From IMG/VR virus record IMGVR_UViG_3300046665_000548, positions 310,001-374,000 of that record: DNA of 64,000 nt; one strand, written 5' to 3'. Each line of letters begins with the position of its first letter. The first letter of the stretch is position 1. Of the stretch, positions 1-64,000 are shown piece after piece. The notes beneath the pieces are model-generated. The model was given only the letters and a program-made list of their open reading frames with translations, was not told the origin of the DNA and ran no database searches. The position numbers and the translations under genes are program-made.

Positions 1-1263
1 TATAGAATTGCCAAACCCGCCACCGGTAGGAGTAACTTGCTGACTCTTAACAACCGCAGTGTTAGCCGCGTGCACATAAGCAAAACGCCATTGATCGACT
101 GTGTACTTTGCAGCGCCCGAACTGACATGAGTGATCTGTGTATTGGTATTCTCTTGGCTTACTTCCATAAAAGGATTGGAAAGCATCTGTAGCGCGTAGG
201 CATTGGCCATTGAAGGAATGCTGTTTGCATTGATGCCGGAGAGCGTCCAGTAAACAATCTCAACCTTTTCGCCACCAATAAGCGCAACGGTAAGTGTGAT
301 TGCGTTGCCGCCCGGAGCAGAAAAATCTACGCCCTTGACTTGCTTTGTGCCATTGATGAACATCATCACAGAATTTGACGTGTAGTTACCTGTGGTGTTC
401 AGTACGGTCTGGCCCGCCGAGCCCGTCAAGATATCTTCATAGATTGTCTGCGAACTAGACGAGATCGGAGCCTGTGTGTTGTACACAACGTCAATCGTTT
501 CGGTGACATTACAAGCGACCGCAAATACAACAGCGGTACCGGTAGTGACGATAACATCACTACCATTGCTTTGGCGTATACCATTGCGATAAACGTCAAT
601 TGCGCCGGGGGTATAGGCGTACGTTGTAGGAAACGTAGTTTGACTAGCCGTTGGCGTAAACGTCTCGCGATACGCAGACGTGCCGGAACCACCTGGAAGG
701 GTTAAAGTCCCTTCAATGTTCACGTTCCCCGCGACGTTCAGATTCCCGCCAACACCGGCACCGCCACCAACTACGAGCGCTCCGGTGCTTGACGATGATG
801 AAGCCGTAGTGGCAGTGATTGACAATGCTGAAGAGAGGGTCGTTACGCCGGACACAAAAAGTTTTTTGGCGATCTCAACACCACCAGCAAACAAGGCAGC
901 GGCAGTTGTGCCAACGCCTGTAGCTTCCGTCGTGTCTTCGAATGCATAGATTTTCTTGGCTTTAGATGCGGGAAGATCACAAAAAAGAGCTTTGATACCT
1001 GCCGTCCATACGACAGCCGCGTTACCGTTACTGCTTTCGAAAATTTGGGTTGGCGTCAGTTCGTTGGCGGCGGTGTACGTGAAGACGCCAGTCTCGAAGT
1101 CATTGCCCATGCGGCGCGTAAGCCACGTCGTATCACCGACAGACATGAACGACGAAAATGTCTTAAAGCCGTTAGGCGATGCGCCCAATACAGTAGAAAG
1201 ACCAGTGCCCGAAGCCGGTGTGGTCGCTGTCTCTTGAATACTGTCTGCTAGTTTGAATGCCAT
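1..1263 (-). CDS. Tail-fibre-like virion protein (3' end outside window)
   Basis: Not in the ORF track because it runs off the window. ATG at 1263 gives MAFKLADSIQETATTP...FETGVFTY...IFESSNGNAAVVWTAGIKALFCDLPA, a typical fibre N-terminal module, then TGALVVGGGAGVGGNLNVAG and two ~65-aa 'F...Y....V..NG' modules. Confidence 0.75.
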   Translation of the reverse strand, partial: MAFKLADSIQETATTPASGTGLSTVLGASPNGFKTFSSFMSVGDTTWLTRRMGNDFETGVFTYTAANELTPTQIFESSNGNAAVVWTAGIKALFCDLPASKAKKIYAFEDTTEATGVGTTAAALFAGGVEIAKKLFVSGVTTLSSALSITATTASSSSSTGALVVGGGAGVGGNLNVAGNVNIEGTLTLPGGSGTSAYRETFTPTASQTTFPTTYAYTPGAIDVYRNGIRQSNGSDVIVTTGTAVVFAVACNVTETIDVVYNTQAPISSSSQTIYEDILTGSAGQTVLNTTGNYTSNSVMMFINGTKQVKGVDFSAPGGNAITLTVALIGGEKVEIVYWTLSGINANSIPSMANAYALQMLSNPFMEVSQENTNTQITHVSSGAAKYTVDQWRFAYVHAANTAVVKSQQVTPTGGGFGNSI

Positions 1264-1272
1264 CCCCAGTAT

Positions 1273-4200
1273 TTAGGATGTCACTGCGATCAAATGCGGC
1301 GACGGGAACACCATTACCGTGTTGTCACGATTTTCCATATTCAGCATGTTGACGTAGTAATCACCCTGCGGAATGCTGATGTTTAGCGGCCCTTCCTGGA
1401 CCTGCATGGTGTCCGGATATACGAACACGGTCATTTCTGGCTGTGGCCGCCATGCGCGATCCTGAATGGGTGTTCCTAGCGGAAGCTTGCTCAGCCATAT
1501 GCGCAGAGAACCATCTTGATAGGTCTGGCCGAACTTTGGCTTCATACGAAGGATACGCAGCTTTACTGGATCGTCCGTCACCTGGAGGATGAAGCACACC
1601 GCCTGACCGGCCGGGATGTCGTACTGGTTCTTGAGCAGGACCGACTGGCCAACTGGCGTAGCCATATGGAACGGATAGCTCGGTGCCTTTACGGTTGCTG
1701 AAACCTTACCGACAATGCGCGGAGCAAAATCAAGGATGATGTTCGACGCCGTTCCATGGATGTATGGACCGGCGAAGCCATCGCTGGTGAATGGCGCGAG
1801 AAGCTGCTCAACAGTGCTGGTGATGCCAACGCTACCAAACGCATCAATCGTGGCGTGGAGTGTGTTCTGGCCACGTGCACGGATCGGTGCGGGAGAGATC
1901 GCGATAGAGGTGAACGGACCAAACGTCGTAGCCTGTGCGCGGCCCTTAACGATAAGATCGAGGTTGGTGTTCTGAGATGCGCCACCGATTGTGCTCTGAC
2001 CGGAACCAGAGACCGAGGTATGTGGGATCGCAAACGAACCAAACTCGGGAACAGTGCTATTCGCGGTGCCTTCGACGGTAGCCTTGGTCCGGCCGACCGA
2101 CGTGACAGGCAAGATTGCGGCGATACTGGTGACGGAGACCAGCGCGCTGCCGGATGCGTTCTGAACAACCGGACCGATCTTCGCAACACTGAATGCACCG
2201 GCTTTGCGTTCGAGCGTACCCGCACTGGTGAACGGCGCAATCGTATTTGCGCCAGATAGCCGAGCAGCACTGTTAGCGGACGCAAATGACGTGACTGCAA
2301 GGGTCGATGAGCCGGTTGCCGTGGCAACCGCATCGGCAATAACCGTGGTATTGAAGTATCCACTGTTTTGTTCGGCAGAGCCAGCAATGACGGCTTTAAC
2401 GGAACCACTCGACAGGGTTGCCGGGATCGTATCGGACGCAGTACCGCGCAGGATACCGGAGACATCCGTTGTGCTCGTAAACGGCCCAACGCGTGAGGTG
2501 TCGTACGCAACAATCCTTGCCTTGGCAGCGCCAGACGAGGATATAGTCGGAAGTATCTGGTTTGCACTGCCGCCGTTGGCCCCGGTAGCTTGTGCAGCCG
2601 ACGTAACCGGACCAATCGTATTATTGGCAGAACCATCTGCGGTAACGCGGGCGATGGATTCGGAGGCAAATGGCGCGACCGTATTTGCACCCGATGCGCT
2701 GGCCCGGACGTAGGTTGTCGAGATAAACGGCGCAATGGTGATTGCACCGGAAGCACTGACTAGATCGACAGAGAGCCCCGCAGAGGCGAATTCGGCAAAT
2801 GCGGTGGCCGATGTCGCCCTAACTTGGACAGCGCCTTCTGTGACGCTCTGTAGGGCTCCGATGGACACTGTAGCGGTGCCGCTGGCGACCAACCCCAGAA
2901 GACCGGTGGAAGTAAATGCACCAACCGTATTGGTGGCTGCCGCTTTCGCGATACTCGACAGATTGCCATTGCTTGAATAGGCAGAGATCGTGGATGCCGA
3001 AGCACCAATGATCGGCGGGTAACCGCCAACAGCGATTTCCGTGAACGCCGAAATGGTCTGGCTGGCCGTACCACTGATGGATTCAAATATCGGAAGCCCG
3101 TGACCATCGGACAACACCGGCTGCACGGTCTGGGCAACATTAACCGAGACCCTGGCAAATCCTTCCGCAACGGATGTGATGGCGTTGATCGAATGTGTGA
3201 CCGAACCACCGATGACGTTACCAATGGTGGTAAAGCTTTCAAACAAACCGATTGAATTGGTTGCCGCAGCAGCCTTAACCAGAAGCTTGAATTGACCACC
3301 ATTGGTGAACGGCGTAATCGTCTGGGAAACATTAGCGGCATTTCCGCTGACGGAACCACGGCCTTGTGACGCGACGATAACGAAGCTTTGCGAAACCGTA
3401 CTATGGATTGGCGTCGTACCGCTTGCGACGTTTGTGAACGGATCGATTTGAAGCGCAGGAGCAACATCGACGCTCTGATCGATACGGACAGTTTGCGTGA
3501 ATGGAGCGATGTTATTCGCGGCCGAACCAACAATGACAATTTGAGCGCTAGCAACGGTCGCGAACGGATCAATGTTTTCGCTTACTATTGCGTTGACTAG
3601 ACCTGACGAGGTAGCGCTATTGACAAACGGTTCAATCTGGTTCGCAGTCGAACCAAGGTTTTGAACCACACCAAGCGTGACGTTCGAGAATGGCGCGATT
3701 TGCGTGCTAGCAGAAACCGTACCAATAGTCTGACCAGCCGCGACCAGAGCTTCTTGTGGAATGCTTTGATCCGCATACGCCCCAACGATGGCACGAGATG
3801 TGGATGTGCCGGTAATTGGCTCGATCAGTACGCTGAGAGAACCAACATCCAGCGCCTGAACGTTTGTACTCTGGGTGAATACGAACGAGGATGCCGCGCT
3901 GCCTAGAATTCCTACCTTGGCGGCGGACGCGGTGGTGAATTCATCAACGACAGATGTGCCACTCGCGTTACGCGTATTGAAGAGGTAGCCGTTCGAGATG
4001 AACTCGCCCAGGTTCGATGTGCCAATACCGTGGATGTTTTCAACAGTGCCCTCGGCATCAATCGAAAACAGACCAATCGAATTAGTACCAGACGCATTGT
4101 TCGTAACCTTGGCCGCACCATTCGACGCGATGTCAAACGTGGCAGTCGAAGTACCGGTGACGGTTTCCACAGCGACCGCAGCCGAGATAACCGGGCTGAT

Positions 4201-5493
4201 CGTGGATGGCCCAAATAGGCTCGCGAGTGCCTTTGCCGAAGCAGTCTGGGTCGCATTGGTGAAGGTTGACGTGCCGCTTAGAGACGCGAGGCCATTAACA
4301 ACACCAACGGACGTGACGGGAGCAATGGTCGATGCGCCTGCGGCGAGATCAGGAACCACTCCGATACCATTACTGGTAACGGAACCGATATTCTGCGCAG
4401 CCGTAACTGTGACGATTTCACTCGAAGTCGCGGCCGAGATGAACGGCGGAACGATTGAGTTGCCGCTGAGCAAATAGACCTGGATTGCATTCGCATCGGA
4501 GGAGAAGTCGCCAATTGTCTGTTCGGCCGAAGCGAAAGCTTTTGTTCGCGAAGTGAAATTGTCGATAGTAGCATCGACTGTCGCATGGATCGGAACGATA
4601 CCAACAGCACCAAGAGCGTATTCCTCGCTCTCGATAACCTCACCATCTTCGTCAAGTAGAAGCTCATCAAATTCGCCCGTTAGCGAATTATTGCGGTTTA
4701 CGAATGGAGCTATCGTCTGGTCAATTGACACAAACAAATCATAGAAAGCGTTCGTACCGACTATTCCAGTAAACCCGACTACTGTCTGATCGGCCTGCGC
4801 TACAATGAGAGTAGCGACGTTGCCTGAAGCAACAACCGCATCGATTGACTGAGCCGCAACACCACCAACGTTCGTTTTAGAACTCGCGGACTGCACGTAG
4901 GCGTCCATCGTCTGGGCCGCTGTAACGGTTACGCTGACGCTGTTAATAGCCGAACTGACTATTGGGTCCAGGGTTTGAGCCACAGTCGTCTTGACGACAG
5001 TCAAACTGTTTGCCGAGCCGACAATCGGGGCCAGGGTTTGGATCGCGAAGCCAGCAACGGTGTTCAAACCAATCGACGTTCCACCAAAGGGGTCAACGAT
5101 CTGATTGGCGTTGGCTTTTGCCGAAATGCTACTACTTGACGTGCTAACAAACTGATCAACCGCCTGGGTAGCGCTCGACTTGATCGAGTTCGCAAGGATT
5201 GCCGTCTGCCCGAATGCGCCAATTGCTTGAGTAGCAATAGCCGTTGTGGTGGCAGTAGCGCTGGCGGTCTCACTGAATGATGCTGGAGTATTGCTTGCCG
5301 TGACCGTAACACGTGCTGAAGAGCTACCGGAACTGCCGAACGCCGCAATATTCTGGCTCGCCGTCTCCGTGACGATGGCCGCAGCCGTACCCGACGTTTG
5401 GACAAGACCAATCGTATTAGCAGCCGTTCCCGCTACATCCGTAGAGGGGAAGCTTGCAAACGGCGCTGAGCCTAAAGATCGGTTACCTAACAC
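1273..5493 (-). CDS. Giant Ser/Thr/Ala-rich 21-aa-repeat fibre/scaffold protein (1406 aa)
   Basis: Phe recurs every 21 aa; globular C-terminal domain shared with 7077..10652 and 14261..22702; late TAAATA upstream (5525-5530, minus). Confidence 0.8.
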   Translation of the reverse strand: MLGNRSLGSAPFASFPSTDVAGTAANTIGLVQTSGTAAAIVTETASQNIAAFGSSGSSSARVTVTASNTPASFSETASATATTTAIATQAIGAFGQTAILANSIKSSATQAVDQFVSTSSSSISAKANANQIVDPFGGTSIGLNTVAGFAIQTLAPIVGSANSLTVVKTTVAQTLDPIVSSAINSVSVTVTAAQTMDAYVQSASSKTNVGGVAAQSIDAVVASGNVATLIVAQADQTVVGFTGIVGTNAFYDLFVSIDQTIAPFVNRNNSLTGEFDELLLDEDGEVIESEEYALGAVGIVPIHATVDATIDNFTSRTKAFASAEQTIGDFSSDANAIQVYLLSGNSIVPPFISAATSSEIVTVTAAQNIGSVTSNGIGVVPDLAAGASTIAPVTSVGVVNGLASLSGTSTFTNATQTASAKALASLFGPSTISPVISAAVAVETVTGTSTATFDIASNGAAKVTNNASGTNSIGLFSIDAEGTVENIHGIGTSNLGEFISNGYLFNTRNASGTSVVDEFTTASAAKVGILGSAASSFVFTQSTNVQALDVGSLSVLIEPITGTSTSRAIVGAYADQSIPQEALVAAGQTIGTVSASTQIAPFSNVTLGVVQNLGSTANQIEPFVNSATSSGLVNAIVSENIDPFATVASAQIVIVGSAANNIAPFTQTVRIDQSVDVAPALQIDPFTNVASGTTPIHSTVSQSFVIVASQGRGSVSGNAANVSQTITPFTNGGQFKLLVKAAAATNSIGLFESFTTIGNVIGGSVTHSINAITSVAEGFARVSVNVAQTVQPVLSDGHGLPIFESISGTASQTISAFTEIAVGGYPPIIGASASTISAYSSNGNLSSIAKAAATNTVGAFTSTGLLGLVASGTATVSIGALQSVTEGAVQVRATSATAFAEFASAGLSVDLVSASGAITIAPFISTTYVRASASGANTVAPFASESIARVTADGSANNTIGPVTSAAQATGANGGSANQILPTISSSGAAKARIVAYDTSRVGPFTSTTDVSGILRGTASDTIPATLSSGSVKAVIAGSAEQNSGYFNTTVIADAVATATGSSTLAVTSFASANSAARLSGANTIAPFTSAGTLERKAGAFSVAKIGPVVQNASGSALVSVTSIAAILPVTSVGRTKATVEGTANSTVPEFGSFAIPHTSVSGSGQSTIGGASQNTNLDLIVKGRAQATTFGPFTSIAISPAPIRARGQNTLHATIDAFGSVGITSTVEQLLAPFTSDGFAGPYIHGTASNIILDFAPRIVGKVSATVKAPSYPFHMATPVGQSVLLKNQYDIPAGQAVCFILQVTDDPVKLRILRMKPKFGQTYQDGSLRIWLSKLPLGTPIQDRAWRPQPEMTVFVYPDTMQVQEGPLNISIPQGDYYVNMLNMENRDNTVMVFPSPHLIAVTS

Positions 5494-5588
5494 TGCACGC
5501 CCCTAAGGGCGGTTGCCCTCTGATTATTTACCGGAAAGGCGGACTTTATAGAACCGGCCTTAGCCGGACTAAGTGTCTAAATATCTAA

Positions 5589-6290
5589 ATGAGATACCAC
5601 GAGATCATCAACGAACGTTCCGACAAGGTTTACGATTGGACCTCACCTATCACCCTTTACCGAGGATCGGGGCGCGGCAACCCCGACGCGTTTGCGGACA
5701 CCAAACTGGGATATCCGACGTTCACGGATGTTCGATACGTCGCCAACAAGTATGCGATTAAGGCTAACGACGGAAATGCACACACCCCGGATGGCAAAAC
5801 ATTCGCGTACAAGGTAAAAGTGAATAAGCCATGCCTGTTGTGGATGGTCGAGAATGGCCCGGAGAACGTGGTCGAGATCAATACGCTGCAACAGCGCTTT
5901 GGACTCACTGACCAGCAAATGGTCGAAATCGTGACTCGCACAGTACAGATTTGGCGAACCAACGGCGGCGACCGGCTACCTACGAACATTCAGCCAGAAC
6001 AGATCATCACTGTCCTACACGGGGATGAAGCATTTCTCCGCGATCACTGCATCTATACGGACTCGTACAGGATTGCAGATGATACGTCCTTCCAGACTCT
6101 GGCCAAACAGAAGGGGTACGATTCCTTTGTCTTGAGGGGACCGTACAATGGCGATCATGTGCATGACGGTCTCGATCATAGCGCGGACGTTGACGGCGCG
6201 CTTGAGTGGAAGGTCATGAACCCGGCATGTGTCAAGCTATTGGGCGAGGTTGTTCGTAAAGACGATATGCCTGCTGCGGGAGGCGAATAA
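5589..6290 (+). CDS. ADP-ribosyltransferase-fold (ART-PolyVal-like) protein, putative internal head protein
   Basis: LYRGS...FTD...A.KYA...YKVKVNKP...KGYDS..L...EW motifs; N-terminal MRYHEIINE leader; TAAATA 5 nt before the ATG. Confidence 0.55.
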   Translation: MRYHEIINERSDKVYDWTSPITLYRGSGRGNPDAFADTKLGYPTFTDVRYVANKYAIKANDGNAHTPDGKTFAYKVKVNKPCLLWMVENGPENVVEINTLQQRFGLTDQQMVEIVTRTVQIWRTNGGDRLPTNIQPEQIITVLHGDEAFLRDHCIYTDSYRIADDTSFQTLAKQKGYDSFVLRGPYNGDHVHDGLDHSADVDGALEWKVMNPACVKLLGEVVRKDDMPAAGGE

Positions 6291-6291
6291 G

Positions 6292-6954
6292 ATGGAGATG
6301 AGAAAGCTTATAGACCTCACCAATGAGTCGGTACTGAACGAACTCCAGGGTTATCGGGACGGCACACTCGATGACGTACAGCAGGCGCTGACTGGAAGCA
6401 CGAAGAACCACGATGTTCTAGCAACGTTTCAGAGCTTTCTTGCCCAGAAGGGTTTCAAGGTTATTCATTCTGGCGGCTTCGGGATCGTCTTCTCTAGGCC
6501 CGACTTGAACTACGTGATCAAAGTCTTCTTGGATGACCCCGCCTATTTGAAGTTTCTGCAATTTTGCTTCAGTAGCTCCGATCCTCATTTGCCCAAGTTT
6601 CGAGGGAAGCTGATCCCTATCCTGAAGGGGCGCATCCATGCAGTTCGCATGGAACGCCTCAATCCGATTAGCTCGGGCTACGGCAATCTGATTTCAAGCC
6701 TGGAAGAATTCGCGGTCTCTCACTTTGACCCCGAAGGTTTCATAAACGACTGTCACCAGTACGGTGATCCCCGAAATATGGGGCTGCTAGAGCAGAATAA
6801 GGGCGTATTGGAAACCCTGGATAGATTACGAGCGCTGGAGACGCCAGACATTCGCTTCGATCTAAAGCCAGACAATTTCATGATGCGCGGTGACGTTCTG
6901 GTCGTAACCGATCCATTCTATTCTCATTCGGCTTGGATGCGCGGAATCGCCTAA
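6292..6954 (+). CDS. T7 gp0.7-like protein kinase
   Basis: Gly loop SGGFGIVF, YVIKV, PHLPKF, catalytic DLKPDN, VVTDP; start moved to ATG 6292 (GGGAGG upstream); paralogue of 34181..34828. Confidence 0.7.
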   Translation: MEMRKLIDLTNESVLNELQGYRDGTLDDVQQALTGSTKNHDVLATFQSFLAQKGFKVIHSGGFGIVFSRPDLNYVIKVFLDDPAYLKFLQFCFSSSDPHLPKFRGKLIPILKGRIHAVRMERLNPISSGYGNLISSLEEFAVSHFDPEGFINDCHQYGDPRNMGLLEQNKGVLETLDRLRALETPDIRFDLKPDNFMMRGDVLVVTDPFYSHSAWMRGIA

Positions 6955-7076
6955 CTGAACTGGGTTACAATAATATCGATTCCTCCATAAATATTTCCAG
7001 GTGGGATCAGATGAAAATTGACGTTCTAGTAAAAGTCGTGACAGTCGGCCCTCGCCGTATGCGAGAGCGGTAACTC

Positions 7077-10000
7077 ATGGCCATTACAGTATCCCGCTTT
7101 GAAAACTTTATATTCAATTCAAAAGACGCTGACGACAGCACTCTTTTGCGTGACGACCAGGGTTTTCTGCTTGTCGATGACGGTAGTAACCCGCTTCTTG
7201 ACGAAGATGGCAGTTCGTATCCCGTAACTCCTCCGATCAATATCCTGGTCGGGATAGACGACAATCAGATCATCGCTAGTTTTACGAGTTCCGACATTGG
7301 TGCGGTTACCGTAACCGCCTCGTCTACCTCCAGCGTTGGTCAATTCACGAACACGGCCAATAATTATGCCCTCGGGTCCGCGAGCCAAACGGTTGGGGCC
7401 TTCTCGACCACCACGGTTATTTCAGCAATCGCTTCGGCCTCGGGCGCGAACGCAATCGAATCGTTCTCGTCTGCGGGAACTTTGCGCGCTGTTCCATCAT
7501 TGTCGGCCAACCAGACGATCACTGGTTTTAGCGATACGGCAAACGGACTCGTAACGGCATCCGGTTCGGCTTCGCCAACAATCGGGACGTTCATAAGCTC
7601 CGCTATTGAATCAACAATCGTTAGCTCCTCGACCGTATGCCAAATTAACCCGTTTGTTAGCGCCTCGATTGGCTTTGTTAGAGCAACTGGTTCGTCGGCC
7701 TTATCAGTCGCTCCCATAACATCGACATCGGTTGTGTCCGCCGTCGCGACGCTTTCTGGATCGCAGGTTATTGGTGCATTCGTTGACGCCGGAACTGGTC
7801 TGGCAGTTGTCAGTAGTTCAACCGTTTCGGTTATCAGTCCGTTCACGGTAACCGCGAACAGTTTCGCCCGAGTATCATCTAGCACGGCTTCCCAGGTTGG
7901 TGCTGCTACAACTAGTTCGGCTGCGGCAGTAACCGTGGCGGGTTCCGCCGCACAGTCAATGGGCGTGCTTACACCGACCACATCCGTGGCCGTCACCGAC
8001 GCCGCTTCGGTAGCACAAACAATCGCGATATTCACCAATACAGCGAGCGCAGAACGTGTTGTATCTGGATTGGCATCGCAGTCGTTTGCGGCGTTCACAA
8101 ACACGTCGAATGCTTCAACTAAAGTTTCGGTTACTGCATCCCTAACTCTGGAGCCATTTACAGAATCTTCGAGCGGTACCGTTCAAGTATCGGGCGTGAT
8201 CGTTAATTCTAGCGGACCGTTCGCGAGTACGTCTAATGCGTCGAGCACGGTTGCGGCATCCGCCGCACAGTCGTTTGATGCGGCAACCACAATTTCACTT
8301 GCCTCGAATAAAGTATCTATAACGGCCAATCAACTTGTTGCTCCAATTGTAGAAGCAGCAACTAGCGCGACGGTAGTTACCGGTTTGGTCGTGCAGACGG
8401 TTGGGGCGTTTTCGGCCTCTTCAAGTGTGTCCGTCATATCAACAGGTTCCGCCTACCTACCGGCTTCTAATCACACAGATGATGAAGATTTCGCGGGAAT
8501 TGGTCCGTTCAAGAACATCGCGGCGGTTGGCGACACTTTTGTTTCCGGCGTCGCAAACCAGTCCTTCGCGGTCTTCGTAAACAATTCATACGATTCGGTG
8601 TTGGCAAGTGCGTCGGCAACATCTGTTATTGACCCGTTCACGAACACATCTGATGGCGATGTTCGAGTATCAGCAACTGTAGCTCAAATCATCTCGAATG
8701 TTTCGTCTGCATCTACCGTCCGAGGCGTGGTGTCTGTCTCGGCGTCTAATCTGATTACGCCGTTCACGACGACAACAGTCATTAGCGTTATCTCGACTGG
8801 CTCCGCAATCCAAACCATCGAAGGCCACACAAGCACGGGTTCTATTTCTGCCGTAGCTGGTATCGTTTCGACAACATCAGTAGCCCCGATTACTTTGGTA
8901 GCGACCGGCGTTAGCATCGTGTCAGCGACGACCTCAAGCCTTGTTGGGCCGGTATCGTCCGTTACGGCTGGCTCCATCATAGTATCGGGCTCAGCGACAC
9001 AGACTTTCGATAACGTTACTTCAATATCGAACAATTTCTCGCCAATGTCTGGCGATGCCGTCCAGCTTATTGGCCCAGCCACGAGCGCATCAATTACGCT
9101 CAACCTAGTACGATCATCAGTTACGCAAACGTTTGGTGCATTTACGGGTACGGCCTCCTCCTCGGCGCAGGTCAGTAGTTCGAACACTACTACACTTACG
9201 CCCATCATATCGTCGGCGGAAGGTAATGCGCGATACATCGGTTCCGTTGATGTCACTATTGAGGAATTTATTAGCACGGCGGATGGATGTGTTCAACGCG
9301 TTGACGGACTTGCAGATAGCGTTGTTGGCGATTTCATATCAACTGCGATCACGCGCTCCATCAATTCAGCAACCGCAACCCAGACGTTTGACGACTTTAC
9401 CCAAGCATCGGGTGGAAGCCAGGAAATTCGGGTCTGGGGCACGTCAGAGATCAATAACGCATCGTCAAATGCGTTTGGCTTCGCGCAGGTTTCCGGTGTA
9501 TCTGCGGCTCTAATTGGTCCCCTTAGTACGAATGGAGCGGCCAACGCGGTTGTATCAGGAACCCCACTCGGGGTCATCGAACCGTTCTCTGACATAGCAT
9601 CCGTGATGGTGACGGTTTCGTACTCAGGAACCGTCACGATTCCCTCACTGATCAGCACGACTGCGGGTACCGCAACCAATGTCACTTACGGTCAGAGCAC
9701 GATTGGAAACTTTACATCTATCGACGTTGCCGGTCCAATTGTAGTCGCACGACCAGCGACCCAGGCGATAGGCATCTTCACGAACGTTGCAAGCTCGAAG
9801 GCTATCGCTGGTTTGACCGCTGCGACCGTGCTGCAAATCACCTGCGCGGCAAGCGGCACGATTACCGTCTCGGCATCGGTAGATCAAACGCTGCAAGATT
9901 TCGATAACGAGACAAACTATATTCCGACCGGCATGCCGGATATGGTTCTGCCAGATGTAATAAGCTCGGGAAGCGCAAAGACCAGAATATTTGGTTACGG

Positions 10001-10652
10001 GCTCAGTGCCGTGCAGCCATTTTCGACGGATAGCATTGGCTACCGTATAGCTTCGGGAACTGCTAACGGAAGCATCGGACTGCCAACGGGCACGATCTCC
10101 GCTAATGTACCCGTGTCGGGATCAATCACCGATCTTGTCGCACCGCTACTGAGCATCAGTACGGTTAAGGTAGCCATTGTTAGCACACCAATCATCTCTG
10201 ATATTGTGATGCCGGGTGACCGTGCATACGGTTTGTTGGGATCGAAGAAGAAGATCACTCCTCCTCTCTATCCGTACAATATATTCGATACGCCGCCGAT
10301 CAAGCGCACGCGCTATGAGGTTCTTGGCATGGAGGCGGCTTGCTTCGTCATCAAGATGAACAATTTGCCGATGCAATTGAGACTATCGCGCCTGCCGAGT
10401 TTGAATGGTTTCCAGGATAACACGCTACGAGTTTGGATCAGTCGTGCCCCTATGAGTGCGTCAGTAAAGAACGGCGCTCTTTGGTATCTCAACAAGCGCG
10501 GATTGATAGTTAAAGTCCTTCCCTTGAACGTACAAGGGGACCATTTCTCGGTCGAGGTCGGACAAGGGGACTACTTTTTGAACGTCCAAAACCTTGAAGG
10601 GAAGGCAACCCAAATCTTCCTAAATCCCGCGACGACGATAATGACCGCATAA
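7077..10652 (+). CDS. Giant 21-aa-repeat fibre/scaffold protein (1191 aa)
   Basis: 21-aa periodicity; acidic LLxDDG motifs near the N-terminus; shared C-terminal domain (QDNTLRVWIS...GDYFLNVQN). Confidence 0.8.
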   Translation: MAITVSRFENFIFNSKDADDSTLLRDDQGFLLVDDGSNPLLDEDGSSYPVTPPINILVGIDDNQIIASFTSSDIGAVTVTASSTSSVGQFTNTANNYALGSASQTVGAFSTTTVISAIASASGANAIESFSSAGTLRAVPSLSANQTITGFSDTANGLVTASGSASPTIGTFISSAIESTIVSSSTVCQINPFVSASIGFVRATGSSALSVAPITSTSVVSAVATLSGSQVIGAFVDAGTGLAVVSSSTVSVISPFTVTANSFARVSSSTASQVGAATTSSAAAVTVAGSAAQSMGVLTPTTSVAVTDAASVAQTIAIFTNTASAERVVSGLASQSFAAFTNTSNASTKVSVTASLTLEPFTESSSGTVQVSGVIVNSSGPFASTSNASSTVAASAAQSFDAATTISLASNKVSITANQLVAPIVEAATSATVVTGLVVQTVGAFSASSSVSVISTGSAYLPASNHTDDEDFAGIGPFKNIAAVGDTFVSGVANQSFAVFVNNSYDSVLASASATSVIDPFTNTSDGDVRVSATVAQIISNVSSASTVRGVVSVSASNLITPFTTTTVISVISTGSAIQTIEGHTSTGSISAVAGIVSTTSVAPITLVATGVSIVSATTSSLVGPVSSVTAGSIIVSGSATQTFDNVTSISNNFSPMSGDAVQLIGPATSASITLNLVRSSVTQTFGAFTGTASSSAQVSSSNTTTLTPIISSAEGNARYIGSVDVTIEEFISTADGCVQRVDGLADSVVGDFISTAITRSINSATATQTFDDFTQASGGSQEIRVWGTSEINNASSNAFGFAQVSGVSAALIGPLSTNGAANAVVSGTPLGVIEPFSDIASVMVTVSYSGTVTIPSLISTTAGTATNVTYGQSTIGNFTSIDVAGPIVVARPATQAIGIFTNVASSKAIAGLTAATVLQITCAASGTITVSASVDQTLQDFDNETNYIPTGMPDMVLPDVISSGSAKTRIFGYGLSAVQPFSTDSIGYRIASGTANGSIGLPTGTISANVPVSGSITDLVAPLLSISTVKVAIVSTPIISDIVMPGDRAYGLLGSKKKITPPLYPYNIFDTPPIKRTRYEVLGMEAACFVIKMNNLPMQLRLSRLPSLNGFQDNTLRVWISRAPMSASVKNGALWYLNKRGLIVKVLPLNVQGDHFSVEVGQGDYFLNVQNLEGKATQIFLNPATTIMTA

Positions 10653-10714
10653 AACCCGGTCATTCTGGGTGCGAGATAAATACTCCCACAGACCCTTTGT
10701 GAGGAGTTTTTACA

Positions 10715-11119
10715 ATGGCACTTCAGTTCGACACTACGCTCCGAAACACGATGCTCGATTCCATCGAGACCTCTATTTCGGCTGGTGGCGCTGGCAAGGT
10801 TCAGATTTGGACCGGTTCAGTTCCCGCCAATTGCGGCGCAGCAAGCACAGGCACGAAGCTTTGGGAGTACACCCTGGCAACCGATTTCATGTCTAGCGCA
10901 TCCGCTGGCTCTAAGGCTTTCAACCCGGTTCCGCTTTCGGCAGCCGCCGTCGCTACCGGTACTGCTGGTTATTTCCGCATCGTGAACAACGGCGGCACTG
11001 CTATTATGCAGGGCACTGTTGCTACCTCGGGCGCTGATCTCAACCTGGACAACACCAGCATCAACTCTGGTCAGACCGTGCAGATCACATCGTGGACCGT
11101 TACCGCTCCTGGCGCGTAA
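10715..11119 (+). CDS. Small virion structural/fibre subunit (134 aa)
   Basis: RN..LD.I...IWTGS.P...ATGTAGYFRI...GTV..SGADLNLDNTSI..GQ.V.ITS pattern common in phage structural proteins; own late promoter (10677), GAGGAG RBS and terminator. Confidence 0.7.
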   Translation: MALQFDTTLRNTMLDSIETSISAGGAGKVQIWTGSVPANCGAASTGTKLWEYTLATDFMSSASAGSKAFNPVPLSAAAVATGTAGYFRIVNNGGTAIMQGTVATSGADLNLDNTSINSGQTVQITSWTVTAPGA

Positions 11120-11146
11120 CGACCTAAACGATCAGATCAAGTAATC

Positions 11147-11171
11147 AGGGAGGGCTTTGCCCTCCCTTTTT
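11147..11171 (+). terminator. Rho-independent terminator
   Basis: AGGGAGGGC-TTT-GCCCTCCCT followed by a T run, between convergent genes. Confidence 0.8.
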
Positions 11172-11173
11172 GT

Positions 11174-11836
11174 TTAAGCAACCTTTGCTTTCTGTCGCTT
11201 CTCGTAGCGTTGCTTTGTCTCGGAATGCTGCTTCTCGGCCTTCGCCATCTCGCGGATGGTTGCGGCCACATCGCTCTCAGCCATATCCGCGAGCGGAAAG
11301 GTCTTTCGAAGAACGATTGCGCCATACTTTTCAGAATCTTCCGACGCTTCCGAAGACCAGTATCGGCCGGGGTTCTTGAATTTTTGGCCTGCGAGATTGA
11401 AGCCGATATAGAACTCCATCGTCTCGTCATCGAGATTGACGATGTAGGCGTATTCGCAGAACAGGCTGTCTTTCAGGAAACCGTTCGATGGACTGTAATA
11501 GCGAGCCTCAAGCATCTTCAACGGATCGCCCTGCGTGCCGCGAAGCAGACAGTACCAGTCGTCGGTACTCTGATTGCCCACGCTGAGATCGACCATGCCA
11601 GCGAGCTTTAAGAACGTCTTGGCGGTGTCATCCGGCTTCTTGTCGGTATCGACCGGGATCAGATGCTGAACCTCCGACCGCATTTTCTGTATGAAATCCG
11701 CGCCATTATTGGCCCGGTATGTTCGGACGAACTCGACCATGGTGACGCCAAGGCTGTCCGGGTACGAGTCGTAGTGGTTGTATGTAACATGATCTGTGCC
11801 ATCGACACGAAAACCCATTGCACCTCGTGTACCCAT
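11174..11836 (-). CDS. Hypothetical protein (early)
   Basis: MGTRG...YNHYDSYP..LG...EYAYIVNLD; GGAGA RBS; early-type promoter upstream. Confidence 0.75.
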   Translation of the reverse strand: MGTRGAMGFRVDGTDHVTYNHYDSYPDSLGVTMVEFVRTYRANNGADFIQKMRSEVQHLIPVDTDKKPDDTAKTFLKLAGMVDLSVGNQSTDDWYCLLRGTQGDPLKMLEARYYSPSNGFLKDSLFCEYAYIVNLDDETMEFYIGFNLAGQKFKNPGRYWSSEASEDSEKYGAIVLRKTFPLADMAESDVAATIREMAKAEKQHSETKQRYEKRQKAKVA

Positions 11837-11871
11837 GATCGTCTCCAATGTAACCTGAATTGCGGGGCACC

Positions 11872-11899
11872 AACTTACCAGATTTTATCCGAACGTCAA
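11872..11899 (-). promoter_or_regulatory. Sigma70-like early promoter
   Basis: TTGACG-N16 (ending TGG)-TAAGTT; same geometry as four other copies. Confidence 0.6.
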
Positions 11900-11921
11900 G
11901 CCATCTTGTGGTAAATACAAG

Positions 11922-12389
11922 ATGAAATTATCCGACATCGCCCCACTTAACGAATTATTTCAGACCCCGGTACCTTACCGATGGGTAGAAAAATCTGAAA
12001 GAAATTGGGAGGGCACGTTCGACGTTAACGGCCTGACGTTCGATTTGTTCTTTTCTTATCAATACAGCTTGAGCCAGAAGGGGAAGCGCGTTTTCACGTT
12101 CGACTTTGTGCAGGATGACGACATGCACAATACGGGTCGGGCTGGTAATTCGTCCGTTAGAGTATTCGCGACCGTCGTCGTTATGTTGGCAGAATTCCTC
12201 TCAAAAATTAAACCGACCGAGGTCATCTTGCATGGCAAGAATGGCGAGAAGGACAGTCTCTATTCGAAAATGGCCAGGGCTCTAAGGGGCACTGCTCAAA
12301 AACTCGGTTATGAGGTCAGCCTGACCTCTGACGCGAGCGAATACAAGACCTTTCACATCCGTCAGATGAAGACCGCTTCTCCAATATAA
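11922..12389 (+). CDS. Hypothetical late protein, putative internal head protein
   Basis: TAAATA 4 nt before the ATG; leader MKLSDIAPLNE. Confidence 0.7.
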   Translation: MKLSDIAPLNELFQTPVPYRWVEKSERNWEGTFDVNGLTFDLFFSYQYSLSQKGKRVFTFDFVQDDDMHNTGRAGNSSVRVFATVVVMLAEFLSKIKPTEVILHGKNGEKDSLYSKMARALRGTAQKLGYEVSLTSDASEYKTFHIRQMKTASPI

Positions 12390-12423
12390 ATACCACCATA
12401 ATTGCTTACGGAGAAGCTTACTC

Positions 12424-12891
12424 ATGCCGGTTAATCACGAGGTTCATATTGCGAACAATGGTGCTCTGCCGCCAGCAACATGGGCGCGCATCACTACAAA
12501 TCGCATCGCTGGCCTGATCGAGATCGGTGAAAACCCCCAGGCGATGATCCAGAAGGCTGTGTTTGAAGCGACGATCCTGGGTATCACGCTGAACCATCAC
12601 ACGGCAGTACAGAGCAGCGAACGCCAGAAGCTACAGGATATTGGCTTTGATCGCCTGATCGAACCATTTGAGCCTTTCGATGAAATCGAGGCTGCTTTGG
12701 TAGAGGTTGTTGCCGCAACTGTAGGAACCCTATTCGAAGCACATTTTGCTAACCCAGAAGTGCAAGATGTAGTTCGCGTTATGCTTGGTTCTGACTTTGC
12801 CACGCAGATGGACATCGAGCGTGGTTGGTATGCCTCCTCCGACAGGTCTAACCCGATAGCTGCTGAATACTTCGCCCGTAAGGGTCAGTGA
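12424..12891 (+). CDS. Hypothetical late protein
   Basis: TATAAATA at 12385-12392 and GGAG RBS. Confidence 0.7.
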   Translation: MPVNHEVHIANNGALPPATWARITTNRIAGLIEIGENPQAMIQKAVFEATILGITLNHHTAVQSSERQKLQDIGFDRLIEPFEPFDEIEAALVEVVAATVGTLFEAHFANPEVQDVVRVMLGSDFATQMDIERGWYASSDRSNPIAAEYFARKGQ

Positions 12892-12933
12892 ACATAAATA
12901 CCAGCAAATAACTCTCTCGGAGGAAACCTTTAG

Positions 12934-13608
12934 ATGGCCACTACAACTGCTATGTGCTCATCGTTCAAGCAGGAGCTTCTACAGGCCGCTCATTGCTTCA
13001 ACGCTGACGTAACTCTCGCTTCTGCTTCCGGCACCTCTGGTGCATTCGCTGTAACCGTTACTTCAACCGCTGGACTTGCTGTCGGGATGGTTTACGCGTC
13101 GGGCGGAGCAGGATTCGCTGCCGGTTCGGTGGTTTCGGAAATCACCAGTGCTACTACCTTTGTTGTCTCTAAGGCATTGACTGCTACTGCATCGGGTTCG
13201 CCAGTTTTCACTGCTGACGTGATCAAGATGGCACTCGTAAAGACCGGCAACGGCGGCACCTACGGCGCAGCCACAACCAACTACTCACAGCTTACGAGCG
13301 GTTCTGACGAAGTGACCGGTACCGGCTACTCGGCTGGTGGTACCACCCTCGCCAAGTCTACTCCGCAGCTTACGACCACGACTGCATGGCTGACGTTCTC
13401 TCCCGATCCGAACTGGACCTCTGCTACATTCTCGGCAAACGCCGCGCTAATCTACAACACTTCGAGCCGCCTTGGTGCAGCTTCCGGTATCTCCGGTCGC
13501 GCTGTTTCGGTTCATGATTTCGGTGGCACTCAGAACGTGTCGAACGGAACATTCACGGTTGTTATGCCGACCGCGAACTCCACGACCGCTATTCTTCGCA
13601 TCACCTGA
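12934..13608 (+). CDS. Small virion structural/fibre subunit (224 aa)
   Basis: AMCSSFKQELL...KMAL...EVTGTGYSAGG..L...ALIYN...V.DFGG...NGTFTV..P......AILRI; late promoter 12895, GGAGG RBS, terminator. Confidence 0.7.
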   Translation: MATTTAMCSSFKQELLQAAHCFNADVTLASASGTSGAFAVTVTSTAGLAVGMVYASGGAGFAAGSVVSEITSATTFVVSKALTATASGSPVFTADVIKMALVKTGNGGTYGAATTNYSQLTSGSDEVTGTGYSAGGTTLAKSTPQLTTTTAWLTFSPDPNWTSATFSANAALIYNTSSRLGAASGISGRAVSVHDFGGTQNVSNGTFTVVMPTANSTTAILRIT

Positions 13609-13635
13609 TCTACGTAAAAGTAAGATGGCAAAATC

Positions 13636-13666
13636 GGGTGGAGATTTAATCTCCGCCCTTTTTTTT
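13636..13666 (+). terminator. Rho-independent terminator
   Basis: GGGTGGAGAT-TTA-ATCTCCGCCC followed by T8. Confidence 0.8.
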
Positions 13667-13758
13667 GTGAGTATTCGTGGCTCACGTGATCATACCAAAC
13701 CCGGTGTTACTACCAAAACTTGAAGCATAAATAGGTATAAACCGGGAGAATTTAAGAA

Positions 13759-14187
13759 ATGTCCAAGGGTGATACCTTCGAAAATGATCTGCTTAAGCTG
13801 ATCTTCAACGCTACTGCTATCGCTAATATGGCCGATAACGCAGCAACGTCTCCTCTGACGAATCTTTATGTTGCCCTTCACACCGCTGACCCAGGTGAAT
13901 CAGGAACCCAGTCAACCTCAGAAGCCGCATATACCTCGTACGCACGTGTTGCTGTTGCCCGCACGACCGGTGGTTGGACAGTTACCTCTAACTCGGTTTC
14001 ACCAGCAGCAAATATCGATTTTCCGGCGTGTACCGGTGGTACCTCGACCGTGACCTTCTTCTCAGTTGGTATTGCTTCCTCAGGTGCAACCAAAATTCTC
14101 TACTCTGGCGCGGTATCCCCGTCCATCTCAGTTTCGACCGGCGTGACTCCTCGTTTGACCACAGCGACTGCGATTACAGAAGACTAA
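13759..14187 (+). CDS. Small virion structural/fibre subunit (142 aa)
   Basis: FENDLLKLIFN...LYVALHTADPGE.G.....E..YTSYARVAV.R family of phage fibre proteins; late promoter 13728. Confidence 0.7.
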   Translation: MSKGDTFENDLLKLIFNATAIANMADNAATSPLTNLYVALHTADPGESGTQSTSEAAYTSYARVAVARTTGGWTVTSNSVSPAANIDFPACTGGTSTVTFFSVGIASSGATKILYSGAVSPSISVSTGVTPRLTTATAITED

Positions 14188-14215
14188 TCGTGACATCTAC
14201 CAAGTAGATATGCGG

Positions 14216-14245
14216 AAGCCGCTTTAAAATGGCGGCTTTTGTTTT
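14216..14245 (+). terminator. Terminator between small subunit gene and giant fibre gene
   Basis: AAGCCGC...GCGGCTT followed by TTGTTTT. Confidence 0.6.
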
Positions 14246-14260
14246 AGGAGCCACTCGCTC

Positions 14261-17200
14261 GTGACTACATTTGATTCCACCAGGAAAGACTCGGGCATAA
14301 CGCTGTCGAACGGTGATCTCACCGCGTCTAGCGTTACAGATGCTCCTTTGTATGTATTTGGAACAACTGGCAAGAGCACTGGAAAATTCAGCTTCACGGT
14401 ATCTACTCCTAACGGTTTTGATAACAATACATTCAGATTGTATCTTAGTAACCTTCCTTCATCCGGGGCTGCTCCAGCAGCCGGATATCTTGAAATCTAT
14501 CGTTCGGGTTCTGTCTGGGTCATAAACGACACCAATGGTACTAACAATAATTTCGGTGGAAACGCTCCATCATCCAATCCAGACATTCTAACAGTTCACG
14601 TCGATATTACTGCTCGTAAGGTCTACTTCAGTCTTAACGGCGGAGCATATTTCAATAGTGCTGATCCAGTAGCTGGTACTGGAGGATTTTCGATTCCAGG
14701 TACTGGTGATATCTATCCAGCAGCGCGTTTGAGTGCTTCAATATCCGTTAACGTCACTATAAATTTTTTCCCAACGAGTCTTCCATCTGGGTTCAGTTCT
14801 TGGGATGCTCCCAGCATTCAATCAGCCGATGGCACTTCTTCTGGAACTGGTGCTGCCTCTGGTGTAGGCGTAGCTCTAACTGGGACTCGTTTCGATCCAC
14901 TCAAGACAGAAACTGGTCTAACTCTCTCTAATAATGACCTTACTGTTTCGGGAACGGGTGGTGCCGGAAACTACACTTGGAGTACCACTGCCAAAACTAC
15001 TGGAAAATATAGTTTTGAAATTACATCAAGTTATTTCTACACTTCTGATCTTGTCATTTATTTGGATCAGCAATCGGGAGCATCAGCGCAACCGGGTCAG
15101 TTTACTGATGCTGGTGTGCGACTCACTTATCTTGATCCTATCATTCCCGGTTGGGGATGGAACGCTCGTGACACATCTTCAACCAATTTTTTCGATACCT
15201 CGCATCCAATAACAAACGGTTCTACTAATACCGTTCGTGTTCACGTCGATTTTACCGCCAGAAAAATATATTACGAAGTAAACGGTTCGCTTCTATACGG
15301 TGCTGATCCGGTTGCTGGTACCGGTGGTATATCAATGACTACAGTGGGTACACATAAACTGTGTATGGCTGTTAGTATTCAAGCTCATCCATCATCTGCT
15401 ACCGTTAATTTTAATCCAACATCTCTTCCATCTGGTTATACGGGATGGGATTATGTTCACAATTATCAATCAGGTGTCGGCACTGCCGCAGGCGTAGGTA
15501 CGGCAACTGGCAACGGTACAGCAGTCATATTGAGTAGAAGCACTTTCGACTCAGTCAAGACAGATGCTGGTCTTGTTCTCTCAAATGGTAATCGTACCGT
15601 TGCTGGGCCAGGAAATCTTGGCTCTCTCTATACGTGGAGTACAACAAGTAAATCTACCGGCAAATATAGTTTTGCTTTTACATCGAACAATTTTTACAGT
15701 TCTGACGTTCGAATTTGGATAGATGCTCAAGTTGGAACGAACTTACCAAATCAAAATGCGAACGGTGGTGTACGTCTTATTTACATCGATCCTTCGGCTG
15801 GTGGTCAGGGCTGGGGTGTTGTTAGCACGGTTCCTGCGAACACTTACGATGGGTTACATGCCATTTCGGCTAACACGTCATATACTATTCGTGTTCATGC
15901 CGATTTCACGGCTGACCGAGTATATTTCGAATTAAATGGTTCATATCTTTTTGGCGGCGATCCAGTAGCAGGTACTGGTGGCATAGTCATGAGTCCGGCT
16001 GCCGTCCAAAAAATATGTATAATGGTAGACGCGGTTGGCCCAAATCCTACTGGTGGATCAATTGACTTTGCTCCAACATCACTCCCTTCTGGATTTACTG
16101 CATGGGATGAAACACTTGGCACATCTGCTGGTACGTCAACGGCATCCGCTGTTGGTGCCGTAGCACCGCGTGGTGATGCCGCTGGCACGTCAACCGTATC
16201 TGGAGTCGGCGTCGCCTATCGACCCACACTTAAATTCTCTGCTGCGAACTCAGCAACCGCAACGACCGTAAGTATTCCGACTCACGAAGTCGGTGACTTG
16301 ATCGTGATCTACGCGATGCGTGAGAACGCTACGCCGCCAACACTTGCATCTGGCTTCACGAGCATCACGACTAACACTACAACGTTATTTGGCAGCATCT
16401 TAGGCTATCGTATTGCCACGGCCACTAATACAACATCCGGTACATGGACGAACGCACAAGAACTTATAGTCCATGTCTACAAACCACGAACCGGTGGTGC
16501 TATTCGTATCGGCAGCAGCGTTGTTGCGGTCGGTACCAGCACAACCCTGTCATGGTCTGCATTGACTCCACAGCGCACCAATAGCACGTCGTGGATTGCT
16601 GCATTCGGCGGTCATCGTTCCATTAACACGACATTGGAATCGCCACCTACCGGAATGGTCCTGCGAAATAATCTGGTAGATTCGCTCGCAGAAGTAGCCA
16701 GCTTCGATACGAATGGTGCTGTCAATTCGTTTGCCCTGTCAACAAAGACACCGGGCGGTACTGCTTCTGGTTGGGGTACAATCGTTGTTGAAATTCAAGA
16801 CCTTGCACAAATCATGCAAGGCAGTGCTTCTGGCGCAGGTTCAGCAACAGCAGTAGGTAACGCTGTAGGCATCATAACTGGTGTAGGTAATGCAACTGGC
16901 AATTCTACTGTAACTGCTTCTCCTAATATCTCTCGTCGCGTAACCTCATTCCCTGGAACGAACCCTGCATCATTCAATGGAGTAGCAACCAATAGTGATG
17001 GTTCGATCATGTATGCTGCACCATACAATGATTGTATTCTAAAGTCAGTCAATTACGGCGTTACATGGACTCAGCTTGCCGGTACATCGAATTTTTGGCA
17101 GGGCGTTGCTACATCTCATAGTGGCCAAGTTGTTGCAGCAATGGTACCCGGTGGAAGCATCTGGGTATCAACCGATTATGGTGCATCATGGACTGAAGCA

Positions 17201-20200
17201 ACATCTGCTGGCTCACATTACTGGCTTTCAATTGAAGTATCTGGCGATGGATCAACTATCATCGCTGGTGATGCTGATACAGGTGGCCGTGTATATGTAT
17301 CACACAACTCAGGTACGACGTTCACTGCTGTTGCAGGCTCGCATCCATGGCTTGGAGTTGCTTCATCATCTACCGGCTCTGTACTATATGCAGTCGGGGA
17401 TACGGGCAACTACGTTCAGAAATCGACAAATGGTGGTACGAGTTGGTCTTCACTGACAGCAGGACCAACCGGCTGGAATGGCGTCGATTGCTCTAGCGAC
17501 GGTCAGACAGTCGTTATCATCGGGTCAGGTAATGCGGCTAAGGTATCGACAAATGGCGGTACCTCGTGGGCTGATTGCCCAACTAGCGGTTCATTCAATA
17601 ACTGGAGCAACATCAGTGTATCCGACACTGGCCAATATATCGTACTTGCTGATAATACCGACTATATCTGGTTCTCTAGCAATTACGGTACTTCGTTTGT
17701 CAAGCAGAATCAGCCAGGATTCGGTCAACGTATTTGGATATCTGTGGACATCTCTTCAGATGGACAGTGGATCATTGCTGGCGAGTATGATGATGGTAGT
17801 GGCAAGGGCCAGATATATGTAATCAACTACTCTCGTCCCGTCTACGCATCTGGTTCTGGCACATCTAGCGGTATTGGCACAGCGGCTGCCGTTGGTAAAC
17901 CAATGTCGATTGGTCCGGCAGTTGTCTATGGCGCGACACTTGCCACCAACGATACGAACGTTAATATGTCGTTTCGCGTTGTTGCTACAGTTGTTGAAGC
18001 ATCAGATGGGCATCTTCGCATAACTTTTCAGTCTGGTTCAGGAGGTACCCTCGGTATTTCTCATGCCTCATTTGGCAAGTGGGATACTAATACTGGCTCA
18101 GCGGATACAACGGGAACACCTATCAAACTGACGTTTGGCGGGGCTGATACGTTCCAGATGAGCGGAACGGTTACCTCTGATTACGTCAATCACTCAGCAT
18201 CGTTCTCGCTCGTTCCTGGCGAAAAGATCGTCGTCATTTACGATACCACTTCATTTGGCGATGAACGCTATAGTGGTTCACTATCGGGTGTTGAAACGTG
18301 GTTCAAGGTTGGTACTTCATGGAGTACCCCGAACGTAACCGGATTCACAAAGCTTGCAGCGACCAACTATTCCGTTATAGCAATTGAATCAGTTAAGAGC
18401 TTTGAAATTCTACCATACGCTGGACCTACAGTTCGTTCAGTATCTAACACTGCGTATGTTAGTACGAGCAGCTTAGTTCTTAACAAGCCTACGGGAACCG
18501 TAGATGGCGATATTATGATCGCTCATACGTTTTCTGGCGTTGATTTCTATAACGACGGAACGTTCACTGCACCAGCAGGATGGACGTTGCTGACTGGTTT
18601 TCCGACAGCGGTAGACGTAAGTAACTTCTACGGTAAAATGTTTGTGTACTGGAAGCGAGCTTCTAGTGAAGGAAGCTCATACACCTTTACACAGAATAGA
18701 GACTTTTATACTCAGGGTGAAATCATCACGATCCAGGGCGCTGTTGCATCTGGTGATCCGATTGATGTTATCGGAATAGCTACAGGTCTTAGCCAGACAA
18801 GTGTCGTTAGCTCGGTCACCACTTCTGCTGATAACGAACTCGTATTGTATTTGTCGCACGACTGGGAAGGTAATGGAGCATTATCTCCTCCCGCTGGCTT
18901 TACTGAGATTTTAGACGGTCTTATCTATTCAGCATCTCGCCAACTTTCATACGCTTCAGCAACGGGTTCCGTAGCACAAGTTAACGGTAATCTCGGCGCA
19001 GGTGCTCCATTCGCCGCGTCTCTAATCGCGATTGAACCAGCCATCGCCAGTGTATCTGCTAACATCACCGTATCAGGCATCGTTGCCAACAGCGCGGTGG
19101 GCTCTCCGACACAAATCGGAATCAGTTATACCGCTGTCTCTGGAGTTACGGCTGGAACAGCGATTTCGGCACCGACAACGCAAGGCACGGCTAATAAGAG
19201 CATAACTGGCGTCTCTGCTGCCACACAAATTGGCACGGTTTCGACTATCGGCAGCGCTAACAAGGCACTGTCTGGTGTTTCGGCATCGAGCGCTGTCGGC
19301 GTTGCCACTGACAGGACGACAAGCAACGTAGCAGTTTCGGGCGTAGCAGGATCGTCTGTAATAAGCAGCGTGACTACTATTGGCCGCGCAGTTGTCTCTG
19401 CTTCTGGTGTGCAGGCATCAACGGCGGTCGGGATTGTCGCTAAAATTGGCAATGCAAACATCCTTGCGCCATCTACGACCGGTACGGGTCAGGTGGGAGG
19501 AACAGTTAATTCTGGCACGTCAAATGTAGCGCTGTCCGGAGTAAGCGCCGCATCGGCAATTGGCACGACAACAAACATTGGAAATGGAAACGTCCTTGCG
19601 ACCTCGGCGTCCGGCTCCGCTGATGTTGGAGTCGCTACCGGGGTTGGGACGACCACAGCTAGCATTGTAATTTCAGGAGTTTCTGGAACAGCAACTGCAA
19701 ACGCTGCTACAATTGGCTCAACGAACAACATTTCACTGTCGGGTGCTTCCGCAGCGACCTCCGTTGGAAGCACCACTGAGAGTGGTTCTAACAACGTCAA
19801 TATCTCCAGCACGACCGCATCAACCTTCGTCGGTTCTCCAAATGTGGGCGGGCAATCGGCTGCGGTAAGTGGGGGCGTTTCGGCGTCAACGTCATCTGGC
19901 ACGACATCCATCTCCAGCAGCGCTAATGTGCCTATTTCTGGGGCTAACGCGGCCGGTGCGGTTGGATCGCCTACGAAAATCGGATCGGCAAATGTTGCGA
20001 TTACATCAGTATCCGCCAGTGGTCAGGCCCAAACGCTTACCGGTATCGGTTCGGTTCAAATCGCCGCTACTGGTGTTCAAGGCGCAACAAGTAGTGGATC
20101 GCCAACTGTTTCGGGTGAAGCGTTTGTAGCGATTTCCGGTGCCTCGGCTAGCGTTGTTGCACAATCAAATACGGTAACGACGACTGCATCTGCGACGGTG

Positions 20201-22702
20201 ATCGGTGTTGTCGCCGGAACGTCTGCGGGCACAACTAACAAGACGACCACTTCCTTTACATCCGTCAACGGCGTCACGGCATCCATAAACGCAGGACAGC
20301 CTGCCAATATCGGCAACGCTTCGGCGGCAATCGTGGGCGTCTCTGGTAGCAGCGCGGCTTCGCCAGTCATAGTTGCCTCAGCGATCAATACCGGAGCGTC
20401 TGTCGTCGGTGTTAGTGGCACCGGAAGTACGGGCGCGACCACCGTCAGCACACAATCATCTGCTTCTATCGCGGGTATTCAAGGAAATGGTGTAGCTGGG
20501 TCTCCTAATGCGACTGGCTTTGCTATCACGCCTGTCGTCGGCGTATCCTCCAGTGCAGTCAGTGGTACTACTACTGAGAGCGGATCAGCTAACGTTCAAA
20601 TCACGGGAGCCTCGGCTAATGCTCTTTCAGGAGCGCTTACCGAGACAGGTTCTAGCTATGTCAATCTGACTGGTGTTTCGGCATCCGGCGTCAGCAGAAC
20701 AACAAGCGTTACGGGATCATCGAGCATTGGCATCACTGGTGTCCAAACAAGCTCTTCGGTTGGAACCACAACAGAGACATTTTCCGCCAACGTATCGCTC
20801 ACGAGCGCGAGCGCACAGGGTCTTGTTGGAACTACGGAACAAGCCGCAGGAACTGTTTTCAGACTCGAAGATGGCGTTGTAGCAAATGGTCAGGCTGGAT
20901 TGCCATCCGTCATTGGTCACGGAACGATTACTATCAACGGTGCATCTGCTACCGCGTATACCGGCACAACAGGAGAAATTACGGCGTCTTCGGCATCGGT
21001 CGCGGGCGTTGCAACGACTGGTATCGCTGGTTCTGTCGGTATCGTCGGCCGAGCCGTCGTTGATCTTCAGGGCGCAAGCGCAACTGCCCAAACTAGCAAC
21101 GCTCCAGTCAGCGTCACGTCATTCACTTCGATCTCGGGTGAGAGCGCAACTGCCCAGATCGGTATTGTTACTATCGGAAATATCGGAATTACGCTTGTCG
21201 ATCCACAGGGGGTAAACGCCTCGGGTAATGTTGGCGTGACGATTCCTTCCATCACGTCTAGCACGAATATTTCCGGCACAAGTGCTTCGACCCAGGTAGG
21301 AATCACAGATCAAAAGGTTTATGCCAACGTATCTCTATTGGGTACGTCAGCATCGTCGTCCGTTGGAAACGTGATCCCAGCGATACAGACCACTCTAACG
21401 GGCGTTTCATCCTCTGGTCAGGTTGGAACTTCTACTGTATCGAGTTCGTCCGCCGCATCGATCCTTGGTGTTCAGAGCGCTGGCGCGGTTCGTCCAATCA
21501 CTGGGGTTGGTAGCTTCAACACTACGATCTCTGGAGTCGAAGCAAACGGCTCGACAAATGATCTAGTCGTTCTCAGTACGGCGAATAGCACCATTGTCGG
21601 GGCCAGCGCCGCAGGTCTTGTTACTGGCCCGACCGTCACCGGCAACGCAGCTACAAACGTCTCTGGGGTCTCCGCAGCAGCTTCGGCGGGCATTGCAGCG
21701 TCTCGCGCCAACACATCGGTGGTAGCGGATGGCGTCCAGGCCACAGTTATTGCCGGTTCGCCTATAGAAAACGGCGATGCGAACGTACTGGCATTGGGAG
21801 TAGCCGCGAACTCACTCGTTGGTAATTCAGATGTAAATGGCGACACGTGGGTTTCGCTCACAGGTATCTCGGCTTCTGGCCAGATCAATTCAACCTCGGT
21901 TCGGGCCGATGCGGATAGCATCATTTCTGGCGTAAGTGGTTCCGGTCAAGTATCTGACGCGACCATTAATTCCGCAACGTACGCTGATATATTTGGAGTA
22001 TCCGCACAGACTGATACGGAAAACCTCACCGCAAGGCGAGACGCCATCGCGGTTCCCATCCAGGGCGTAGCGGGTGGCGGCACTGTTTCAAACGTATCAC
22101 CGGCTATCGCCAAGCTGGTTTCTGGTGTCGTGGCGACGGGTGTTGCAGATGCCGTCTACGCAGGACGAACCAGCAATAGTTCGATTGGCAACTTTGGCTC
22201 ATCCGCTGCTGGAAAGTCCAATACCCGCCCCGGTATGCACCGGTATGTTCAAAATGCCAGACCATATTATGACCATCTGAAGCCTCGTTTGCCGCGCTAT
22301 CGCATTCCGGCATCGCAGATGGTCGTGATGGAGTTTGTCGTTCCGACAGGCGGAAAAACCAAGCTGTTTCTGGTTCACACCGGCAAGGCACAGGACTATT
22401 CCGCTCAGGCATGGATCAGCGCGGAACCAGACGGGCGGCCGGTAACGTCAACGACCAATATGAGCGAAAAATGGTTTCCTAACCGGCGTGCGATCAATCC
22501 TGTCATAGTTTTTGATCAAGCCATTTCGACCCCTCATGGATTGACTGTCGGACTGCCCCCAGGACGCTATTTTCTCAATATTCTCAACGTCTCCAACGAA
22601 CCAAATGAGGTTGGTTTTTGGTTAGAAACTGGTATTGTGGTTCTTAGCGGGGCATCAGCCGGAACCGCCGTAGGACAGACATTTCAGTTGACCATTTCGT
22701 AA
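14261..22702 (+). CDS. Giant multidomain fibre/adhesin (2813 aa): 3 SPRY/ConA-like domains, BNR-repeat beta-propeller, 22-aa-repeat stalk, shared C-terminal domain
   Basis: Three copies of FD..K..G.TLSN.D.T...TGKYSF...DPVAGTGG...PTSLPSG..W; Asp-box-like S.(D/N).G.(S/T)W repeats; (S/T)GV.A....G every 22 aa from about 19050 to 22190. Confidence 0.85.
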   Translation: MTTFDSTRKDSGITLSNGDLTASSVTDAPLYVFGTTGKSTGKFSFTVSTPNGFDNNTFRLYLSNLPSSGAAPAAGYLEIYRSGSVWVINDTNGTNNNFGGNAPSSNPDILTVHVDITARKVYFSLNGGAYFNSADPVAGTGGFSIPGTGDIYPAARLSASISVNVTINFFPTSLPSGFSSWDAPSIQSADGTSSGTGAASGVGVALTGTRFDPLKTETGLTLSNNDLTVSGTGGAGNYTWSTTAKTTGKYSFEITSSYFYTSDLVIYLDQQSGASAQPGQFTDAGVRLTYLDPIIPGWGWNARDTSSTNFFDTSHPITNGSTNTVRVHVDFTARKIYYEVNGSLLYGADPVAGTGGISMTTVGTHKLCMAVSIQAHPSSATVNFNPTSLPSGYTGWDYVHNYQSGVGTAAGVGTATGNGTAVILSRSTFDSVKTDAGLVLSNGNRTVAGPGNLGSLYTWSTTSKSTGKYSFAFTSNNFYSSDVRIWIDAQVGTNLPNQNANGGVRLIYIDPSAGGQGWGVVSTVPANTYDGLHAISANTSYTIRVHADFTADRVYFELNGSYLFGGDPVAGTGGIVMSPAAVQKICIMVDAVGPNPTGGSIDFAPTSLPSGFTAWDETLGTSAGTSTASAVGAVAPRGDAAGTSTVSGVGVAYRPTLKFSAANSATATTVSIPTHEVGDLIVIYAMRENATPPTLASGFTSITTNTTTLFGSILGYRIATATNTTSGTWTNAQELIVHVYKPRTGGAIRIGSSVVAVGTSTTLSWSALTPQRTNSTSWIAAFGGHRSINTTLESPPTGMVLRNNLVDSLAEVASFDTNGAVNSFALSTKTPGGTASGWGTIVVEIQDLAQIMQGSASGAGSATAVGNAVGIITGVGNATGNSTVTASPNISRRVTSFPGTNPASFNGVATNSDGSIMYAAPYNDCILKSVNYGVTWTQLAGTSNFWQGVATSHSGQVVAAMVPGGSIWVSTDYGASWTEATSAGSHYWLSIEVSGDGSTIIAGDADTGGRVYVSHNSGTTFTAVAGSHPWLGVASSSTGSVLYAVGDTGNYVQKSTNGGTSWSSLTAGPTGWNGVDCSSDGQTVVIIGSGNAAKVSTNGGTSWADCPTSGSFNNWSNISVSDTGQYIVLADNTDYIWFSSNYGTSFVKQNQPGFGQRIWISVDISSDGQWIIAGEYDDGSGKGQIYVINYSRPVYASGSGTSSGIGTAAAVGKPMSIGPAVVYGATLATNDTNVNMSFRVVATVVEASDGHLRITFQSGSGGTLGISHASFGKWDTNTGSADTTGTPIKLTFGGADTFQMSGTVTSDYVNHSASFSLVPGEKIVVIYDTTSFGDERYSGSLSGVETWFKVGTSWSTPNVTGFTKLAATNYSVIAIESVKSFEILPYAGPTVRSVSNTAYVSTSSLVLNKPTGTVDGDIMIAHTFSGVDFYNDGTFTAPAGWTLLTGFPTAVDVSNFYGKMFVYWKRASSEGSSYTFTQNRDFYTQGEIITIQGAVASGDPIDVIGIATGLSQTSVVSSVTTSADNELVLYLSHDWEGNGALSPPAGFTEILDGLIYSASRQLSYASATGSVAQVNGNLGAGAPFAASLIAIEPAIASVSANITVSGIVANSAVGSPTQIGISYTAVSGVTAGTAISAPTTQGTANKSITGVSAATQIGTVSTIGSANKALSGVSASSAVGVATDRTTSNVAVSGVAGSSVISSVTTIGRAVVSASGVQASTAVGIVAKIGNANILAPSTTGTGQVGGTVNSGTSNVALSGVSAASAIGTTTNIGNGNVLATSASGSADVGVATGVGTTTASIVISGVSGTATANAATIGSTNNISLSGASAATSVGSTTESGSNNVNISSTTASTFVGSPNVGGQSAAVSGGVSASTSSGTTSISSSANVPISGANAAGAVGSPTKIGSANVAITSVSASGQAQTLTGIGSVQIAATGVQGATSSGSPTVSGEAFVAISGASASVVAQSNTVTTTASATVIGVVAGTSAGTTNKTTTSFTSVNGVTASINAGQPANIGNASAAIVGVSGSSAASPVIVASAINTGASVVGVSGTGSTGATTVSTQSSASIAGIQGNGVAGSPNATGFAITPVVGVSSSAVSGTTTESGSANVQITGASANALSGALTETGSSYVNLTGVSASGVSRTTSVTGSSSIGITGVQTSSSVGTTTETFSANVSLTSASAQGLVGTTEQAAGTVFRLEDGVVANGQAGLPSVIGHGTITINGASATAYTGTTGEITASSASVAGVATTGIAGSVGIVGRAVVDLQGASATAQTSNAPVSVTSFTSISGESATAQIGIVTIGNIGITLVDPQGVNASGNVGVTIPSITSSTNISGTSASTQVGITDQKVYANVSLLGTSASSSVGNVIPAIQTTLTGVSSSGQVGTSTVSSSSAASILGVQSAGAVRPITGVGSFNTTISGVEANGSTNDLVVLSTANSTIVGASAAGLVTGPTVTGNAATNVSGVSAAASAGIAASRANTSVVADGVQATVIAGSPIENGDANVLALGVAANSLVGNSDVNGDTWVSLTGISASGQINSTSVRADADSIISGVSGSGQVSDATINSATYADIFGVSAQTDTENLTARRDAIAVPIQGVAGGGTVSNVSPAIAKLVSGVVATGVADAVYAGRTSNSSIGNFGSSAAGKSNTRPGMHRYVQNARPYYDHLKPRLPRYRIPASQMVVMEFVVPTGGKTKLFLVHTGKAQDYSAQAWISAEPDGRPVTSTTNMSEKWFPNRRAINPVIVFDQAISTPHGLTVGLPPGRYFLNILNVSNEPNEVGFWLETGIVVLSGASAGTAVGQTFQLTIS

Positions 22703-22741
22703 ATCGGGGTTATTTCTGATTCGCAGTTGGGAGATTTCAGA

Positions 22742-24256
22742 ATGGCAATTTACGCCAAGCGCGACGGAACCAGTTTGATCGTCGGCGCGGCCGATACTTT
22801 GGTCGAAATGGAAGACCTTTTTACCAGGACTTCCGGCGTTGCCGGGGTGCGGTTGGCTCGTCCAAGTTCAACCGACATGATGATGGACGAACGCTTCCAG
22901 AACATGACCACCATTCCAGGTGTGTACGAATTCGACGGACGCTCCGAGCAGGATGCGTTCGCGGAACAGTATTCTATTACCATCGTCGGACCAAACAAGC
23001 TCGCTGACCGTCATTCCGATATGATGGAAAAGCTGGAAGAGGACCCGTACTTTCTCCCGTCCGAAGACGAAGATGATCCGGACCGCGTGAAGCGCACCAT
23101 CGGTGAACTGCATGGCATCAATGCAGAAGACCCGTGGGACAAGCGCAGCGACGAAGACAAGGAAAAGGACGAAGAATACAAGAAGAAATACGAGGCGGCG
23201 AAGAAGGCTGGCAAGCTTTCCGGCGACGATTCGTTCGCGCCTCCCGGTTCTACTACCCGTGTTACCGACATCGAGACGACCCGCAATGCTGATGGGACGA
23301 TTTCCATCGACAAGGTGCTCGCGAGCAAGGGTACTTACGAGGACAATGACAAGGACCGCAAGGACGCTGAAAAGCGCGTTCGCGGCGGTGCTCCGGCTGC
23401 TGGCACCCCGGCTGAGAAGGCATCGGGTCGTAGCATCGAGGATATCATCGGCGGCGTGTTGAACCCGCAGGCGGCACCTGAACCGGAGCCCGATCCGGTA
23501 CACGGCAATATGTCGATCCAGGATTTGATGGAACAGATGGCTAATTCGGCTCCACGTGAGCCGTTGGTCGATGACAATGGGATCGATATGACGATCTCGG
23601 AGTCGGACGATATTGCGATGTTCTACAAGCTTGAGTTCGTCGGCGCACATGTCTCTGATCTCGAAGCCGTGCTTGGCACCAACGAGGTTTGGGAGACCGT
23701 TCACGAGAAGCGCGACACTGGCGACGATTGCTGGTTTGCGTTCGTGCGTCACAAGCAGGGTTTGGCTTTCGAGAACGCTGCGACCGACGCTGGCTTCAAG
23801 ATCGCGGAGCATCCATACGGCGTGAAGCCGGATGGTGATCGGCTGGTCGAGAAAAGCGTCAAGGGCGTCACGGTCGTTGACACGGGCGAGAAGCGCGAAA
23901 TTGGTCCGCGTCCGTGGAATGCCCGTGCGGCCGAACTGGAAGCGATGACGGAAGAGGAACGCGCCGAAGAGTGGAAGAACTGCAAGGGCGACGAGTTCAT
24001 CTTCTCTGGCACGTACGAGGGCGCGGCAGCAGGCACCATCGTCTACATCACGCCAAAGTCCTACTTTGAAGAACACGGCGTCATGTTCGATCAGCCGTTG
24101 AACATCGATCATCTGATCGAGCGCGACTTGAAGGAAATCACTCCGGGAGGCGTCTACCGGACCATGAGCCGCGACTGGAATTCTCTCAGCTTTGCCCTGT
24201 CCAAAAAGGGGATGGTCGAGAATATGTACCTGCAACTCTATCTCAACACGCTGTAA
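22742..24256 (+). CDS. Acidic hypothetical protein
   Basis: Long ORF with strong codon bias; GGGAG RBS before ATG 22742. Confidence 0.8.
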   Translation: MAIYAKRDGTSLIVGAADTLVEMEDLFTRTSGVAGVRLARPSSTDMMMDERFQNMTTIPGVYEFDGRSEQDAFAEQYSITIVGPNKLADRHSDMMEKLEEDPYFLPSEDEDDPDRVKRTIGELHGINAEDPWDKRSDEDKEKDEEYKKKYEAAKKAGKLSGDDSFAPPGSTTRVTDIETTRNADGTISIDKVLASKGTYEDNDKDRKDAEKRVRGGAPAAGTPAEKASGRSIEDIIGGVLNPQAAPEPEPDPVHGNMSIQDLMEQMANSAPREPLVDDNGIDMTISESDDIAMFYKLEFVGAHVSDLEAVLGTNEVWETVHEKRDTGDDCWFAFVRHKQGLAFENAATDAGFKIAEHPYGVKPDGDRLVEKSVKGVTVVDTGEKREIGPRPWNARAAELEAMTEEERAEEWKNCKGDEFIFSGTYEGAAAGTIVYITPKSYFEEHGVMFDQPLNIDHLIERDLKEITPGGVYRTMSRDWNSLSFALSKKGMVENMYLQLYLNTL

Positions 24257-24270
24257 GGAGCGAAGCCCAA

Positions 24271-24486
24271 ATGTCTGTCAATGTTGATCTCGACATGAAC
24301 CTCAATATCGCGCTTGCGCCGACCATCGAGACCTTCGAGGTTGTGGCCAAGAGCGAAGCGCAAATGCCAGATGCCGGTTGGTGGTATCAGGTCAGCTTCG
24401 GTGGTTTCGATCTCGGTGAGCCGGAAGGTCCGTTTCCGACCCAGGAAGTCGCTACCCTGAATGCCCAATCGGGATTCCTCGACTAA
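24271..24486 (+). CDS. Hypothetical protein
   Basis: AAGGAG RBS; followed by a terminator. Confidence 0.65.
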   Translation: MSVNVDLDMNLNIALAPTIETFEVVAKSEAQMPDAGWWYQVSFGGFDLGEPEGPFPTQEVATLNAQSGFLD

Positions 24487-24517
24487 TCTTTCTATCCTTT
24501 TAGGTCCTTAGTTTTTG

Positions 24518-24544
24518 GGCGGGGCTTTGGTCCCGCCTTTTTTT
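24518..24544 (+). terminator. Rho-independent terminator
   Basis: GGCGGGGC-TTTG-GTCCCGCC followed by T7. Confidence 0.75.
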
Positions 24545-24560
24545 CTGGTATTTTACCAAA

Positions 24561-25109
24561 ATGCTGAGTGAATTCCTTGAAGACGCGCTTCCCAAGAAGG
24601 AAGCAGCCAAGAAATCAGTCTGTTGTGACTCCCGCTCAATGATGGTGGTGGGTGGCGGCGTAATTGTGCTCAAAAAGCAGTATGATCCAAACCAGCATTG
24701 GTTCGAGTTCATGCAAGGAGTTATTTTTGAGCCGCTGCATCAACTCCCACGACCAAAGCCCGAGTACGCTCGAAAGCCTAAGGTTACCAAGTTCGCTCGC
24801 CAAATGCCGGGCGATTATAAGCTGTTCCATTATATCAAGGGGCGCAATCAGCTATGTTTGCCATTCCCGGATCGCTTGAAGCTCAGCGCGAACCAAATGC
24901 AATCTGTCGCCAATGCGGAATTTCCGACCTGGGACAAAAATTCCGATAATGATGTCCCAGCCGTAAAATACACAAGGGAACGCAAAACCGACGTGGAAGA
25001 ATGGTGCCTAGCAAACTGCAAAGGTTTCTACGGCATCAAAAACGGTGAGGTTCGTTTCCAGTACAGCCGTGAATACATTCTAGCCAGGATGATGTTCGGT
25101 GATTCTTGA
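24561..25109 (+). CDS. Hypothetical protein, divergent 'FKLRWG' family member
   Basis: C-terminal VEEWCLANCKG...VRFQYSREYILARMMFG. Confidence 0.6.
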   Translation: MLSEFLEDALPKKEAAKKSVCCDSRSMMVVGGGVIVLKKQYDPNQHWFEFMQGVIFEPLHQLPRPKPEYARKPKVTKFARQMPGDYKLFHYIKGRNQLCLPFPDRLKLSANQMQSVANAEFPTWDKNSDNDVPAVKYTRERKTDVEEWCLANCKGFYGIKNGEVRFQYSREYILARMMFGDS

Positions 25110-25431
25110 ACCCAAATTGTCCACAGAAGAAGGACGACAGTTCGAAGCAATTCGTCAGTTGTTCATCGCTCAGGGCGAGAAAGAATTCGTAGAGCAGATC
25201 GCCAGCTACCCATTCGTGGTGGCTGGAAGCTATCCGGAATTCGAGGATGATCAGAAGGGTTGCTTCGCCTATATCGGGAAGGCAGAGGACTGGCTTAAGG
25301 AAAATATAGCGGAAGGTGATTATCTCGCGTTTCCCGGCATGGCTATCGGGCAGTATGCTCGCTGTTGTCGCAACGTGTATTTCAAACACGAGCGCGATGC
25401 TATCCACTTCAAACTCGGATGTAGCTACTGA
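25099..25431 (+). CDS. Hypothetical protein, 'FKLRWG' family
   Basis: WLKENI...YFKHERDAIHFKL. Confidence 0.65.
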   Translation: MILEPKLSTEEGRQFEAIRQLFIAQGEKEFVEQIASYPFVVAGSYPEFEDDQKGCFAYIGKAEDWLKENIAEGDYLAFPGMAIGQYARCCRNVYFKHERDAIHFKLGCSY

Positions 25432-25757
25432 TGTTGATTCAGTCGTACGATACCATGTATGGGCCGGAGCAGCGAGGCAATCGCTGGCTCGTGAATCAAC
25501 GATATTATCGCTATCGCGTCGAGACGGATACGATATTTGAGGACAATGAGCAGTGGCGGAAAGAAATAGACGCCCGTGAAGAATGGGCCGAACAACAATT
25601 GTCTCATACTAGACGCCGAAATAAAGGCAAGCTCATCAACAGCGTGTATGACGAGTCTGATTGGTCCATCTTGGTGGACTACGAAGCCATATGGCACCTC
25701 TGGTGGTATTTCATGAACGAGAATGATGCGCTGCTCTACAAGCTTCGTTGGGGCTAG
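25431..25757 (+). CDS. Hypothetical protein, 'FKLRWG' family
   Basis: Ends YFMNENDALLYKLRWG. Confidence 0.7.
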   Translation: MLIQSYDTMYGPEQRGNRWLVNQRYYRYRVETDTIFEDNEQWRKEIDAREEWAEQQLSHTRRRNKGKLINSVYDESDWSILVDYEAIWHLWWYFMNENDALLYKLRWG

Positions 25758-26398
25758 CTGAGAACGAAGGCGTCGATAGCATCAATGGCCTCTTCAATGC
25801 TTATTTCAAACCATTCTCCCGTTCCTCGCCGGTTGCCAAATTGGAGATGCAGCTTAGCTTCTACTTGTTTTCTCAAAGGAAAAAACTTGTAGTGGTTATA
25901 TTCGAATGAAGCGTGCGGATCACCGGTTTGATAACCTGCCAGTCTAGATTGTAAATCAGTTGTCGATCCGATCTTTACCCATCCAGGAAAAGCTGGATTA
26001 GTCATCACATAGACAAAACCTTTCTCGTTGCGCGTGATACCAAACGCCGGACCTTTATTCTCGACGGCGATTTCCTGCCGTAACCGCAATTGCTTGCTTT
26101 GTTGCTTACGTGAATATGCTTTCTCCCGAGCAGCGGGGCGCTGCTCTCTCTCGATTTGTCGCTGGTTTTTGCGTTCAGCATTTGCGTTCTCTGTTGCAAA
26201 TGCTCTATCGAACTTCCTACTCTGCGCCGCTAACACAAATGCATTGCGCGATCTAAAGTAAATTCCGATATAGGTTCGCAAATCTGCGAACTCGATGAGT
26301 TGTAATCCTCTTGCAACTCTACATTCGTTCAGAACGTCACACGCCGACCTCAAAGAAGCATCGGACGGCTCACGTGACGAAGTTTCTAAAAAATTCAC
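25754..26398 (-). CDS. GIY-YIG superfamily (T5orf172-like) nuclease-domain protein
   Basis: GFVYVMTNPAFPGWVKIGST..L..RL..YQTGDP...E..LH......GEWF. Confidence 0.8.
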   Translation of the reverse strand: MNFLETSSREPSDASLRSACDVLNECRVARGLQLIEFADLRTYIGIYFRSRNAFVLAAQSRKFDRAFATENANAERKNQRQIEREQRPAAREKAYSRKQQSKQLRLRQEIAVENKGPAFGITRNEKGFVYVMTNPAFPGWVKIGSTTDLQSRLAGYQTGDPHASFEYNHYKFFPLRKQVEAKLHLQFGNRRGTGEWFEISIEEAIDAIDAFVLS

Positions 26399-26417
26399 GC
26401 TAGGGCTCGTTTTTTAT

Positions 26418-26446
26418 TTGCATTGGTGCGAACTGGTATGTATGTT
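26418..26446 (+). promoter_or_regulatory. Candidate sigma70 promoter of the large ncRNA
   Basis: TTGCAT-N17-TATGTT at the start of the ~1-kb non-coding region. Confidence 0.4.
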
Positions 26447-26452
26447 GACCAT

Positions 26453-27440
26453 AGTTTGGAACGATAAGCCGGGCAACCGGTGAATTGGGGTAAACCCCAC
26501 ATAACCCCTACCCAGTGTCTAGTATGGTTCGCCCAGCTAGATGATGGACAGCCCAAACAACCCCGCATCTTCACATCTCATGCTGGATGTGAGCTTCTGA
26601 GCCGACCTACACAGGAAGGACAGGAGATGTGGCTGAACGGTAGGATTAGGTCTGGAGGCATCCAGAAGAGAATGCAGCCTCTGCGAAAGCATGGCGGTTC
26701 TAACAATGGCGTCGCAGTCATTGACCTGAATGCGAACCTACAAGAAGCCTATGAGTGAACGGGAAGTCGGGTTTGTTCGAGGCTTAGCGGCTAAGGGCGA
26801 CCGGCAGTTCGATGGGTTGTGTCTCTAGGAATAGAGGCGTGATCCGAGGGTGTTGATGAAAGTCATGCCCGTGAACGCCCAAGTAGTGCTAGCAGCATGA
26901 AAAGGATGAGGCGTGTTGTATTTTGATTCTCGAAAGAGAGTTGAAGCAGCAGGGACAGCACGTCTTGGTGGTTTCGCATAGCTCAGTAGTAGAGCAACAC
27001 CCAATCCAGGTGTCGGTCTCTGGTTGCGATACCAGATACGATAAACAAAAAGCGAAAGTCTGTCCCGGCTGTATGTGAAAGATGTCTAATGCCGAGCCCT
27101 GGCAAGGGAACTCGGTCTCCCGGAGGTCGCAAGCCGAAGGTGAGTTGATAGAGAAGGTTTCATAACGAGGTAGCCCTCGTGAACGGCTCGCAAGGTCGGT
27201 GGAGCAAGAACTGTTGAGTGACATGCAGCGACACGAGAACTGCCTCTCGTGCTGTTGGTCCGATGAAGCCGAACCTCGCAAGGGTTTGGTGGAGTACCAA
27301 CGAGCAAGAATGGCGACATTGGCTGGATACCTGTCGAGGGCGCAAGCTCCGGTGGGTGGATAACCGGGGAAAGCTGGCCGCAAGTCAGTCATAATCCCGA
27401 AAGACCGGTCGTGAAAACGAGTAATCTCATCGTTTCGAAA
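26453..27440 (+). ncRNA. Large ornate ncRNA, GOLLD-like
   Basis: No credible CDS over ~1 kb; many GNRA-capped hairpins (GCAA, GAAA, GTAA); embedded tRNA-like domain; GCGTGTTGTATT and 3' GAGTAATCTCA segments resemble GOLLD RNA from memory; ends at a terminator. Boundaries approximate. Confidence 0.7.
26972..27044 (+). pseudogene. Degenerate tRNA-like domain inside the large ncRNA
   Basis: TA-GCTC-AGTAGTA-GAGC D arm; ACACC/GGTGT stem with loop CAATCCA (no U33); TCTGG/CCAGA stem with 8-nt loop TTGCGATA; two acceptor-stem mismatches; no CCA. Confidence 0.65.
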
Positions 27441-27443
27441 AAA

Positions 27444-27470
27444 CCCTCGCGAAAGCGGGGGATTTTTTTT
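27444..27470 (+). terminator. Terminator of the large ncRNA
   Basis: CCCTCGC-GAAA-GCGGGGG followed by A and T8. Confidence 0.8.
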
Positions 27471-27483
27471 AGGAATTACACCA

Positions 27484-27726
27484 ATGGATGCTTTGGAATT
27501 ATTTTGTCATCGCGTGTGGATCACCGTAGGCAATACTGACGAGCTTCATTCATGGCTCGTGGAGAACATGGGCGAACCGTTTTATCGCGATCAAGATGAA
27601 GACTTGATGGTCGGTAAGAGATGGTCGATCATGACGCCTATCTGGGGTTGCCGGAACATCGCTAACTTGCGAGTGCATTTTGCGGATCAACGAGACGCGA
27701 TGCTGTTCAAGTTGAGATGGGGCTGA
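27484..27726 (+). CDS. 'FKLRWG' family protein (tandem duplicate 1)
   Basis: LHSWLVENMGEPFYR...LRVHFADQRDAMLFKLRWG. Confidence 0.75.
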   Translation: MDALELFCHRVWITVGNTDELHSWLVENMGEPFYRDQDEDLMVGKRWSIMTPIWGCRNIANLRVHFADQRDAMLFKLRWG

Positions 27727-27732
27727 CCCCAA

Positions 27733-27981
27733 ATGGATTACATAAACCATTCAAAACAATTTCCTTACTACGTATGGACGAGAACATACGACATAGACGG
27801 CTTGCATTCTTGGCTGATCGACAACTTAGGCGAGCCGTTCTATCGCGAGAGTGATTCGGTCGCATTGATGGTTGATAAAAGATGGTCAATTCTATCTCCT
27901 ATCGGTCGCAACATTGCAGCACTGCGTGTTCATTTCGCAGATGCTAATGATGCTCTCCTCTTTAAGTTGAGATGGGGCTGA
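27733..27981 (+). CDS. 'FKLRWG' family protein (tandem duplicate 2)
   Basis: LHSWLIDNLGEPFYR...LRVHFADANDALLFKLRWG; 3' end GTTGAGATGGGGCTGAC identical to the previous gene. Confidence 0.75.
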   Translation: MDYINHSKQFPYYVWTRTYDIDGLHSWLIDNLGEPFYRESDSVALMVDKRWSILSPIGRNIAALRVHFADANDALLFKLRWG

Positions 27982-28049
27982 CATCTATAAAAGACCTCGT
28001 ACGAGCGAGGTCTTTATGCTATGCGAGTGGATCATCATCAGAGGCAATC

Positions 28050-28196
28050 ATGTATCGTCGCAAACTTCTTCTTGAAGCCATCGATACCCAGGACGGGCGG
28101 CGGATATACTCCGTTGATGTCGGTGATCTTCCATTTGAAAAAGCCAAACAGTACATCGATCAGATAATCAGGACGAAAAATGTCTCTGACCAATAA
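28050..28196 (+). CDS. 48-aa protein resembling the portal (gp20) stem/clip segment
   Basis: GAGG RBS; MYRRKLLLEAI...RRIYSVDVGDLPFEKAKQYIDQI aligns with the window's portal YKQKELLEDAI...RRIFYIDVGNMPPVRAKAHIQAI. Confidence 0.6.
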   Translation: MYRRKLLLEAIDTQDGRRIYSVDVGDLPFEKAKQYIDQIIRTKNVSDQ

Positions 28197-28386
28197 CCAG
28201 AAGAGCATAGTCGCTCTCATGAAGCGCAGCACCATTCAAGCAGATGGATGGTATCGCGTAAGCGATATGATGTGGCCGGTGATTTCCGGCAAGCTACCCG
28301 ACGAACTAGTTGATGAGCGTAAAAACGATGACGGTGGATTTATTCGATTCACCGCCCAAGGAGAAATCGTAGCAAAGTATCTTTAA
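28180..28386 (+). CDS. Hypothetical protein
   Basis: AGGA RBS; coupled ORF. Confidence 0.6.
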   Translation: MSLTNNQKSIVALMKRSTIQADGWYRVSDMMWPVISGKLPDELVDERKNDDGGFIRFTAQGEIVAKYL

Positions 28387-28393
28387 CGGCGCG

Positions 28394-28690
28394 ATGAAAA
28401 ATGGGAGAGGCTTAATGATCATCAAAAATCGACCCGATTGGTGGAGACTTGCTTCGAAGACTGTTCCTCATCTGAAGAGATTTGGCGCTCAGAATGGAGT
28501 GTATTTCGATGAATCTGCGGCGATTGGATGTTTGAACCCCGCCGCAGATCGCGATCTCCATAAGTTGCTCTGCGATTTCTTGCGAGAGTTGCCCCACAAT
28601 CAGCTAGAGAAGACGTTCCCGTTCGATGATCTCTGTGATCTGTGCTCCGAACATGATCGCGTTTTCCAGACGGAGATGGAGCCGGGTTAA
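28394..28690 (+). CDS. Hypothetical protein
   Basis: ORF in a packed co-directional run; start may be the second Met. Confidence 0.55.
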   Translation: MKNGRGLMIIKNRPDWWRLASKTVPHLKRFGAQNGVYFDESAAIGCLNPAADRDLHKLLCDFLRELPHNQLEKTFPFDDLCDLCSEHDRVFQTEMEPG

Positions 28691-28692
28691 GC

Positions 28693-28887
28693 ATGGCAGG
28701 CGAAGTAATCTACGTTGATTTTTCGAAGAATGGTCTCAGCTTCGAAGATCGGATGTCTATTGCCCTGCACGAGTGGATAGCGTCCCATCCGTACGGGGTT
28801 TCGCCTGAAGACATGAAAGCTGAGATTGCCCGGCTAATGAAAAACCCTGGCTCATCGAGCCGACCAACAGGAGATACGAATGAATAG
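28693..28887 (+). CDS. Hypothetical protein
   Basis: Coupled ORF starting MAGEVIYVDF. Confidence 0.55.
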   Translation: MAGEVIYVDFSKNGLSFEDRMSIALHEWIASHPYGVSPEDMKAEIARLMKNPGSSSRPTGDTNE

Positions 28888-29167
28888 ACGCGAGCTATTA
28901 GGTGCAGCACTGACGACCGGGGCAGCAACAGTAATCGGTGTGAGCGCAGCGAATGCGGCGTCGTCCGTAGAGCCGGATGGCTGGATGATGCGCAGCAAGG
29001 ACTATTGCAAGATCATTCCGGACGGCGAGCTAGAGCGTTGGAAATTCAATTGGAAATATCTACTGTTGGATGGACGAGCAGAGATCGTTCCTTTGTACAA
29101 GGGCGACGCTGTGCCGAGAGAGCAGCTAACATTTGCTTCATTGGAGGAAATGAATAGGATGCTTTAG
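28880..29167 (+). CDS. Small protein with twin-arginine (Tat)-like signal peptide
   Basis: MNRRELLGAALTTGAATVIGVSAANAA; AGGAG RBS. Confidence 0.65.
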   Translation: MNRRELLGAALTTGAATVIGVSAANAASSVEPDGWMMRSKDYCKIIPDGELERWKFNWKYLLLDGRAEIVPLYKGDAVPREQLTFASLEEMNRML

Positions 29168-29276
29168 AATATTGACCAATCTGATTTGGATCAGTATTCT
29201 TCTCATACAACTTGAAAAGCCTCGCTCCGGGATGCCGGTGTCGGGGCTTTTTTGCGTTTTTAAAAGGAGAAATTAG

Positions 29277-29747
29277 TTGTCGCAGAAAGTAAAATGCAAG
29301 GCTCGTGCAAATCATATCGAGTACACACCAAAGAACCAGTACAGCGATGCTCGTCATCAGATTCGAATGAATGCTGTATGGGCGGGATCGAACGAAGCAC
29401 AAGAGGCTTCAGAGAACGGGATTTTCGGAAGAAACACTCCGCAATTCGATCTCAGCATGACCATCCTGAATGAGGCAGCCGCTAAACTGTTCGTCCCGAA
29501 CGCTGAGTATTACGTAACGTTCGAGCTAGCCAATCCGGTCACGGCAGAACAGATCACTCAGGTGGAAGAAACCGTTGCTCGTCTAGAGGAGACGATTTCC
29601 GACAGGCGGGCCAAATTCGAGCAAGCAAAGAAGGATGGCGATGATCGTGCCCTGGCCGATGCTGCGCATGATCTCAAGATTTACTCGAACAACCTGTCTG
29701 ATACGGCCTATGCTCTGACTCAAATGAGAGCACAGTTCAACGGCTAA
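29277..29747 (+). CDS. Hypothetical protein with coiled-coil C-terminus
   Basis: AAGGAG RBS before TTG start. Confidence 0.7.
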   Translation: MSQKVKCKARANHIEYTPKNQYSDARHQIRMNAVWAGSNEAQEASENGIFGRNTPQFDLSMTILNEAAAKLFVPNAEYYVTFELANPVTAEQITQVEETVARLEETISDRRAKFEQAKKDGDDRALADAAHDLKIYSNNLSDTAYALTQMRAQFNG

Positions 29748-29807
29748 CCTTGTTAGGGGGCACGCTTTTATGGTAGAGGTGTGCCCCACAACCAAGGGAG
29801 CAGGGAT

Positions 29808-30068
29808 ATGGCCGAAAAGTTGCTTTTGAAATGGGGCACCATCAAGGGATGGGAAGGCTTGACAGAATCATCTCAAGAAATCGCCAAGCGTTATTTTGAC
29901 GTTAAACAGTCCATGTCGGCCATGGCTGATCGTCCCGATGAAAAGCGAAAAGCAGTTCTCTGTGAACTCATCGATCAGCTTGACGGAGAAATCCAGAACG
30001 ATTGGTCTGGCGAGAAGATGACCAAGGAAGAGGCCAAGAAATACGTCCTCGAATACGACCAGCGATAA
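29808..30068 (+). CDS. Hypothetical protein
   Basis: MAEKLLLKWGTIKGW...IQNDWSGE.MT.EEAKKYV. Confidence 0.7.
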   Translation: MAEKLLLKWGTIKGWEGLTESSQEIAKRYFDVKQSMSAMADRPDEKRKAVLCELIDQLDGEIQNDWSGEKMTKEEAKKYVLEYDQR

Positions 30069-30075
30069 TACTTCC

Positions 30076-30285
30076 ATGTACGTACCGACCCCAGAGCAGT
30101 TGGCAATGCTTCGCAAAATCGGCCAAGATGGTGCCTATGGCAGCGATTTTGACGACGATGATCAGACGAACGAGACGCTGTGCGAAGTCCTTGATGCCGG
30201 TCTGGTCAGAGGAGAAGGTGCGCGCTTTGATGACTATTTCATTCTGACTGAATTCGGCCTCGCCGCCATTAAGGAAGAAAAATGA
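30076..30285 (+). CDS. Hypothetical protein
   Basis: Packed ORF, ATGA overlap with next gene. Confidence 0.55.
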   Translation: MYVPTPEQLAMLRKIGQDGAYGSDFDDDDQTNETLCEVLDAGLVRGEGARFDDYFILTEFGLAAIKEEK

Positions 30286-30506
30286 GCAGACGACAAATCT
30301 GGATCGAAGGCCGCAATGGCGTGTCGGTTGGTGTCTACGAGGGCGATCCGCTGATAGATAGCGAAGGCGTTTGCGTCTGGGAGCCTTTGGGTTACGCTAT
30401 GTTCGCGTTCTGGCCAGTCAGGTGCCGTAACGGCAAATGGCGCTGGTTTTGCGGCGTAGACCGGCATCGAGACGGCACTTATACGAAATCTTCAGGGAGG
30501 TGGTGA
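30282..30506 (+). CDS. Hypothetical protein
   Basis: AAGGAAG RBS; ATGA coupling. Confidence 0.55.
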   Translation: MSRRQIWIEGRNGVSVGVYEGDPLIDSEGVCVWEPLGYAMFAFWPVRCRNGKWRWFCGVDRHRDGTYTKSSGRW

Positions 30507-30508
30507 CA

Positions 30509-30784
30509 ATGCTAGATGCAGAGGAACACCAACAATTCATTGACACCAAGCGCCGCGCGCGAATGGACGCTGTTGACAAATATCCCCCTGAAATTCGACA
30601 GCTAATCCACAGCTATGGGCTGAACGTCGTTAAGTCCCTGTGGGATATAGGGGTAAAGAAACCTAAGCAAATACGGCACGTTGTCGAAACCGTTTTGGAT
30701 GAATTTAGTCCAACGCGTGGGACGTTTGCAAATCAAGGCGTCCGGAACCCCCTTCTCAAAGGGAAAGGAAACAATGAACTATGA
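30509..30784 (+). CDS. Hypothetical protein
   Basis: GGGAGG RBS; start adjusted from track. Confidence 0.6.
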   Translation: MLDAEEHQQFIDTKRRARMDAVDKYPPEIRQLIHSYGLNVVKSLWDIGVKKPKQIRHVVETVLDEFSPTRGTFANQGVRNPLLKGKGNNEL

Positions 30785-30948
30785 GCAAATATTACATCGC
30801 AAAGTGCGATCCTACCGAAGACTACCTCCAACGTAGCGAGGTGGTAATGCTGAAGGGGGTCGATCCGACCGAATATTCCCAGCGCGAAATGGACGCCAAA
30901 GTGCGGGCTCAGATGGACCTGGACCGAGCGAAAAGGTCTATCGATTAA
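30781..30948 (+). CDS. Hypothetical protein (55 aa)
   Basis: ATGA coupling; MSKYYIAKCDPTEDY...; followed by hairpin ATTCGAGAGGAG/CTCCTCTCGAAT. Confidence 0.45.
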   Translation: MSKYYIAKCDPTEDYLQRSEVVMLKGVDPTEYSQREMDAKVRAQMDLDRAKRSID

Positions 30949-30989
30949 ACGATTCGAGAGGAGCCGAAACTCCTCTCGAATTATTCGTC

Positions 30990-31577
30990 TTAGGCCGAGA
31001 ACGGGCTCTTGAACTTAACCGTCTTGACCTGAATCTTCGCATCCTTAGCGGCCTTGGCCGCAATACGTGCAGGACGACTTGCAGCGGCACGCAGTACGCT
31101 GTTTGAATTCACGCGCTTGATGATCGCGCGATTCTCGTCATCGCTGATTCCGGCAAGCAGGGAATCGATGCCAATCTGGGTGATCGAATAGAGGCCAGTG
31201 GCCTTGTCCAGATGCAGGTGGCCGCTGCGGGCCGGGAAGGTCGCGACAGAATCCGACAGATACCACATTGCCCACTCGACGCGGAAAACGAAGAGCGACT
31301 TTTCGCGATTCTTCGGCTGCACGATACGAAGCTGCTGTGCAGTGATTCCGAGATCGTGAATCAGATGAGCGGCAACGATGTGATAGTTGGTCGGGCCAAC
31401 CTTGTTCACGACACGCAGTACGTCCTCAAAGAGGGAGTTGTACGTCGGCAGAACATCGGTACCGCCGATCTTGGCAGCAGACTTCTGGGGAGCCATCAGC
31501 GCCAGCAGCATGCTGGTAGCTTCGGCCATCTGAGTCTGTGCGGAAACAATAAGTTCAGCTACTTTGGAAAGAGACAT
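30990..31577 (-). CDS. Mrr N-terminal-like winged-helix protein lacking a nuclease domain
   Basis: LPTYNSL...VL.V...F.FRVEWA..YL.......GLY.IT..G; basic C-terminal tail. Confidence 0.6.
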   Translation of the reverse strand: MSLSKVAELIVSAQTQMAEATSMLLALMAPQKSAAKIGGTDVLPTYNSLFEDVLRVVNKVGPTNYHIVAAHLIHDLGITAQQLRIVQPKNREKSLFVFRVEWAMWYLSDSVATFPARSGHLHLDKATGLYSITQIGIDSLLAGISDDENRAIIKRVNSNSVLRAAASRPARIAAKAAKDAKIQVKTVKFKSPFSA

Positions 31578-31697
31578 ATGAAAAAATCCATGATGAAAAT
31601 AACTCGGCTCGTCCGAGAGTGATCACAAAGTAGAATCGCAACCATTGCGCGGTCGATATCTTTTTTTTCGGGCGACTTCGTGGGTCCTAAATAGAGC

Positions 31698-32897
31698 ATG
31701 CGTGATTTCATCGACGGCGTTGCTTTGAGCAAAGCTTTTCAAGGTATTCTATTCCATGGTTCTCCCAACCATAAGCTGATCATTGACCACGAGAACGGCT
31801 CGCTATTCACGACGTTCGATGATGCGTGCAACTATGGTCCGAACGTCTTTGAATGCCGTGTAAACCTGCGCCGCCCATACACGCTGACCTCAGCCGATAA
31901 TCCACATGACCTAATGAATAGCCTTGGAAACGAAGGCTACGACGGTTGTATTATGGACCAGGATGGCGTTCGGAAGATTATCGTATTCGACGCCAAGTCG
32001 ATCACGTTCATTAAGCATCATGACGCCGCGTGTGATCTCGATGAAATGGACATTGAACAGAACGTTATCCTGAAAGAGTTTCGTCCAGGAGCCGGACAAC
32101 ACGTCTTGATGATCACCGGCAAGCTCGCCAAAGCCGGACTTGATCGCGTCATGAAGGCCCTAGGTACGGAAGACTTCACTTATGAAATCCGAAACCTAGA
32201 TATTGCAGTTGCAGCCTGGATCACGACGGACCTGATCAAAAATTCAATCGAAGACCTGGAAGGGGTCGATCTGATCCTGATTCCAGGCAAAGCCACGGGC
32301 GACGAAGAGCAGCTTGCGAAAGACCTTGGGGTAAAGGTCATGCGCGGTCCGGTCTGCTACAGCGAGCTTCCTGTGTTCTTCGAACACCACGGTGTTGAGA
32401 TCGATCCTGAAGGCATCATCCGGCCCAAGATCATCGTTCTGGGTGATGAGGCTGAGTACGCCGAAGCACTGAGCAAAACATACGAAGTACCGCACCTCAC
32501 GATTCACGAGATGCTAGACAGCCTCGGGAAGGAAGATGATCTTGTTCTGAAGATCAGCGAATTCATCTCGGATGGTGCGCCCGTCCCGCATTACCTGATG
32601 GCAGAACTCGTACGCAGTCGCCTTGTCATGCAGGATGTTCAGAAAGGCTACGTGCTGGACGGCTATCCCCACACGCCGCGTGACGCTATCTGGATGGATG
32701 ACATTAAACCGCAGCCGGACGTGATTGTTTCAATGGGATCGGCAGACCCTGAGGTGGTTGAGCACTATACGGGGAACCCGGCGCTCGTAGAGGTCGATTC
32801 ATCGGACCCAGAACGCACAATGTCGCTCCTCTACACGGGCGTCGAGATGTTGATGAGACAGTGCGTAAAGCCGGGAATGGCTAATACGAAAAAATAG
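31698..32897 (+). CDS. Fusion: ART-like domain + DUF6513-like domain + degenerate adenylate-kinase-like domain
   Basis: FHGS...YGPNVFECRVNLRRP...GYDG; ITGKLA..GL.RV...VAA.IT...LIPG...GD...LGV.V.RGP....LP.FF; GYVLDGYP with no P-loop. TAAATA 4 nt upstream. Confidence 0.65.
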   Translation: MRDFIDGVALSKAFQGILFHGSPNHKLIIDHENGSLFTTFDDACNYGPNVFECRVNLRRPYTLTSADNPHDLMNSLGNEGYDGCIMDQDGVRKIIVFDAKSITFIKHHDAACDLDEMDIEQNVILKEFRPGAGQHVLMITGKLAKAGLDRVMKALGTEDFTYEIRNLDIAVAAWITTDLIKNSIEDLEGVDLILIPGKATGDEEQLAKDLGVKVMRGPVCYSELPVFFEHHGVEIDPEGIIRPKIIVLGDEAEYAEALSKTYEVPHLTIHEMLDSLGKEDDLVLKISEFISDGAPVPHYLMAELVRSRLVMQDVQKGYVLDGYPHTPRDAIWMDDIKPQPDVIVSMGSADPEVVEHYTGNPALVEVDSSDPERTMSLLYTGVEMLMRQCVKPGMANTKK

Positions 32898-32918
32898 GCC
32901 AGTTTACTAAATATGTTC

Positions 32919-33173
32919 ATGGACATGGATCGCAAATTAGTCAGCAAAGAGCCCCACGAGATTTCTTATCTTGCGGAGAAACTAGGCGTTTCGCCAGAGA
33001 CTATTCGTCAGGCTCACAAGCAGGTAGGTCGTAGTCGCGCAAAGGTCGAGGCTTTTGTGAAGGCTCAGAAGGCAACCGCCGAAGCCGCTTTAGAAACACC
33101 ACCGACCGAACCCACCCGTGGTTTCGATCATCATTGGGTTTCTTCCCTCAACTATTCTGTTGACGTTCGCTAA
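32919..33173 (+). CDS. DUF3606-like small protein
   Basis: DR..V..EPHEI.YLA.KLGVS...I..A...VG.SR.KVE; TAAATA 5 nt upstream. Confidence 0.65.
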   Translation: MDMDRKLVSKEPHEISYLAEKLGVSPETIRQAHKQVGRSRAKVEAFVKAQKATAEAALETPPTEPTRGFDHHWVSSLNYSVDVR

Positions 33174-33182
33174 TACTGCGAG

Positions 33183-33190
33183 TATAAATA
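33183..33190 (+). promoter_or_regulatory. T4-type late promoter TATAAATA for the tRNA-Asn operon
   Basis: Perfect T4 late -10 box, 5 nt before the leader ATG. Confidence 0.75.
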
Positions 33191-33195
33191 AGATC

Positions 33196-33243
33196 ATGAT
33201 GATGAATCGCAACAATTCGAATAATATCGAGGGCCACGCATAA
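33196..33243 (+). CDS. Asn-rich attenuator leader peptide MMMNRNNSNNIEGHA
   Basis: ATG ATG ATG AAT CGC AAC AAT TCG AAT AAT ATC GAG GGC CAC GCA TAA: 5 Asn in a 7-codon stretch, upstream of two tRNA-Asn genes. Confidence 0.8.
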   Translation: MMMNRNNSNNIEGHA

Positions 33244-33297
33244 GCGGGGATTGCGATCTGTTATCAGATGCAAGCCGCCCCGCAGGGCGGCTTTTTT
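33198..33297 (+). promoter_or_regulatory. Transcription attenuator (protector 1:2, antiterminator 2:3, terminator 3:4)
   Basis: 33198-33212 pairs with 33251-33265; 33244-33260 pairs with 33265-33283; terminator AAGCCGCCC-CGCA-GGGCGGCTT plus T tail at 33272-33297. Confidence 0.75.
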
Positions 33298-33309
33298 GTT
33301 GTTAGGTGA

Positions 33310-33393
33310 TGGCCGGTGCCCGGAATGGTATCGGAGCAGATTGTTAATCTGTCGAGGGAAACCTCATTGCAGGTTCGAGTCCTGCCCGGTCAG
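33310..33393 (+). tRNA. Non-canonical tRNA with GTT (Asn) anticodon and long variable arm
   Basis: Acceptor TGGCCGG/CCGGTCA, G73; D stem CCG/CGG; anticodon arm GCAGA-TTGTTAA-TCTGT; variable arm GAGG-GAAA-CCTC; T arm GCAGG-TTCGAGT-CCTGC; followed by CCT, not CCA. Confidence 0.8.
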
Positions 33394-33418
33394 CCTGACG
33401 ATCAAAGCGTAGTAGTAT

Positions 33419-33493
33419 TCCTGGGTAGCTCAGCGGCAGAGCGTTCGACTGTTAATCGAATGGTCGCAGGTTCGATCCCTGCCCCAGGAGCCA
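33419..33493 (+). tRNA. tRNA-Asn(GTT)
   Basis: Canonical cloverleaf TCCTGGG/CCCAGGA, TTCGA-CTGTTAA-TCGAA, U1-A72, G73, encoded CCA. Confidence 0.95.
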
Positions 33494-33508
33494 CATTTTC
33501 AGCGAGTC

Positions 33509-33536
33509 TTGACAATTTGTCGAAACATGGTAGTCT
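33509..33536 (+). promoter_or_regulatory. Sigma70-like early promoter
   Basis: TTGACA-N16 (ending TGG)-TAGTCT. Confidence 0.6.
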
Positions 33537-33557
33537 GCGTGAAATAGGACAGCTTCC

Positions 33558-33920
33558 ATGAAACAGCATCTGTGTATTCACTGCAATAAACCCTTCGGGA
33601 GCGAACAGGCTGTCTATAGCCATATGTCGATGAAGCACTCAGTTGAGCAGGCGCAGGCTTGGCAAAAGCGCTGCAAGCAGATTGAGAGGGCTGCGGTGCG
33701 CCTCAAGCGGATCAAGGATGCTTCCGCTGCCCGCAAGGCGGCAGAACGTGCGGCACGCCTCGTTACGCTGTCCACTGGCGATATTGACGATATCATTAAC
33801 GAGATGCGCGACCTGATCAACATGATGGAGCCCTACTATTCTCAGGGCGACTGCGCTAATGATGCTGAGAAGTTGATCACTCGGCTCGAAGCCCTTGCGG
33901 ACGGGCAGCTTGTAACCTGA
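33558..33920 (+). CDS. Protein with N-terminal C2H2 zinc finger
   Basis: CIHCNKPFGSEQAVYSHMSMKH. Confidence 0.7.
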   Translation: MKQHLCIHCNKPFGSEQAVYSHMSMKHSVEQAQAWQKRCKQIERAAVRLKRIKDASAARKAAERAARLVTLSTGDIDDIINEMRDLINMMEPYYSQGDCANDAEKLITRLEALADGQLVT

Positions 33921-33921
33921 C

Positions 33922-34173
33922 ATGACCGGCCGCATGACATACAAGCTGGGCGACATCGCGTACTACCGTGATGGCGCTACGCAGCAACAAGTTCGCATCT
34001 CGAAGGCTAGTCGCACGTTTGCGATTTGTGTACCCTTGCTGACCCGGCATCGTGAGACAATCGACGGTCGGGAGACTGGCACGTGGGCGCGTTGGACGCC
34101 GGTAAACGGAGCACGAAGCAGGCCGCTCAATGTTCGAGTCGGCCATCTTACCCGCACCGCCGATCCGGCCTAA
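33922..34173 (+). CDS. Hypothetical protein
   Basis: Co-directional ORF filling the gap. Confidence 0.45.
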   Translation: MTGRMTYKLGDIAYYRDGATQQQVRISKASRTFAICVPLLTRHRETIDGRETGTWARWTPVNGARSRPLNVRVGHLTRTADPA

Positions 34174-34180
34174 ATATGAG

Positions 34181-34828
34181 ATGCGCCATTTCATCAACCT
34201 CGTAGAGACTGCTTATACCGACCCGTTGGACGAGTTCTTCACTGAGCTTGAACAGAAGGGTATCAAGCCCATCGAAGAGCTACAGAACATCCAAGCCCAC
34301 AAGGCGAAGAAGTTCGGAAATATGATGGAATTCGAAAAGTACATGGAAGGTCTAGGCTTTCACGTATTGGGAACAGGCTGGTTCTCGGCCGTGTTCTCGC
34401 ATCCTAAACTGAACTACGTTTTGAAGGTAGCCAATCTCGACGGCGCTTATCGCAAGTTCGTTGAGTACGCTTTTGCGAATTCGAACAACCCGCATCTGCC
34501 TCGCTTCAAGGGCCAGTTGATGCAGGTCACGTCTGACGTATTCATGATCCGGATGGAGATGCTGAACGAGATCGATCCGTCAACCTATGACGATTCGGTC
34601 AATCCCTGCTTTGCTGCGGCCCAGGCGATCTGCAACGGCGCGTATGGCGCAGAGCCCGACAATAGTCTAACCAGGACGTTCGTGGATATTATCGGCAAGC
34701 TCAAGGGCGTTCTGGTGAAGGCTGGTAGATGGCCAGCCAAACAGATCAGGCTTGATATGAAGGAAGACAACGTGATGTGCCGGGCAGATGGCACAATCGT
34801 TGTCACCGACCCTGTTGCGGTAAGATAA
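34181..34828 (+). CDS. T7 gp0.7-like protein kinase (paralogue 2)
   Basis: GFHVLGTGWFSAVFSHPKLNYVLKV...PHLPRF...LDMKEDNVM...VVTDPV; TAAATA 4 nt before ATG 34181; leader MRHFINLVE. Confidence 0.75.
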   Translation: MRHFINLVETAYTDPLDEFFTELEQKGIKPIEELQNIQAHKAKKFGNMMEFEKYMEGLGFHVLGTGWFSAVFSHPKLNYVLKVANLDGAYRKFVEYAFANSNNPHLPRFKGQLMQVTSDVFMIRMEMLNEIDPSTYDDSVNPCFAAAQAICNGAYGAEPDNSLTRTFVDIIGKLKGVLVKAGRWPAKQIRLDMKEDNVMCRADGTIVVTDPVAVR

Positions 34829-35344
34829 TCATTCAAGCATCATCTTGATCCAAACGTCGTCCGCTGGAGCAAGTTCCTGGACGCTCAAAATGGCTTCACC
34901 CTGATGTTGGTGATCGTCCCATTCAGGACGACATAGCATCCAGTTGCGCCCCTCTAGGCGGCCGATTATATCGTCGGTGAGTGTCTTCTTAGAATTCTTG
35001 ATGTAGTAGTAATTCTCGCGGGGAGGGATTGCGTCAAGCATCCCTTTAAACCGTTCGTGATCGATATTTTCCATAAACCAGACGCAGATGCCTTCCGCGC
35101 TGAACGAACCCATTGGCGACGGAGCCGCGTTATCGTACGAATCGCTTTGGAGCCAATAGCGATCAATCTCTATTGCTTTGAGAAAGTCGATACATCGTTC
35201 GTTTTCGAACGTGCTCATTGGAGAGACGGTCTCGCCCTTCCATCCTTTAAAATACAGACGTGCAGGCTTGGTGCGCTTCTCTTCGTAATCTCCGAAGGAA
35301 AGCGACCAGTGGGACATTTTTAGTACGCGATTTTCGTCTTTCAT
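34829..35344 (-). CDS. Hypothetical protein
   Basis: ORF; start shifted to avoid overlap with the divergent gene. Confidence 0.6.
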   Translation of the reverse strand: MKDENRVLKMSHWSLSFGDYEEKRTKPARLYFKGWKGETVSPMSTFENERCIDFLKAIEIDRYWLQSDSYDNAAPSPMGSFSAEGICVWFMENIDHERFKGMLDAIPPRENYYYIKNSKKTLTDDIIGRLEGRNWMLCRPEWDDHQHQGEAILSVQELAPADDVWIKMMLE

Positions 35345-35402
35345 TTTGACCCAGAATAGTCTGCTGGAATATGGTGAACCATATTTTATTTGGTTCTTTA
35401 TC

Positions 35403-36293
35403 ATGTTGTTGCAGAAGCTCAAAGAGCACGAACTTATTCATCCACCGAAATGGTTGCCGGATAACACAATTTACCTGACCATTATGGGTTCGGTCGCGTA
35501 TGGAGTCTCGTCGGATACATCCGATATGGACCTTTATGGATTCTGTATGCCGCCAAAGGAACTGGTGTTCCCGCATCTTGCTGGAGAAATCCCAGGTTTC
35601 GGCCGCCAGATTGCGCGGTTCGAGCAGTGGCAGGAGCATCACGTCAAGGCTCCAGATTCCAACCAGGAATACGATTTTTCGGTGTACTCCATCGTGAAAT
35701 ACGTCAGTCTGTGTATGGAAAATAACCCTAACATGATCGACAGCCTGTTCACGCCTCGGCGCTGCGTGATCCATTCTACGGCGATCTCGGAGATGATCCG
35801 AGAACGTCGAAAGGAATTCTTGCACAAGGGCGCATGGCACAAGTTCAAGGGCTACAGCTACGCCCAGATGCACAAGCTGCGTGGCAAGTCGAATGCATCA
35901 AATCCGAAGCGTGCAGCGTCTATCCAAGAGGTTGGGTATGATGTGAAATTCGCCTATCATGTCGTCAGGCTGCTGTCTGAGGTTGAGCAGATTCTGATCG
36001 AGGGTGACCTCGACCTGGAGCGCAACCGCGAGCAGTTGAAGGCTATTCGCCGTGGCGAATGGACCATCGATCAGCTTGAGCAACATTTTGCCGACAAGGA
36101 AGCTGTTTTGGAGAACGTTTATGCGAATAGCACGTTACGTCATTCTCCGGACGAGGCAAAGATCAAGACGCTGCTGATCGACTGTCTGGAGCAACACTAT
36201 GGAAGTCTCGATAAAGCTATCGCGAAGGATAAATCGTCAGGTCAACTGATCAGCGAGCTTGAAGCCGTACTGGATCGTTTCCGAGGTGCGTGA
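35403..36293 (+). CDS. Pol-beta superfamily nucleotidyltransferase (RlaP/YcgL-like)
   Basis: GSVAYG.S...SDMD.YG...NPNMID.LF...GYDVKFAYH..RLL...IRRGE. Confidence 0.85.
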   Translation: MLLQKLKEHELIHPPKWLPDNTIYLTIMGSVAYGVSSDTSDMDLYGFCMPPKELVFPHLAGEIPGFGRQIARFEQWQEHHVKAPDSNQEYDFSVYSIVKYVSLCMENNPNMIDSLFTPRRCVIHSTAISEMIRERRKEFLHKGAWHKFKGYSYAQMHKLRGKSNASNPKRAASIQEVGYDVKFAYHVVRLLSEVEQILIEGDLDLERNREQLKAIRRGEWTIDQLEQHFADKEAVLENVYANSTLRHSPDEAKIKTLLIDCLEQHYGSLDKAIAKDKSSGQLISELEAVLDRFRGA

Positions 36294-36485
36294 TGGAGAA
36301 AGACGGACGAGATAGGCATACTCTCGAACTGCATTATGCTTTTCGTAAGCTCGTCAATGGCGGGCTGCTGGAGAATCGGTTTATCACGTTCACTTGCTGG
36401 GTTGGTCAGTACGGTATTGCTAAGGCTTGGGAGCATTTGGCAGCAGGCACAAAAATCAATTTGAACTAGGCTCTCTAAATAACCG

Positions 36486-36956
36486 ATGCGATACGCGGAT
36501 ATTATCAAAGAGAGCCTAGTTCGGAAAACCGTCTATCACGGTAGCCCTACGTTTGATGGAGCCACCCAAATAAGTTTGGGTCATCCAGGTCTGTTTTATG
36601 TAACGGACGATTTGGAATACGCCAAAGATTATGCTCGAAGAGGTTACATAAGCGTCTTCTCGATGCAGATGCAGAACCCTTTAGACTTGCGTGTCGCTCA
36701 AAACATCGAAGAAGCCTACCAGATTTACTCAGCCAATCCTCCGGACGTAGATGAACCGTACAACATCGAAACCGATGCTGGCGAAGAATGGGCTCTCCTA
36801 GTTTCGGAGGATGTGGTGAATCACTTCAAGCAGAAGGGCTTCGATGGTTTCGTGATAAACGAAAGCTCTAACGGGCTATCCTATGCCATCACAAACCCTG
36901 CTCGCCAACTCAAGCTGATAAGCGTAGAGAAGTCCCAACAGATGATGCCTAAATAG
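36486..36956 (+). CDS. ART-fold (ART-PolyVal-like) protein, putative internal head protein
   Basis: VYHGS...GLFYVTDD.EYA..YA...NPLDL...KGFDG..I; leader MRYADIIKE; TAAATA 4 nt upstream. Confidence 0.65.
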   Translation: MRYADIIKESLVRKTVYHGSPTFDGATQISLGHPGLFYVTDDLEYAKDYARRGYISVFSMQMQNPLDLRVAQNIEEAYQIYSANPPDVDEPYNIETDAGEEWALLVSEDVVNHFKQKGFDGFVINESSNGLSYAITNPARQLKLISVEKSQQMMPK

Positions 36957-37038
36957 GGGAGTGCGACCGCAAGTCGTTCTTGGCCCATCACACTTTATTA
37001 AACAATAACCCTCAAGGTGCGGATTCGTCCGCACCTTT

Positions 37039-38175
37039 TTATTTGAGCTTCTTCTCGACCGTATCTAGCTCGGTGTTCAGAACCTGGACCAAGTTGTCTT
37101 TCTGACTGATCTCGGAATGCAGATTCGTCAGTGCCGTATCCATAGACCTGCCAGCAGTATTGACCTCAATCAAATCAGTTTCGATTGGATACGTCTCAAT
37201 GCCATGAGCAACGGATTGGGCTTTCTTGACCAGTGCATGAAGAGCACCTGAAATGCGGCGGCCAAGAATGGTAGCAAACGTAATGGGCAGAATCACCGAG
37301 AGGAGCAGCATCCAGAGTAGAAAGCGGCCGAACCGCTGTGCGGGCTCAATGTAAACCTCGGGGTAGGCCGAGACTAGGACGTGCCATCCAGACGAAAACC
37401 TCCTGAAGCTGCCAACGACCGGGTTACCATCGAGGGTGCGGATATTATCGCCCCAAACCTCTTCTGTATTATTGGAAGCGCGCATCTGCTCCCAGCTTGA
37501 ATGTGAAACCTGCTGACCGACCCACTTATTGTTGTCGATAGAGCGAGATATGATCATGCCCTTGCTGTCTGCCAGCGCCGTAACCCATCCATTAGGAGTA
37601 TTCGCCAGAGACTTAAAGTACGTTGCTGGCACAGCCACTGAAATAGCGTATTTCACCTCGCCATTGATGACTACTGGCGCGGTTACCGCAACCATATACT
37701 TCTTTGATATGCTCCCCAGAATAAGGTCAGACACGCGAGTCTCGCGATGCGCGAATACCTGATCCAGACCAAGCTTGTCGTTTTGATACGAGACGTTCGG
37801 TAGTGGTTGTCCGTGTGGAACGAGGCTGTTGACCCTTTGCTGGCCGTTGCGGTCGATAAGGACGATCCATCCTCCATCTCCATCTCTAACCCAGCCGCCT
37901 TCTCGGTCCCGGAGCTTTATCTCAAACGTTTCGAGATCGTTTGCTACGAGAGCCTGGGAACCCGAAAGGGTGATCGCGACAGACTTAAGAGATTCGATGT
38001 CACGGCCAACTTCACCATCAATACGGCGGGCTGCGGACATGGCTGTTTCGATGATGCTGTGTTCTTCGTTCTTTATGTACGAATAACCCATGTAGCAAGA
38101 CATCCCAAGTAGAGGGACATAGATAGCTAGAGCAAATACCATTAGATGAGCAAATAAAGAGCGAGGCTTGACCAT
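37039..38175 (-). CDS. Membrane sensor protein (Cache-like domain, 2 TM, HAMP-like) without kinase domain
   Basis: TM, then LIDRNGQQRVNS...VSDL..G.I...VAVTAPV..NGEV.Y, TM, short coiled coil, stop; TAAATA 4 nt before ATG 38175. Confidence 0.7.
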   Translation of the reverse strand: MVKPRSLFAHLMVFALAIYVPLLGMSCYMGYSYIKNEEHSIIETAMSAARRIDGEVGRDIESLKSVAITLSGSQALVANDLETFEIKLRDREGGWVRDGDGGWIVLIDRNGQQRVNSLVPHGQPLPNVSYQNDKLGLDQVFAHRETRVSDLILGSISKKYMVAVTAPVVINGEVKYAISVAVPATYFKSLANTPNGWVTALADSKGMIISRSIDNNKWVGQQVSHSSWEQMRASNNTEEVWGDNIRTLDGNPVVGSFRRFSSGWHVLVSAYPEVYIEPAQRFGRFLLWMLLLSVILPITFATILGRRISGALHALVKKAQSVAHGIETYPIETDLIEVNTAGRSMDTALTNLHSEISQKDNLVQVLNTELDTVEKKLK

Positions 38176-38223
38176 ACTGTATTTATGGACAAAATGATCA
38201 ACTCTGGTGTCTTCTGTATTGCG

Positions 38224-38745
38224 ATGAAGAAGCCATGGAAGCAAGGTAGTTTTGACGGTTTGTGCGGGGCATATAGTGTTGTAAATGCTGTGCACTACTT
38301 GTACGAAGATTTCTCTCAAGAAGATTGCGCCGCTCTTTTTACTTATATGGTCAGAAGCCATCCCGAATTATTCTCTCAGGCGCTGCTCAGTGGTATGAGG
38401 TTTAAACAACTTTGGGGCTTGGCCAACACGGCAAAGAAATGCATAGCGCCTTATCGGACGATGCGCCTCTATAGGCCATTCTATAACCAGAAGGTATCGT
38501 CTGTAGACGACTTCATGGATCGCGTATCCACGATGATAGGCACAAACGCCGTGATGTTGGTCGGATTGGGGCGGCCTTGGAACCACTGGTCGGTAGCAAG
38601 CAAGATCACCCCGAAAACAATTACTTTTCAAGACAGCGGTAGCTGCAACGTTCAGCGGGTGTACAAGAGTTCTCTGTCCCTAGAGGACAGTGACGGCCAC
38701 ATCATGCTTGACTACCATCAGAGCATTGTGATCGAACGCCTCTGA
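38224..38745 (+). CDS. Papain-like (C39-type) peptidase-fold protein
   Basis: KQGSFDGLCGAYSVVNA...HWSV...FQDS suggests a Q-C-H-D catalytic set. Confidence 0.5.
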   Translation: MKKPWKQGSFDGLCGAYSVVNAVHYLYEDFSQEDCAALFTYMVRSHPELFSQALLSGMRFKQLWGLANTAKKCIAPYRTMRLYRPFYNQKVSSVDDFMDRVSTMIGTNAVMLVGLGRPWNHWSVASKITPKTITFQDSGSCNVQRVYKSSLSLEDSDGHIMLDYHQSIVIERL

Positions 38746-38785
38746 GAGCATCGATAAGTAATACAAGATCATCAACAGGTATTTC

Positions 38786-39109
38786 ATGGCTACGATAAAC
38801 ATCGGCGGCGTCAAGGTCACCGGCAACAACATCTCAATTGTGAATAACAAGGTCTACATCGACGGTAATCTCATGGAAGGCGATCCCGCCGTTGCAGGCG
38901 GCATCCTTGAAGTCAGAATACTTGAGGGCACAGTAGAACACGTCTCCGCTGATGGCTCCGTGACGGCAGGCTCGATAAAGGGTAACGTAAGCGCGGGAGG
39001 TTCTGTGACCTGTGATTGCGTCGGCGGCAGCTTGACGGCTGGCGGTTCGGTGAAATGCGGCCGGGTTGGCGGTTCGATCTCGGCTGGCGGCAGTGTAAGA
39101 CACGCCTAA
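38786..39109 (+). CDS. Small protein with 'G.V.AGGSV' repeats (beta-helix-like)
   Basis: Four tandem ~15-aa (S/T)A(D/G)GSV repeats. Confidence 0.7.
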   Translation: MATINIGGVKVTGNNISIVNNKVYIDGNLMEGDPAVAGGILEVRILEGTVEHVSADGSVTAGSIKGNVSAGGSVTCDCVGGSLTAGGSVKCGRVGGSISAGGSVRHA

Positions 39110-39179
39110 ACAATACTCAAACTAGACTTTCAAATAATAGGTTTTTGCGTTACGTTGCATCCTCCGTGAGAGGTTCCAT

Positions 39180-39923
39180 ATGCAGATGTTCCGTGAGACT
39201 GTTCATTGTAATGAGCAATTGCTCGCTCCTTACGAGGGGTTTGAGCAAGTAATATTCCATGAGCATGCGCTGTCGTTAGAGTGGCGGCGCGCTCTGGATA
39301 TGAGAGAATTACGGATCATGGGCGAGATGGGTTCTGCTCGCCATGCCGTTATAGCATTTGAGAATGACTGGCGGATCAGTGCCGTAACGATGATCAGCGA
39401 CCAGTCCTTTGGCGCACTGTTGCATGGTGAAGCGAGGAGGCCGACTTACGAGGTCATGGTTGTTTCTCCATTTTCAGACGAAACGACCGATCCCGCCTAC
39501 CATCTGAATCAGACGATACTGCGCGAGCTTATCGAAGAGGTGCGCACGAAGAGCGGAAAAGCCTACAAGCGTCGTCCAGTTATTTCGGATGAAAGTATAC
39601 TCAGCTATTGCGATGCTTATCCGGCTGATCGCTCAGGTTATAAGCCCGATCTACACGGGTCGTTCGAGTTCCGCGAAGAGCATTGGTATGTTCCGGAATT
39701 CATGAACAATCGAGTTATGATCCCGGACGCAAACTGGAATCAAATCGTGTGGGATACCGCCAGATCGGGCGGCCGAGAGCCCAACATGAATCTACCCTAC
39801 AAGATCATCAACGAATGGTGTCAAAAGAACTGTACGGATGACTTTGCTTGGACAGGTGCCGCCGTCACTTGGACGTTTCGCGACGCCAACGACGCATTGA
39901 TGTTCAAGCTGCGATGGGGGTAA
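39180..39923 (+). CDS. Hypothetical protein with C-terminal 'FKLRWG' domain
   Basis: INEWCQKNC...WTFRDANDALMFKLRWG. Confidence 0.7.
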   Translation: MQMFRETVHCNEQLLAPYEGFEQVIFHEHALSLEWRRALDMRELRIMGEMGSARHAVIAFENDWRISAVTMISDQSFGALLHGEARRPTYEVMVVSPFSDETTDPAYHLNQTILRELIEEVRTKSGKAYKRRPVISDESILSYCDAYPADRSGYKPDLHGSFEFREEHWYVPEFMNNRVMIPDANWNQIVWDTARSGGREPNMNLPYKIINEWCQKNCTDDFAWTGAAVTWTFRDANDALMFKLRWG

Positions 39924-41547
39924 TTCCAGGTTGGGCACCCGTAGCAAATTTGAGCCGGGCGGCCTCGGCCTCTCCTACGTTCAGTTGGAAGGTTAGACAG
40001 AAGCGGCTTTCGCCCGCCTCTGGCCACTCCATCTTTCCGTTAAGCTGCTCGGCAAGCCTGTCAGTCATACGCAGGCCCATCGAACGAGTGTCACGATAAC
40101 CCTCGGTAACGCCTACGCCGTCGTCCGAAACGCAGAGCAATCCGGCTTCGTCCTCGACCTTAATATCAATACTGATTCGGCCAGACGTGCGGCCTCCGAA
40201 GGCGTGCTTGAGAGAGTTCGTGATTAGCTCAACGACAACGAAAGCAAGTGGGCTAGCATTATCGAGCGATACCAAGATATTTGCCTCGGTTTTCACCTCA
40301 GACGTGATCCCACGCGCGCCCGCGCCATATGCGGCCATGATCTCACCCACGATGTCTCGAACGAACTCTCCAGCGTCAACTGTTTTAAGATCATCTGACC
40401 GATAGAGCATAGCGTGAACCTTCGCCATCGCGCCAACCCGAGTGATTGCGTCTTCGAAGGGTTCTCTTTGCTCTTCAGAAAGATTTCGCGAGCTAAGCCT
40501 GAGCATACTCTGGATAACCTGGAGATTATTCTTAACGCGATGATAGATTTCACGAAGCAAAACATTACGCTCTTCCAACGTAGCGCTGGTCTGTTCAAGA
40601 AGGGTGGCTTGAAGTCGTTCCGTCTCAACACGGCGGCGCTGGTTCAGGAATAGACCGAGAGCGGCGAGACTGACTAGAACGCAGAGAACACCACCGGACA
40701 CCACGGACCAATCGCGACTCCTAATCAATGCATTATACACTCCGCGATCACTTGACGTGACAGTTGCCCAATTCGTGAGTTTCGATTTGACGTACGCCAC
40801 GAAAACTTGATTACCGTCGTATAGCGTAGTCGGTCCCGACCCCCGGCCGTTTTCAGTGATAGACTTTTGCAGGTTGCGATCTGCTTCCTTACCAAGCCTG
40901 ATATCGGGCTCCTTGGAACGCCCCACATGAATGTAGTTTTCGTCCAGAATGCCAGTAACGATCACGCCGGGTGGATCAGGCATGCTCATGAGCAGGTTCT
41001 GCATGACGGATCGCTTCATCAGCAGCATGAACACATACTGGATTTCTTGGCGTTTGATCGGCACCGCCAGCATGATAAACGGTTGGCCACGAATCTGCCC
41101 TGGCGTGTTTATAGAGAAAACTTTCGGTTCTCGAAGCCGAGAAAACTCTTCGACCGAAATTTTCGATGGAGGAAGTTCTGTGCCAAAGGGAGCAGCGGTC
41201 GTGAACAATATCTTTGCGTCAGACGCTCGGACCAAGGCGAGCGCATCCCACGTCGGCACGTCACGAACAAGCCTCTCCGCACTGTCATAAAGCAATCGAA
41301 GATTCTTTTCTGGATTATCAAACATCTCTAGGCGGGAGATGGCTTCGACCGCTCGGATATTCTCACGAAAATAGGTATCAAAGTTAGCAGTTACTTCGTC
41401 TGAACGCCTGAAGAGATCGTTCTTCATCTCATCGATGCTAACGGTTATCTGAGATGATACCCAGAACCCTGCAAACAAAAACAGCGGAACGAGAGCGAGG
41501 ACGATGCTCATCACCCCGACGTAGATGCTTTTGGTTGTGTTAACCAT
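39904..41547 (-). CDS. Membrane sensor histidine kinase, HisKA_2 family
   Basis: 2 TM plus Cache-like sensor; H-box LLREIYHRVKNNLQVI; N-box ELITNSLKHAF; G1 SDDGVG; G2 SMGL. Confidence 0.9.
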   Translation of the reverse strand: MVNTTKSIYVGVMSIVLALVPLFLFAGFWVSSQITVSIDEMKNDLFRRSDEVTANFDTYFRENIRAVEAISRLEMFDNPEKNLRLLYDSAERLVRDVPTWDALALVRASDAKILFTTAAPFGTELPPSKISVEEFSRLREPKVFSINTPGQIRGQPFIMLAVPIKRQEIQYVFMLLMKRSVMQNLLMSMPDPPGVIVTGILDENYIHVGRSKEPDIRLGKEADRNLQKSITENGRGSGPTTLYDGNQVFVAYVKSKLTNWATVTSSDRGVYNALIRSRDWSVVSGGVLCVLVSLAALGLFLNQRRRVETERLQATLLEQTSATLEERNVLLREIYHRVKNNLQVIQSMLRLSSRNLSEEQREPFEDAITRVGAMAKVHAMLYRSDDLKTVDAGEFVRDIVGEIMAAYGAGARGITSEVKTEANILVSLDNASPLAFVVVELITNSLKHAFGGRTSGRISIDIKVEDEAGLLCVSDDGVGVTEGYRDTRSMGLRMTDRLAEQLNGKMEWPEAGESRFCLTFQLNVGEAEAARLKFATGAQPGITPIAA

Positions 41548-42280
41548 TGATCGTAACCTTAAGAAGAATACACTAACGAACAGAACGGTTCGACCATTAT
41601 ATCCTCTAAACAGAAACCGTATTTCGGTAGCATCGTCAAGGGTATACTTCGTCACACTTCTCCGGAGATATTGAGTCTCAAGAGCGAGTCCCCATACAGT
41701 CCGATCATACCATTAGGGCAAAAGGAGGCTGGCCCGGCCGAAATCTGCGTCCCAAGCTTTGCTGCGGAGGGACCTTTGAGGTAATTGGACCCACAAGATC
41801 GCTGCTGCTTGGGCTGAGTTGGCACTCACCAAAAAGGCACCAAAAGATAGCTCGCAATGTCTTGACATGACAACGAGCTTATCTGACCCCGGTCGAGTAG
41901 GATTGGCTTGGGCAGATGCCAGCAGTAATGCTGAACCGCTATAGCGCGCTTGCGCGCAGAGAAGGGCGATTAAAGGGAGGGTTTCGGGTAGCCACCTCCT
42001 CCGGGTAGAACCGGTACATCGCCAATCCACTGTAGAACTCACGGAAATAATCTACAATTCTCCCCTGCCTCTTACCGAGATGCTAGACATGACTGTCGGC
42101 TATAAAGCTCTGTGAGTGGCAGGGGGAATAGAAGTATATAAAATCTTCGGAAATGTATTCATCCTCCTAAAGGATGATGATCATGAAGCATAAGTCGAAG
42201 ACGAAATGCTTCATGGAATCAGCAGCACAAGCGTAAGCTTGGGCTCTATAGAATCAGTTAAAACCACAGATAAATACAGC

Positions 42281-43114
42281 ATGACATTCGAACTGAAAGT
42301 ATCGAGAGAATATCTCAAGACTGTATCACTCATGGTTGCTACACCTATGTATGGTGGTAAGTGTGAGGGTTCATTCACACAGTCTATGACTGAGTTATCT
42401 GCCTTATGTAAGTCCGTAGGAGTTCAACTGGAGACGACATTCATATTCAGTGAAAGTCTTGTCCAGAGAGGACGCAATGCTTGCGTTGATATATTCTTGC
42501 GTTCTGCATGCACTCACTTTCTCTTCATTGATGCTGATATTGGTTTTGATCCATTCAGCGTTCTCATGATGCTAAGTCTCCAGACTCCTGGTTCTGGATA
42601 TGACGTGCTTGCTGCTGCATATCCGAAGAAGCACATCGCATGGGACAAGGTTCACGCGGCAGTATTGAGCGGCGTGAGTCCCAGTTCATTGAAAGACTAC
42701 GTGGGGGACTTTGTGTTCTCTCCTCTTCCTGGCGTTGATGTTCACCAAGAAGGACCTGTAGAGGTTTCAGAGACCGGTACCGGTTTCATGATGATCTCTC
42801 GGGAAGTATTCACGGATTACGATGCGGCTCATCCGGAGCTTCTTTACACGCCAGACCACAGCAGAACGGAAGGGTTCGAAGGTTCGCGCCAAATCATGGC
42901 GTACTTTCACTGCATCATCTGCCCAGACACGAACCGGTATCTTTCGGAAGACTATTTCTTCTGTAGAAATGTCAGAAAGATGGGAAGAAAAGTGTGGTTG
43001 TGTCCATGGATGACGCTCATGCACACGGGCAACTACACTTTTTCTGGGTCTCTTGAAGACTTACACGGAATCGGTGTCGCTGCTACCGATCATGTCGCCA
43101 GCCCGCCGCCATAG
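42281..43114 (+). CDS. GT-A fold glycosyltransferase-like protein
   Basis: VATPMYGG...ESLVQRGRN...FIDADIGF (DxD)...GTGFMMI.R...YLSEDYFFC; TAAATA 4 nt before ATG 42281. Confidence 0.75.
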   Translation: MTFELKVSREYLKTVSLMVATPMYGGKCEGSFTQSMTELSALCKSVGVQLETTFIFSESLVQRGRNACVDIFLRSACTHFLFIDADIGFDPFSVLMMLSLQTPGSGYDVLAAAYPKKHIAWDKVHAAVLSGVSPSSLKDYVGDFVFSPLPGVDVHQEGPVEVSETGTGFMMISREVFTDYDAAHPELLYTPDHSRTEGFEGSRQIMAYFHCIICPDTNRYLSEDYFFCRNVRKMGRKVWLCPWMTLMHTGNYTFSGSLEDLHGIGVAATDHVASPPP

Positions 43115-44452
43115 TTTCTCCAGTGGAGGAGCAAATCCCAGTACCATAGTGTTTGGATCGAGCGCCCCGATTAGCCGCTCGAAAACGTTTCGCACCTCTT
43201 TTGATCCCTTGAGGCGAACCGTGGATCGATTTAAGAAGTTGTTGTTGATCGAAAGCAGCGTAGAATCGCCTAGGGAGGCCAGCAGAGGCTCCTGATCTTC
43301 GAGTAGGTCGCAGAGCACGAACTGATGAGTGAGGCCCTGGAAACGCTTCCAGGCGTCGATAAACGCATCTTCCCCGGAGAAGTGTGCGTGGACATCGCTT
43401 ATAAGTTTCTCCAAAGAGCCAATATCGTATCTTTCATCGGTGATATCGATAGACGCCTTTACGAAGGCCGCGAAATCTCGTCCATCCCAATTGGTGATAA
43501 CGTTTTCCCAGAAGGTGAGGGATTCCTGGTTGGAGTCATAGATTACGATCTTGCTTTCCGCTTCGCCCAAATCGTTCCAGAGTGCTAGGGGTTTGAAACC
43601 CGCAGCCGGTGCGGCGACCGTATTGAAACGTTCTTCGCTGGGTGGCGAAGACAGTTCTTCGGTGTTCCGGACAAACACCTTCTTCGGCCGAGGAGGGAGA
43701 ACTTTAGTCACGTACCATTTCTGGCCCGGATAGAGATCAGTCGTTTCTGGGGTCTCACCGGATCGAACAGCAGTGATGGCTTTTCCGAAGCTGACATCCG
43801 ATACGTCTGGGTACACGAAGCCTTTCATCTGACGAATGTTGGGTGGCAAACTCACGATGGATAGTTTCATCCGCAATGCGCATGCGATATAGACCTGACC
43901 GAACCGCTCGCCGGGGATGACATCGATATAGTCGTTGCCCGGCTTGATCCAAAACGGCGTGTAATCGTCGTGAATGTTCTCCTCGGAACGAACGAAGGAA
44001 GGCAACATGCATGATCCTGGCGTCTTGCCATCATCGAACTTGATCGCGATGTATTTCATAACGTCAGGGAATGTCGGCGCTGGTGCACCGGCCCGGCGAT
44101 AGAAATCCATATTGATGATGAAGAATTGATTATGAATCCACGGATAGCTCTCGTGGTCGTGCTGCATCAGGTGCCCGGCGATGGCGAACTCGGTATTCTC
44201 GCAGAATTCAATGATTTCTGCTTCCAGTTTCGCAAAATCACTTATCGTGGTCCCTGATCTGATGACGACCGCATGCGTGGCTTGAGATGCGACGGCCTTC
44301 CTCAAGATGTAGTGACACATCTTTTCCCTGAAATACGGACGTGGGAAGCAATCGGCTTCGACTATGTTCCCGAGATCGACAAGGTGATCGAGCACGACCT
44401 GATCTTTGACCTTCCTGTTGAAATCCCAGATACCGTAGATCAGGTTGACCAT
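43061..44452 (-). CDS. Hypothetical late protein
   Basis: 463-aa ORF, GAGG RBS, TAAATA at 44484-44489 (minus). Confidence 0.75.
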   Translation of the reverse strand: MVNLIYGIWDFNRKVKDQVVLDHLVDLGNIVEADCFPRPYFREKMCHYILRKAVASQATHAVVIRSGTTISDFAKLEAEIIEFCENTEFAIAGHLMQHDHESYPWIHNQFFIINMDFYRRAGAPAPTFPDVMKYIAIKFDDGKTPGSCMLPSFVRSEENIHDDYTPFWIKPGNDYIDVIPGERFGQVYIACALRMKLSIVSLPPNIRQMKGFVYPDVSDVSFGKAITAVRSGETPETTDLYPGQKWYVTKVLPPRPKKVFVRNTEELSSPPSEERFNTVAAPAAGFKPLALWNDLGEAESKIVIYDSNQESLTFWENVITNWDGRDFAAFVKASIDITDERYDIGSLEKLISDVHAHFSGEDAFIDAWKRFQGLTHQFVLCDLLEDQEPLLASLGDSTLLSINNNFLNRSTVRLKGSKEVRNVFERLIGALDPNTMVLGFAPPLEKLWRRAGDMIGSSDTDSV

Positions 44453-44502
44453 TAGAACCGCCTCGAAGAGTTATACATGGTGTTATTTATTGTCGGCAGT
44501 GC

Positions 44503-44530
44503 TTGACGAAATACAAAACTGTGGTAGATT
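44503..44530 (+). promoter_or_regulatory. Sigma70-like early promoter
   Basis: TTGACG-N16 (ending TGG)-TAGATT. Confidence 0.65.
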
Positions 44531-44555
44531 GAAAACTCATTGGAGATGACCCCGT

Positions 44556-45221
44556 ATGCTGACGGTTGACGAGACCCTGGAAAAGCTGATTTCGAATTGG
44601 CCGTCTCTGCACCGCTCGCGCCTGACGGCGTTGGCGAGCATTTTTACCGGTGACTGCGACGACTGGTCGAAGGGCTACCCCAATGCTGACCGGACGAGTG
44701 GCCTCTATTCGCGCGACGAATATGAGACGAAAGAGATCACTCTCGACGCCTCCACTGCCAAGAATCATTACAATACGGAAATGCTATACCACCTTGGCAA
44801 CCGTGCCGAGAAGACGTTCGTGCGCGAGAATGCCGCTCTTATTGCTCGGACCAACCTCGGTGAGTGGAATGAATTTCGCTACGTGCCGTCATTTTCCGAA
44901 TACCAATTGAACCGCATTCCAGTTGAGAAGCTGACGCCGGAGTGGCGTGCGGCGCTGATCGAATTGTGCAAGGAAATTCTTTATCTTAGGGAAGATTTTG
45001 TGCACCGCAATCCTCGCGGCCTCAATGCGGAAAGCATCGAGCGCAAGGTCACCGATCTCAAGGAAGCGCAGAAGACCGCCCAGGAATGCTTGATTCGGCT
45101 CGGGGAAGGCGACAAGGAAGCTGAGAAGGCGCGCAATGCGGCCATCCAGAAGCTCCGCTTCGAGGCCGAAAAGTATGGCTTCGTGCTGGCCAAGATCGAA
45201 ACCGAGAGCGAGGAAGACTGA
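44556..45221 (+). CDS. Hypothetical protein (early)
   Basis: GGAGA RBS after the early promoter. Confidence 0.75.
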   Translation: MLTVDETLEKLISNWPSLHRSRLTALASIFTGDCDDWSKGYPNADRTSGLYSRDEYETKEITLDASTAKNHYNTEMLYHLGNRAEKTFVRENAALIARTNLGEWNEFRYVPSFSEYQLNRIPVEKLTPEWRAALIELCKEILYLREDFVHRNPRGLNAESIERKVTDLKEAQKTAQECLIRLGEGDKEAEKARNAAIQKLRFEAEKYGFVLAKIETESEED

Positions 45222-45970
45222 TGGGTGGAAATGTTGCTTGGACGCTGCGTCTGCCTGACGGCATCGAGCACCGCATGCAGCGGTGGACAAACGTGTTCGG
45301 TGGTATCGACGGGGTGACCTCGACGGACGCCTTCCTCAAGGGTGAGCCGGAAGCGATTCAGCAATCGCTCAAATCGTGGTTGTCTATGAAGGCCGATTGG
45401 GAAGCCAATAGTGGCTCAGGGAAATACCGCGAGCATATGACAAGCGTTTATGCGCCGTATCCGTATGGCCTTCGGCCATCCGAGTACGGGTTCTTCGTCA
45501 CCGACTTTCGCAACTACACGATCATTTCGTGTCAGACCTATACGCGGCTGTTGAGGTTCCAAATCTACGGGCGGTACCTCAATCCAGAAAGCCTCACTCC
45601 AAATGACACCGATACTTACGGTGATCCTCTGTCGGAGAAATACGCGATTCTTCAAGAACTACACCGCCAAGGTCGCATCGAGACCTTCGAAAACGAGGAC
45701 TATGAGGATCAATCGACAAAAGGTTTGTCGCTTCCAGAAATCATCAACTTGGCGATGAAGGAACATCAGTCACACCATCGCAATTCCAAGATTATCGGAT
45801 ACGTCGGCATCAAGCCGGTGGAGCCGTGGCGCATTCTCGACTTCGAAGCATTTTCCGAGGATGGTCGCCGCGCTGCGTTTTCGGCGGTAAAAAACCTGGG
45901 CTTTGGTCTTAGTGAGGCCGAAGAAAAGGATTTCGAACAATGGATCAAGGGTGACGACGATGACGCCTAA
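45221..45970 (+). CDS. Hypothetical protein
   Basis: TGATG coupling; MGG...MQRWTN...P.EYG....DF. Confidence 0.75.
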   Translation: MGGNVAWTLRLPDGIEHRMQRWTNVFGGIDGVTSTDAFLKGEPEAIQQSLKSWLSMKADWEANSGSGKYREHMTSVYAPYPYGLRPSEYGFFVTDFRNYTIISCQTYTRLLRFQIYGRYLNPESLTPNDTDTYGDPLSEKYAILQELHRQGRIETFENEDYEDQSTKGLSLPEIINLAMKEHQSHHRNSKIIGYVGIKPVEPWRILDFEAFSEDGRRAAFSAVKNLGFGLSEAEEKDFEQWIKGDDDDA

Positions 45971-46265
45971 AACTGCGAAAGAAAAACGGCAGTGGGGTGC
46001 GATCCAGCGGCTCATTGCACAAGCTAACGTCGAGCGCCAAAAAGCCGAGGATTGGAGGCTCAAGCCGTGGGATCAGCGCCACGAAAAGGAATATATCGAA
46101 TCGCAAGTCGCCTACTACAACGCCGAGGCGGCGAAGATCATGCAGGAGGTCAACCGACTGACCGTGTTAGTCACGAAGGGTAAACCGAAGCCTATCCGGC
46201 CCTCCGGTAATTACTCGGCCGAGCAATTCCTGAATGACAACGCGGAATTTAACGAGGGGCTGTAA
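45960..46265 (+). CDS. Hypothetical protein
   Basis: Coupled ORF. Confidence 0.6.
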   Translation: MTPKTAKEKRQWGAIQRLIAQANVERQKAEDWRLKPWDQRHEKEYIESQVAYYNAEAAKIMQEVNRLTVLVTKGKPKPIRPSGNYSAEQFLNDNAEFNEGL

Positions 46266-46271
46266 AAACGC

Positions 46272-46299
46272 TTGACGTTTTGTTGATTCGTGGTAGATT
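46272..46299 (+). promoter_or_regulatory. Sigma70-like early promoter
   Basis: TTGACG-N16 (ending TGG)-TAGATT. Confidence 0.65.
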
Positions 46300-46323
46300 G
46301 AGTCTATCAACGGAGACGATCCC

Positions 46324-47418
46324 ATGACCCTCGCTCAGTTCCCGATCTTTGCCGCCGCCCTGACCATCGAAACCAAGTGGAGCAAGCGCGACTATACGAC
46401 CAAGGTCGAGAACGCGATGCGGGTTCTGTCCGACGCCATCGAAGCTGACGGTATCGCGCCGACCATCTACAAGGACGTGGTGAAGGATACGTTCAATCGC
46501 GCCTTTGAGCACGCCTGGGAAGCCATTGTGACCAACGGCTTCGACTATGGCCGCGCTCTGCCCGAAGCCGAGAAGGCCCTCTACTACGACCTGAACCGCC
46601 CCGAGGCCCACACTGTCCAGAGCGGCATCAAGAAGATCGCGAAGGCGAAGCTCGACACCGAGTTCACCCGCACCGTTCTCGCCTTCTTGAACGAGATCGC
46701 CCCGCTCGGCGCGGAAATCGTTTCGCTCCGCAACAAGCTTGTGAAGCGCCAGCCAAAGCCGGTTGAGGACCGCAAGGCCAAGTACGAAGCGCCGCGCGCT
46801 GGTAAGGAAGCCATCTTCGCCGTGAAGGCCACGCTGGTCGAAGTCACCAATGAAGCGCACGCTGAACTGATCGAACGCATCGACGCTGGTCTCAAGAAGC
46901 GCCTCGAAGCGACCCTCAAGCTTGCTGCCGACGTGAAGGCTCTCGCTGGTGACCGTCAGAAGGCTCGTCGCGCCGACGAAGTGCTCCGTCAGTTCGCTGG
47001 TGCGGATTCCTTTGTGTACCAGATCACCGAGCGCAACAATGGTGAATGGTCGGCATCCGCCAACTCGGACAGCCTGATTGCAACTGAGGCGGCAAAGCGC
47101 GCCGACGCCATTCGCGAGCACTTTGTCTACAAGAACCTGGAGAAGATCGATTCGATTCTGGAATCCAAGGGCGATTTCGACGCGATCAAGATCATCGGCC
47201 GCACCGTCTCGTTGGGCGGTCTGGAGGGCTCGTTCCTCCTGACCTTCAAGGATGGCGCACGCTTCGAGATCACCAACTCGGTGGTCTACTCGGTCAGCAA
47301 GCTGGGCAACCCGTTCCTGCGCTTCCCGCTGACCTTCCACAACGTCGTGTTCGGCAACGGCACTCGTATGAAGATGCCGTCCGAAGAGAAGATGAACGCA
47401 GAATTCGTGGGGGCTTGA
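46324..47418 (+). CDS. Hypothetical protein (early, strong codon bias)
   Basis: GGAGA RBS; C-terminal S..G..F..FP..FH.V...G..M..PSE..M. Confidence 0.8.
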   Translation: MTLAQFPIFAAALTIETKWSKRDYTTKVENAMRVLSDAIEADGIAPTIYKDVVKDTFNRAFEHAWEAIVTNGFDYGRALPEAEKALYYDLNRPEAHTVQSGIKKIAKAKLDTEFTRTVLAFLNEIAPLGAEIVSLRNKLVKRQPKPVEDRKAKYEAPRAGKEAIFAVKATLVEVTNEAHAELIERIDAGLKKRLEATLKLAADVKALAGDRQKARRADEVLRQFAGADSFVYQITERNNGEWSASANSDSLIATEAAKRADAIREHFVYKNLEKIDSILESKGDFDAIKIIGRTVSLGGLEGSFLLTFKDGARFEITNSVVYSVSKLGNPFLRFPLTFHNVVFGNGTRMKMPSEEKMNAEFVGA

Positions 47419-47595
47419 ATGTCGGTACTGGCTGAGATTGTTTCAAACTACGACGAAATGCTCGATGATCTCGAAGCACTTCGGGACAGGGTGACCGATC
47501 CCGTTGAACTGGCCATTCTTGATCAAATGATCGTTGACCAGCGGGCGGCGCGCGACCGCTACCACGCCAAGGCAATGCAGAGGATCAATCAATGA
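47419..47595 (+). CDS. Hypothetical protein (58 aa)
   Basis: Fills the gap exactly; ATGA coupling with next gene. Confidence 0.5.
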   Translation: MSVLAEIVSNYDEMLDDLEALRDRVTDPVELAILDQMIVDQRAARDRYHAKAMQRINQ

Positions 47596-47903
47596 GCGTG
47601 GAGAAGATCGAAATTCACGAGTTTGTCGAGGGTCGTCCGAACGGCGACCGGGCCACTCGTATGACGGACTGTTCCACCTTCAAGGTGCAGGTGTTCGGTA
47701 AGGGTAAAGCAAAGCCCTTCACATCGTTCACCTACAATTGCTACGACGGCTTTAGGGTCAGCGTGGAAGATCGCGGTCATGCGCTTAAGGAAGCCGAAGC
47801 TCACGCGAAAGGTCTCGCTGCGGTCGTTGGCTATACCCAGCCGGTGGCGCTCCGCAAGTTCCGTGAGAAGATCGTTAGTCAGAAGAGTTGGGTAGAGGCT
47901 TAA
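47592..47903 (+). CDS. Hypothetical protein
   Basis: Coupled ORF. Confidence 0.65.
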   Translation: MSVEKIEIHEFVEGRPNGDRATRMTDCSTFKVQVFGKGKAKPFTSFTYNCYDGFRVSVEDRGHALKEAEAHAKGLAAVVGYTQPVALRKFREKIVSQKSWVEA

Positions 47904-48075
47904 TGTTCGGGCAGTTTTGGTTCTGGTACAACAATAAATGCTGCCATCTATATGTCGGCGTGACGAAGAACCGTTGGTATCCGTTCACGACTGCCATGCG
48001 CAATGGGTCTTCGAAACCTATCAATTGTGAGTGGTATCGTCGGATTCATTGGGACCCGCCTCGTAGAACCCGAGA

Positions 48076-48786
48076 TTAAATCTTTGACGCGCCTTTACGG
48101 GCAACCATCCCGTTGGCGCGGCAACGCTTGAGGAAGGCGGGCCATGAGTGTTGCCTGCTAATATCCGTGTCCAGTACATCCATTATCAGGTGGACGCGAT
48201 CCTCAGGGCCGTTATTGGCCGCCAGATGCATGACATTGGTGGATACGAAGTAGGCCGAACCATCGGCCGGAAGATGCTTTGAAAACTCTTCGCCGGTTTT
48301 TTCGTCCTTGATCGAAAACACCGCGCCGGGGTTAGTGTAAATCGGTACATGCAGGCGTACCATGTAAATGTCTGCATCGAGATCGCGATGCCATTGCATG
48401 GAGTTGCCAGGGGGCAATTTGGCACATCGAACCCTGCTCTGACGAAGGTTGAGGTCCCAAATGGTCTTCATGACCTCTTCCATATAGCCCTTGCAAAGCT
48501 CTGTGGGGACCCGCTGACCGAATGAGTTCTGGAATCCAGGCTGAGCCTCAAGAATACCAGACTCGGCTTGCTGACGCCTCCCTAGAACGAAACCGTCGCG
48601 CCAATCTCCCGTCGAGGTCCAGACGCCCCATCCTCCCCAGTTTTTTTGGGGTCCGATCATCTTCGGCTCAAGAGGTTTCAGGTATGTGTCGTACCAGTCT
48701 CTCAGTTTGTCGATGTCAAAGCTGAACGGTGCCTTCTCGGCGCAGAGGTCATCTAGCGGGTTATTCATATTGTTCTCTTCTTGCAT
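48076..48786 (-). CDS. 2OG-Fe(II) oxygenase, Asp/Asn beta-hydroxylase-like
   Basis: WHRD...RLHVPIYTNP...H.A.N.G..DRVHLI; TATAAATA upstream. Confidence 0.75.
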   Translation of the reverse strand: MQEENNMNNPLDDLCAEKAPFSFDIDKLRDWYDTYLKPLEPKMIGPQKNWGGWGVWTSTGDWRDGFVLGRRQQAESGILEAQPGFQNSFGQRVPTELCKGYMEEVMKTIWDLNLRQSRVRCAKLPPGNSMQWHRDLDADIYMVRLHVPIYTNPGAVFSIKDEKTGEEFSKHLPADGSAYFVSTNVMHLAANNGPEDRVHLIMDVLDTDISRQHSWPAFLKRCRANGMVARKGASKI

Positions 48787-48808
48787 CGTCCGTATTTATA
48801 TCGGGTGT

Positions 48809-49228
48809 TTAGTCCCAATATCTCTCTGCTGAAACGCCATAAGCGATTTCGAACAGCTTGGCTTTTTCTGGTTTGAGCTTGACGATGTTGGCCATGAAGC
48901 GAAGTTCTTTGGCCTTTTGGTCTGCATCTTTCTGATCGTAAGGCACAAGCTTGGCAGGAAGATCGGGAGCTTGTTCTTGAAGCTTCTTGCATTCCGGACA
49001 CCACTGATGTGGTTCTCGCATTAACTTGCGAGCGCGGCGTTGATTGCTCTCATTCGCAAACGTTCCGTGATCGGTGCAAAAGATTGTCCATTTGCCTTCT
49101 GTGATATCGAAACCGGCTTCCTCTCCGGAATAGAGAACCACGCTTCTATTTGTATTGGGGTTTGTTCGTGCCACGACGAATCCTTGTTCGTCGGCGCGCG
49201 AGACAGATGTACGGCTTTTCTTCGCCAC
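48809..49228 (-). CDS. Hypothetical protein (possible Zn-binding)
   Basis: CTDHG...WCPEC; GAGGAG RBS. Confidence 0.65.
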   Translation of the reverse strand: MAKKSRTSVSRADEQGFVVARTNPNTNRSVVLYSGEEAGFDITEGKWTIFCTDHGTFANESNQRRARKLMREPHQWCPECKKLQEQAPDLPAKLVPYDQKDADQKAKELRFMANIVKLKPEKAKLFEIAYGVSAERYWD

Positions 49229-49340
49229 TATCCTCTCCTCTGCTAGCGCAATATTTATCGCCTAAATCACAGTAGAAAGCCGGTTATTATGGCGTCTAAA
49301 AGTACGCAGATAAATACTGAACGCTCACAAGGAGAATAAG

Positions 49341-49655
49341 ATGCGCGGAAGATCAATGCGTGGTGTGGAAGTAGACTTCGCCCAACATCTCGCTGAAAAC
49401 GGAAATATGGTTGCGGTAGGAAACGCACGCATGAATGCGCGCGGCGACCTCCTCGGTCCAGGCGGTAAGGTCATCAAGACCCGTGCCGATATTGCTGCTG
49501 AATATCACAACAAGAGTAAGCAGGCAGTCAAGCACGTGGCTATTTCGAAGCTGGAAGATGAAGTATTCCAGACACCGGCTGAGGCGATGAAGCAGCTTGC
49601 TGATCAGAAGAAAGCTCCGCCGACGAAGCGCAAGATTAGTGACGACGAAGAGTAA
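49341..49655 (+). CDS. Hypothetical late protein
   Basis: RSMRG..VD...AVGNARMNARGD.LGPGG.VIK; TAAATA 49311, AAGGAG RBS. Confidence 0.75.
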   Translation: MRGRSMRGVEVDFAQHLAENGNMVAVGNARMNARGDLLGPGGKVIKTRADIAAEYHNKSKQAVKHVAISKLEDEVFQTPAEAMKQLADQKKAPPTKRKISDDEE

Positions 49656-49898
49656 TTCTTCTACCTATATGTTTGCTTGGGCCGTTATTGTCGTGAGGTC
49701 CGGCAAATTGAGTTAAGCGTCTAGGGATACTCCGGATATGTGGTCGTTTCGAGGACCAGTAGCGGACAACCCTGGAGTCTAAGCTAAAACCTAGATGCTC
49801 GCTCTGACCCACTGGTTTCGACCGGTGGGTTTTTCTTTGGAATATTGAACTGTCTGCATCCGAGAATGTACAGTCCGGTATTACTTTGGAGATTATTA

Positions 49899-50243
49899 AT
49901 GGCTATTAACGCAGCTACTTTCCGTCCACTTCGTGATCAAGTTTTCGTTTCAGACCTCGAAAATGGCATCTCGGTCACCCTTGGTGGTCTCATCATTCCT
50001 GACGACAATCGCACCAATCGCGGCATTCATGCTCGTTGGGGCCGCGTCTACGCTAAAGGACCAGATGCAGAAGGCGTCGATATTGGCGAGTGGGTCCTGA
50101 TCGAACACGGTCGTTGGACCAATGGCATCGATTTCGAAGAGAACGGCGAGCCGATGAAGCTTTGGAGGATCGATTGGCCGGATGCGGTGATGATGGCTTG
50201 CGATCAGAACCCCAGCGGACGAGTTGCCCTGAAGTTCGACTGA
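49899..50243 (+). CDS. groES: GroES-like co-chaperonin
   Basis: FRPLRDQVFV...TLGGLIIPD...GRVYAKGP....V.IGEWVL. Confidence 0.8.
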   Translation: MAINAATFRPLRDQVFVSDLENGISVTLGGLIIPDDNRTNRGIHARWGRVYAKGPDAEGVDIGEWVLIEHGRWTNGIDFEENGEPMKLWRIDWPDAVMMACDQNPSGRVALKFD

Positions 50244-50310
50244 CGAATCTTATGGAGGCAATTGCCTCCGTTTGTTACGTTCGATCATTGCATTTTGACG
50301 GATTGGTTTG

Positions 50311-51249
50311 ATGGCTGTTTCTTTGTGGACTGAAAAATATCGTCCGAAAACTTTGGATGAGTATGTTTGGCGCGACGCCCAACAGCGCAAGAAAGTGGAA
50401 GAGTGGATCGCAGATGGCGCTCTACCTCATCTAATGCTTTCTGGAGGCCCTGGCACGGGAAAGACCAGCCTTGCATGGCTGATGCTCTTGATGCTGGGTA
50501 TCCCGAAGGGAGACATCCTTTTCATTCCTGCTTCTCGTGAACGCAAGATCGAAGACATTCAGTCGAAGATCATCAACTTCGTAGGTACATGGGCTCTTGG
50601 TCCAACCGGGATCAAGTACGTCCTGCTTGACGAGGCCGACGCGATCTCACCGCTGGCGCAGAAGATGCTTCGCACTGAAATGGAGACTTACTCGGATGTA
50701 TGTAGGTTCGTTATGACCTGCAACTATCCGGAGAAGATCATTCCTGCTGTCAAGAGCCGCTGTCAGGGTTTCCATTTCGAAGCTCTGGATCAAGAGCAGT
50801 TCCTGTCTAGGCTAATGCACGTTCTCACAAACGAGGGCGTTCAGTTTGACGACGACGGGCTGATGAAGCTGTTTAGCGCTACTTTCCCTGATATGCGCAA
50901 ATGTCTTGGATTGGCGCAGGAACGCACTGTGGGTGGTGTATTGAGCGCTCCGGACATGGACGCACTTACTGGCACGCAAGACTATCTGATTGAGATGGCC
51001 AATCTGTTCAAGACGGGACGTTATCTTGACGCTCGGAAGCTGATTACCTCTCAGGCTCAAGTTGAAGAGTACGTGGACATCTATCGATATTTCTATCGCA
51101 ACCTTGATCTGTGGGGCGATACGGAAGATCAGAAAGATCAGGCATTGCTCACCATTCGTAAGAGCCTCGTGAACCATTCATTGGTAGCTGACCCAGAGAT
51201 CAATCTCGCGGCTTGCTGCGTTGAATTGGCTCATATCGCTAAGATTTAA
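50311..51249 (+). CDS. Clamp loader AAA+ subunit (T4 gp44/RFC-small-like)
   Basis: LWTEKYRPKTL, Walker A GGPGTGKT, Walker B LLDEAD, KSRC. Confidence 0.9.
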   Translation: MAVSLWTEKYRPKTLDEYVWRDAQQRKKVEEWIADGALPHLMLSGGPGTGKTSLAWLMLLMLGIPKGDILFIPASRERKIEDIQSKIINFVGTWALGPTGIKYVLLDEADAISPLAQKMLRTEMETYSDVCRFVMTCNYPEKIIPAVKSRCQGFHFEALDQEQFLSRLMHVLTNEGVQFDDDGLMKLFSATFPDMRKCLGLAQERTVGGVLSAPDMDALTGTQDYLIEMANLFKTGRYLDARKLITSQAQVEEYVDIYRYFYRNLDLWGDTEDQKDQALLTIRKSLVNHSLVADPEINLAACCVELAHIAKI

Positions 51250-51272
51250 TTTTAATACCATAAGGAAATACT

Positions 51273-51740
51273 ATGAGTGATCGTTTGAGAAATTTGAGGA
51301 ACCGTCCGTTCCTAATCGTCAATACATACTTCCGTCCCGCAACGACCAAGAACTCTTTTGGTAACACCCCGACTCACAAGAAGGGTTGGATGGACGAGAC
51401 CGGTAATACTGCAATGTTCGAGCGCGCATGGGTTGCCGACCGCATTCCCAGCAAGGTCATGCGTGAAGCCACTGTGATCATCGACATCATGCAAAGCGCT
51501 GCCATCAAGAACGGTTACGACAATGGCGACGCTGCCAATTCTGTTAGCGATGAACAGCTTGTTGAGCATTTCCTCGGCAAGTACATGGAAAAGTGCAAGG
51601 AAGGTTTGGACCTTTGGCTTTCGCGTCAGGCAAAGACGTTTGCTCAGTCGAAGGAATACCTCGAACTGAAGGACAAGGCTGACGCTCGGAAGGCAGAAGT
51701 CGAAGCAGAAAAGTCGGCAGCCGAGACCACGGAAGACTAA
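51273..51740 (+). CDS. Hypothetical protein
   Basis: AAGGA RBS. Confidence 0.75.
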   Translation: MSDRLRNLRNRPFLIVNTYFRPATTKNSFGNTPTHKKGWMDETGNTAMFERAWVADRIPSKVMREATVIIDIMQSAAIKNGYDNGDAANSVSDEQLVEHFLGKYMEKCKEGLDLWLSRQAKTFAQSKEYLELKDKADARKAEVEAEKSAAETTED

Positions 51741-51741
51741 G

Positions 51742-52314
51742 TTGAAACTCATCCTTACAGACGTTGACGAGACGGTTCTCAAATACGCTGATCCCTTTCA
51801 GGATTGGTGTGAAATGAAGGGCTATTCCATGAACGGAAGATTGCGTGACATGCATGACATATGCGCTCTCCTCGATGTGGACGCGAAGACGGCGGATGAG
51901 ATCATTCGGGAGTTCTCTGAATCGGGTGCTCTTGATACGCAGCCACCGGAAGATTGTGCCTTGGAGGTCCTTCCGCAGCTTTACCAGAAGGGATTTCGCT
52001 TCGTCGCCATCACGGCGTGCGGCAACGATCCGATCTTTCGGTTGAAGCGCCGTAGGTGTTTGGAGAATACTTTTGGTTTCGCCTGGGAGGATGTGCACAC
52101 CATCGGCCTAGGTGATTCCAAGGGTCCGCTATTATCCATGTATCCGCCATCTGTGTGGGTAGAGGATCATTTCATCCATTCGGTGCGCGGCGCAGAAATA
52201 GGCCACAAAACATTTTTGCTTACGCGTGAATACAATCAAGGGCGTAAACACCCGAAGGTAAACCGCGTCGTTTCATGGTTTGATATTTACGATTCGCTTG
52301 TCGGAGACGATTGA
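51742..52314 (+). CDS. HAD-family 5'(3')-deoxyribonucleotidase-like protein
   Basis: ILTDVDETV, AITA, K, WVED, YN motifs. Confidence 0.75.
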   Translation: MKLILTDVDETVLKYADPFQDWCEMKGYSMNGRLRDMHDICALLDVDAKTADEIIREFSESGALDTQPPEDCALEVLPQLYQKGFRFVAITACGNDPIFRLKRRRCLENTFGFAWEDVHTIGLGDSKGPLLSMYPPSVWVEDHFIHSVRGAEIGHKTFLLTREYNQGRKHPKVNRVVSWFDIYDSLVGDD

Positions 52315-52580
52315 TGTTTATGGAATACATCCCGGAGAAGCACACCCCAGCGCATTGGGTTGTGTGCTTCGCTGTTGAGGATCGACCGCAGCTTTTTGAA
52401 AAAGGAAATGCGGGTATTGAGTTCGTTGTCCCGGTGAGCGTTTGGTTAAAGAACCAAGCCGCTAATTCATCCTTCAAGATTTTTGGGACTGATTGGGCTC
52501 GCAAGGAAACTCAGGTTCAGATCACTTTCTATAAGAAAACTGAAGCCGAGCATTTCTTGGCCCGTTTCTATCATGGCTGA
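52314..52580 (+). CDS. Hypothetical protein
   Basis: Coupled ORF; C-terminus weakly like the 'FKLRWG' family. Confidence 0.55.
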   Translation: MFMEYIPEKHTPAHWVVCFAVEDRPQLFEKGNAGIEFVVPVSVWLKNQAANSSFKIFGTDWARKETQVQITFYKKTEAEHFLARFYHG

Positions 52581-53082
52581 TACGAGCGATAGGTTATTCT
52601 TTGCTCGTGACTTCAGACCAAGGCGAGTCAACGCGGAATGGATTCCGGGCGCTCGTTGTTGGTTCTTGGTTGCACAGAGCTTGGAAGAAGCTGAAGAGGC
52701 TATGGAACTGTTTCGGACTGCCGAGATGGATCGCGAATGCAAGATCAATGGCTGGAATCGTTACGACGAACGCAGATGCATGAGTGACAAGAAGATAGCA
52801 GAGATTCTGAACAAACCGTCTATGCTTGTCGATCCTCATGAATGTGCAGCTTGGGTAAGTCGCGTCGAAGGTCAGCAGATGATCTACGACGAAGAGCACA
52901 ACATCTGGACTTATGTTTTGCCAGATGAGGATGGAAATGCACATCTTATAAACCCGTTGTCCATGGGTTATGGGCACGACGCGATGTTCGTCACAGAAAT
53001 CAGCGTTGAAAATGGATTTCGACAAGAAGAAATTGATATAGGCTGGAAGAGAGCCTTGTATTCGAGGTTGAGTGCTGAATGA
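52573..53082 (+). CDS. Hypothetical protein
   Basis: Overlap-coupled ORF. Confidence 0.65.
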   Translation: MADTSDRLFFARDFRPRRVNAEWIPGARCWFLVAQSLEEAEEAMELFRTAEMDRECKINGWNRYDERRCMSDKKIAEILNKPSMLVDPHECAAWVSRVEGQQMIYDEEHNIWTYVLPDEDGNAHLINPLSMGYGHDAMFVTEISVENGFRQEEIDIGWKRALYSRLSAE

Positions 53083-53738
53083 GTTACGGTAAGTTGACTG
53101 TGGTTTGCGGACCCATGTATGCGGGCAAGACTACGGAGATGTTAAAACGCGTTCTTTGGGCGCGTAATGGCATGAAGCGCCAAGTAGTTGTTCTCAAGCC
53201 TGCTTTCGATAATCGATATGCAGAGACCGAGATTGTTTCCCATGATGGTCTCCGCGCAACGGCCGAGAGTATCACCGAGCTTCCGGATGGTGTTCTTGAT
53301 TCCGGATCGCTAATCGTGCTGGATGAAATACAATTCTTCAATGAGCCGTACGTGTCAGGTGATGTAGTTGCCTGGGTACAAGACCAACTGAGCGAAGGCG
53401 TTGATATCGTCGCTGGTGGACTTGATATGGATTGGAGAGGTGATCCTTTTGAGGTCACTGCGCTGCTGACGGCGATGGCCGATGAGGTCATTAAGGTCAC
53501 TGCCAACTGTACCGTGTGCGGTCGTGCTGCTCGGAAGACCTGGAAGAAGTTTGAACCTCTGGTTGGGAGCGATTATGAGGATATCGACCTGTCTGGCATG
53601 TCAGAAGAAGACATGGCTAGGACCCTGACCGCTGCGACCGAAAGGAAGTTGGCGAACGAGGTTGAGCTTGGAGCCCAAGACAAGTATGAAGCTCGTTGTA
53701 ACGAGCACTGGGTCTTCCTAGAGGCCGATGAAGACTGA
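53079..53738 (+). CDS. tdk: Thymidine kinase (type II)
   Basis: GPMYAGKT, DNRY, SHDG, LDEIQF, GLDMDWRG.PF, C..CG, YEARC. Confidence 0.92.
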   Translation: MSYGKLTVVCGPMYAGKTTEMLKRVLWARNGMKRQVVVLKPAFDNRYAETEIVSHDGLRATAESITELPDGVLDSGSLIVLDEIQFFNEPYVSGDVVAWVQDQLSEGVDIVAGGLDMDWRGDPFEVTALLTAMADEVIKVTANCTVCGRAARKTWKKFEPLVGSDYEDIDLSGMSEEDMARTLTAATERKLANEVELGAQDKYEARCNEHWVFLEADED

Positions 53739-53748
53739 ACATTAGGAC

Positions 53749-53776
53749 TTGACCAATATTAATTCCATGGTAGTTT
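53749..53776 (+). promoter_or_regulatory. Sigma70-like early promoter
   Basis: TTGACC-N16 (ending TGG)-TAGTTT. Confidence 0.55.
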
Positions 53777-54130
53777 TAGTCATTAGACCAGAAACGAAAG
53801 ATTCAATGGTGGGTGACGATATTCCGCTATGGAAACAGGCAAATATTAGGGAGGAGATGGGGCTTAACGAGCCGCCAATCGCGTTGGTGGTCGCAGGGGC
53901 AGTCGTCGTCCTTGGCGTTATGGCCCTTATGTGGTTGTTTGGGCTGTGGTAACACGCCCACGCCCTATACCGTACCTCAAAATCAAGGCGGAGATCGCAC
54001 AACTCGAAAGCCGGTTACGTGAGCTTCGGTCTGGTCCGATGGTCAAGCCAAAACCCCGCAAAGTAGTCAGTCGTTATCGCCGCAGAAGATGGCGTGGTTG
54101 ATATCGCACCGTCGCACTCAGGAGGATAAA

Positions 54131-54307
54131 ATGCCCAAATACGTTCTCGCCGCGCTGACCGTTTTGTGTTTCTCTCCGCTCATTGTTCTGCCCCAGGTTA
54201 CGCGTAAGACCGAAGCGCCACTCGTCTCCCCGATGGGCAAAGTATCGGTCGATACTCTGTACGAAGACATGGCGGACAATCTGCGTCACGCCCGTAGCCG
54301 CCACTAA
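54131..54307 (+). CDS. Small membrane/secreted protein
   Basis: AGGAGG RBS; hydrophobic N-terminus. Confidence 0.55.
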   Translation: MPKYVLAALTVLCFSPLIVLPQVTRKTEAPLVSPMGKVSVDTLYEDMADNLRHARSRH

Positions 54308-54325
54308 GGCAGAATTGGGGTTAAG

Positions 54326-54862
54326 ATGACCGTCGAGCAGAAGCGCATTCTCAGGCGCATACTTACCATTCCGTTTTCCATTATCATCATCTTCATCGTT
54401 CTGCTGGACGATTTTTTCCGTTCGTGGGTCGTGCCGTTTGCGCGTTGGATCGGCGGCCTTAGCCCGTTCCTCTGGCTACAAGGGAAGATTGCGAACTGGA
54501 ACCCTTACGCGATCCTGATCTTGTTTCTTGTTCCATTCTTGGTTCTGGAGCCGCTAAAGCTCTTCGCGCTTTATCTCATGTCGATGCATTTCGTGACGGG
54601 CGTACTGTTGTTCGCGAGTGCGAAGATTCTCGGGATCATTATCGCGGATCGCATCTTCGCGGTCAGCAAAGACAAGCTGATGACCATCGGTTGGTTCAAG
54701 TCGGGATATGATCGATGGGTGGGAATGAAGGAATGGGTCTACGCGTACCTCAGAGGCACGCCAGTGTATCCGCTGGCCAAAGCCATAGCTTCTCGTGTCA
54801 AGGCCGCCTACGGGGCTGCTAAAGGGCTTGTACGGGCTTTCTGGAGCCGGGCCGGGGCTTGA
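54326..54862 (+). CDS. Membrane protein
   Basis: Several TM segments; PY..L.LF.VP...LEPLK...K.KL.TI.WF. Confidence 0.75.
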   Translation: MTVEQKRILRRILTIPFSIIIIFIVLLDDFFRSWVVPFARWIGGLSPFLWLQGKIANWNPYAILILFLVPFLVLEPLKLFALYLMSMHFVTGVLLFASAKILGIIIADRIFAVSKDKLMTIGWFKSGYDRWVGMKEWVYAYLRGTPVYPLAKAIASRVKAAYGAAKGLVRAFWSRAGA

Positions 54863-54920
54863 CGCGAAACAGCCCCCCCGTTGCGGGAGGGCTGTTCGGT
54901 GCGGCAGCAATGGGGTTAGA

Positions 54921-55688
54921 TTAGTTCTCGCCGTAGATCGACAGAATGTCCTCGATGATTGGATGACGCTCAACGTCACCTGGGTCGAATTCACAAACTG
55001 CGATGCCTTCGCTGCCCCGAGTCTCCAGGCGCTGAACGAAATCTTTCAGACCATTCTCTTCGAAGCCACGATCATGCTGGCGAAGATCGCCCGTGATGAT
55101 CATTCGGCTATTTTCACCTAGACGGGTAAGAACCATTTTCATTTGACTAGGCGTAGCGTTTTGCGCCTCGTCAAAAAGAATGATGGCGTTCTTAAAGGTA
55201 CGACCGCGCATATAGGCGAGTGGCGCGATTTCGATGATTTCGTCTAGCACCATCTTTTCGATCTGCTGGGGGCTGTAGTGTTCTTTGAACACATCCATGA
55301 TCGGCAGAACCCAGGGTGCCATCTTCTCAACAAGGCTACCGGGAAGGAAGCCGTGCTGTTCGTCAACGGAGACTGCTGGGCGGGTAACGATGATCTTTTC
55401 AAATTGACCATTTTGCATGCCATGGATGGCGTACTGGGTGGCAAGTAGTGTTTTGCCGCATCCCGCAGGACCCATCGCAAACACTACGTGCTTACTGACA
55501 TCCATAAGACAATCAACGTATTCTTCCTGAGCTAAGTTACGTGGAAGAAGTTGGACCTTCTTCTTTGTCTTTCTCGGGTGAGAAAGCTCGTCGCTCTCGC
55601 TATCGTACACGAGTGTGAGTTTGCGATCTTGGCGGGGGTTCGGCTTATTTGCACGCTTTGCTGAGCGCTTGTTGATATTTCTAGCCAC
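54921..55688 (-). CDS. phoH: PhoH-family ATPase
   Basis: GPAGCGKT, TRPAV, GFLPG, APLAYMRGRTF, DEAQN, TGD..Q.D, RHP; GTG start with GGGAGG RBS. Confidence 0.95.
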   Translation of the reverse strand: MARNINKRSAKRANKPNPRQDRKLTLVYDSESDELSHPRKTKKKVQLLPRNLAQEEYVDCLMDVSKHVVFAMGPAGCGKTLLATQYAIHGMQNGQFEKIIVTRPAVSVDEQHGFLPGSLVEKMAPWVLPIMDVFKEHYSPQQIEKMVLDEIIEIAPLAYMRGRTFKNAIILFDEAQNATPSQMKMVLTRLGENSRMIITGDLRQHDRGFEENGLKDFVQRLETRGSEGIAVCEFDPGDVERHPIIEDILSIYGEN

Positions 55689-55792
55689 GAGGGCCTCCCT
55701 TCGTAAAGGTGATTGTGTTTGCCGCACGTGATTATTTAGAGAACCTCCCGTTGATATTAGATGTGACTTTAGTCCTAATATTCCTGACTAAA

Positions 55793-56170
55793 ATGTCGTT
55801 TGATAGTGACATCAGTTTGCCGCGCAACATAAAAATCAATGATCGGGAACGCTTCTGGATTGATGGCGTTCTCTCGACATTGGTGGGAAAATTATGCATG
55901 CACTTTCTTGAGACGCGGGACGGTCACAGGTTCCCCATCGAACAACTCACGCATGACTTTGACTCATCGTCAGTCGATGTTCGTCCTGCGAAGAAGTCTG
56001 ATTTTGAGTGGTTTACGTCCCATTCATATCGCTTCGAGATTATGGTGTGGGAAGACGAAGAGCACGCATTCACACTGACGGGATGCCAGACAAAATTCGA
56101 ATTGTCCGAATACGAACAAGGTACGTTCGTGGCTAGGATTGAGTACGAAGAGATAATTCCGAAGCGATAA
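55793..56170 (+). CDS. Hypothetical protein
   Basis: ORF between phoH and the SGNH gene. Confidence 0.5.
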   Translation: MSFDSDISLPRNIKINDRERFWIDGVLSTLVGKLCMHFLETRDGHRFPIEQLTHDFDSSSVDVRPAKKSDFEWFTSHSYRFEIMVWEDEEHAFTLTGCQTKFELSEYEQGTFVARIEYEEIIPKR

Positions 56171-56945
56171 CGTGATGCTTAAAAAACGCATCAGAGAACA
56201 TTGCATTCGTCTTCGGTCCGGGGTGCGAGCCATCTCGGGCAAAATCTATTGTAGCGTTCATCTCAACATATCGAGATGAGTCCGTGTAGTCTCCCATTAT
56301 ACTGAAATCATATTCTTTACTCCAATTACTCCAAACCCACGGAGTATTGGTGAGACCGCAGTAAGCTTCAATAAGCCGATAATGACTCAGAAACTCGAAG
56401 AAATCGTTGTTGTCATTCTGGAGCGCTTGATAATGCGCAATGGCTTGTTTCTCTTCAATCGGCTGTCCAGGCCAATTTGATCCTAGTCGGATGTCGTGTC
56501 GAAGGCCATCGCTAGTGTAATAGCTGCGCCGAGATAACGAGGTGAACATCACCACAACCAACTTTGGCTTAAGAAGAGGAATTGTTTGGCATGCGATCTG
56601 GGCAATTAGTTCGTTAGAGCAGCCACCAACGCCGTAGTTGTGCTGCTCCAGACCAATGCGATGGGCAAGCTGCGATGTCCAAACATCTTGATACGGGAGA
56701 CCGACGCCCATAGTAACCGAATCTCCCAAGAAGAGAACTTTGTTGGAGTCGGATAGTGCGTCGTATTCAATAGAGCGATAGCCGCGTGAATTGAACTGAT
56801 AGAGTATATCGCGGTGACCATAGATTGATGATTCGCGCTTGTAAGTATGGGCTCTGTCCGACCCAAACCAATGAAAGGTTTGGTTTGGAAACTGATTCCC
56901 TAAGGGGATCGCGTCGCGTTTCCAGTATGTGTCGGGGTTACGCAT
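56133..56945 (-). CDS. SGNH/GDSL hydrolase-like protein
   Basis: FNSRGYR, FLGDSVTMG.G, NYGVGG.SN, ARDGSHPG; TAAATA 5 nt upstream. Confidence 0.75.
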   Translation of the reverse strand: MRNPDTYWKRDAIPLGNQFPNQTFHWFGSDRAHTYKRESSIYGHRDILYQFNSRGYRSIEYDALSDSNKVLFLGDSVTMGVGLPYQDVWTSQLAHRIGLEQHNYGVGGCSNELIAQIACQTIPLLKPKLVVVMFTSLSRRSYYTSDGLRHDIRLGSNWPGQPIEEKQAIAHYQALQNDNNDFFEFLSHYRLIEAYCGLTNTPWVWSNWSKEYDFSIMGDYTDSSRYVEMNATIDFARDGSHPGPKTNAMFSDAFFKHHVIASELSLRTQS

Positions 56946-57014
56946 GCGTCTATTTACAGAGCAAAAGAAAAGGCCGCCCGAAGGCGGCCCAATCTATTTG
57001 TTCACGTTTTGTTC

Positions 57015-58232
57015 TTAGATGAACGAAAGCGTGGCAGTGTCGATACCAACGAGACCGAGGTAGTCGGCGGCGTTGCCGAGCGACGAAGCGGTGTTGGTGA
57101 GTTCGACGTAACCATAACGGGTCATGAAGGAAACGACTGGCTCGAAAGTAGCCGGATCGATCAGAACGCCCGAGGAGGTCAGAGGAACGTATGGGCAGTA
57201 GAATGCTGCTGCGTCCATTTCGTTGCCCTTGTAACCGACGAGAACCGGTGTGCTGTCAGCAGCATACTGGTCAACGTACACGCGCATGCTGTTGTTCAGC
57301 GTGCCGACGTACTTGGTGTTGGTCGGAGCCTCGAAGGTGCCTTCCGTCGTGCGTGCGAACGCCGAGGTCGTAGCAGACTGAAGGATCGTGAGAGCGGTCG
57401 GGGAGACCACAACCCAGTTACCAGCGCCGCGACGGGTGCGGGAAGCAATGAGGTTTGCCTGACGGTTGATCAGGATGGCGAGAGCGGCGTGCACGTCACC
57501 AACGAAGGTGGGTGTACCGGTCACGGTGTCCTGCTTGAACACGGCAGTAGCAGCACCTGGAAGAGCGCGCAGGGAGACCAAGATTTCCTGATCGATTTCT
57601 GCGGTGATTTCCTGTGCGAGAGCAGCCATGATTTCTGCTTCGATGTCGATGCCCTGCTGAGCCTGTGCGTCCTGAGCAGCTTCGAAGGTCCAGCGAGCGG
57701 AGAGCTTGCGGGTCTTTGCTTCGACAACTTCCTTCAGAATCTGGATGGAGAGACGGTTTCCGCCCTTACCTTCCAGAGCCGTTGTAGCAGCGGCCTTCGG
57801 GTTTGCCGGGGTCTCGTTGCCAGAGTAGTAGCGAGCGATGTCGAAAGGAGACAGAGCTTCGTTACCAGCGTTGGTACCGGTACCGTTCGTGGGAACAGTG
57901 TCGGCATAACGAACGCGCAGAGTGTGAATCTGAGCAACTGGTCCAGTCATCGGCTGCACGCCAATGATTTCGTTCGCGATCACGGTCGGCATAACGCGAC
58001 GGATGACCGGCAGAATTACCTTGTTGAGAGTTGCAACGTTGGCGCTGTTGGTGGCACCGGCTGTTGCAGCTTCGTTCAGGCGGGAGAGTTCCTTGCGGGT
58101 GTTCTCCAGAACGGTTTCCATCATCTTACGCTTGTTAGCGTTCGGTGTACCGTCCATGTTGTGGGTAAGATCGCGACCTTCGCAGAGTGCTGCTTTCGTA
58201 GCCTTCCACTGAGATTCAAATAGCTTATTCAT
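57015..58232 (-). CDS. gp23: Major capsid protein (T4 gp23-like)
   Basis: IRRVMP..IA.EI.GVQPM.GP, VEAKTRKL.ARWT.E.AQD, EI..EID.E, FYCPYVPL, TRYG; likely cleavage after RLNE. Confidence 0.97.
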   Translation of the reverse strand: MNKLFESQWKATKAALCEGRDLTHNMDGTPNANKRKMMETVLENTRKELSRLNEAATAGATNSANVATLNKVILPVIRRVMPTVIANEIIGVQPMTGPVAQIHTLRVRYADTVPTNGTGTNAGNEALSPFDIARYYSGNETPANPKAAATTALEGKGGNRLSIQILKEVVEAKTRKLSARWTFEAAQDAQAQQGIDIEAEIMAALAQEITAEIDQEILVSLRALPGAATAVFKQDTVTGTPTFVGDVHAALAILINRQANLIASRTRRGAGNWVVVSPTALTILQSATTSAFARTTEGTFEAPTNTKYVGTLNNSMRVYVDQYAADSTPVLVGYKGNEMDAAAFYCPYVPLTSSGVLIDPATFEPVVSFMTRYGYVELTNTASSLGNAADYLGLVGIDTATLSFI

Positions 58233-58293
58233 TATTCGCTCCTTAGTTTTGACGAACCGGCCTTAGCCGAAATGAATTTTCAAAAGTTACTTA

Positions 58294-59535
58294 TCAGACA
58301 CGCCCTGCGAGACGCAGAATAGTGCCAATTTCGTGCTCAAACTCGACTTCGACCTCGGCTTGAACGCTCTCTACCAGACGAGTTGCCTTGTCACCGGTCA
58401 CAACAGTGGTCGGAGCACGACGCTCTAGTGGCTTTGATTCGCCCAGAACCTTCTTCTCAGGCTGAGCCTTCCTCTTGCCCTCAGAGAGAACAACTGGAAG
58501 GAGCTTATCGAAAGCAGTACGGAGATTGTCCGTCTTGGTGGTCTCCAGCATGCTTTCCATGATCGAACGCTTGTCACCTGAAAGGTTAGACAGTAGTTCG
58601 CCCATGACTTTCGTACGTACTGCGCGATCTTCGGCAAGACGAGACTTACGGGCCGACAATTCGGCAGCCTTTGAGGTCTCTTCGAGCTTCTGCGTCGTTG
58701 CAGCAAGTTCTTGGTCCTTCGACTCCAGGACGTTCTGAAGCTTACGGATTTCTGTACCTTCAGCGAGGTAGCTCGTCATGAACTCTGCTGCGACTGCCTC
58801 AAAGATGCGGCGTCCGAACATGTTCTGGCGATTACGCTCAAGGTCTTCATGAAGCTGAGACATCTCTCGCTTCAGGGTATGATTGATTGCGCCTTCGACT
58901 TTCTTCGCAGCCTCGGACACGAAGCGCTTCTGCGTTTCCGCAAGCTTCTTCTTGCCTTCGGTCACGAGCTTTACGCGCGACTCAACAAGCTGACGGTGAT
59001 CATCGTTGAACTCTTTGAGTTCACGAGATACCTGATTGACAACGAACTCATCGATCTTCTTGATACGGGCAGACTGCTGCTCGATGACTTCGGCCTTGAG
59101 GGATTCGAAGGTTTCATCCAGCTTCTTCTGCTTAACAATGGTCGATGTCTTAGCTTCGTGAAGCGCCTTGACGCTCTTCATAAGCTGTTCGTTGACGAAC
59201 TTCTTTGTGACACTAAGGTGCTCGCGCAGCTTGTCCTTGTAGTGAGCCTTCGCTTCTGTGATAGCAGAAGAAAGGTTTTCACGTGCTTCGGAAAGCTTAG
59301 CAATTTCGGCTGCCTTAGCCTCTTCTGTCGTCTTCACGACATCAGAAAGCATGCGATCCATGGCCTCAACGAGATTTGCCTTATCGTGCTCATAACGAGC
59401 GGCAAACTCTTCACGAACAGACATTTCTGCCTCTTCGCGTGCTTCGGCCACTTTCTTGTCAAATGCTTCCTGAAGAGTAGCTACAAGCTCCTCCGGGAGA
59501 GTGTTTGATCCAAGAATGTTGGCAATGTTTTCCAT
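58294..59535 (-). CDS. gp22: Prohead core scaffold protein (gp22-like)
   Basis: Coiled-coil protein between protease and MCP; FGRRIFEA; GAGGAG RBS before ATG 59535. Confidence 0.8.
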   Translation of the reverse strand: MENIANILGSNTLPEELVATLQEAFDKKVAEAREEAEMSVREEFAARYEHDKANLVEAMDRMLSDVVKTTEEAKAAEIAKLSEARENLSSAITEAKAHYKDKLREHLSVTKKFVNEQLMKSVKALHEAKTSTIVKQKKLDETFESLKAEVIEQQSARIKKIDEFVVNQVSRELKEFNDDHRQLVESRVKLVTEGKKKLAETQKRFVSEAAKKVEGAINHTLKREMSQLHEDLERNRQNMFGRRIFEAVAAEFMTSYLAEGTEIRKLQNVLESKDQELAATTQKLEETSKAAELSARKSRLAEDRAVRTKVMGELLSNLSGDKRSIMESMLETTKTDNLRTAFDKLLPVVLSEGKRKAQPEKKVLGESKPLERRAPTTVVTGDKATRLVESVQAEVEVEFEHEIGTILRLAGRV

Positions 59536-59554
59536 CAGAAATACTCCTCTGGGG

Positions 59555-60202
59555 TTACGACTTAAGTTTATTGATCCATTCCAGAAGTTCTTTATGTAGA
59601 TACTTCTGGGCTTTTGGATCATTTGATGCTGCACGGGAAAGGTCATCAATGACCGATCCGCGCTTGCCATTTCGGGCCTCGTACACGGGCTTTGGATATG
59701 CGTTCGGCGCAGATGGTCGAGCAACGATATCGACGGTGATGATTTCGAAATCCGAAACCTCGCCTCTCTCGTTCACATTGCCAGAACCACGGCTAGAGAC
59801 GCCGAGTTTGACATTTGCCTCGATCAGAGTGCGGATGATGTTGCCCATCGGTGTCGGCAAGATTTGAAGCTTGCCGTAACCTGCTGCACCATCCATCCAC
59901 ATCTGAGTAATCATGTGCGAAACACGGTCGAGATTAATTGTCAGTTCTTCTGGATGATCGCATTCGCCAAGAACGCTTTCACCCTTTTGAAGAACGGACG
60001 TAACATGATCGACCGCGTTTGAGATTTCGCGAACAGGATAAACCCGCTCGTTGAGATTGCGCACGCCACCCTGGATGAAGATACCCTTCATATAGAGAGG
60101 GCGTTGAGCCCCCTCTTTTGCTGGTTCAGCGGTTTCAACTACGATACCCGCTTGATCAAATGAAAGTCGTTCAGTCAGAAACATGGATGCGCTATTCAAC
60201 AT
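59555..60202 (-). CDS. gp21: Prohead protease (gp21-like)
   Basis: GIFIQ...N.N.RVYP, GECDHP, RVSH.I, GVSSRGSG, DIVA.PSAP.AY. Confidence 0.95.
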   Translation of the reverse strand: MLNSASMFLTERLSFDQAGIVVETAEPAKEGAQRPLYMKGIFIQGGVRNLNERVYPVREISNAVDHVTSVLQKGESVLGECDHPEELTINLDRVSHMITQMWMDGAAGYGKLQILPTPMGNIIRTLIEANVKLGVSSRGSGNVNERGEVSDFEIITVDIVARPSAPNAYPKPVYEARNGKRGSVIDDLSRAASNDPKAQKYLHKELLEWINKLKS

Positions 60203-60204
60203 GA

Positions 60205-61296
60205 TTAGCGCTTCGCCAGTGGTGACTTGGTGTTAGCCTCGCCGCCCTTGCCAAAGTCCTTGTTAATGAGTGCGCCCTTGTCACCTTCCTTGGAAACCGT
60301 CGAACGTCCGTCCTCGGCCTTAGTCTTGGTGTTCTTGCGCTTCTTCATGTCCTTCACGGAAGGAGCGGTTTCGCGCTCGAATCCCTTGTGCTCGGACGCC
60401 TTGATCTGAACCGGCTTGCCGTCAGTCTGAGGGTTCGGCTTCTTCTGAAGACCAACAGAGGTGTTGTTCTGCGTGAAAGACTTACCAGCAGCGATTTCCT
60501 TGCCGTCAGTCATGGTGACAGAAACCTTCTCAAGCTCTGCTACGATGGACTCGGTGATGTCATCAAAGTCTTCCTCTTCGAGGTCTTCTTTGTCGTCATC
60601 TTCTTCTTCCTGGCTCTCGCCAAACGGAGACTTGTTGTCTTCGTCGTCAGAAGCATCCATGGTGTCAGCGTCGGCATCGGAGGCCATGTCGGTCTCAGTG
60701 CCTGCGTCGTCGGTCATGTCGTCGTCCATTGAGCCGCCGCCGAAATCGTCGCCGCCGAGGTCGTCAGACATATCGTCTCCGCCCAGGTCATCGCCGCCCA
60801 TTTCGTCATCGCCGCCCATCAGCTTCTCGAACTCAGCCGTCAGAGACGCGAGTTGATCCTTGATGTCAGCTAGGTCGTCGGCAATATCGCCTTCGCCGCC
60901 CATGTCGTCGCCACCGAGGTCGTCTCCGCCCAGGTCATCGCCGCCAACAGACATATCGTCTGCGCCCATGTCGTCACCGACTGGATCATCAAACTCGCCA
61001 TCGCCACTCGGGATGTTGCCTTCGTCGTCAGCGACAGGAGCATCAAATGCTTCGTCGTCGCCCGGAGCCGAACCTTCAGGAGAATCCTCAAGTCCGCTCA
61101 GATCGTCTTCGGTGTAGTAGCTTTCAGATGTAATATTCTCGTCCCAGCCTTCAGTAAGAACAGCGTCCTCACCGTTGCGCAGGGATTCGTGAATCTGGCG
61201 CGCACGTTCCACCATAAACTTGTGGAACAACGCCTGGGCCTGTTCATGCTCTTCGTTGAGCAGATGAACAATTGCCTTTTCAAGAATAGAACGCAT
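60205..61296 (-). CDS. Highly acidic prohead core protein
   Basis: Position in the head operon; DD(L/M)GG repeats; several (L/I)xE motifs; TAAATA at 61345-61350 (minus). Confidence 0.7.
   Translation of the reverse strand: MRSILEKAIVHLLNEEHEQAQALFHKFMVERARQIHESLRNGEDAVLTEGWDENITSESYYTEDDLSGLEDSPEGSAPGDDEAFDAPVADDEGNIPSGDGEFDDPVGDDMGADDMSVGGDDLGGDDLGGDDMGGEGDIADDLADIKDQLASLTAEFEKLMGGDDEMGGDDLGGDDMSDDLGGDDFGGGSMDDDMTDDAGTETDMASDADADTMDASDDEDNKSPFGESQEEEDDDKEDLEEEDFDDITESIVAELEKVSVTMTDGKEIAAGKSFTQNNTSVGLQKKPNPQTDGKPVQIKASEHKGFERETAPSVKDMKKRKNTKTKAEDGRSTVSKEGDKGALINKDFGKGGEANTKSPLAKR
60773..60945. repeat. Coding direct repeats (GGDDLGGD)
   Basis: 26-nt exact duplicate TCGTCTCCGCCCAGGTCATCGCCGCC at 60773-60798 and 60920-60945. 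Confidence 0.8.
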
Positions 61297-61396
61297 TCAT
61301 TCTCTCCCAATTTCAGGTTGCTCGATGCAAATCGGCATCTGGGGTATTTAGTTGGGTGAGAAAATGCGTAGTGTTTAGGATAGGAAAAGAACGATT

Positions 61397-62257
61397 TTAG
61401 ACGTTAGACATCTTCAATAGCTTGCAAATATCTCCGTCGTGGTACATGTCGAACGGGTGTTTGCCGTAAAACTCGTTCTTGAACCAGTAATCATCGTCAT
61501 TGTTGTATGACCACCAGGGAGAAAATCCGAGCACGATGTGAGTTCGGGTATTTTTTGTCGCTAATGTCTCATACACGCCATGAGCTATGTTGGTATCCCA
61601 ACTGTATAGCTTACCAACCTCAAGATGAATCGGAGCGTGACCCTCAAGCTCAAAGACGAACTCTGGAGCAGAAGTCACTGGGATGTTGATTCGAATGTTC
61701 TCAAAAACACGCTCATCCCTGTGCCATTTCTTGTCGATCTTCTCTGGATTGTGATACTTGGCGTGCACTGTCGAGATGCGAGAGCGGACCATCGTGAGGT
61801 TGAAGGTGTCTAGAATATCCTTGAGATATCCTGTTTCCGCGAATGGTGTTCGATGGCGGAAACCGTACGTATCAAAGTAGCTGTTTTTGAATATCTTGTG
61901 GGTCTCGTGTGAATTCCAGAAGAAATTCTGGGCAGAAATCTTCTGTGTACCGAGGGTCGAACGATGCACGTCCAATCCATCCTGATGGTCGGGATTGTAG
62001 ACGAGCGACACGCCAGTATAAGTGACGCCTTCGCCTTGTTGCCTTAGCCAGCCATATTCCCCGAATTGCTTAAAGCCGTCCGACAGGCAATTTTGCAGCG
62101 CCGGATAATCAATCCAGCCTCCGTCAAATTCGATGATGTCTGGATACTTGCGGCCCGGAACGCACGAATCCATGCGTTCAACGAAATCAGTATTGGCTTT
62201 GAGATAGTCTGCTACGGTGTACTTGTCTGGAATGTCTTTGGTGTAGACCTTGAACAT
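61397..62257 (-). CDS. 2OG-Fe(II) oxygenase-like protein
   Basis: WHRDE....RINIPV...HL..G..Y.WDT..AH.V......RTHIVLG. Confidence 0.65.
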   Translation of the reverse strand: MFKVYTKDIPDKYTVADYLKANTDFVERMDSCVPGRKYPDIIEFDGGWIDYPALQNCLSDGFKQFGEYGWLRQQGEGVTYTGVSLVYNPDHQDGLDVHRSTLGTQKISAQNFFWNSHETHKIFKNSYFDTYGFRHRTPFAETGYLKDILDTFNLTMVRSRISTVHAKYHNPEKIDKKWHRDERVFENIRINIPVTSAPEFVFELEGHAPIHLEVGKLYSWDTNIAHGVYETLATKNTRTHIVLGFSPWWSYNNDDDYWFKNEFYGKHPFDMYHDGDICKLLKMSNV

Positions 62258-62266
62258 TATGGTTCC

Positions 62267-62515
62267 TTAGAAGGGCATGCCGCCAGGAGGAGCCCCGCCC
62301 TCGCCCTCAGGGGCACCGTACATAACGGCAAGTAAATCCTGCCGCTTTAGGTTCTCAAGCGTATCGAGCGCTCGCATCTTTTTAAGACGATTCACTTTGC
62401 GCAGCGTAAGTTTTGGCTTACGGGTGTCGCCAAGCGTGCGAGAGGAGATACGATCCCTGGAGGGATCGTAATAAGCGGTGACGAGATCGTCTTGTGCTAG
62501 CTCGAAGAGTTTCAT
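62267..62515 (-). CDS. Small head-module protein
   Basis: DTRKPKLTL...N.LKKMR...MYG; follows the portal; TAAATA upstream. Confidence 0.75.
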   Translation of the reverse strand: MKLFELAQDDLVTAYYDPSRDRISSRTLGDTRKPKLTLRKVNRLKKMRALDTLENLKRQDLLAVMYGAPEGEGGAPPGGMPF

Positions 62516-62528
62516 GATGAACTATTTA

Positions 62529-64000
62529 TTAGCCCATCGCCGGTCCGCCGCCCGGTGGGGGCGGAGGAGCGGGAGCGCCGCCCGGAGCAGGAGGAGGAGC
62601 ACCACCGGCAGCGGCAGGATCGCCACCCGGATCAGGCATTGCGGTTTCATCCGGCATTCCGAAATCATCCATTCCGCCGCCAGAGCGCATACCAATGGCA
62701 CCCAGATCGGCTGCATTGTCGCTCTCGGCCGGGGTTGTGCCGGACACCTTCTTAAGCTTGGATGCGTTTTCTTCCTTCCATAGCGTTTCGTTCTCAAGCA
62801 ATTCTTCCTCAGTGAGGTTCAAGAAACGCTTGAGTTTGAAGCGCTCGGCCAGCTTCTTGTTCTCCGCGACCATCTGATAAACCGAAGCCTGAGCGGCATC
62901 GAGTTCGATCTGACGATACTTGGTGAAGTTCTGAGGAGGATTGAACTGAAGCTCGTACAGGTTGGAATCAACACTCACGCCGTTTTCACGTACGAAGCGT
63001 TTGAATTCCGCGTCGAATACTGGAGCCAACAGGGACTGCATTCGCATGCAATACTTGTTGAAACGGAACTCCTGGATCAGCGCAGCGCCGAGCTTGCCGT
63101 CGCTATATGCAACGTTGTTGCCGTCATCCTCACCGAGGGACAGATAGCTGGACGGAATACGAAGGCCGCGAGCCATCTTCTTAGTGAAGAAACTCAGATC
63201 GCCAATCTCTCCCAGATTGTCACCGCCAGCAAGCGTCTCAACCTTGGAGCCGCGACCTTCGGCTGATTGCGCGAAGAAATAGTCTTCCATGATGCTGAGC
63301 GGATTGTAGGCCGCGTCGAGAATGGAAGAACCACCACCGGTACGGTTTGGAATGCGGCGCTGATGAATTTCGTTCTTGATCGCCTGGATGTGAGCCTTGG
63401 CGCGAACGGGAGGCATATTTCCGACATCGATGTAGAAAATTCGGCGTTCAGGAGCGCGCTGAACTCGGTAGATGATAATAGCGTCTTCGAGCAATTCTTT
63501 CTGCTTGTACGTCTTGAAGATAGGCTCAAGGATCGAGGCACCGAATGGCCAGTTGATGTCCATGCCGACTGAAAGAGACAAATGCACCATGTGGTCGGCA
63601 TTCACGATCTGAACATCATCGACGCTCTGAGTTTGTCCAGGACGGTTTTGACGCTGATCGATGTGGGCTCCAGCCATCTGGAAGGAACCGCCCGTCACGC
63701 CCGCGCCGGAACGTGAGCCATAGGCATTGCTGCTACCAAGCGGAGTGAGACCGAACTGTGATGTATCGACCTTGTTCGTTGCGAACTTTGCTTGACGGTT
63801 CAGATCGAGACCACGAAGTAGATATTCGTCAGCTACCTTGCCGCGCTCTTCGTCTACTTTCACCATGAGAACAGAGTAGTGATCCACCCATAGCCATTCA
63901 AATGTCTCGGGGTCACGTAAGAAGAAGGCATCTCCGTTCTTGATGCAGGACCTGAACATGTACCAGAGACGTGACTTGAAATCGTTCAAGCGAACCCACT
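62529..64000 (-). CDS. gp20: Portal protein (gp20-like), 5' end outside window
   Basis: LEDAIIIYR..RAPERRIFYIDVG, EDYFF....GRGS.VETL.GG.NLGEI.D, L.IP.S.L, E.RF.K. Confidence 0.95.
   Translation of the reverse strand, partial: WVRLNDFKSRLWYMFRSCIKNGDAFFLRDPETFEWLWVDHYSVLMVKVDEERGKVADEYLLRGLDLNRQAKFATNKVDTSQFGLTPLGSSNAYGSRSGAGVTGGSFQMAGAHIDQRQNRPGQTQSVDDVQIVNADHMVHLSLSVGMDINWPFGASILEPIFKTYKQKELLEDAIIIYRVQRAPERRIFYIDVGNMPPVRAKAHIQAIKNEIHQRRIPNRTGGGSSILDAAYNPLSIMEDYFFAQSAEGRGSKVETLAGGDNLGEIGDLSFFTKKMARGLRIPSSYLSLGEDDGNNVAYSDGKLGAALIQEFRFNKYCMRMQSLLAPVFDAEFKRFVRENGVSVDSNLYELQFNPPQNFTKYRQIELDAAQASVYQMVAENKKLAERFKLKRFLNLTEEELLENETLWKEENASKLKKVSGTTPAESDNAADLGAIGMRSGGGMDDFGMPDETAMPDPGGDPAAAGGAPPPAPGGAPAPPPPPGGGPAMG

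What the first reader, a model, noticed from the sequence alone, without database searches (positions are those of the whole stretch)
33310..33393. Class-II-shaped tRNA with Asn anticodon and mixed identity elements
Seen: GTT anticodon, U1-A72 and G73 (Asn/GatCAB-type), but also a 16-nt variable region with a GAGG-GAAA-CCTC stem, a 3-bp D stem, a tRNA-Tyr-like anticodon stem (GCAGA/TCTGT) and a G3-U70 pair. Established: bacterial long arms belong to Ser/Leu/Tyr/Sec tRNAs, and G3-U70 is the AlaRS determinant. Inference: either a re-assigned tRNA-Tyr body that evades tRNA-Asn-specific nucleases, or a deliberately mischarged tRNA that keeps ribosomes moving over Asn codons. The latter would explain tight attenuator control.
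Basis: partly seen in the sequence, partly recalled or inferred. Interest (0 to 1): 0.75.

Follow-up and report, generated by a model that had tools for sequence, protein, structure and literature searches.

The report
Long-armed asparagine tRNA of a giant phage
A 608-kb phage carries, beside a normal asparagine tRNA, a second copy with an extra hairpin arm; such long-armed copies of Asn, Lys and Thr tRNAs are common in phages and are most likely spare tRNAs that host tRNA-cutting defences fail to recognise, and this one is switched on by a sensor of ribosomes stalling at Asn codons.

Summary
Window 33310-33393 is a well-formed 84-nt tRNA (Rfam 46 bits, ARAGORN Asn-GTT) with U1-A72, G73, G3.U70 and a 16-nt variable arm (GAGG-GAAA-CCUC). 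The 3-bp D stem is doubtful; a 4-bp stem with a 3-nt connector fits better.

It is not a one-off. The same design occurs at 110 places in IMG/VR, in about 279 cultured T5-like phage records, and in related 240-578 kb phages, where it often sits beside a normal twin. Only about 15 examples occur in 185,579 cellular genomes.

Across the family G73 and U1-A72 are kept as in normal tRNA-Asn, and the extra stem covaries. G3.U70 is unique to this copy. Asn is the only identity set fully met, so deliberate mischarging is not supported.

In four related phages, long arms concentrate in Lys and Asn tRNAs. Among neighbours of the pattern hits, Thr(UGU) is also enriched. These are the published targets of the PARIS nuclease AriB.

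The upstream Asn-rich leader and terminator form one of seven matched leader-peptide attenuators in front of tRNA operons in this genome. It is therefore a general supply-on-demand switch, not a lock on a dangerous tRNA.

Best reading (about 0.5): an Asn-charged, defence-resistant spare tRNA. Charging, expression and nuclease resistance are untested.

The parts
33160..33189 (+). Promoter-like element TTGACG-17 nt-TATAAAT, ending 6 nt before the leader ATG, so the transcript is probably leaderless or nearly so
   Evidence: Read directly. The tool's consensus scan did not list it because the last base of the -10 hexamer is A. The strict cassette TTGAC[AG]-N17-19-[AT]TAAAT-N5-7-ATG occurs only 3 times in the 608-kb genome, each time before a leader ORF upstream of tRNA genes. 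My own estimate of the chance expectation is about 0.04.
33196..33243 (+). Leader ORF MMMNRNNSNNIEGHA*, with 5 Asn codons (AAT x4, AAC x1) among 15 codons
   Evidence: There is a weak resemblance to Rfam Phe_leader (23.5 bits, below the gathering score).
33234..33248 (+). Hairpin pairing the last leader codons (region 1, 33234-33239) with GCGGG (region 2, 33244-33248); it would sequester region 2 when the leader is not being translated there
   Evidence: RNAfold of nested segments.
33244..33283 (+). Predicted antiterminator: GCGGGG (33244-33249) pairs with CCCCGC (33278-33283) and encloses a small hairpin; -21.1 kcal/mol before the 3' arm of the terminator is made
33272..33299 (+). Intrinsic terminator: 9-bp stem with 7 G-C pairs, 4-nt loop, then a T run
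33310..33395 (+). Long-armed tRNA-Asn(GUU). Acceptor 33310-16/33386-92, anticodon 33343-45, extra arm 33353-33368, G73 at 33393, CC at 33394-95.
33419..33493 (+). Ordinary tRNA-Asn(GUU) twin (U1-A72, G73, encoded CCA, 5-nt variable loop, same T stem GCAGG/CCTGC), 23 nt downstream
   Evidence: (70 bits).

Best explanation
This is a working asparagine tRNA of a giant phage, not a wreck and not a disguised Tyr, Ser or Ala tRNA. It keeps the complete bacterial Asn identity set: G34-U35-U36 and G73, plus U1-A72 for the amidotransferase route. It is therefore most likely charged with Asn by the host enzyme, since the phage encodes no AsnRS or GatB. It carries an added hairpin arm between positions 45 and 46. 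It belongs to a widespread viral class of 'shape-shifted' twins of class-I tRNAs, mainly Lys, Asn and Thr(UGU). The extra arm most likely lets the phage copy escape host tRNA-cleaving defence nucleases that dock on the anticodon stem and core of the normal-shaped tRNA. AriB-like Toprim nucleases and other anticodon or variable-loop nucleases are examples. The gene is co-transcribed with a normal twin from a promoter, leader-peptide and terminator cassette. When Asn-tRNA is plentiful, the ribosome reaches the leader's stop codon, covers region 2, and the terminator forms. When Asn-tRNA is depleted or cut, the ribosome stalls on the last Asn codons and masks region 1. Region 2 then pairs with the terminator's 5' arm, and transcription runs on into the two tRNA genes. 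Shown: the structure, the identity elements, family membership and covariation, the enrichment in viruses and in Lys and Asn, and the seven matched cassettes. Inferred: charging with Asn, expression and processing, nuclease resistance, and the working of the attenuator.
For: The tRNA is intact. The family is large. There are 62 distinct long-armed tRNA-Asn genes from the first scan; the extra helix covaries in 3 of 3 consensus pairs, for example gcccGAAAgggc against gtccGAAAggac. The Asn-only pattern gives 110 IMG/VR loci, against 15 real cases among 82 hits in 596 Gb of cellular genomes. Identity elements are kept: G73 in 55 of 62 and U1-A72 in 42 of 62 long-armed genes, against 45 of 46 and 30 of 46 normal viral tRNA-Asn genes. 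Asn identity is defined as anticodon plus G73, with U1-A72 for GatCAB (PMC9976931). Twins occur elsewhere: related phage G002 has the same long-then-normal Asn doublet, plus Lys(UUU), Lys(CUU) and Gln(UUG) long/normal pairs and a long Thr(UGU) flanked by normal Thr(CGU) genes. In G001 the long and normal Lys(CUU) share an identical acceptor stem, T arm and U73. Enrichment: in four related phages, long arms occur in 10 of 21 Lys and Asn genes against 5 of 140 other class-I genes (Fisher 3e-7). Among neighbours of the pattern hits, Thr(UGU) is 10 of 58 against 0 of 24 for other Thr anticodons. AriB of PARIS cleaves Lys(UUU), Thr(UGU) and Asn(GUU) at positions 40/41, also contacts the D loop, and is countered by phage T5 versions of exactly these three tRNAs (PMC12409363). 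There is a precedent for arm length mattering: the longer variable loop of phage SP15 tRNA-Tyr is needed to defeat Retron-Eco7, which cuts in that loop (PMC12673091). Function in cultured phages is plausible: an 83-nt long-armed tRNA-Asn is conserved in about 279 T5-like records, whereas T5 itself has a normal shape with changed bases at 39-41. Attenuator. Seven cassettes in this genome have leader runs that match the downstream tRNAs (N; T/V/I; L/Q; F/L/W/R/K; D/E; S; H), each with a strong terminator.
Against: There is no expression, processing or charging evidence: no public run holds the locus. No nuclease assay exists for any long-armed tRNA. This tRNA keeps the UAAUC motif next to AriB's cut site, so any escape would have to be steric. 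The PARIS paper notes that the T5 relative Bas34 is not protected by its own tRNA-Asn; I did not establish whether that gene is the long-armed type. G3.U70 with G2-C71 could allow some charging by AlaRS. G73, G2-C71, C11-G24, G30-C40 and a long arm are part of the bacterial Ser set, and the phage encodes its own SerRS. From my own knowledge, class II synthetases face the variable-loop side of the tRNA, so an extra arm might hinder AsnRS. Long arms also occur in Cys, Trp, Ile(UAU) and Gln tRNAs, which are not known AriB targets. The four-genome count is not phylogenetically independent. The host is unknown.
Confidence: 0.5

Rival explanations
1. It is an ordinary, redundant tRNA-Asn whose extra hairpin is a tolerated, selectively neutral insertion. 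Phage tRNAs are under relaxed constraint. The gene simply adds Asn decoding capacity, and the arm has no role in defence.
For: The Asn identity set is intact. The long-armed Asn genes look polyphyletic: some have class-I D arms and others class-II-like D arms, as repeated insertions would give. Stems are short (2-4 bp) with GAAA loops. Oddities are frequent in phage tRNAs, for example G3.U70 in about 1% of non-Ala tRNAs and many short-armed tRNA-Leu genes.
Against: The stem is maintained by compensatory changes. The long-armed Lys lineage is kept across four phages of 45-59% GC. There is strong concentration in Lys, Asn and Thr(UGU) rather than a random spread. The long-armed gene is typically retained beside a normal twin. 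The 83-nt form is conserved at 95-100% identity in about 279 T5-like records.
Confidence: 0.2
2. It is a mischarged tRNA. G3.U70 recruits AlaRS, or the long arm with G73 recruits host or phage SerRS, so Ala or Ser goes in at AAU/AAC codons. This would either keep ribosomes moving when Asn-tRNA is lost or remodel the proteome.
For: G3.U70 and G2-C71 are present. G3.U70 is in 50 of 51 tRNA-Ala genes but only 15 of about 1270 other tRNAs in the set. Adding G3.U70 to tRNA-Tyr gives dual Ala/Tyr charging in vitro (PMC9976931). G73, G2-C71, C11-G24, G30-C40 and a large variable region are bacterial Ser elements. The phage encodes SerRS and an AlaRS N-terminal fragment. Long-armed allo-tRNAs with G73/U73 and odd anticodons were proposed to accept Ser, and amber-suppressor variants inserted Ala and Ser in E. 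coli (PMC5389517).
Against: G3.U70 is in 1 of 62 long-armed Asn genes, and the closest relatives have G3-C70, so a single C-to-U change explains it. The Ala elements A73, G4-C69 and G20 are absent. G1-C72, which is absolutely conserved in bacterial tRNA-Ser, and R4-Y69 are absent. The arm is Tyr-like (4 bp, 3 unpaired 3' bases), unlike the phage's own tRNA-Ser arms (6 bp, 1 unpaired base). Most family members have C2-G71. The attenuator is generic to seven operons of ordinary tRNAs.
Confidence: 0.12
3. The extra arm is a handle for a phage-encoded partner, such as a synthetase, a modification or repair enzyme, or a CCA-adding enzyme. That would make a semi-private phage translation channel rather than a shield against nucleases.
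For: The phage encodes AspRS, SerRS, TyrRS, TrpRS and a ThrRS-like protein. Bacterial TyrRS and SerRS are known to bind long arms, and the arm geometry is Tyr-like. An RlaP-family nucleotidyltransferase (RNA-repair-associated) lies 2 kb downstream. This tRNA lacks an encoded CCA.
Against: No AsnRS, LysRS or GatB is encoded. T5-like phages and the 147-kb Erwinia phage carry long-armed tRNAs; T5-like phages, from my own knowledge, encode no synthetases, and I did not check either group. No recurrent neighbouring protein was identified, and none was systematically sought.
Confidence: 0.1
4. It does not act in translation. It is a decoy that binds and occupies a tRNA-directed nuclease, or another tRNA-like regulatory RNA.
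For: The PARIS authors raise competition or inhibition by over-expressed viral tRNAs as a possibility. The tRNA keeps the UAAUC recognition motif.
Against: Every element needed for charging, EF-Tu binding and decoding is kept (7/5 acceptor/T arms, T loop, U33, A37). Negative feedback through an Asn-codon leader makes sense only if the products relieve stalling at Asn codons.
Confidence: 0.08

Closest known systems
[quoted passage not shown]
   Same: These are phage-encoded isoacceptors of the same three specificities that carry long arms here. They serve as nuclease-resistant replacements for host tRNAs cut at positions 40/41.
   Different: The T5 tRNAs keep the normal shape and escape through base changes at 39-41 and in the D loop; T5 tRNA-Asn has a 5-nt variable loop. 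The present tRNA keeps UAAUC and adds an arm. Resistance is demonstrated for T5 and untested here.
Phage SP15/T5 tRNA-Tyr against Retron-Eco7 (PtuAB); PMC12673091, PMC11555353
   Same: The length of the variable arm of a phage tRNA decides escape from a defence nuclease.
   Different: That case is a tRNA that is class II anyway, with a loop 5 nt longer, and the nuclease cuts in the variable loop. Here an arm is added to a class-I isoacceptor.
The 83-nt tRNA-Asn of T5-like phages (for example Salmonella phage Shivani, Escherichia phages slur09 and IrisVonRoten) and the 86-87-nt tRNA-Asn, tRNA-Lys and tRNA-Trp of Erwinia phage pEp_SNUABM_01, annotated in GenBank simply as tRNAs
   Same: The design is the same: Asn anticodon, G73, a hairpin with a GAAA loop, and 3 unpaired bases before the T stem.
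   Different: They are different lineages (G1-C72, 3-bp arm) with no G3.U70. No leader-peptide cassette was seen upstream of the long-armed Asn genes in the other fetched loci. I found no paper discussing their shape.
nev-tRNAs of nematodes (PMC3333845) and allo-tRNAs of bacteria and phages (PMC5389517)
   Same: [quoted passage not shown]
   Different: Those carry the identity of a class-II amino acid (Leu or Ser) and so would miscode. Allo-tRNAs also have 8/4 or 9/3 acceptor/T arms. This tRNA is 7/5 and keeps the identity set matching its anticodon.
Leader-peptide transcription attenuators (trp, his, thr, ilv, leu, pheA; pheST)
   Same: All have a short ORF with a run of regulatory codons, mutually exclusive hairpins and an intrinsic terminator. 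The T/V/I leader resembles thr/ilv leaders.
   Different: The known examples control amino-acid biosynthesis or a synthetase. Here the regulated genes are the tRNAs that read the leader's own codons, in a phage, at seven loci. I found no description of this.

Membership tests
tRNA (Rfam RF00005) | Cloverleaf with conserved core nucleotides, scoring above the family's gathering threshold | tested here: met
   46.1 bits against a threshold of 29, full-length match. ARAGORN call. U8, A14, G18G19, A21, U33 and the GTTCGA T-loop are present.
Bacterial tRNA-Asn | Anticodon G34-U35-U36 and discriminator G73 (AsnRS determinants) | tested here: met
   GTT at 33343-45 and G at 33393. Determinants as listed in PMC9976931.
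Bacterial tRNA-Asn | U1-A72 (determinant for GatCAB amidation, typical of bacterial tRNA-Asn) | tested here: met
   T at 33310 pairs with A at 33392. The same pair is in 42 of 62 long-armed and 30 of 46 normal viral tRNA-Asn genes.
Bacterial tRNA-Asn | Actually aminoacylated with Asn and used at AAU/AAC codons | not testable with these tools
   No run holds the locus. This needs charging assays.
Class II (type 2) tRNA | Variable region longer than 10 nt that forms a stem-loop | tested here: met
   16 nt with a 4-bp stem and GAAA loop. The helix covaries in the family.
Class II (type 2) tRNA | 3-bp D stem with a large D loop, as in bacterial Ser, Leu and Tyr tRNAs | tested here: inconclusive
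   ARAGORN draws 2 pairs, a mismatch and G.U. Infernal and RNAfold draw a 4-bp stem, a 7-nt loop and a 3-nt connector.
Bacterial tRNA-Tyr | A73, with G34 and U35 (and an anticodon reading UAY) | tested here: not met
   G73 and U36 here. Viral tRNA-Tyr genes have A73 in 42 of 43 and G1-C72 in 37 of 43. Only G34, U35 and the arm geometry match.
Bacterial tRNA-Ser | G73, G1-C72, G2-C71, R4-Y69, C11-G24, G30-C40 and a large variable arm in the Ser orientation | tested here: not met
   G73, G2-C71, C11-G24 and G30-C40 are present. U1-A72 and C4-G69 do not fit. The arm is 4 bp with 3 unpaired 3' bases, against 6 bp and 1 base in the phage's own tRNA-Ser genes.
tRNA-Ala | G3.U70 with A73, G2-C71, G4-C69 and G20 | tested here: not met
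   G3.U70 and G2-C71 are present. G73, C4-G69 and U20 do not fit. Whether AlaRS nevertheless charges it is not testable here.
allo-tRNA | 8/4 or 9/3 acceptor/T-stem arrangement with a long arm | tested here: not met
   7-bp acceptor stem and 5-bp T stem.
Leader-peptide transcription attenuator | Short ORF with a run of codons for the controlled amino acid, directly upstream of an intrinsic terminator | tested here: met
   5 Asn among 15 codons, and a terminator 33272-33299. Six further matched cassettes occur in the genome.
Leader-peptide transcription attenuator | Mutually exclusive antiterminator, placed so that a ribosome stalled at the run favours it | tested here: met
   Predicted pairings are 33234-39 with 33244-48, 33244-49 with 33278-83, and the terminator. 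These are predictions only; read-through in vivo is not testable here.
Defence-evading phage tRNA | Resists a host tRNA nuclease that cuts the host isoacceptor, and rescues infection | not testable with these tools
   Only circumstantial: the overlap of specificities with AriB targets and the enrichment in viruses.

The most novel reading that the evidence does not exclude
Giant phages run a codon-by-codon surveillance circuit. Leaderless mini-ORFs made of the codons read by the downstream tRNAs detect ribosome stalling when a host defence nuclease, or starvation, removes those tRNAs. Antitermination then switches on replacement tRNAs. These include shape-shifted versions, namely class-I tRNAs given a long arm and tRNA-Leu stripped of its arm, that shape-reading nucleases cannot bind. 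The long-armed tRNA-Asn would be one output of a general sense-and-replace counter-defence system.
Probability: 0.3. Interest if true: 0.9.

Novelty: new variant of a known kind. Interest (0 to 1): 0.74.

Why it matters
Phage tRNAs have only recently been recognised as counter-measures to tRNA-cutting immune systems, and the known escapes work through base changes around the cut site. If adding a whole arm is a second, structural route of escape, three things follow. First, it would explain a large and so far undiscussed class of oddly shaped tRNAs in phage genomes, including hundreds of cultured T5-like phages. Second, it would show that AsnRS, LysRS and the ribosome tolerate a class-II shape. 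Third, it would offer ready-made nuclease-proof or orthogonal tRNA scaffolds. The coupling to leader-peptide attenuators would be the first case I know of in which tRNA genes are regulated by ribosome stalling on their own codons. That is directly testable in E. coli with reporters and with PARIS or PrrC strains.

Tried and rejected
- **Orthologue search in cultured phages.** blastn of the locus against 50,697 phage records matched only the normal twin. The odd tRNA alone matched just the arm and T arm of an Erwinia phage tRNA-Trp.
- **Relatives through the flanking protein.** The 399-aa DUF6513/adenylate-kinase protein gave none. Relatives were then reached through the phage AspRS.
- **Expression.** No public run holds more than 2-3 of 43 sampled words, probably the conserved twin.
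- **Private Asn-charging route.** AspRS is present, but there is no AsnRS or GatB, and the only amidase is generic and below the GatA cut-off.
- **Decaying tRNA-Tyr.** Rejected, because the core is intact, the identity ends are of Asn type and the family covaries.
- **G3.U70 as a family trait.** Rejected: 1 of 62.
- **Asn-rich leaders upstream of other long-armed tRNA-Asn genes.** None was convincing.
- **Cellular hits to the search pattern.** Most (67 of 82) are not tRNAs; those inspected were truncated tRNA-Asn 3' halves or repeats.
- **Literature.** Ten searches found no description of long-armed class-I tRNAs in phages or of attenuator-controlled tRNA genes. The library does not hold most subscription journals, so absence is not proof. 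Himeno 1990 could not be fetched.
- **Not done.** No complex prediction was run, because jobs with RNA receive no verdict.
Full report
**Context.** The window is bases 310001-374000 of a single 607,744-bp virus record with 51.7% GC, which CheckV rates as complete. ARAGORN finds 57 tRNA genes and a tmRNA in it. The record also encodes AspRS, SerRS, TyrRS, TrpRS, a ThrRS-like protein, and fragments resembling GlyRS and AlaRS. It encodes no AsnRS and no GatB. It is therefore a giant phage with a large translation kit.

**The observation.** ARAGORN and Rfam both call a tRNA at 33310-33393/5, the latter at 46.1 bits against a gathering score of 29. The sequence shows the following:
- U1-A72, G2-C71 and G3.U70 in the acceptor stem.
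- G73 followed by CC and then T, so there is no encoded CCA.
- Anticodon GTT in the loop UUGUUAA.
- Anticodon stem GCAGA/UCUGU.
- A 16-nt variable region, C-GAGG-GAAA-CCUC-AUU.
- A normal 5-bp T arm.

The conserved tertiary nucleotides are all present, including an A15-U48 pair. The one doubtful item is the '3-bp D stem'. Infernal and RNAfold prefer a 4-bp CCGG/UCGG stem with a class-I-sized 7-nt loop and an extra base in the 8-9 connector. That extra base recurs in relatives. Twenty-three bases downstream lies a wholly ordinary tRNA-Asn(GUU), scoring 70 bits, with the same T stem.

**It is a member of a large viral family.** The Asn-only version finds 110 loci.

ARAGORN on the loci of the first scan gives 62 distinct tRNA-Asn genes with variable regions of 9-21 nt. 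The same pattern in one genome of each of 185,579 prokaryote species (596 Gb) gives 82 hits. Only 15 of these are real long-armed tRNA-Asn genes. The ones I inspected among the rest were truncated tRNA-Asn 3' halves and repeats.

The closest relative is in a 15.6-kb viral contig (L048). An 83-nt version is present at 95-100% identity in about 279 cultured T5-like Salmonella and Escherichia phage records, and in Serratia phage CBH8. GenBank annotates it simply as tRNA-Asn. Erwinia phage pEp_SNUABM_01 has tRNA-Asn, tRNA-Lys and tRNA-Trp genes of 86-87 nt. T5 itself has a normal-shaped tRNA-Asn.

**The extra arm is a selected helix.** RNAalifold on 34 members recovers a five-helix cloverleaf. All three consensus pairs of the extra helix show changes on both sides. 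Over the whole structure, the observed covariation score is 0.73 against 0.20 for shuffles. Near-identical genes differ by compensatory pairs, for example gcccGAAAgggc against gtccGAAAggac.

The arm typically has a 2-4-bp stem, a GAAA loop (29 of 61) and 3-4 unpaired bases before the T stem. In the same data tRNA-Tyr has that geometry. By contrast, tRNA-Ser has 4-7-bp stems and one unpaired base, and tRNA-Leu has two unpaired bases. Inserting a hairpin between positions 45 and 46 of a class-I tRNA would give the same picture. The family contains both class-I-type and class-II-type D arms, so it probably arose more than once.

**Which amino acid?** I used the identity sets listed in Giege and Eriani 2023 (PMC9976931).
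- **Asn** (anticodon, G73, and U1-A72 for GatCAB): fully met.
- **Tyr**: fails at A73 and at position 36.
- **Ser**: has G73, G2-C71, C11-G24 and G30-C40. It fails at G1-C72, which is absolutely conserved in bacterial tRNA-Ser, at R4-Y69, and in arm geometry.
- **Ala**: has G3.U70 and G2-C71. It lacks A73, G4-C69 and G20.

Across the family, G73 (55 of 62) and U1-A72 (42 of 62) are kept as in normal viral tRNA-Asn (45 of 46 and 30 of 46). G3.U70 occurs only in this gene. Its 'UGG' subfamily otherwise has G3-C70.

G3.U70 is in 50 of 51 tRNA-Ala genes and in about 1% of other tRNAs in the set. It is therefore unusual and could allow some misacylation, but it is not a design feature of the class.

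In related phage G001, the long and normal tRNA-Lys(CUU) have identical acceptor stems, T arms and discriminators. This argues that the twins share one synthetase.

**Why an extra arm?** Three further giant phages were reached through the phage AspRS and read in full. Together with this genome they give a sample not selected by my search pattern.
- Long arms occur in 7 of 14 Lys genes and 3 of 7 Asn genes.
- They occur in only 5 of 140 other class-I genes: Thr(UGU), Cys twice, Gln(UUG) and a CUA suppressor (Fisher 3e-7, though the genomes are related).
- The long-armed gene usually sits next to a normal gene with the same anticodon.
- Among neighbours of the pattern hits, Thr(UGU) is long-armed in 10 of 58 genes, against 0 of 24 for other Thr anticodons.

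Lys(UUU), Thr(UGU) and Asn(GUU) are exactly the tRNAs cut by AriB of the PARIS system. AriB cuts between positions 40 and 41 and also contacts the D loop. Phage T5 defeats it with its own versions of these three tRNAs (PMC12409363).

A longer variable loop in a phage tRNA-Tyr is already known to be required for escape from Retron-Eco7 (PMC12673091). Within T5-like phages there are thus two designs. T5 has a normal shape with changed bases at 39-41. Many relatives keep the UAAUC-C motif that the PARIS paper reports for E. coli tRNA-Asn and add an arm instead.

I therefore take 'shape change as escape from tRNA-directed nucleases' as the most likely role of the arm. This is inference, and no assay exists. 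The published remark that the tRNA-Asn of Bas34 does not protect against PARIS may bear on it. I did not establish whether that gene is long-armed.

**The attenuator.** Upstream lie four elements:
- TTGACG-17-TATAAAT (33160-33189).
- A leader ORF MMMNRNNSNNIEGHA* (33196-33243), starting 6 nt after the promoter-like element.
- Alternative pairings (33234-39 with 33244-48, and 33244-49 with 33278-83).
- A strong terminator (33272-33299).

The geometry fits classical attenuation. A ribosome stalled on the last Asn codons masks region 1 and frees region 2 to form the antiterminator. A ribosome that reaches the stop codon masks region 2, and the terminator forms.

The strict cassette occurs three times in the genome, and a relaxed version occurs seven times upstream of tRNA genes. 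In every case the leader's run matches the tRNAs behind it, and a terminator of -14.6 to -24.6 kcal/mol intervenes:

| Leader run | Downstream tRNAs |
|---|---|
| N | Asn, Asn |
| VTTTVVIITTV | Ile(GAU), Thr(CGU, UGU, GGU), Val(GAC) |
| LLQQLQL (CUN and CAR codons) | Leu(GAG, CAG, UAG), Gln(CUG, UUG) |
| LFNKRFWRRVR | Phe, Leu(CAA), Trp, Arg, Arg, Lys, and the long-armed Lys(UUU) |
| DEREED | Asp, Glu x3 |
| SQSSSSSSAS | Ser x4 |
| SHQHSHH | His |

Related phages have Thr-rich and Arg-rich leaders before Thr and Arg tRNAs. The control is therefore a general supply-on-demand device for tRNA operons. It is not a safety lock on an odd tRNA. It implies only that the products relieve stalling at Asn codons.

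**Comparison and novelty.** The nearest known things are listed here.
- The T5 anti-PARIS tRNAs: same specificities and presumed role, different means.
- The SP15 tRNA-Tyr variable loop.
- nev-tRNAs and allo-tRNAs, which have long arms with non-Ser/Leu anticodons but carry a mismatched identity, so they miscode.
- Classical leader-peptide attenuators, which have the same logic but different regulated genes.

Ten literature searches found no paper describing long-armed versions of class-I tRNAs in phages, or attenuator-controlled tRNA genes. The genes themselves are annotated in GenBank, in one record with a 2004-era accession (AJ604531). I rate the tRNA as a new variant of a known kind.

**Limits.** There is no expression, processing, charging or nuclease data, and no public run holds the locus. 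The host is unknown. The enrichment counts come from related genomes and from pattern-selected loci.

Noticed in passing
G000:C1 (outside the window): leaders starting at 136675(+), 149104(+), 238115(-), 253282(-), 259639(-), 523723(+); inside the window: 33196(+): There are seven promoter, leader-peptide and terminator cassettes in front of tRNA operons. Each leader's codon run matches the downstream tRNAs: F/L/W/R/K, T/V/I, His, L/Q, Ser, D/E and Asn. This looks like a genome-wide system of stall-sensing attenuators for tRNA genes. I found no description of such a system.
   Followed up: partly
G002 (IMGVR_UViG_3300046660_000488) 42172(+) and 262203(-); G003 64921(-); L010, L062, L075, L090: Related giant phages have comparable leaders. 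MNRMTTRTTTTIA precedes a Thr(CGU), long-armed Thr(UGU), Thr(CGU) cluster. ...VLRRRR and MKTRSNRLRRI precede Arg tRNAs. Lys/Arg-rich leaders of the type MKTVM.YKRKKRK lie upstream of tRNA-Lys in four contigs.
   Followed up: partly
G000:C1:137536-137622 (+): A long-armed tRNA-Lys(UUU) of 87 nt, with C73 and a Tyr-like D arm, is the phage's only UUU isoacceptor and sits next to a normal tRNA-Lys(CUU). Orthologous long-armed Lys(UUU) and Lys(CUU) genes, each beside a normal twin, occur in all three related giant phages, most with U73.
   Followed up: partly
G000:C1:219040-219116 (-); G002 509849-509926 and 510355-510432: The reverse swap also occurs: tRNA-Leu genes with a short 5-nt variable loop (class-I shape) beside normal long-armed tRNA-Leu genes. 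By ARAGORN's parse, about half of the tRNA-Leu genes in the sampled viral loci are short-armed.
   Followed up: no
G000:C1:1944-2020, 4091-4178, 4180-4256: There is a tRNA with a 4-base anticodon (GGAA) and two CUA (amber-reading) tRNAs, one of them long-armed with A73. These hint at frameshift or stop-codon suppression. I did not examine whether the genome shows recoding and assume no alternative code.
   Followed up: no
window 35346-36293 (+), 36486-36956 (+), 31698-32897 (+): Downstream of the tRNAs lie an RlaP-family nucleotidyltransferase (RNA-repair-associated, E 6e-18) and an ART-PolyVal ADP-ribosyltransferase domain (weak, below the Pfam cut-off). Upstream lies a DUF6513 plus adenylate-kinase-like protein.
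   Followed up: no
G000:C1:230688-230764 (-): tRNA-Pro(GGG) of the same phage also has G3.U70, together with A73. It is a second candidate for misacylation by AlaRS.
   Followed up: no
G000:C1:29017-29880 (+), 590844-591602 (-), 592053-593519 (-), 575092-576372 (+), 576377-576796 (+): These loci hold truncated synthetase-like ORFs (an AlaRS N-terminal 287 aa, a GlyRS-like 252 aa, a ThrRS-like 488 aa lacking the N-terminal part), a generic amidase, and directly after it a tmRNA with the tag ANDNVAVSEYALAA.
   Followed up: no
L125, L150, L163 and multi-copy hits in Denitrificimonas, Thiopseudomonas and Pseudomonas genomes (for example L126, L135): In cellular genomes the search pattern mostly hits 3' halves of tRNA-Asn that carry an inserted palindrome next to intact tRNA-Asn genes, and a repeated element bearing GTGTTAATCCGT...GGTTCAACTCC. 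These are possibly att-site duplications or tRNA-derived repeats.
   Followed up: no
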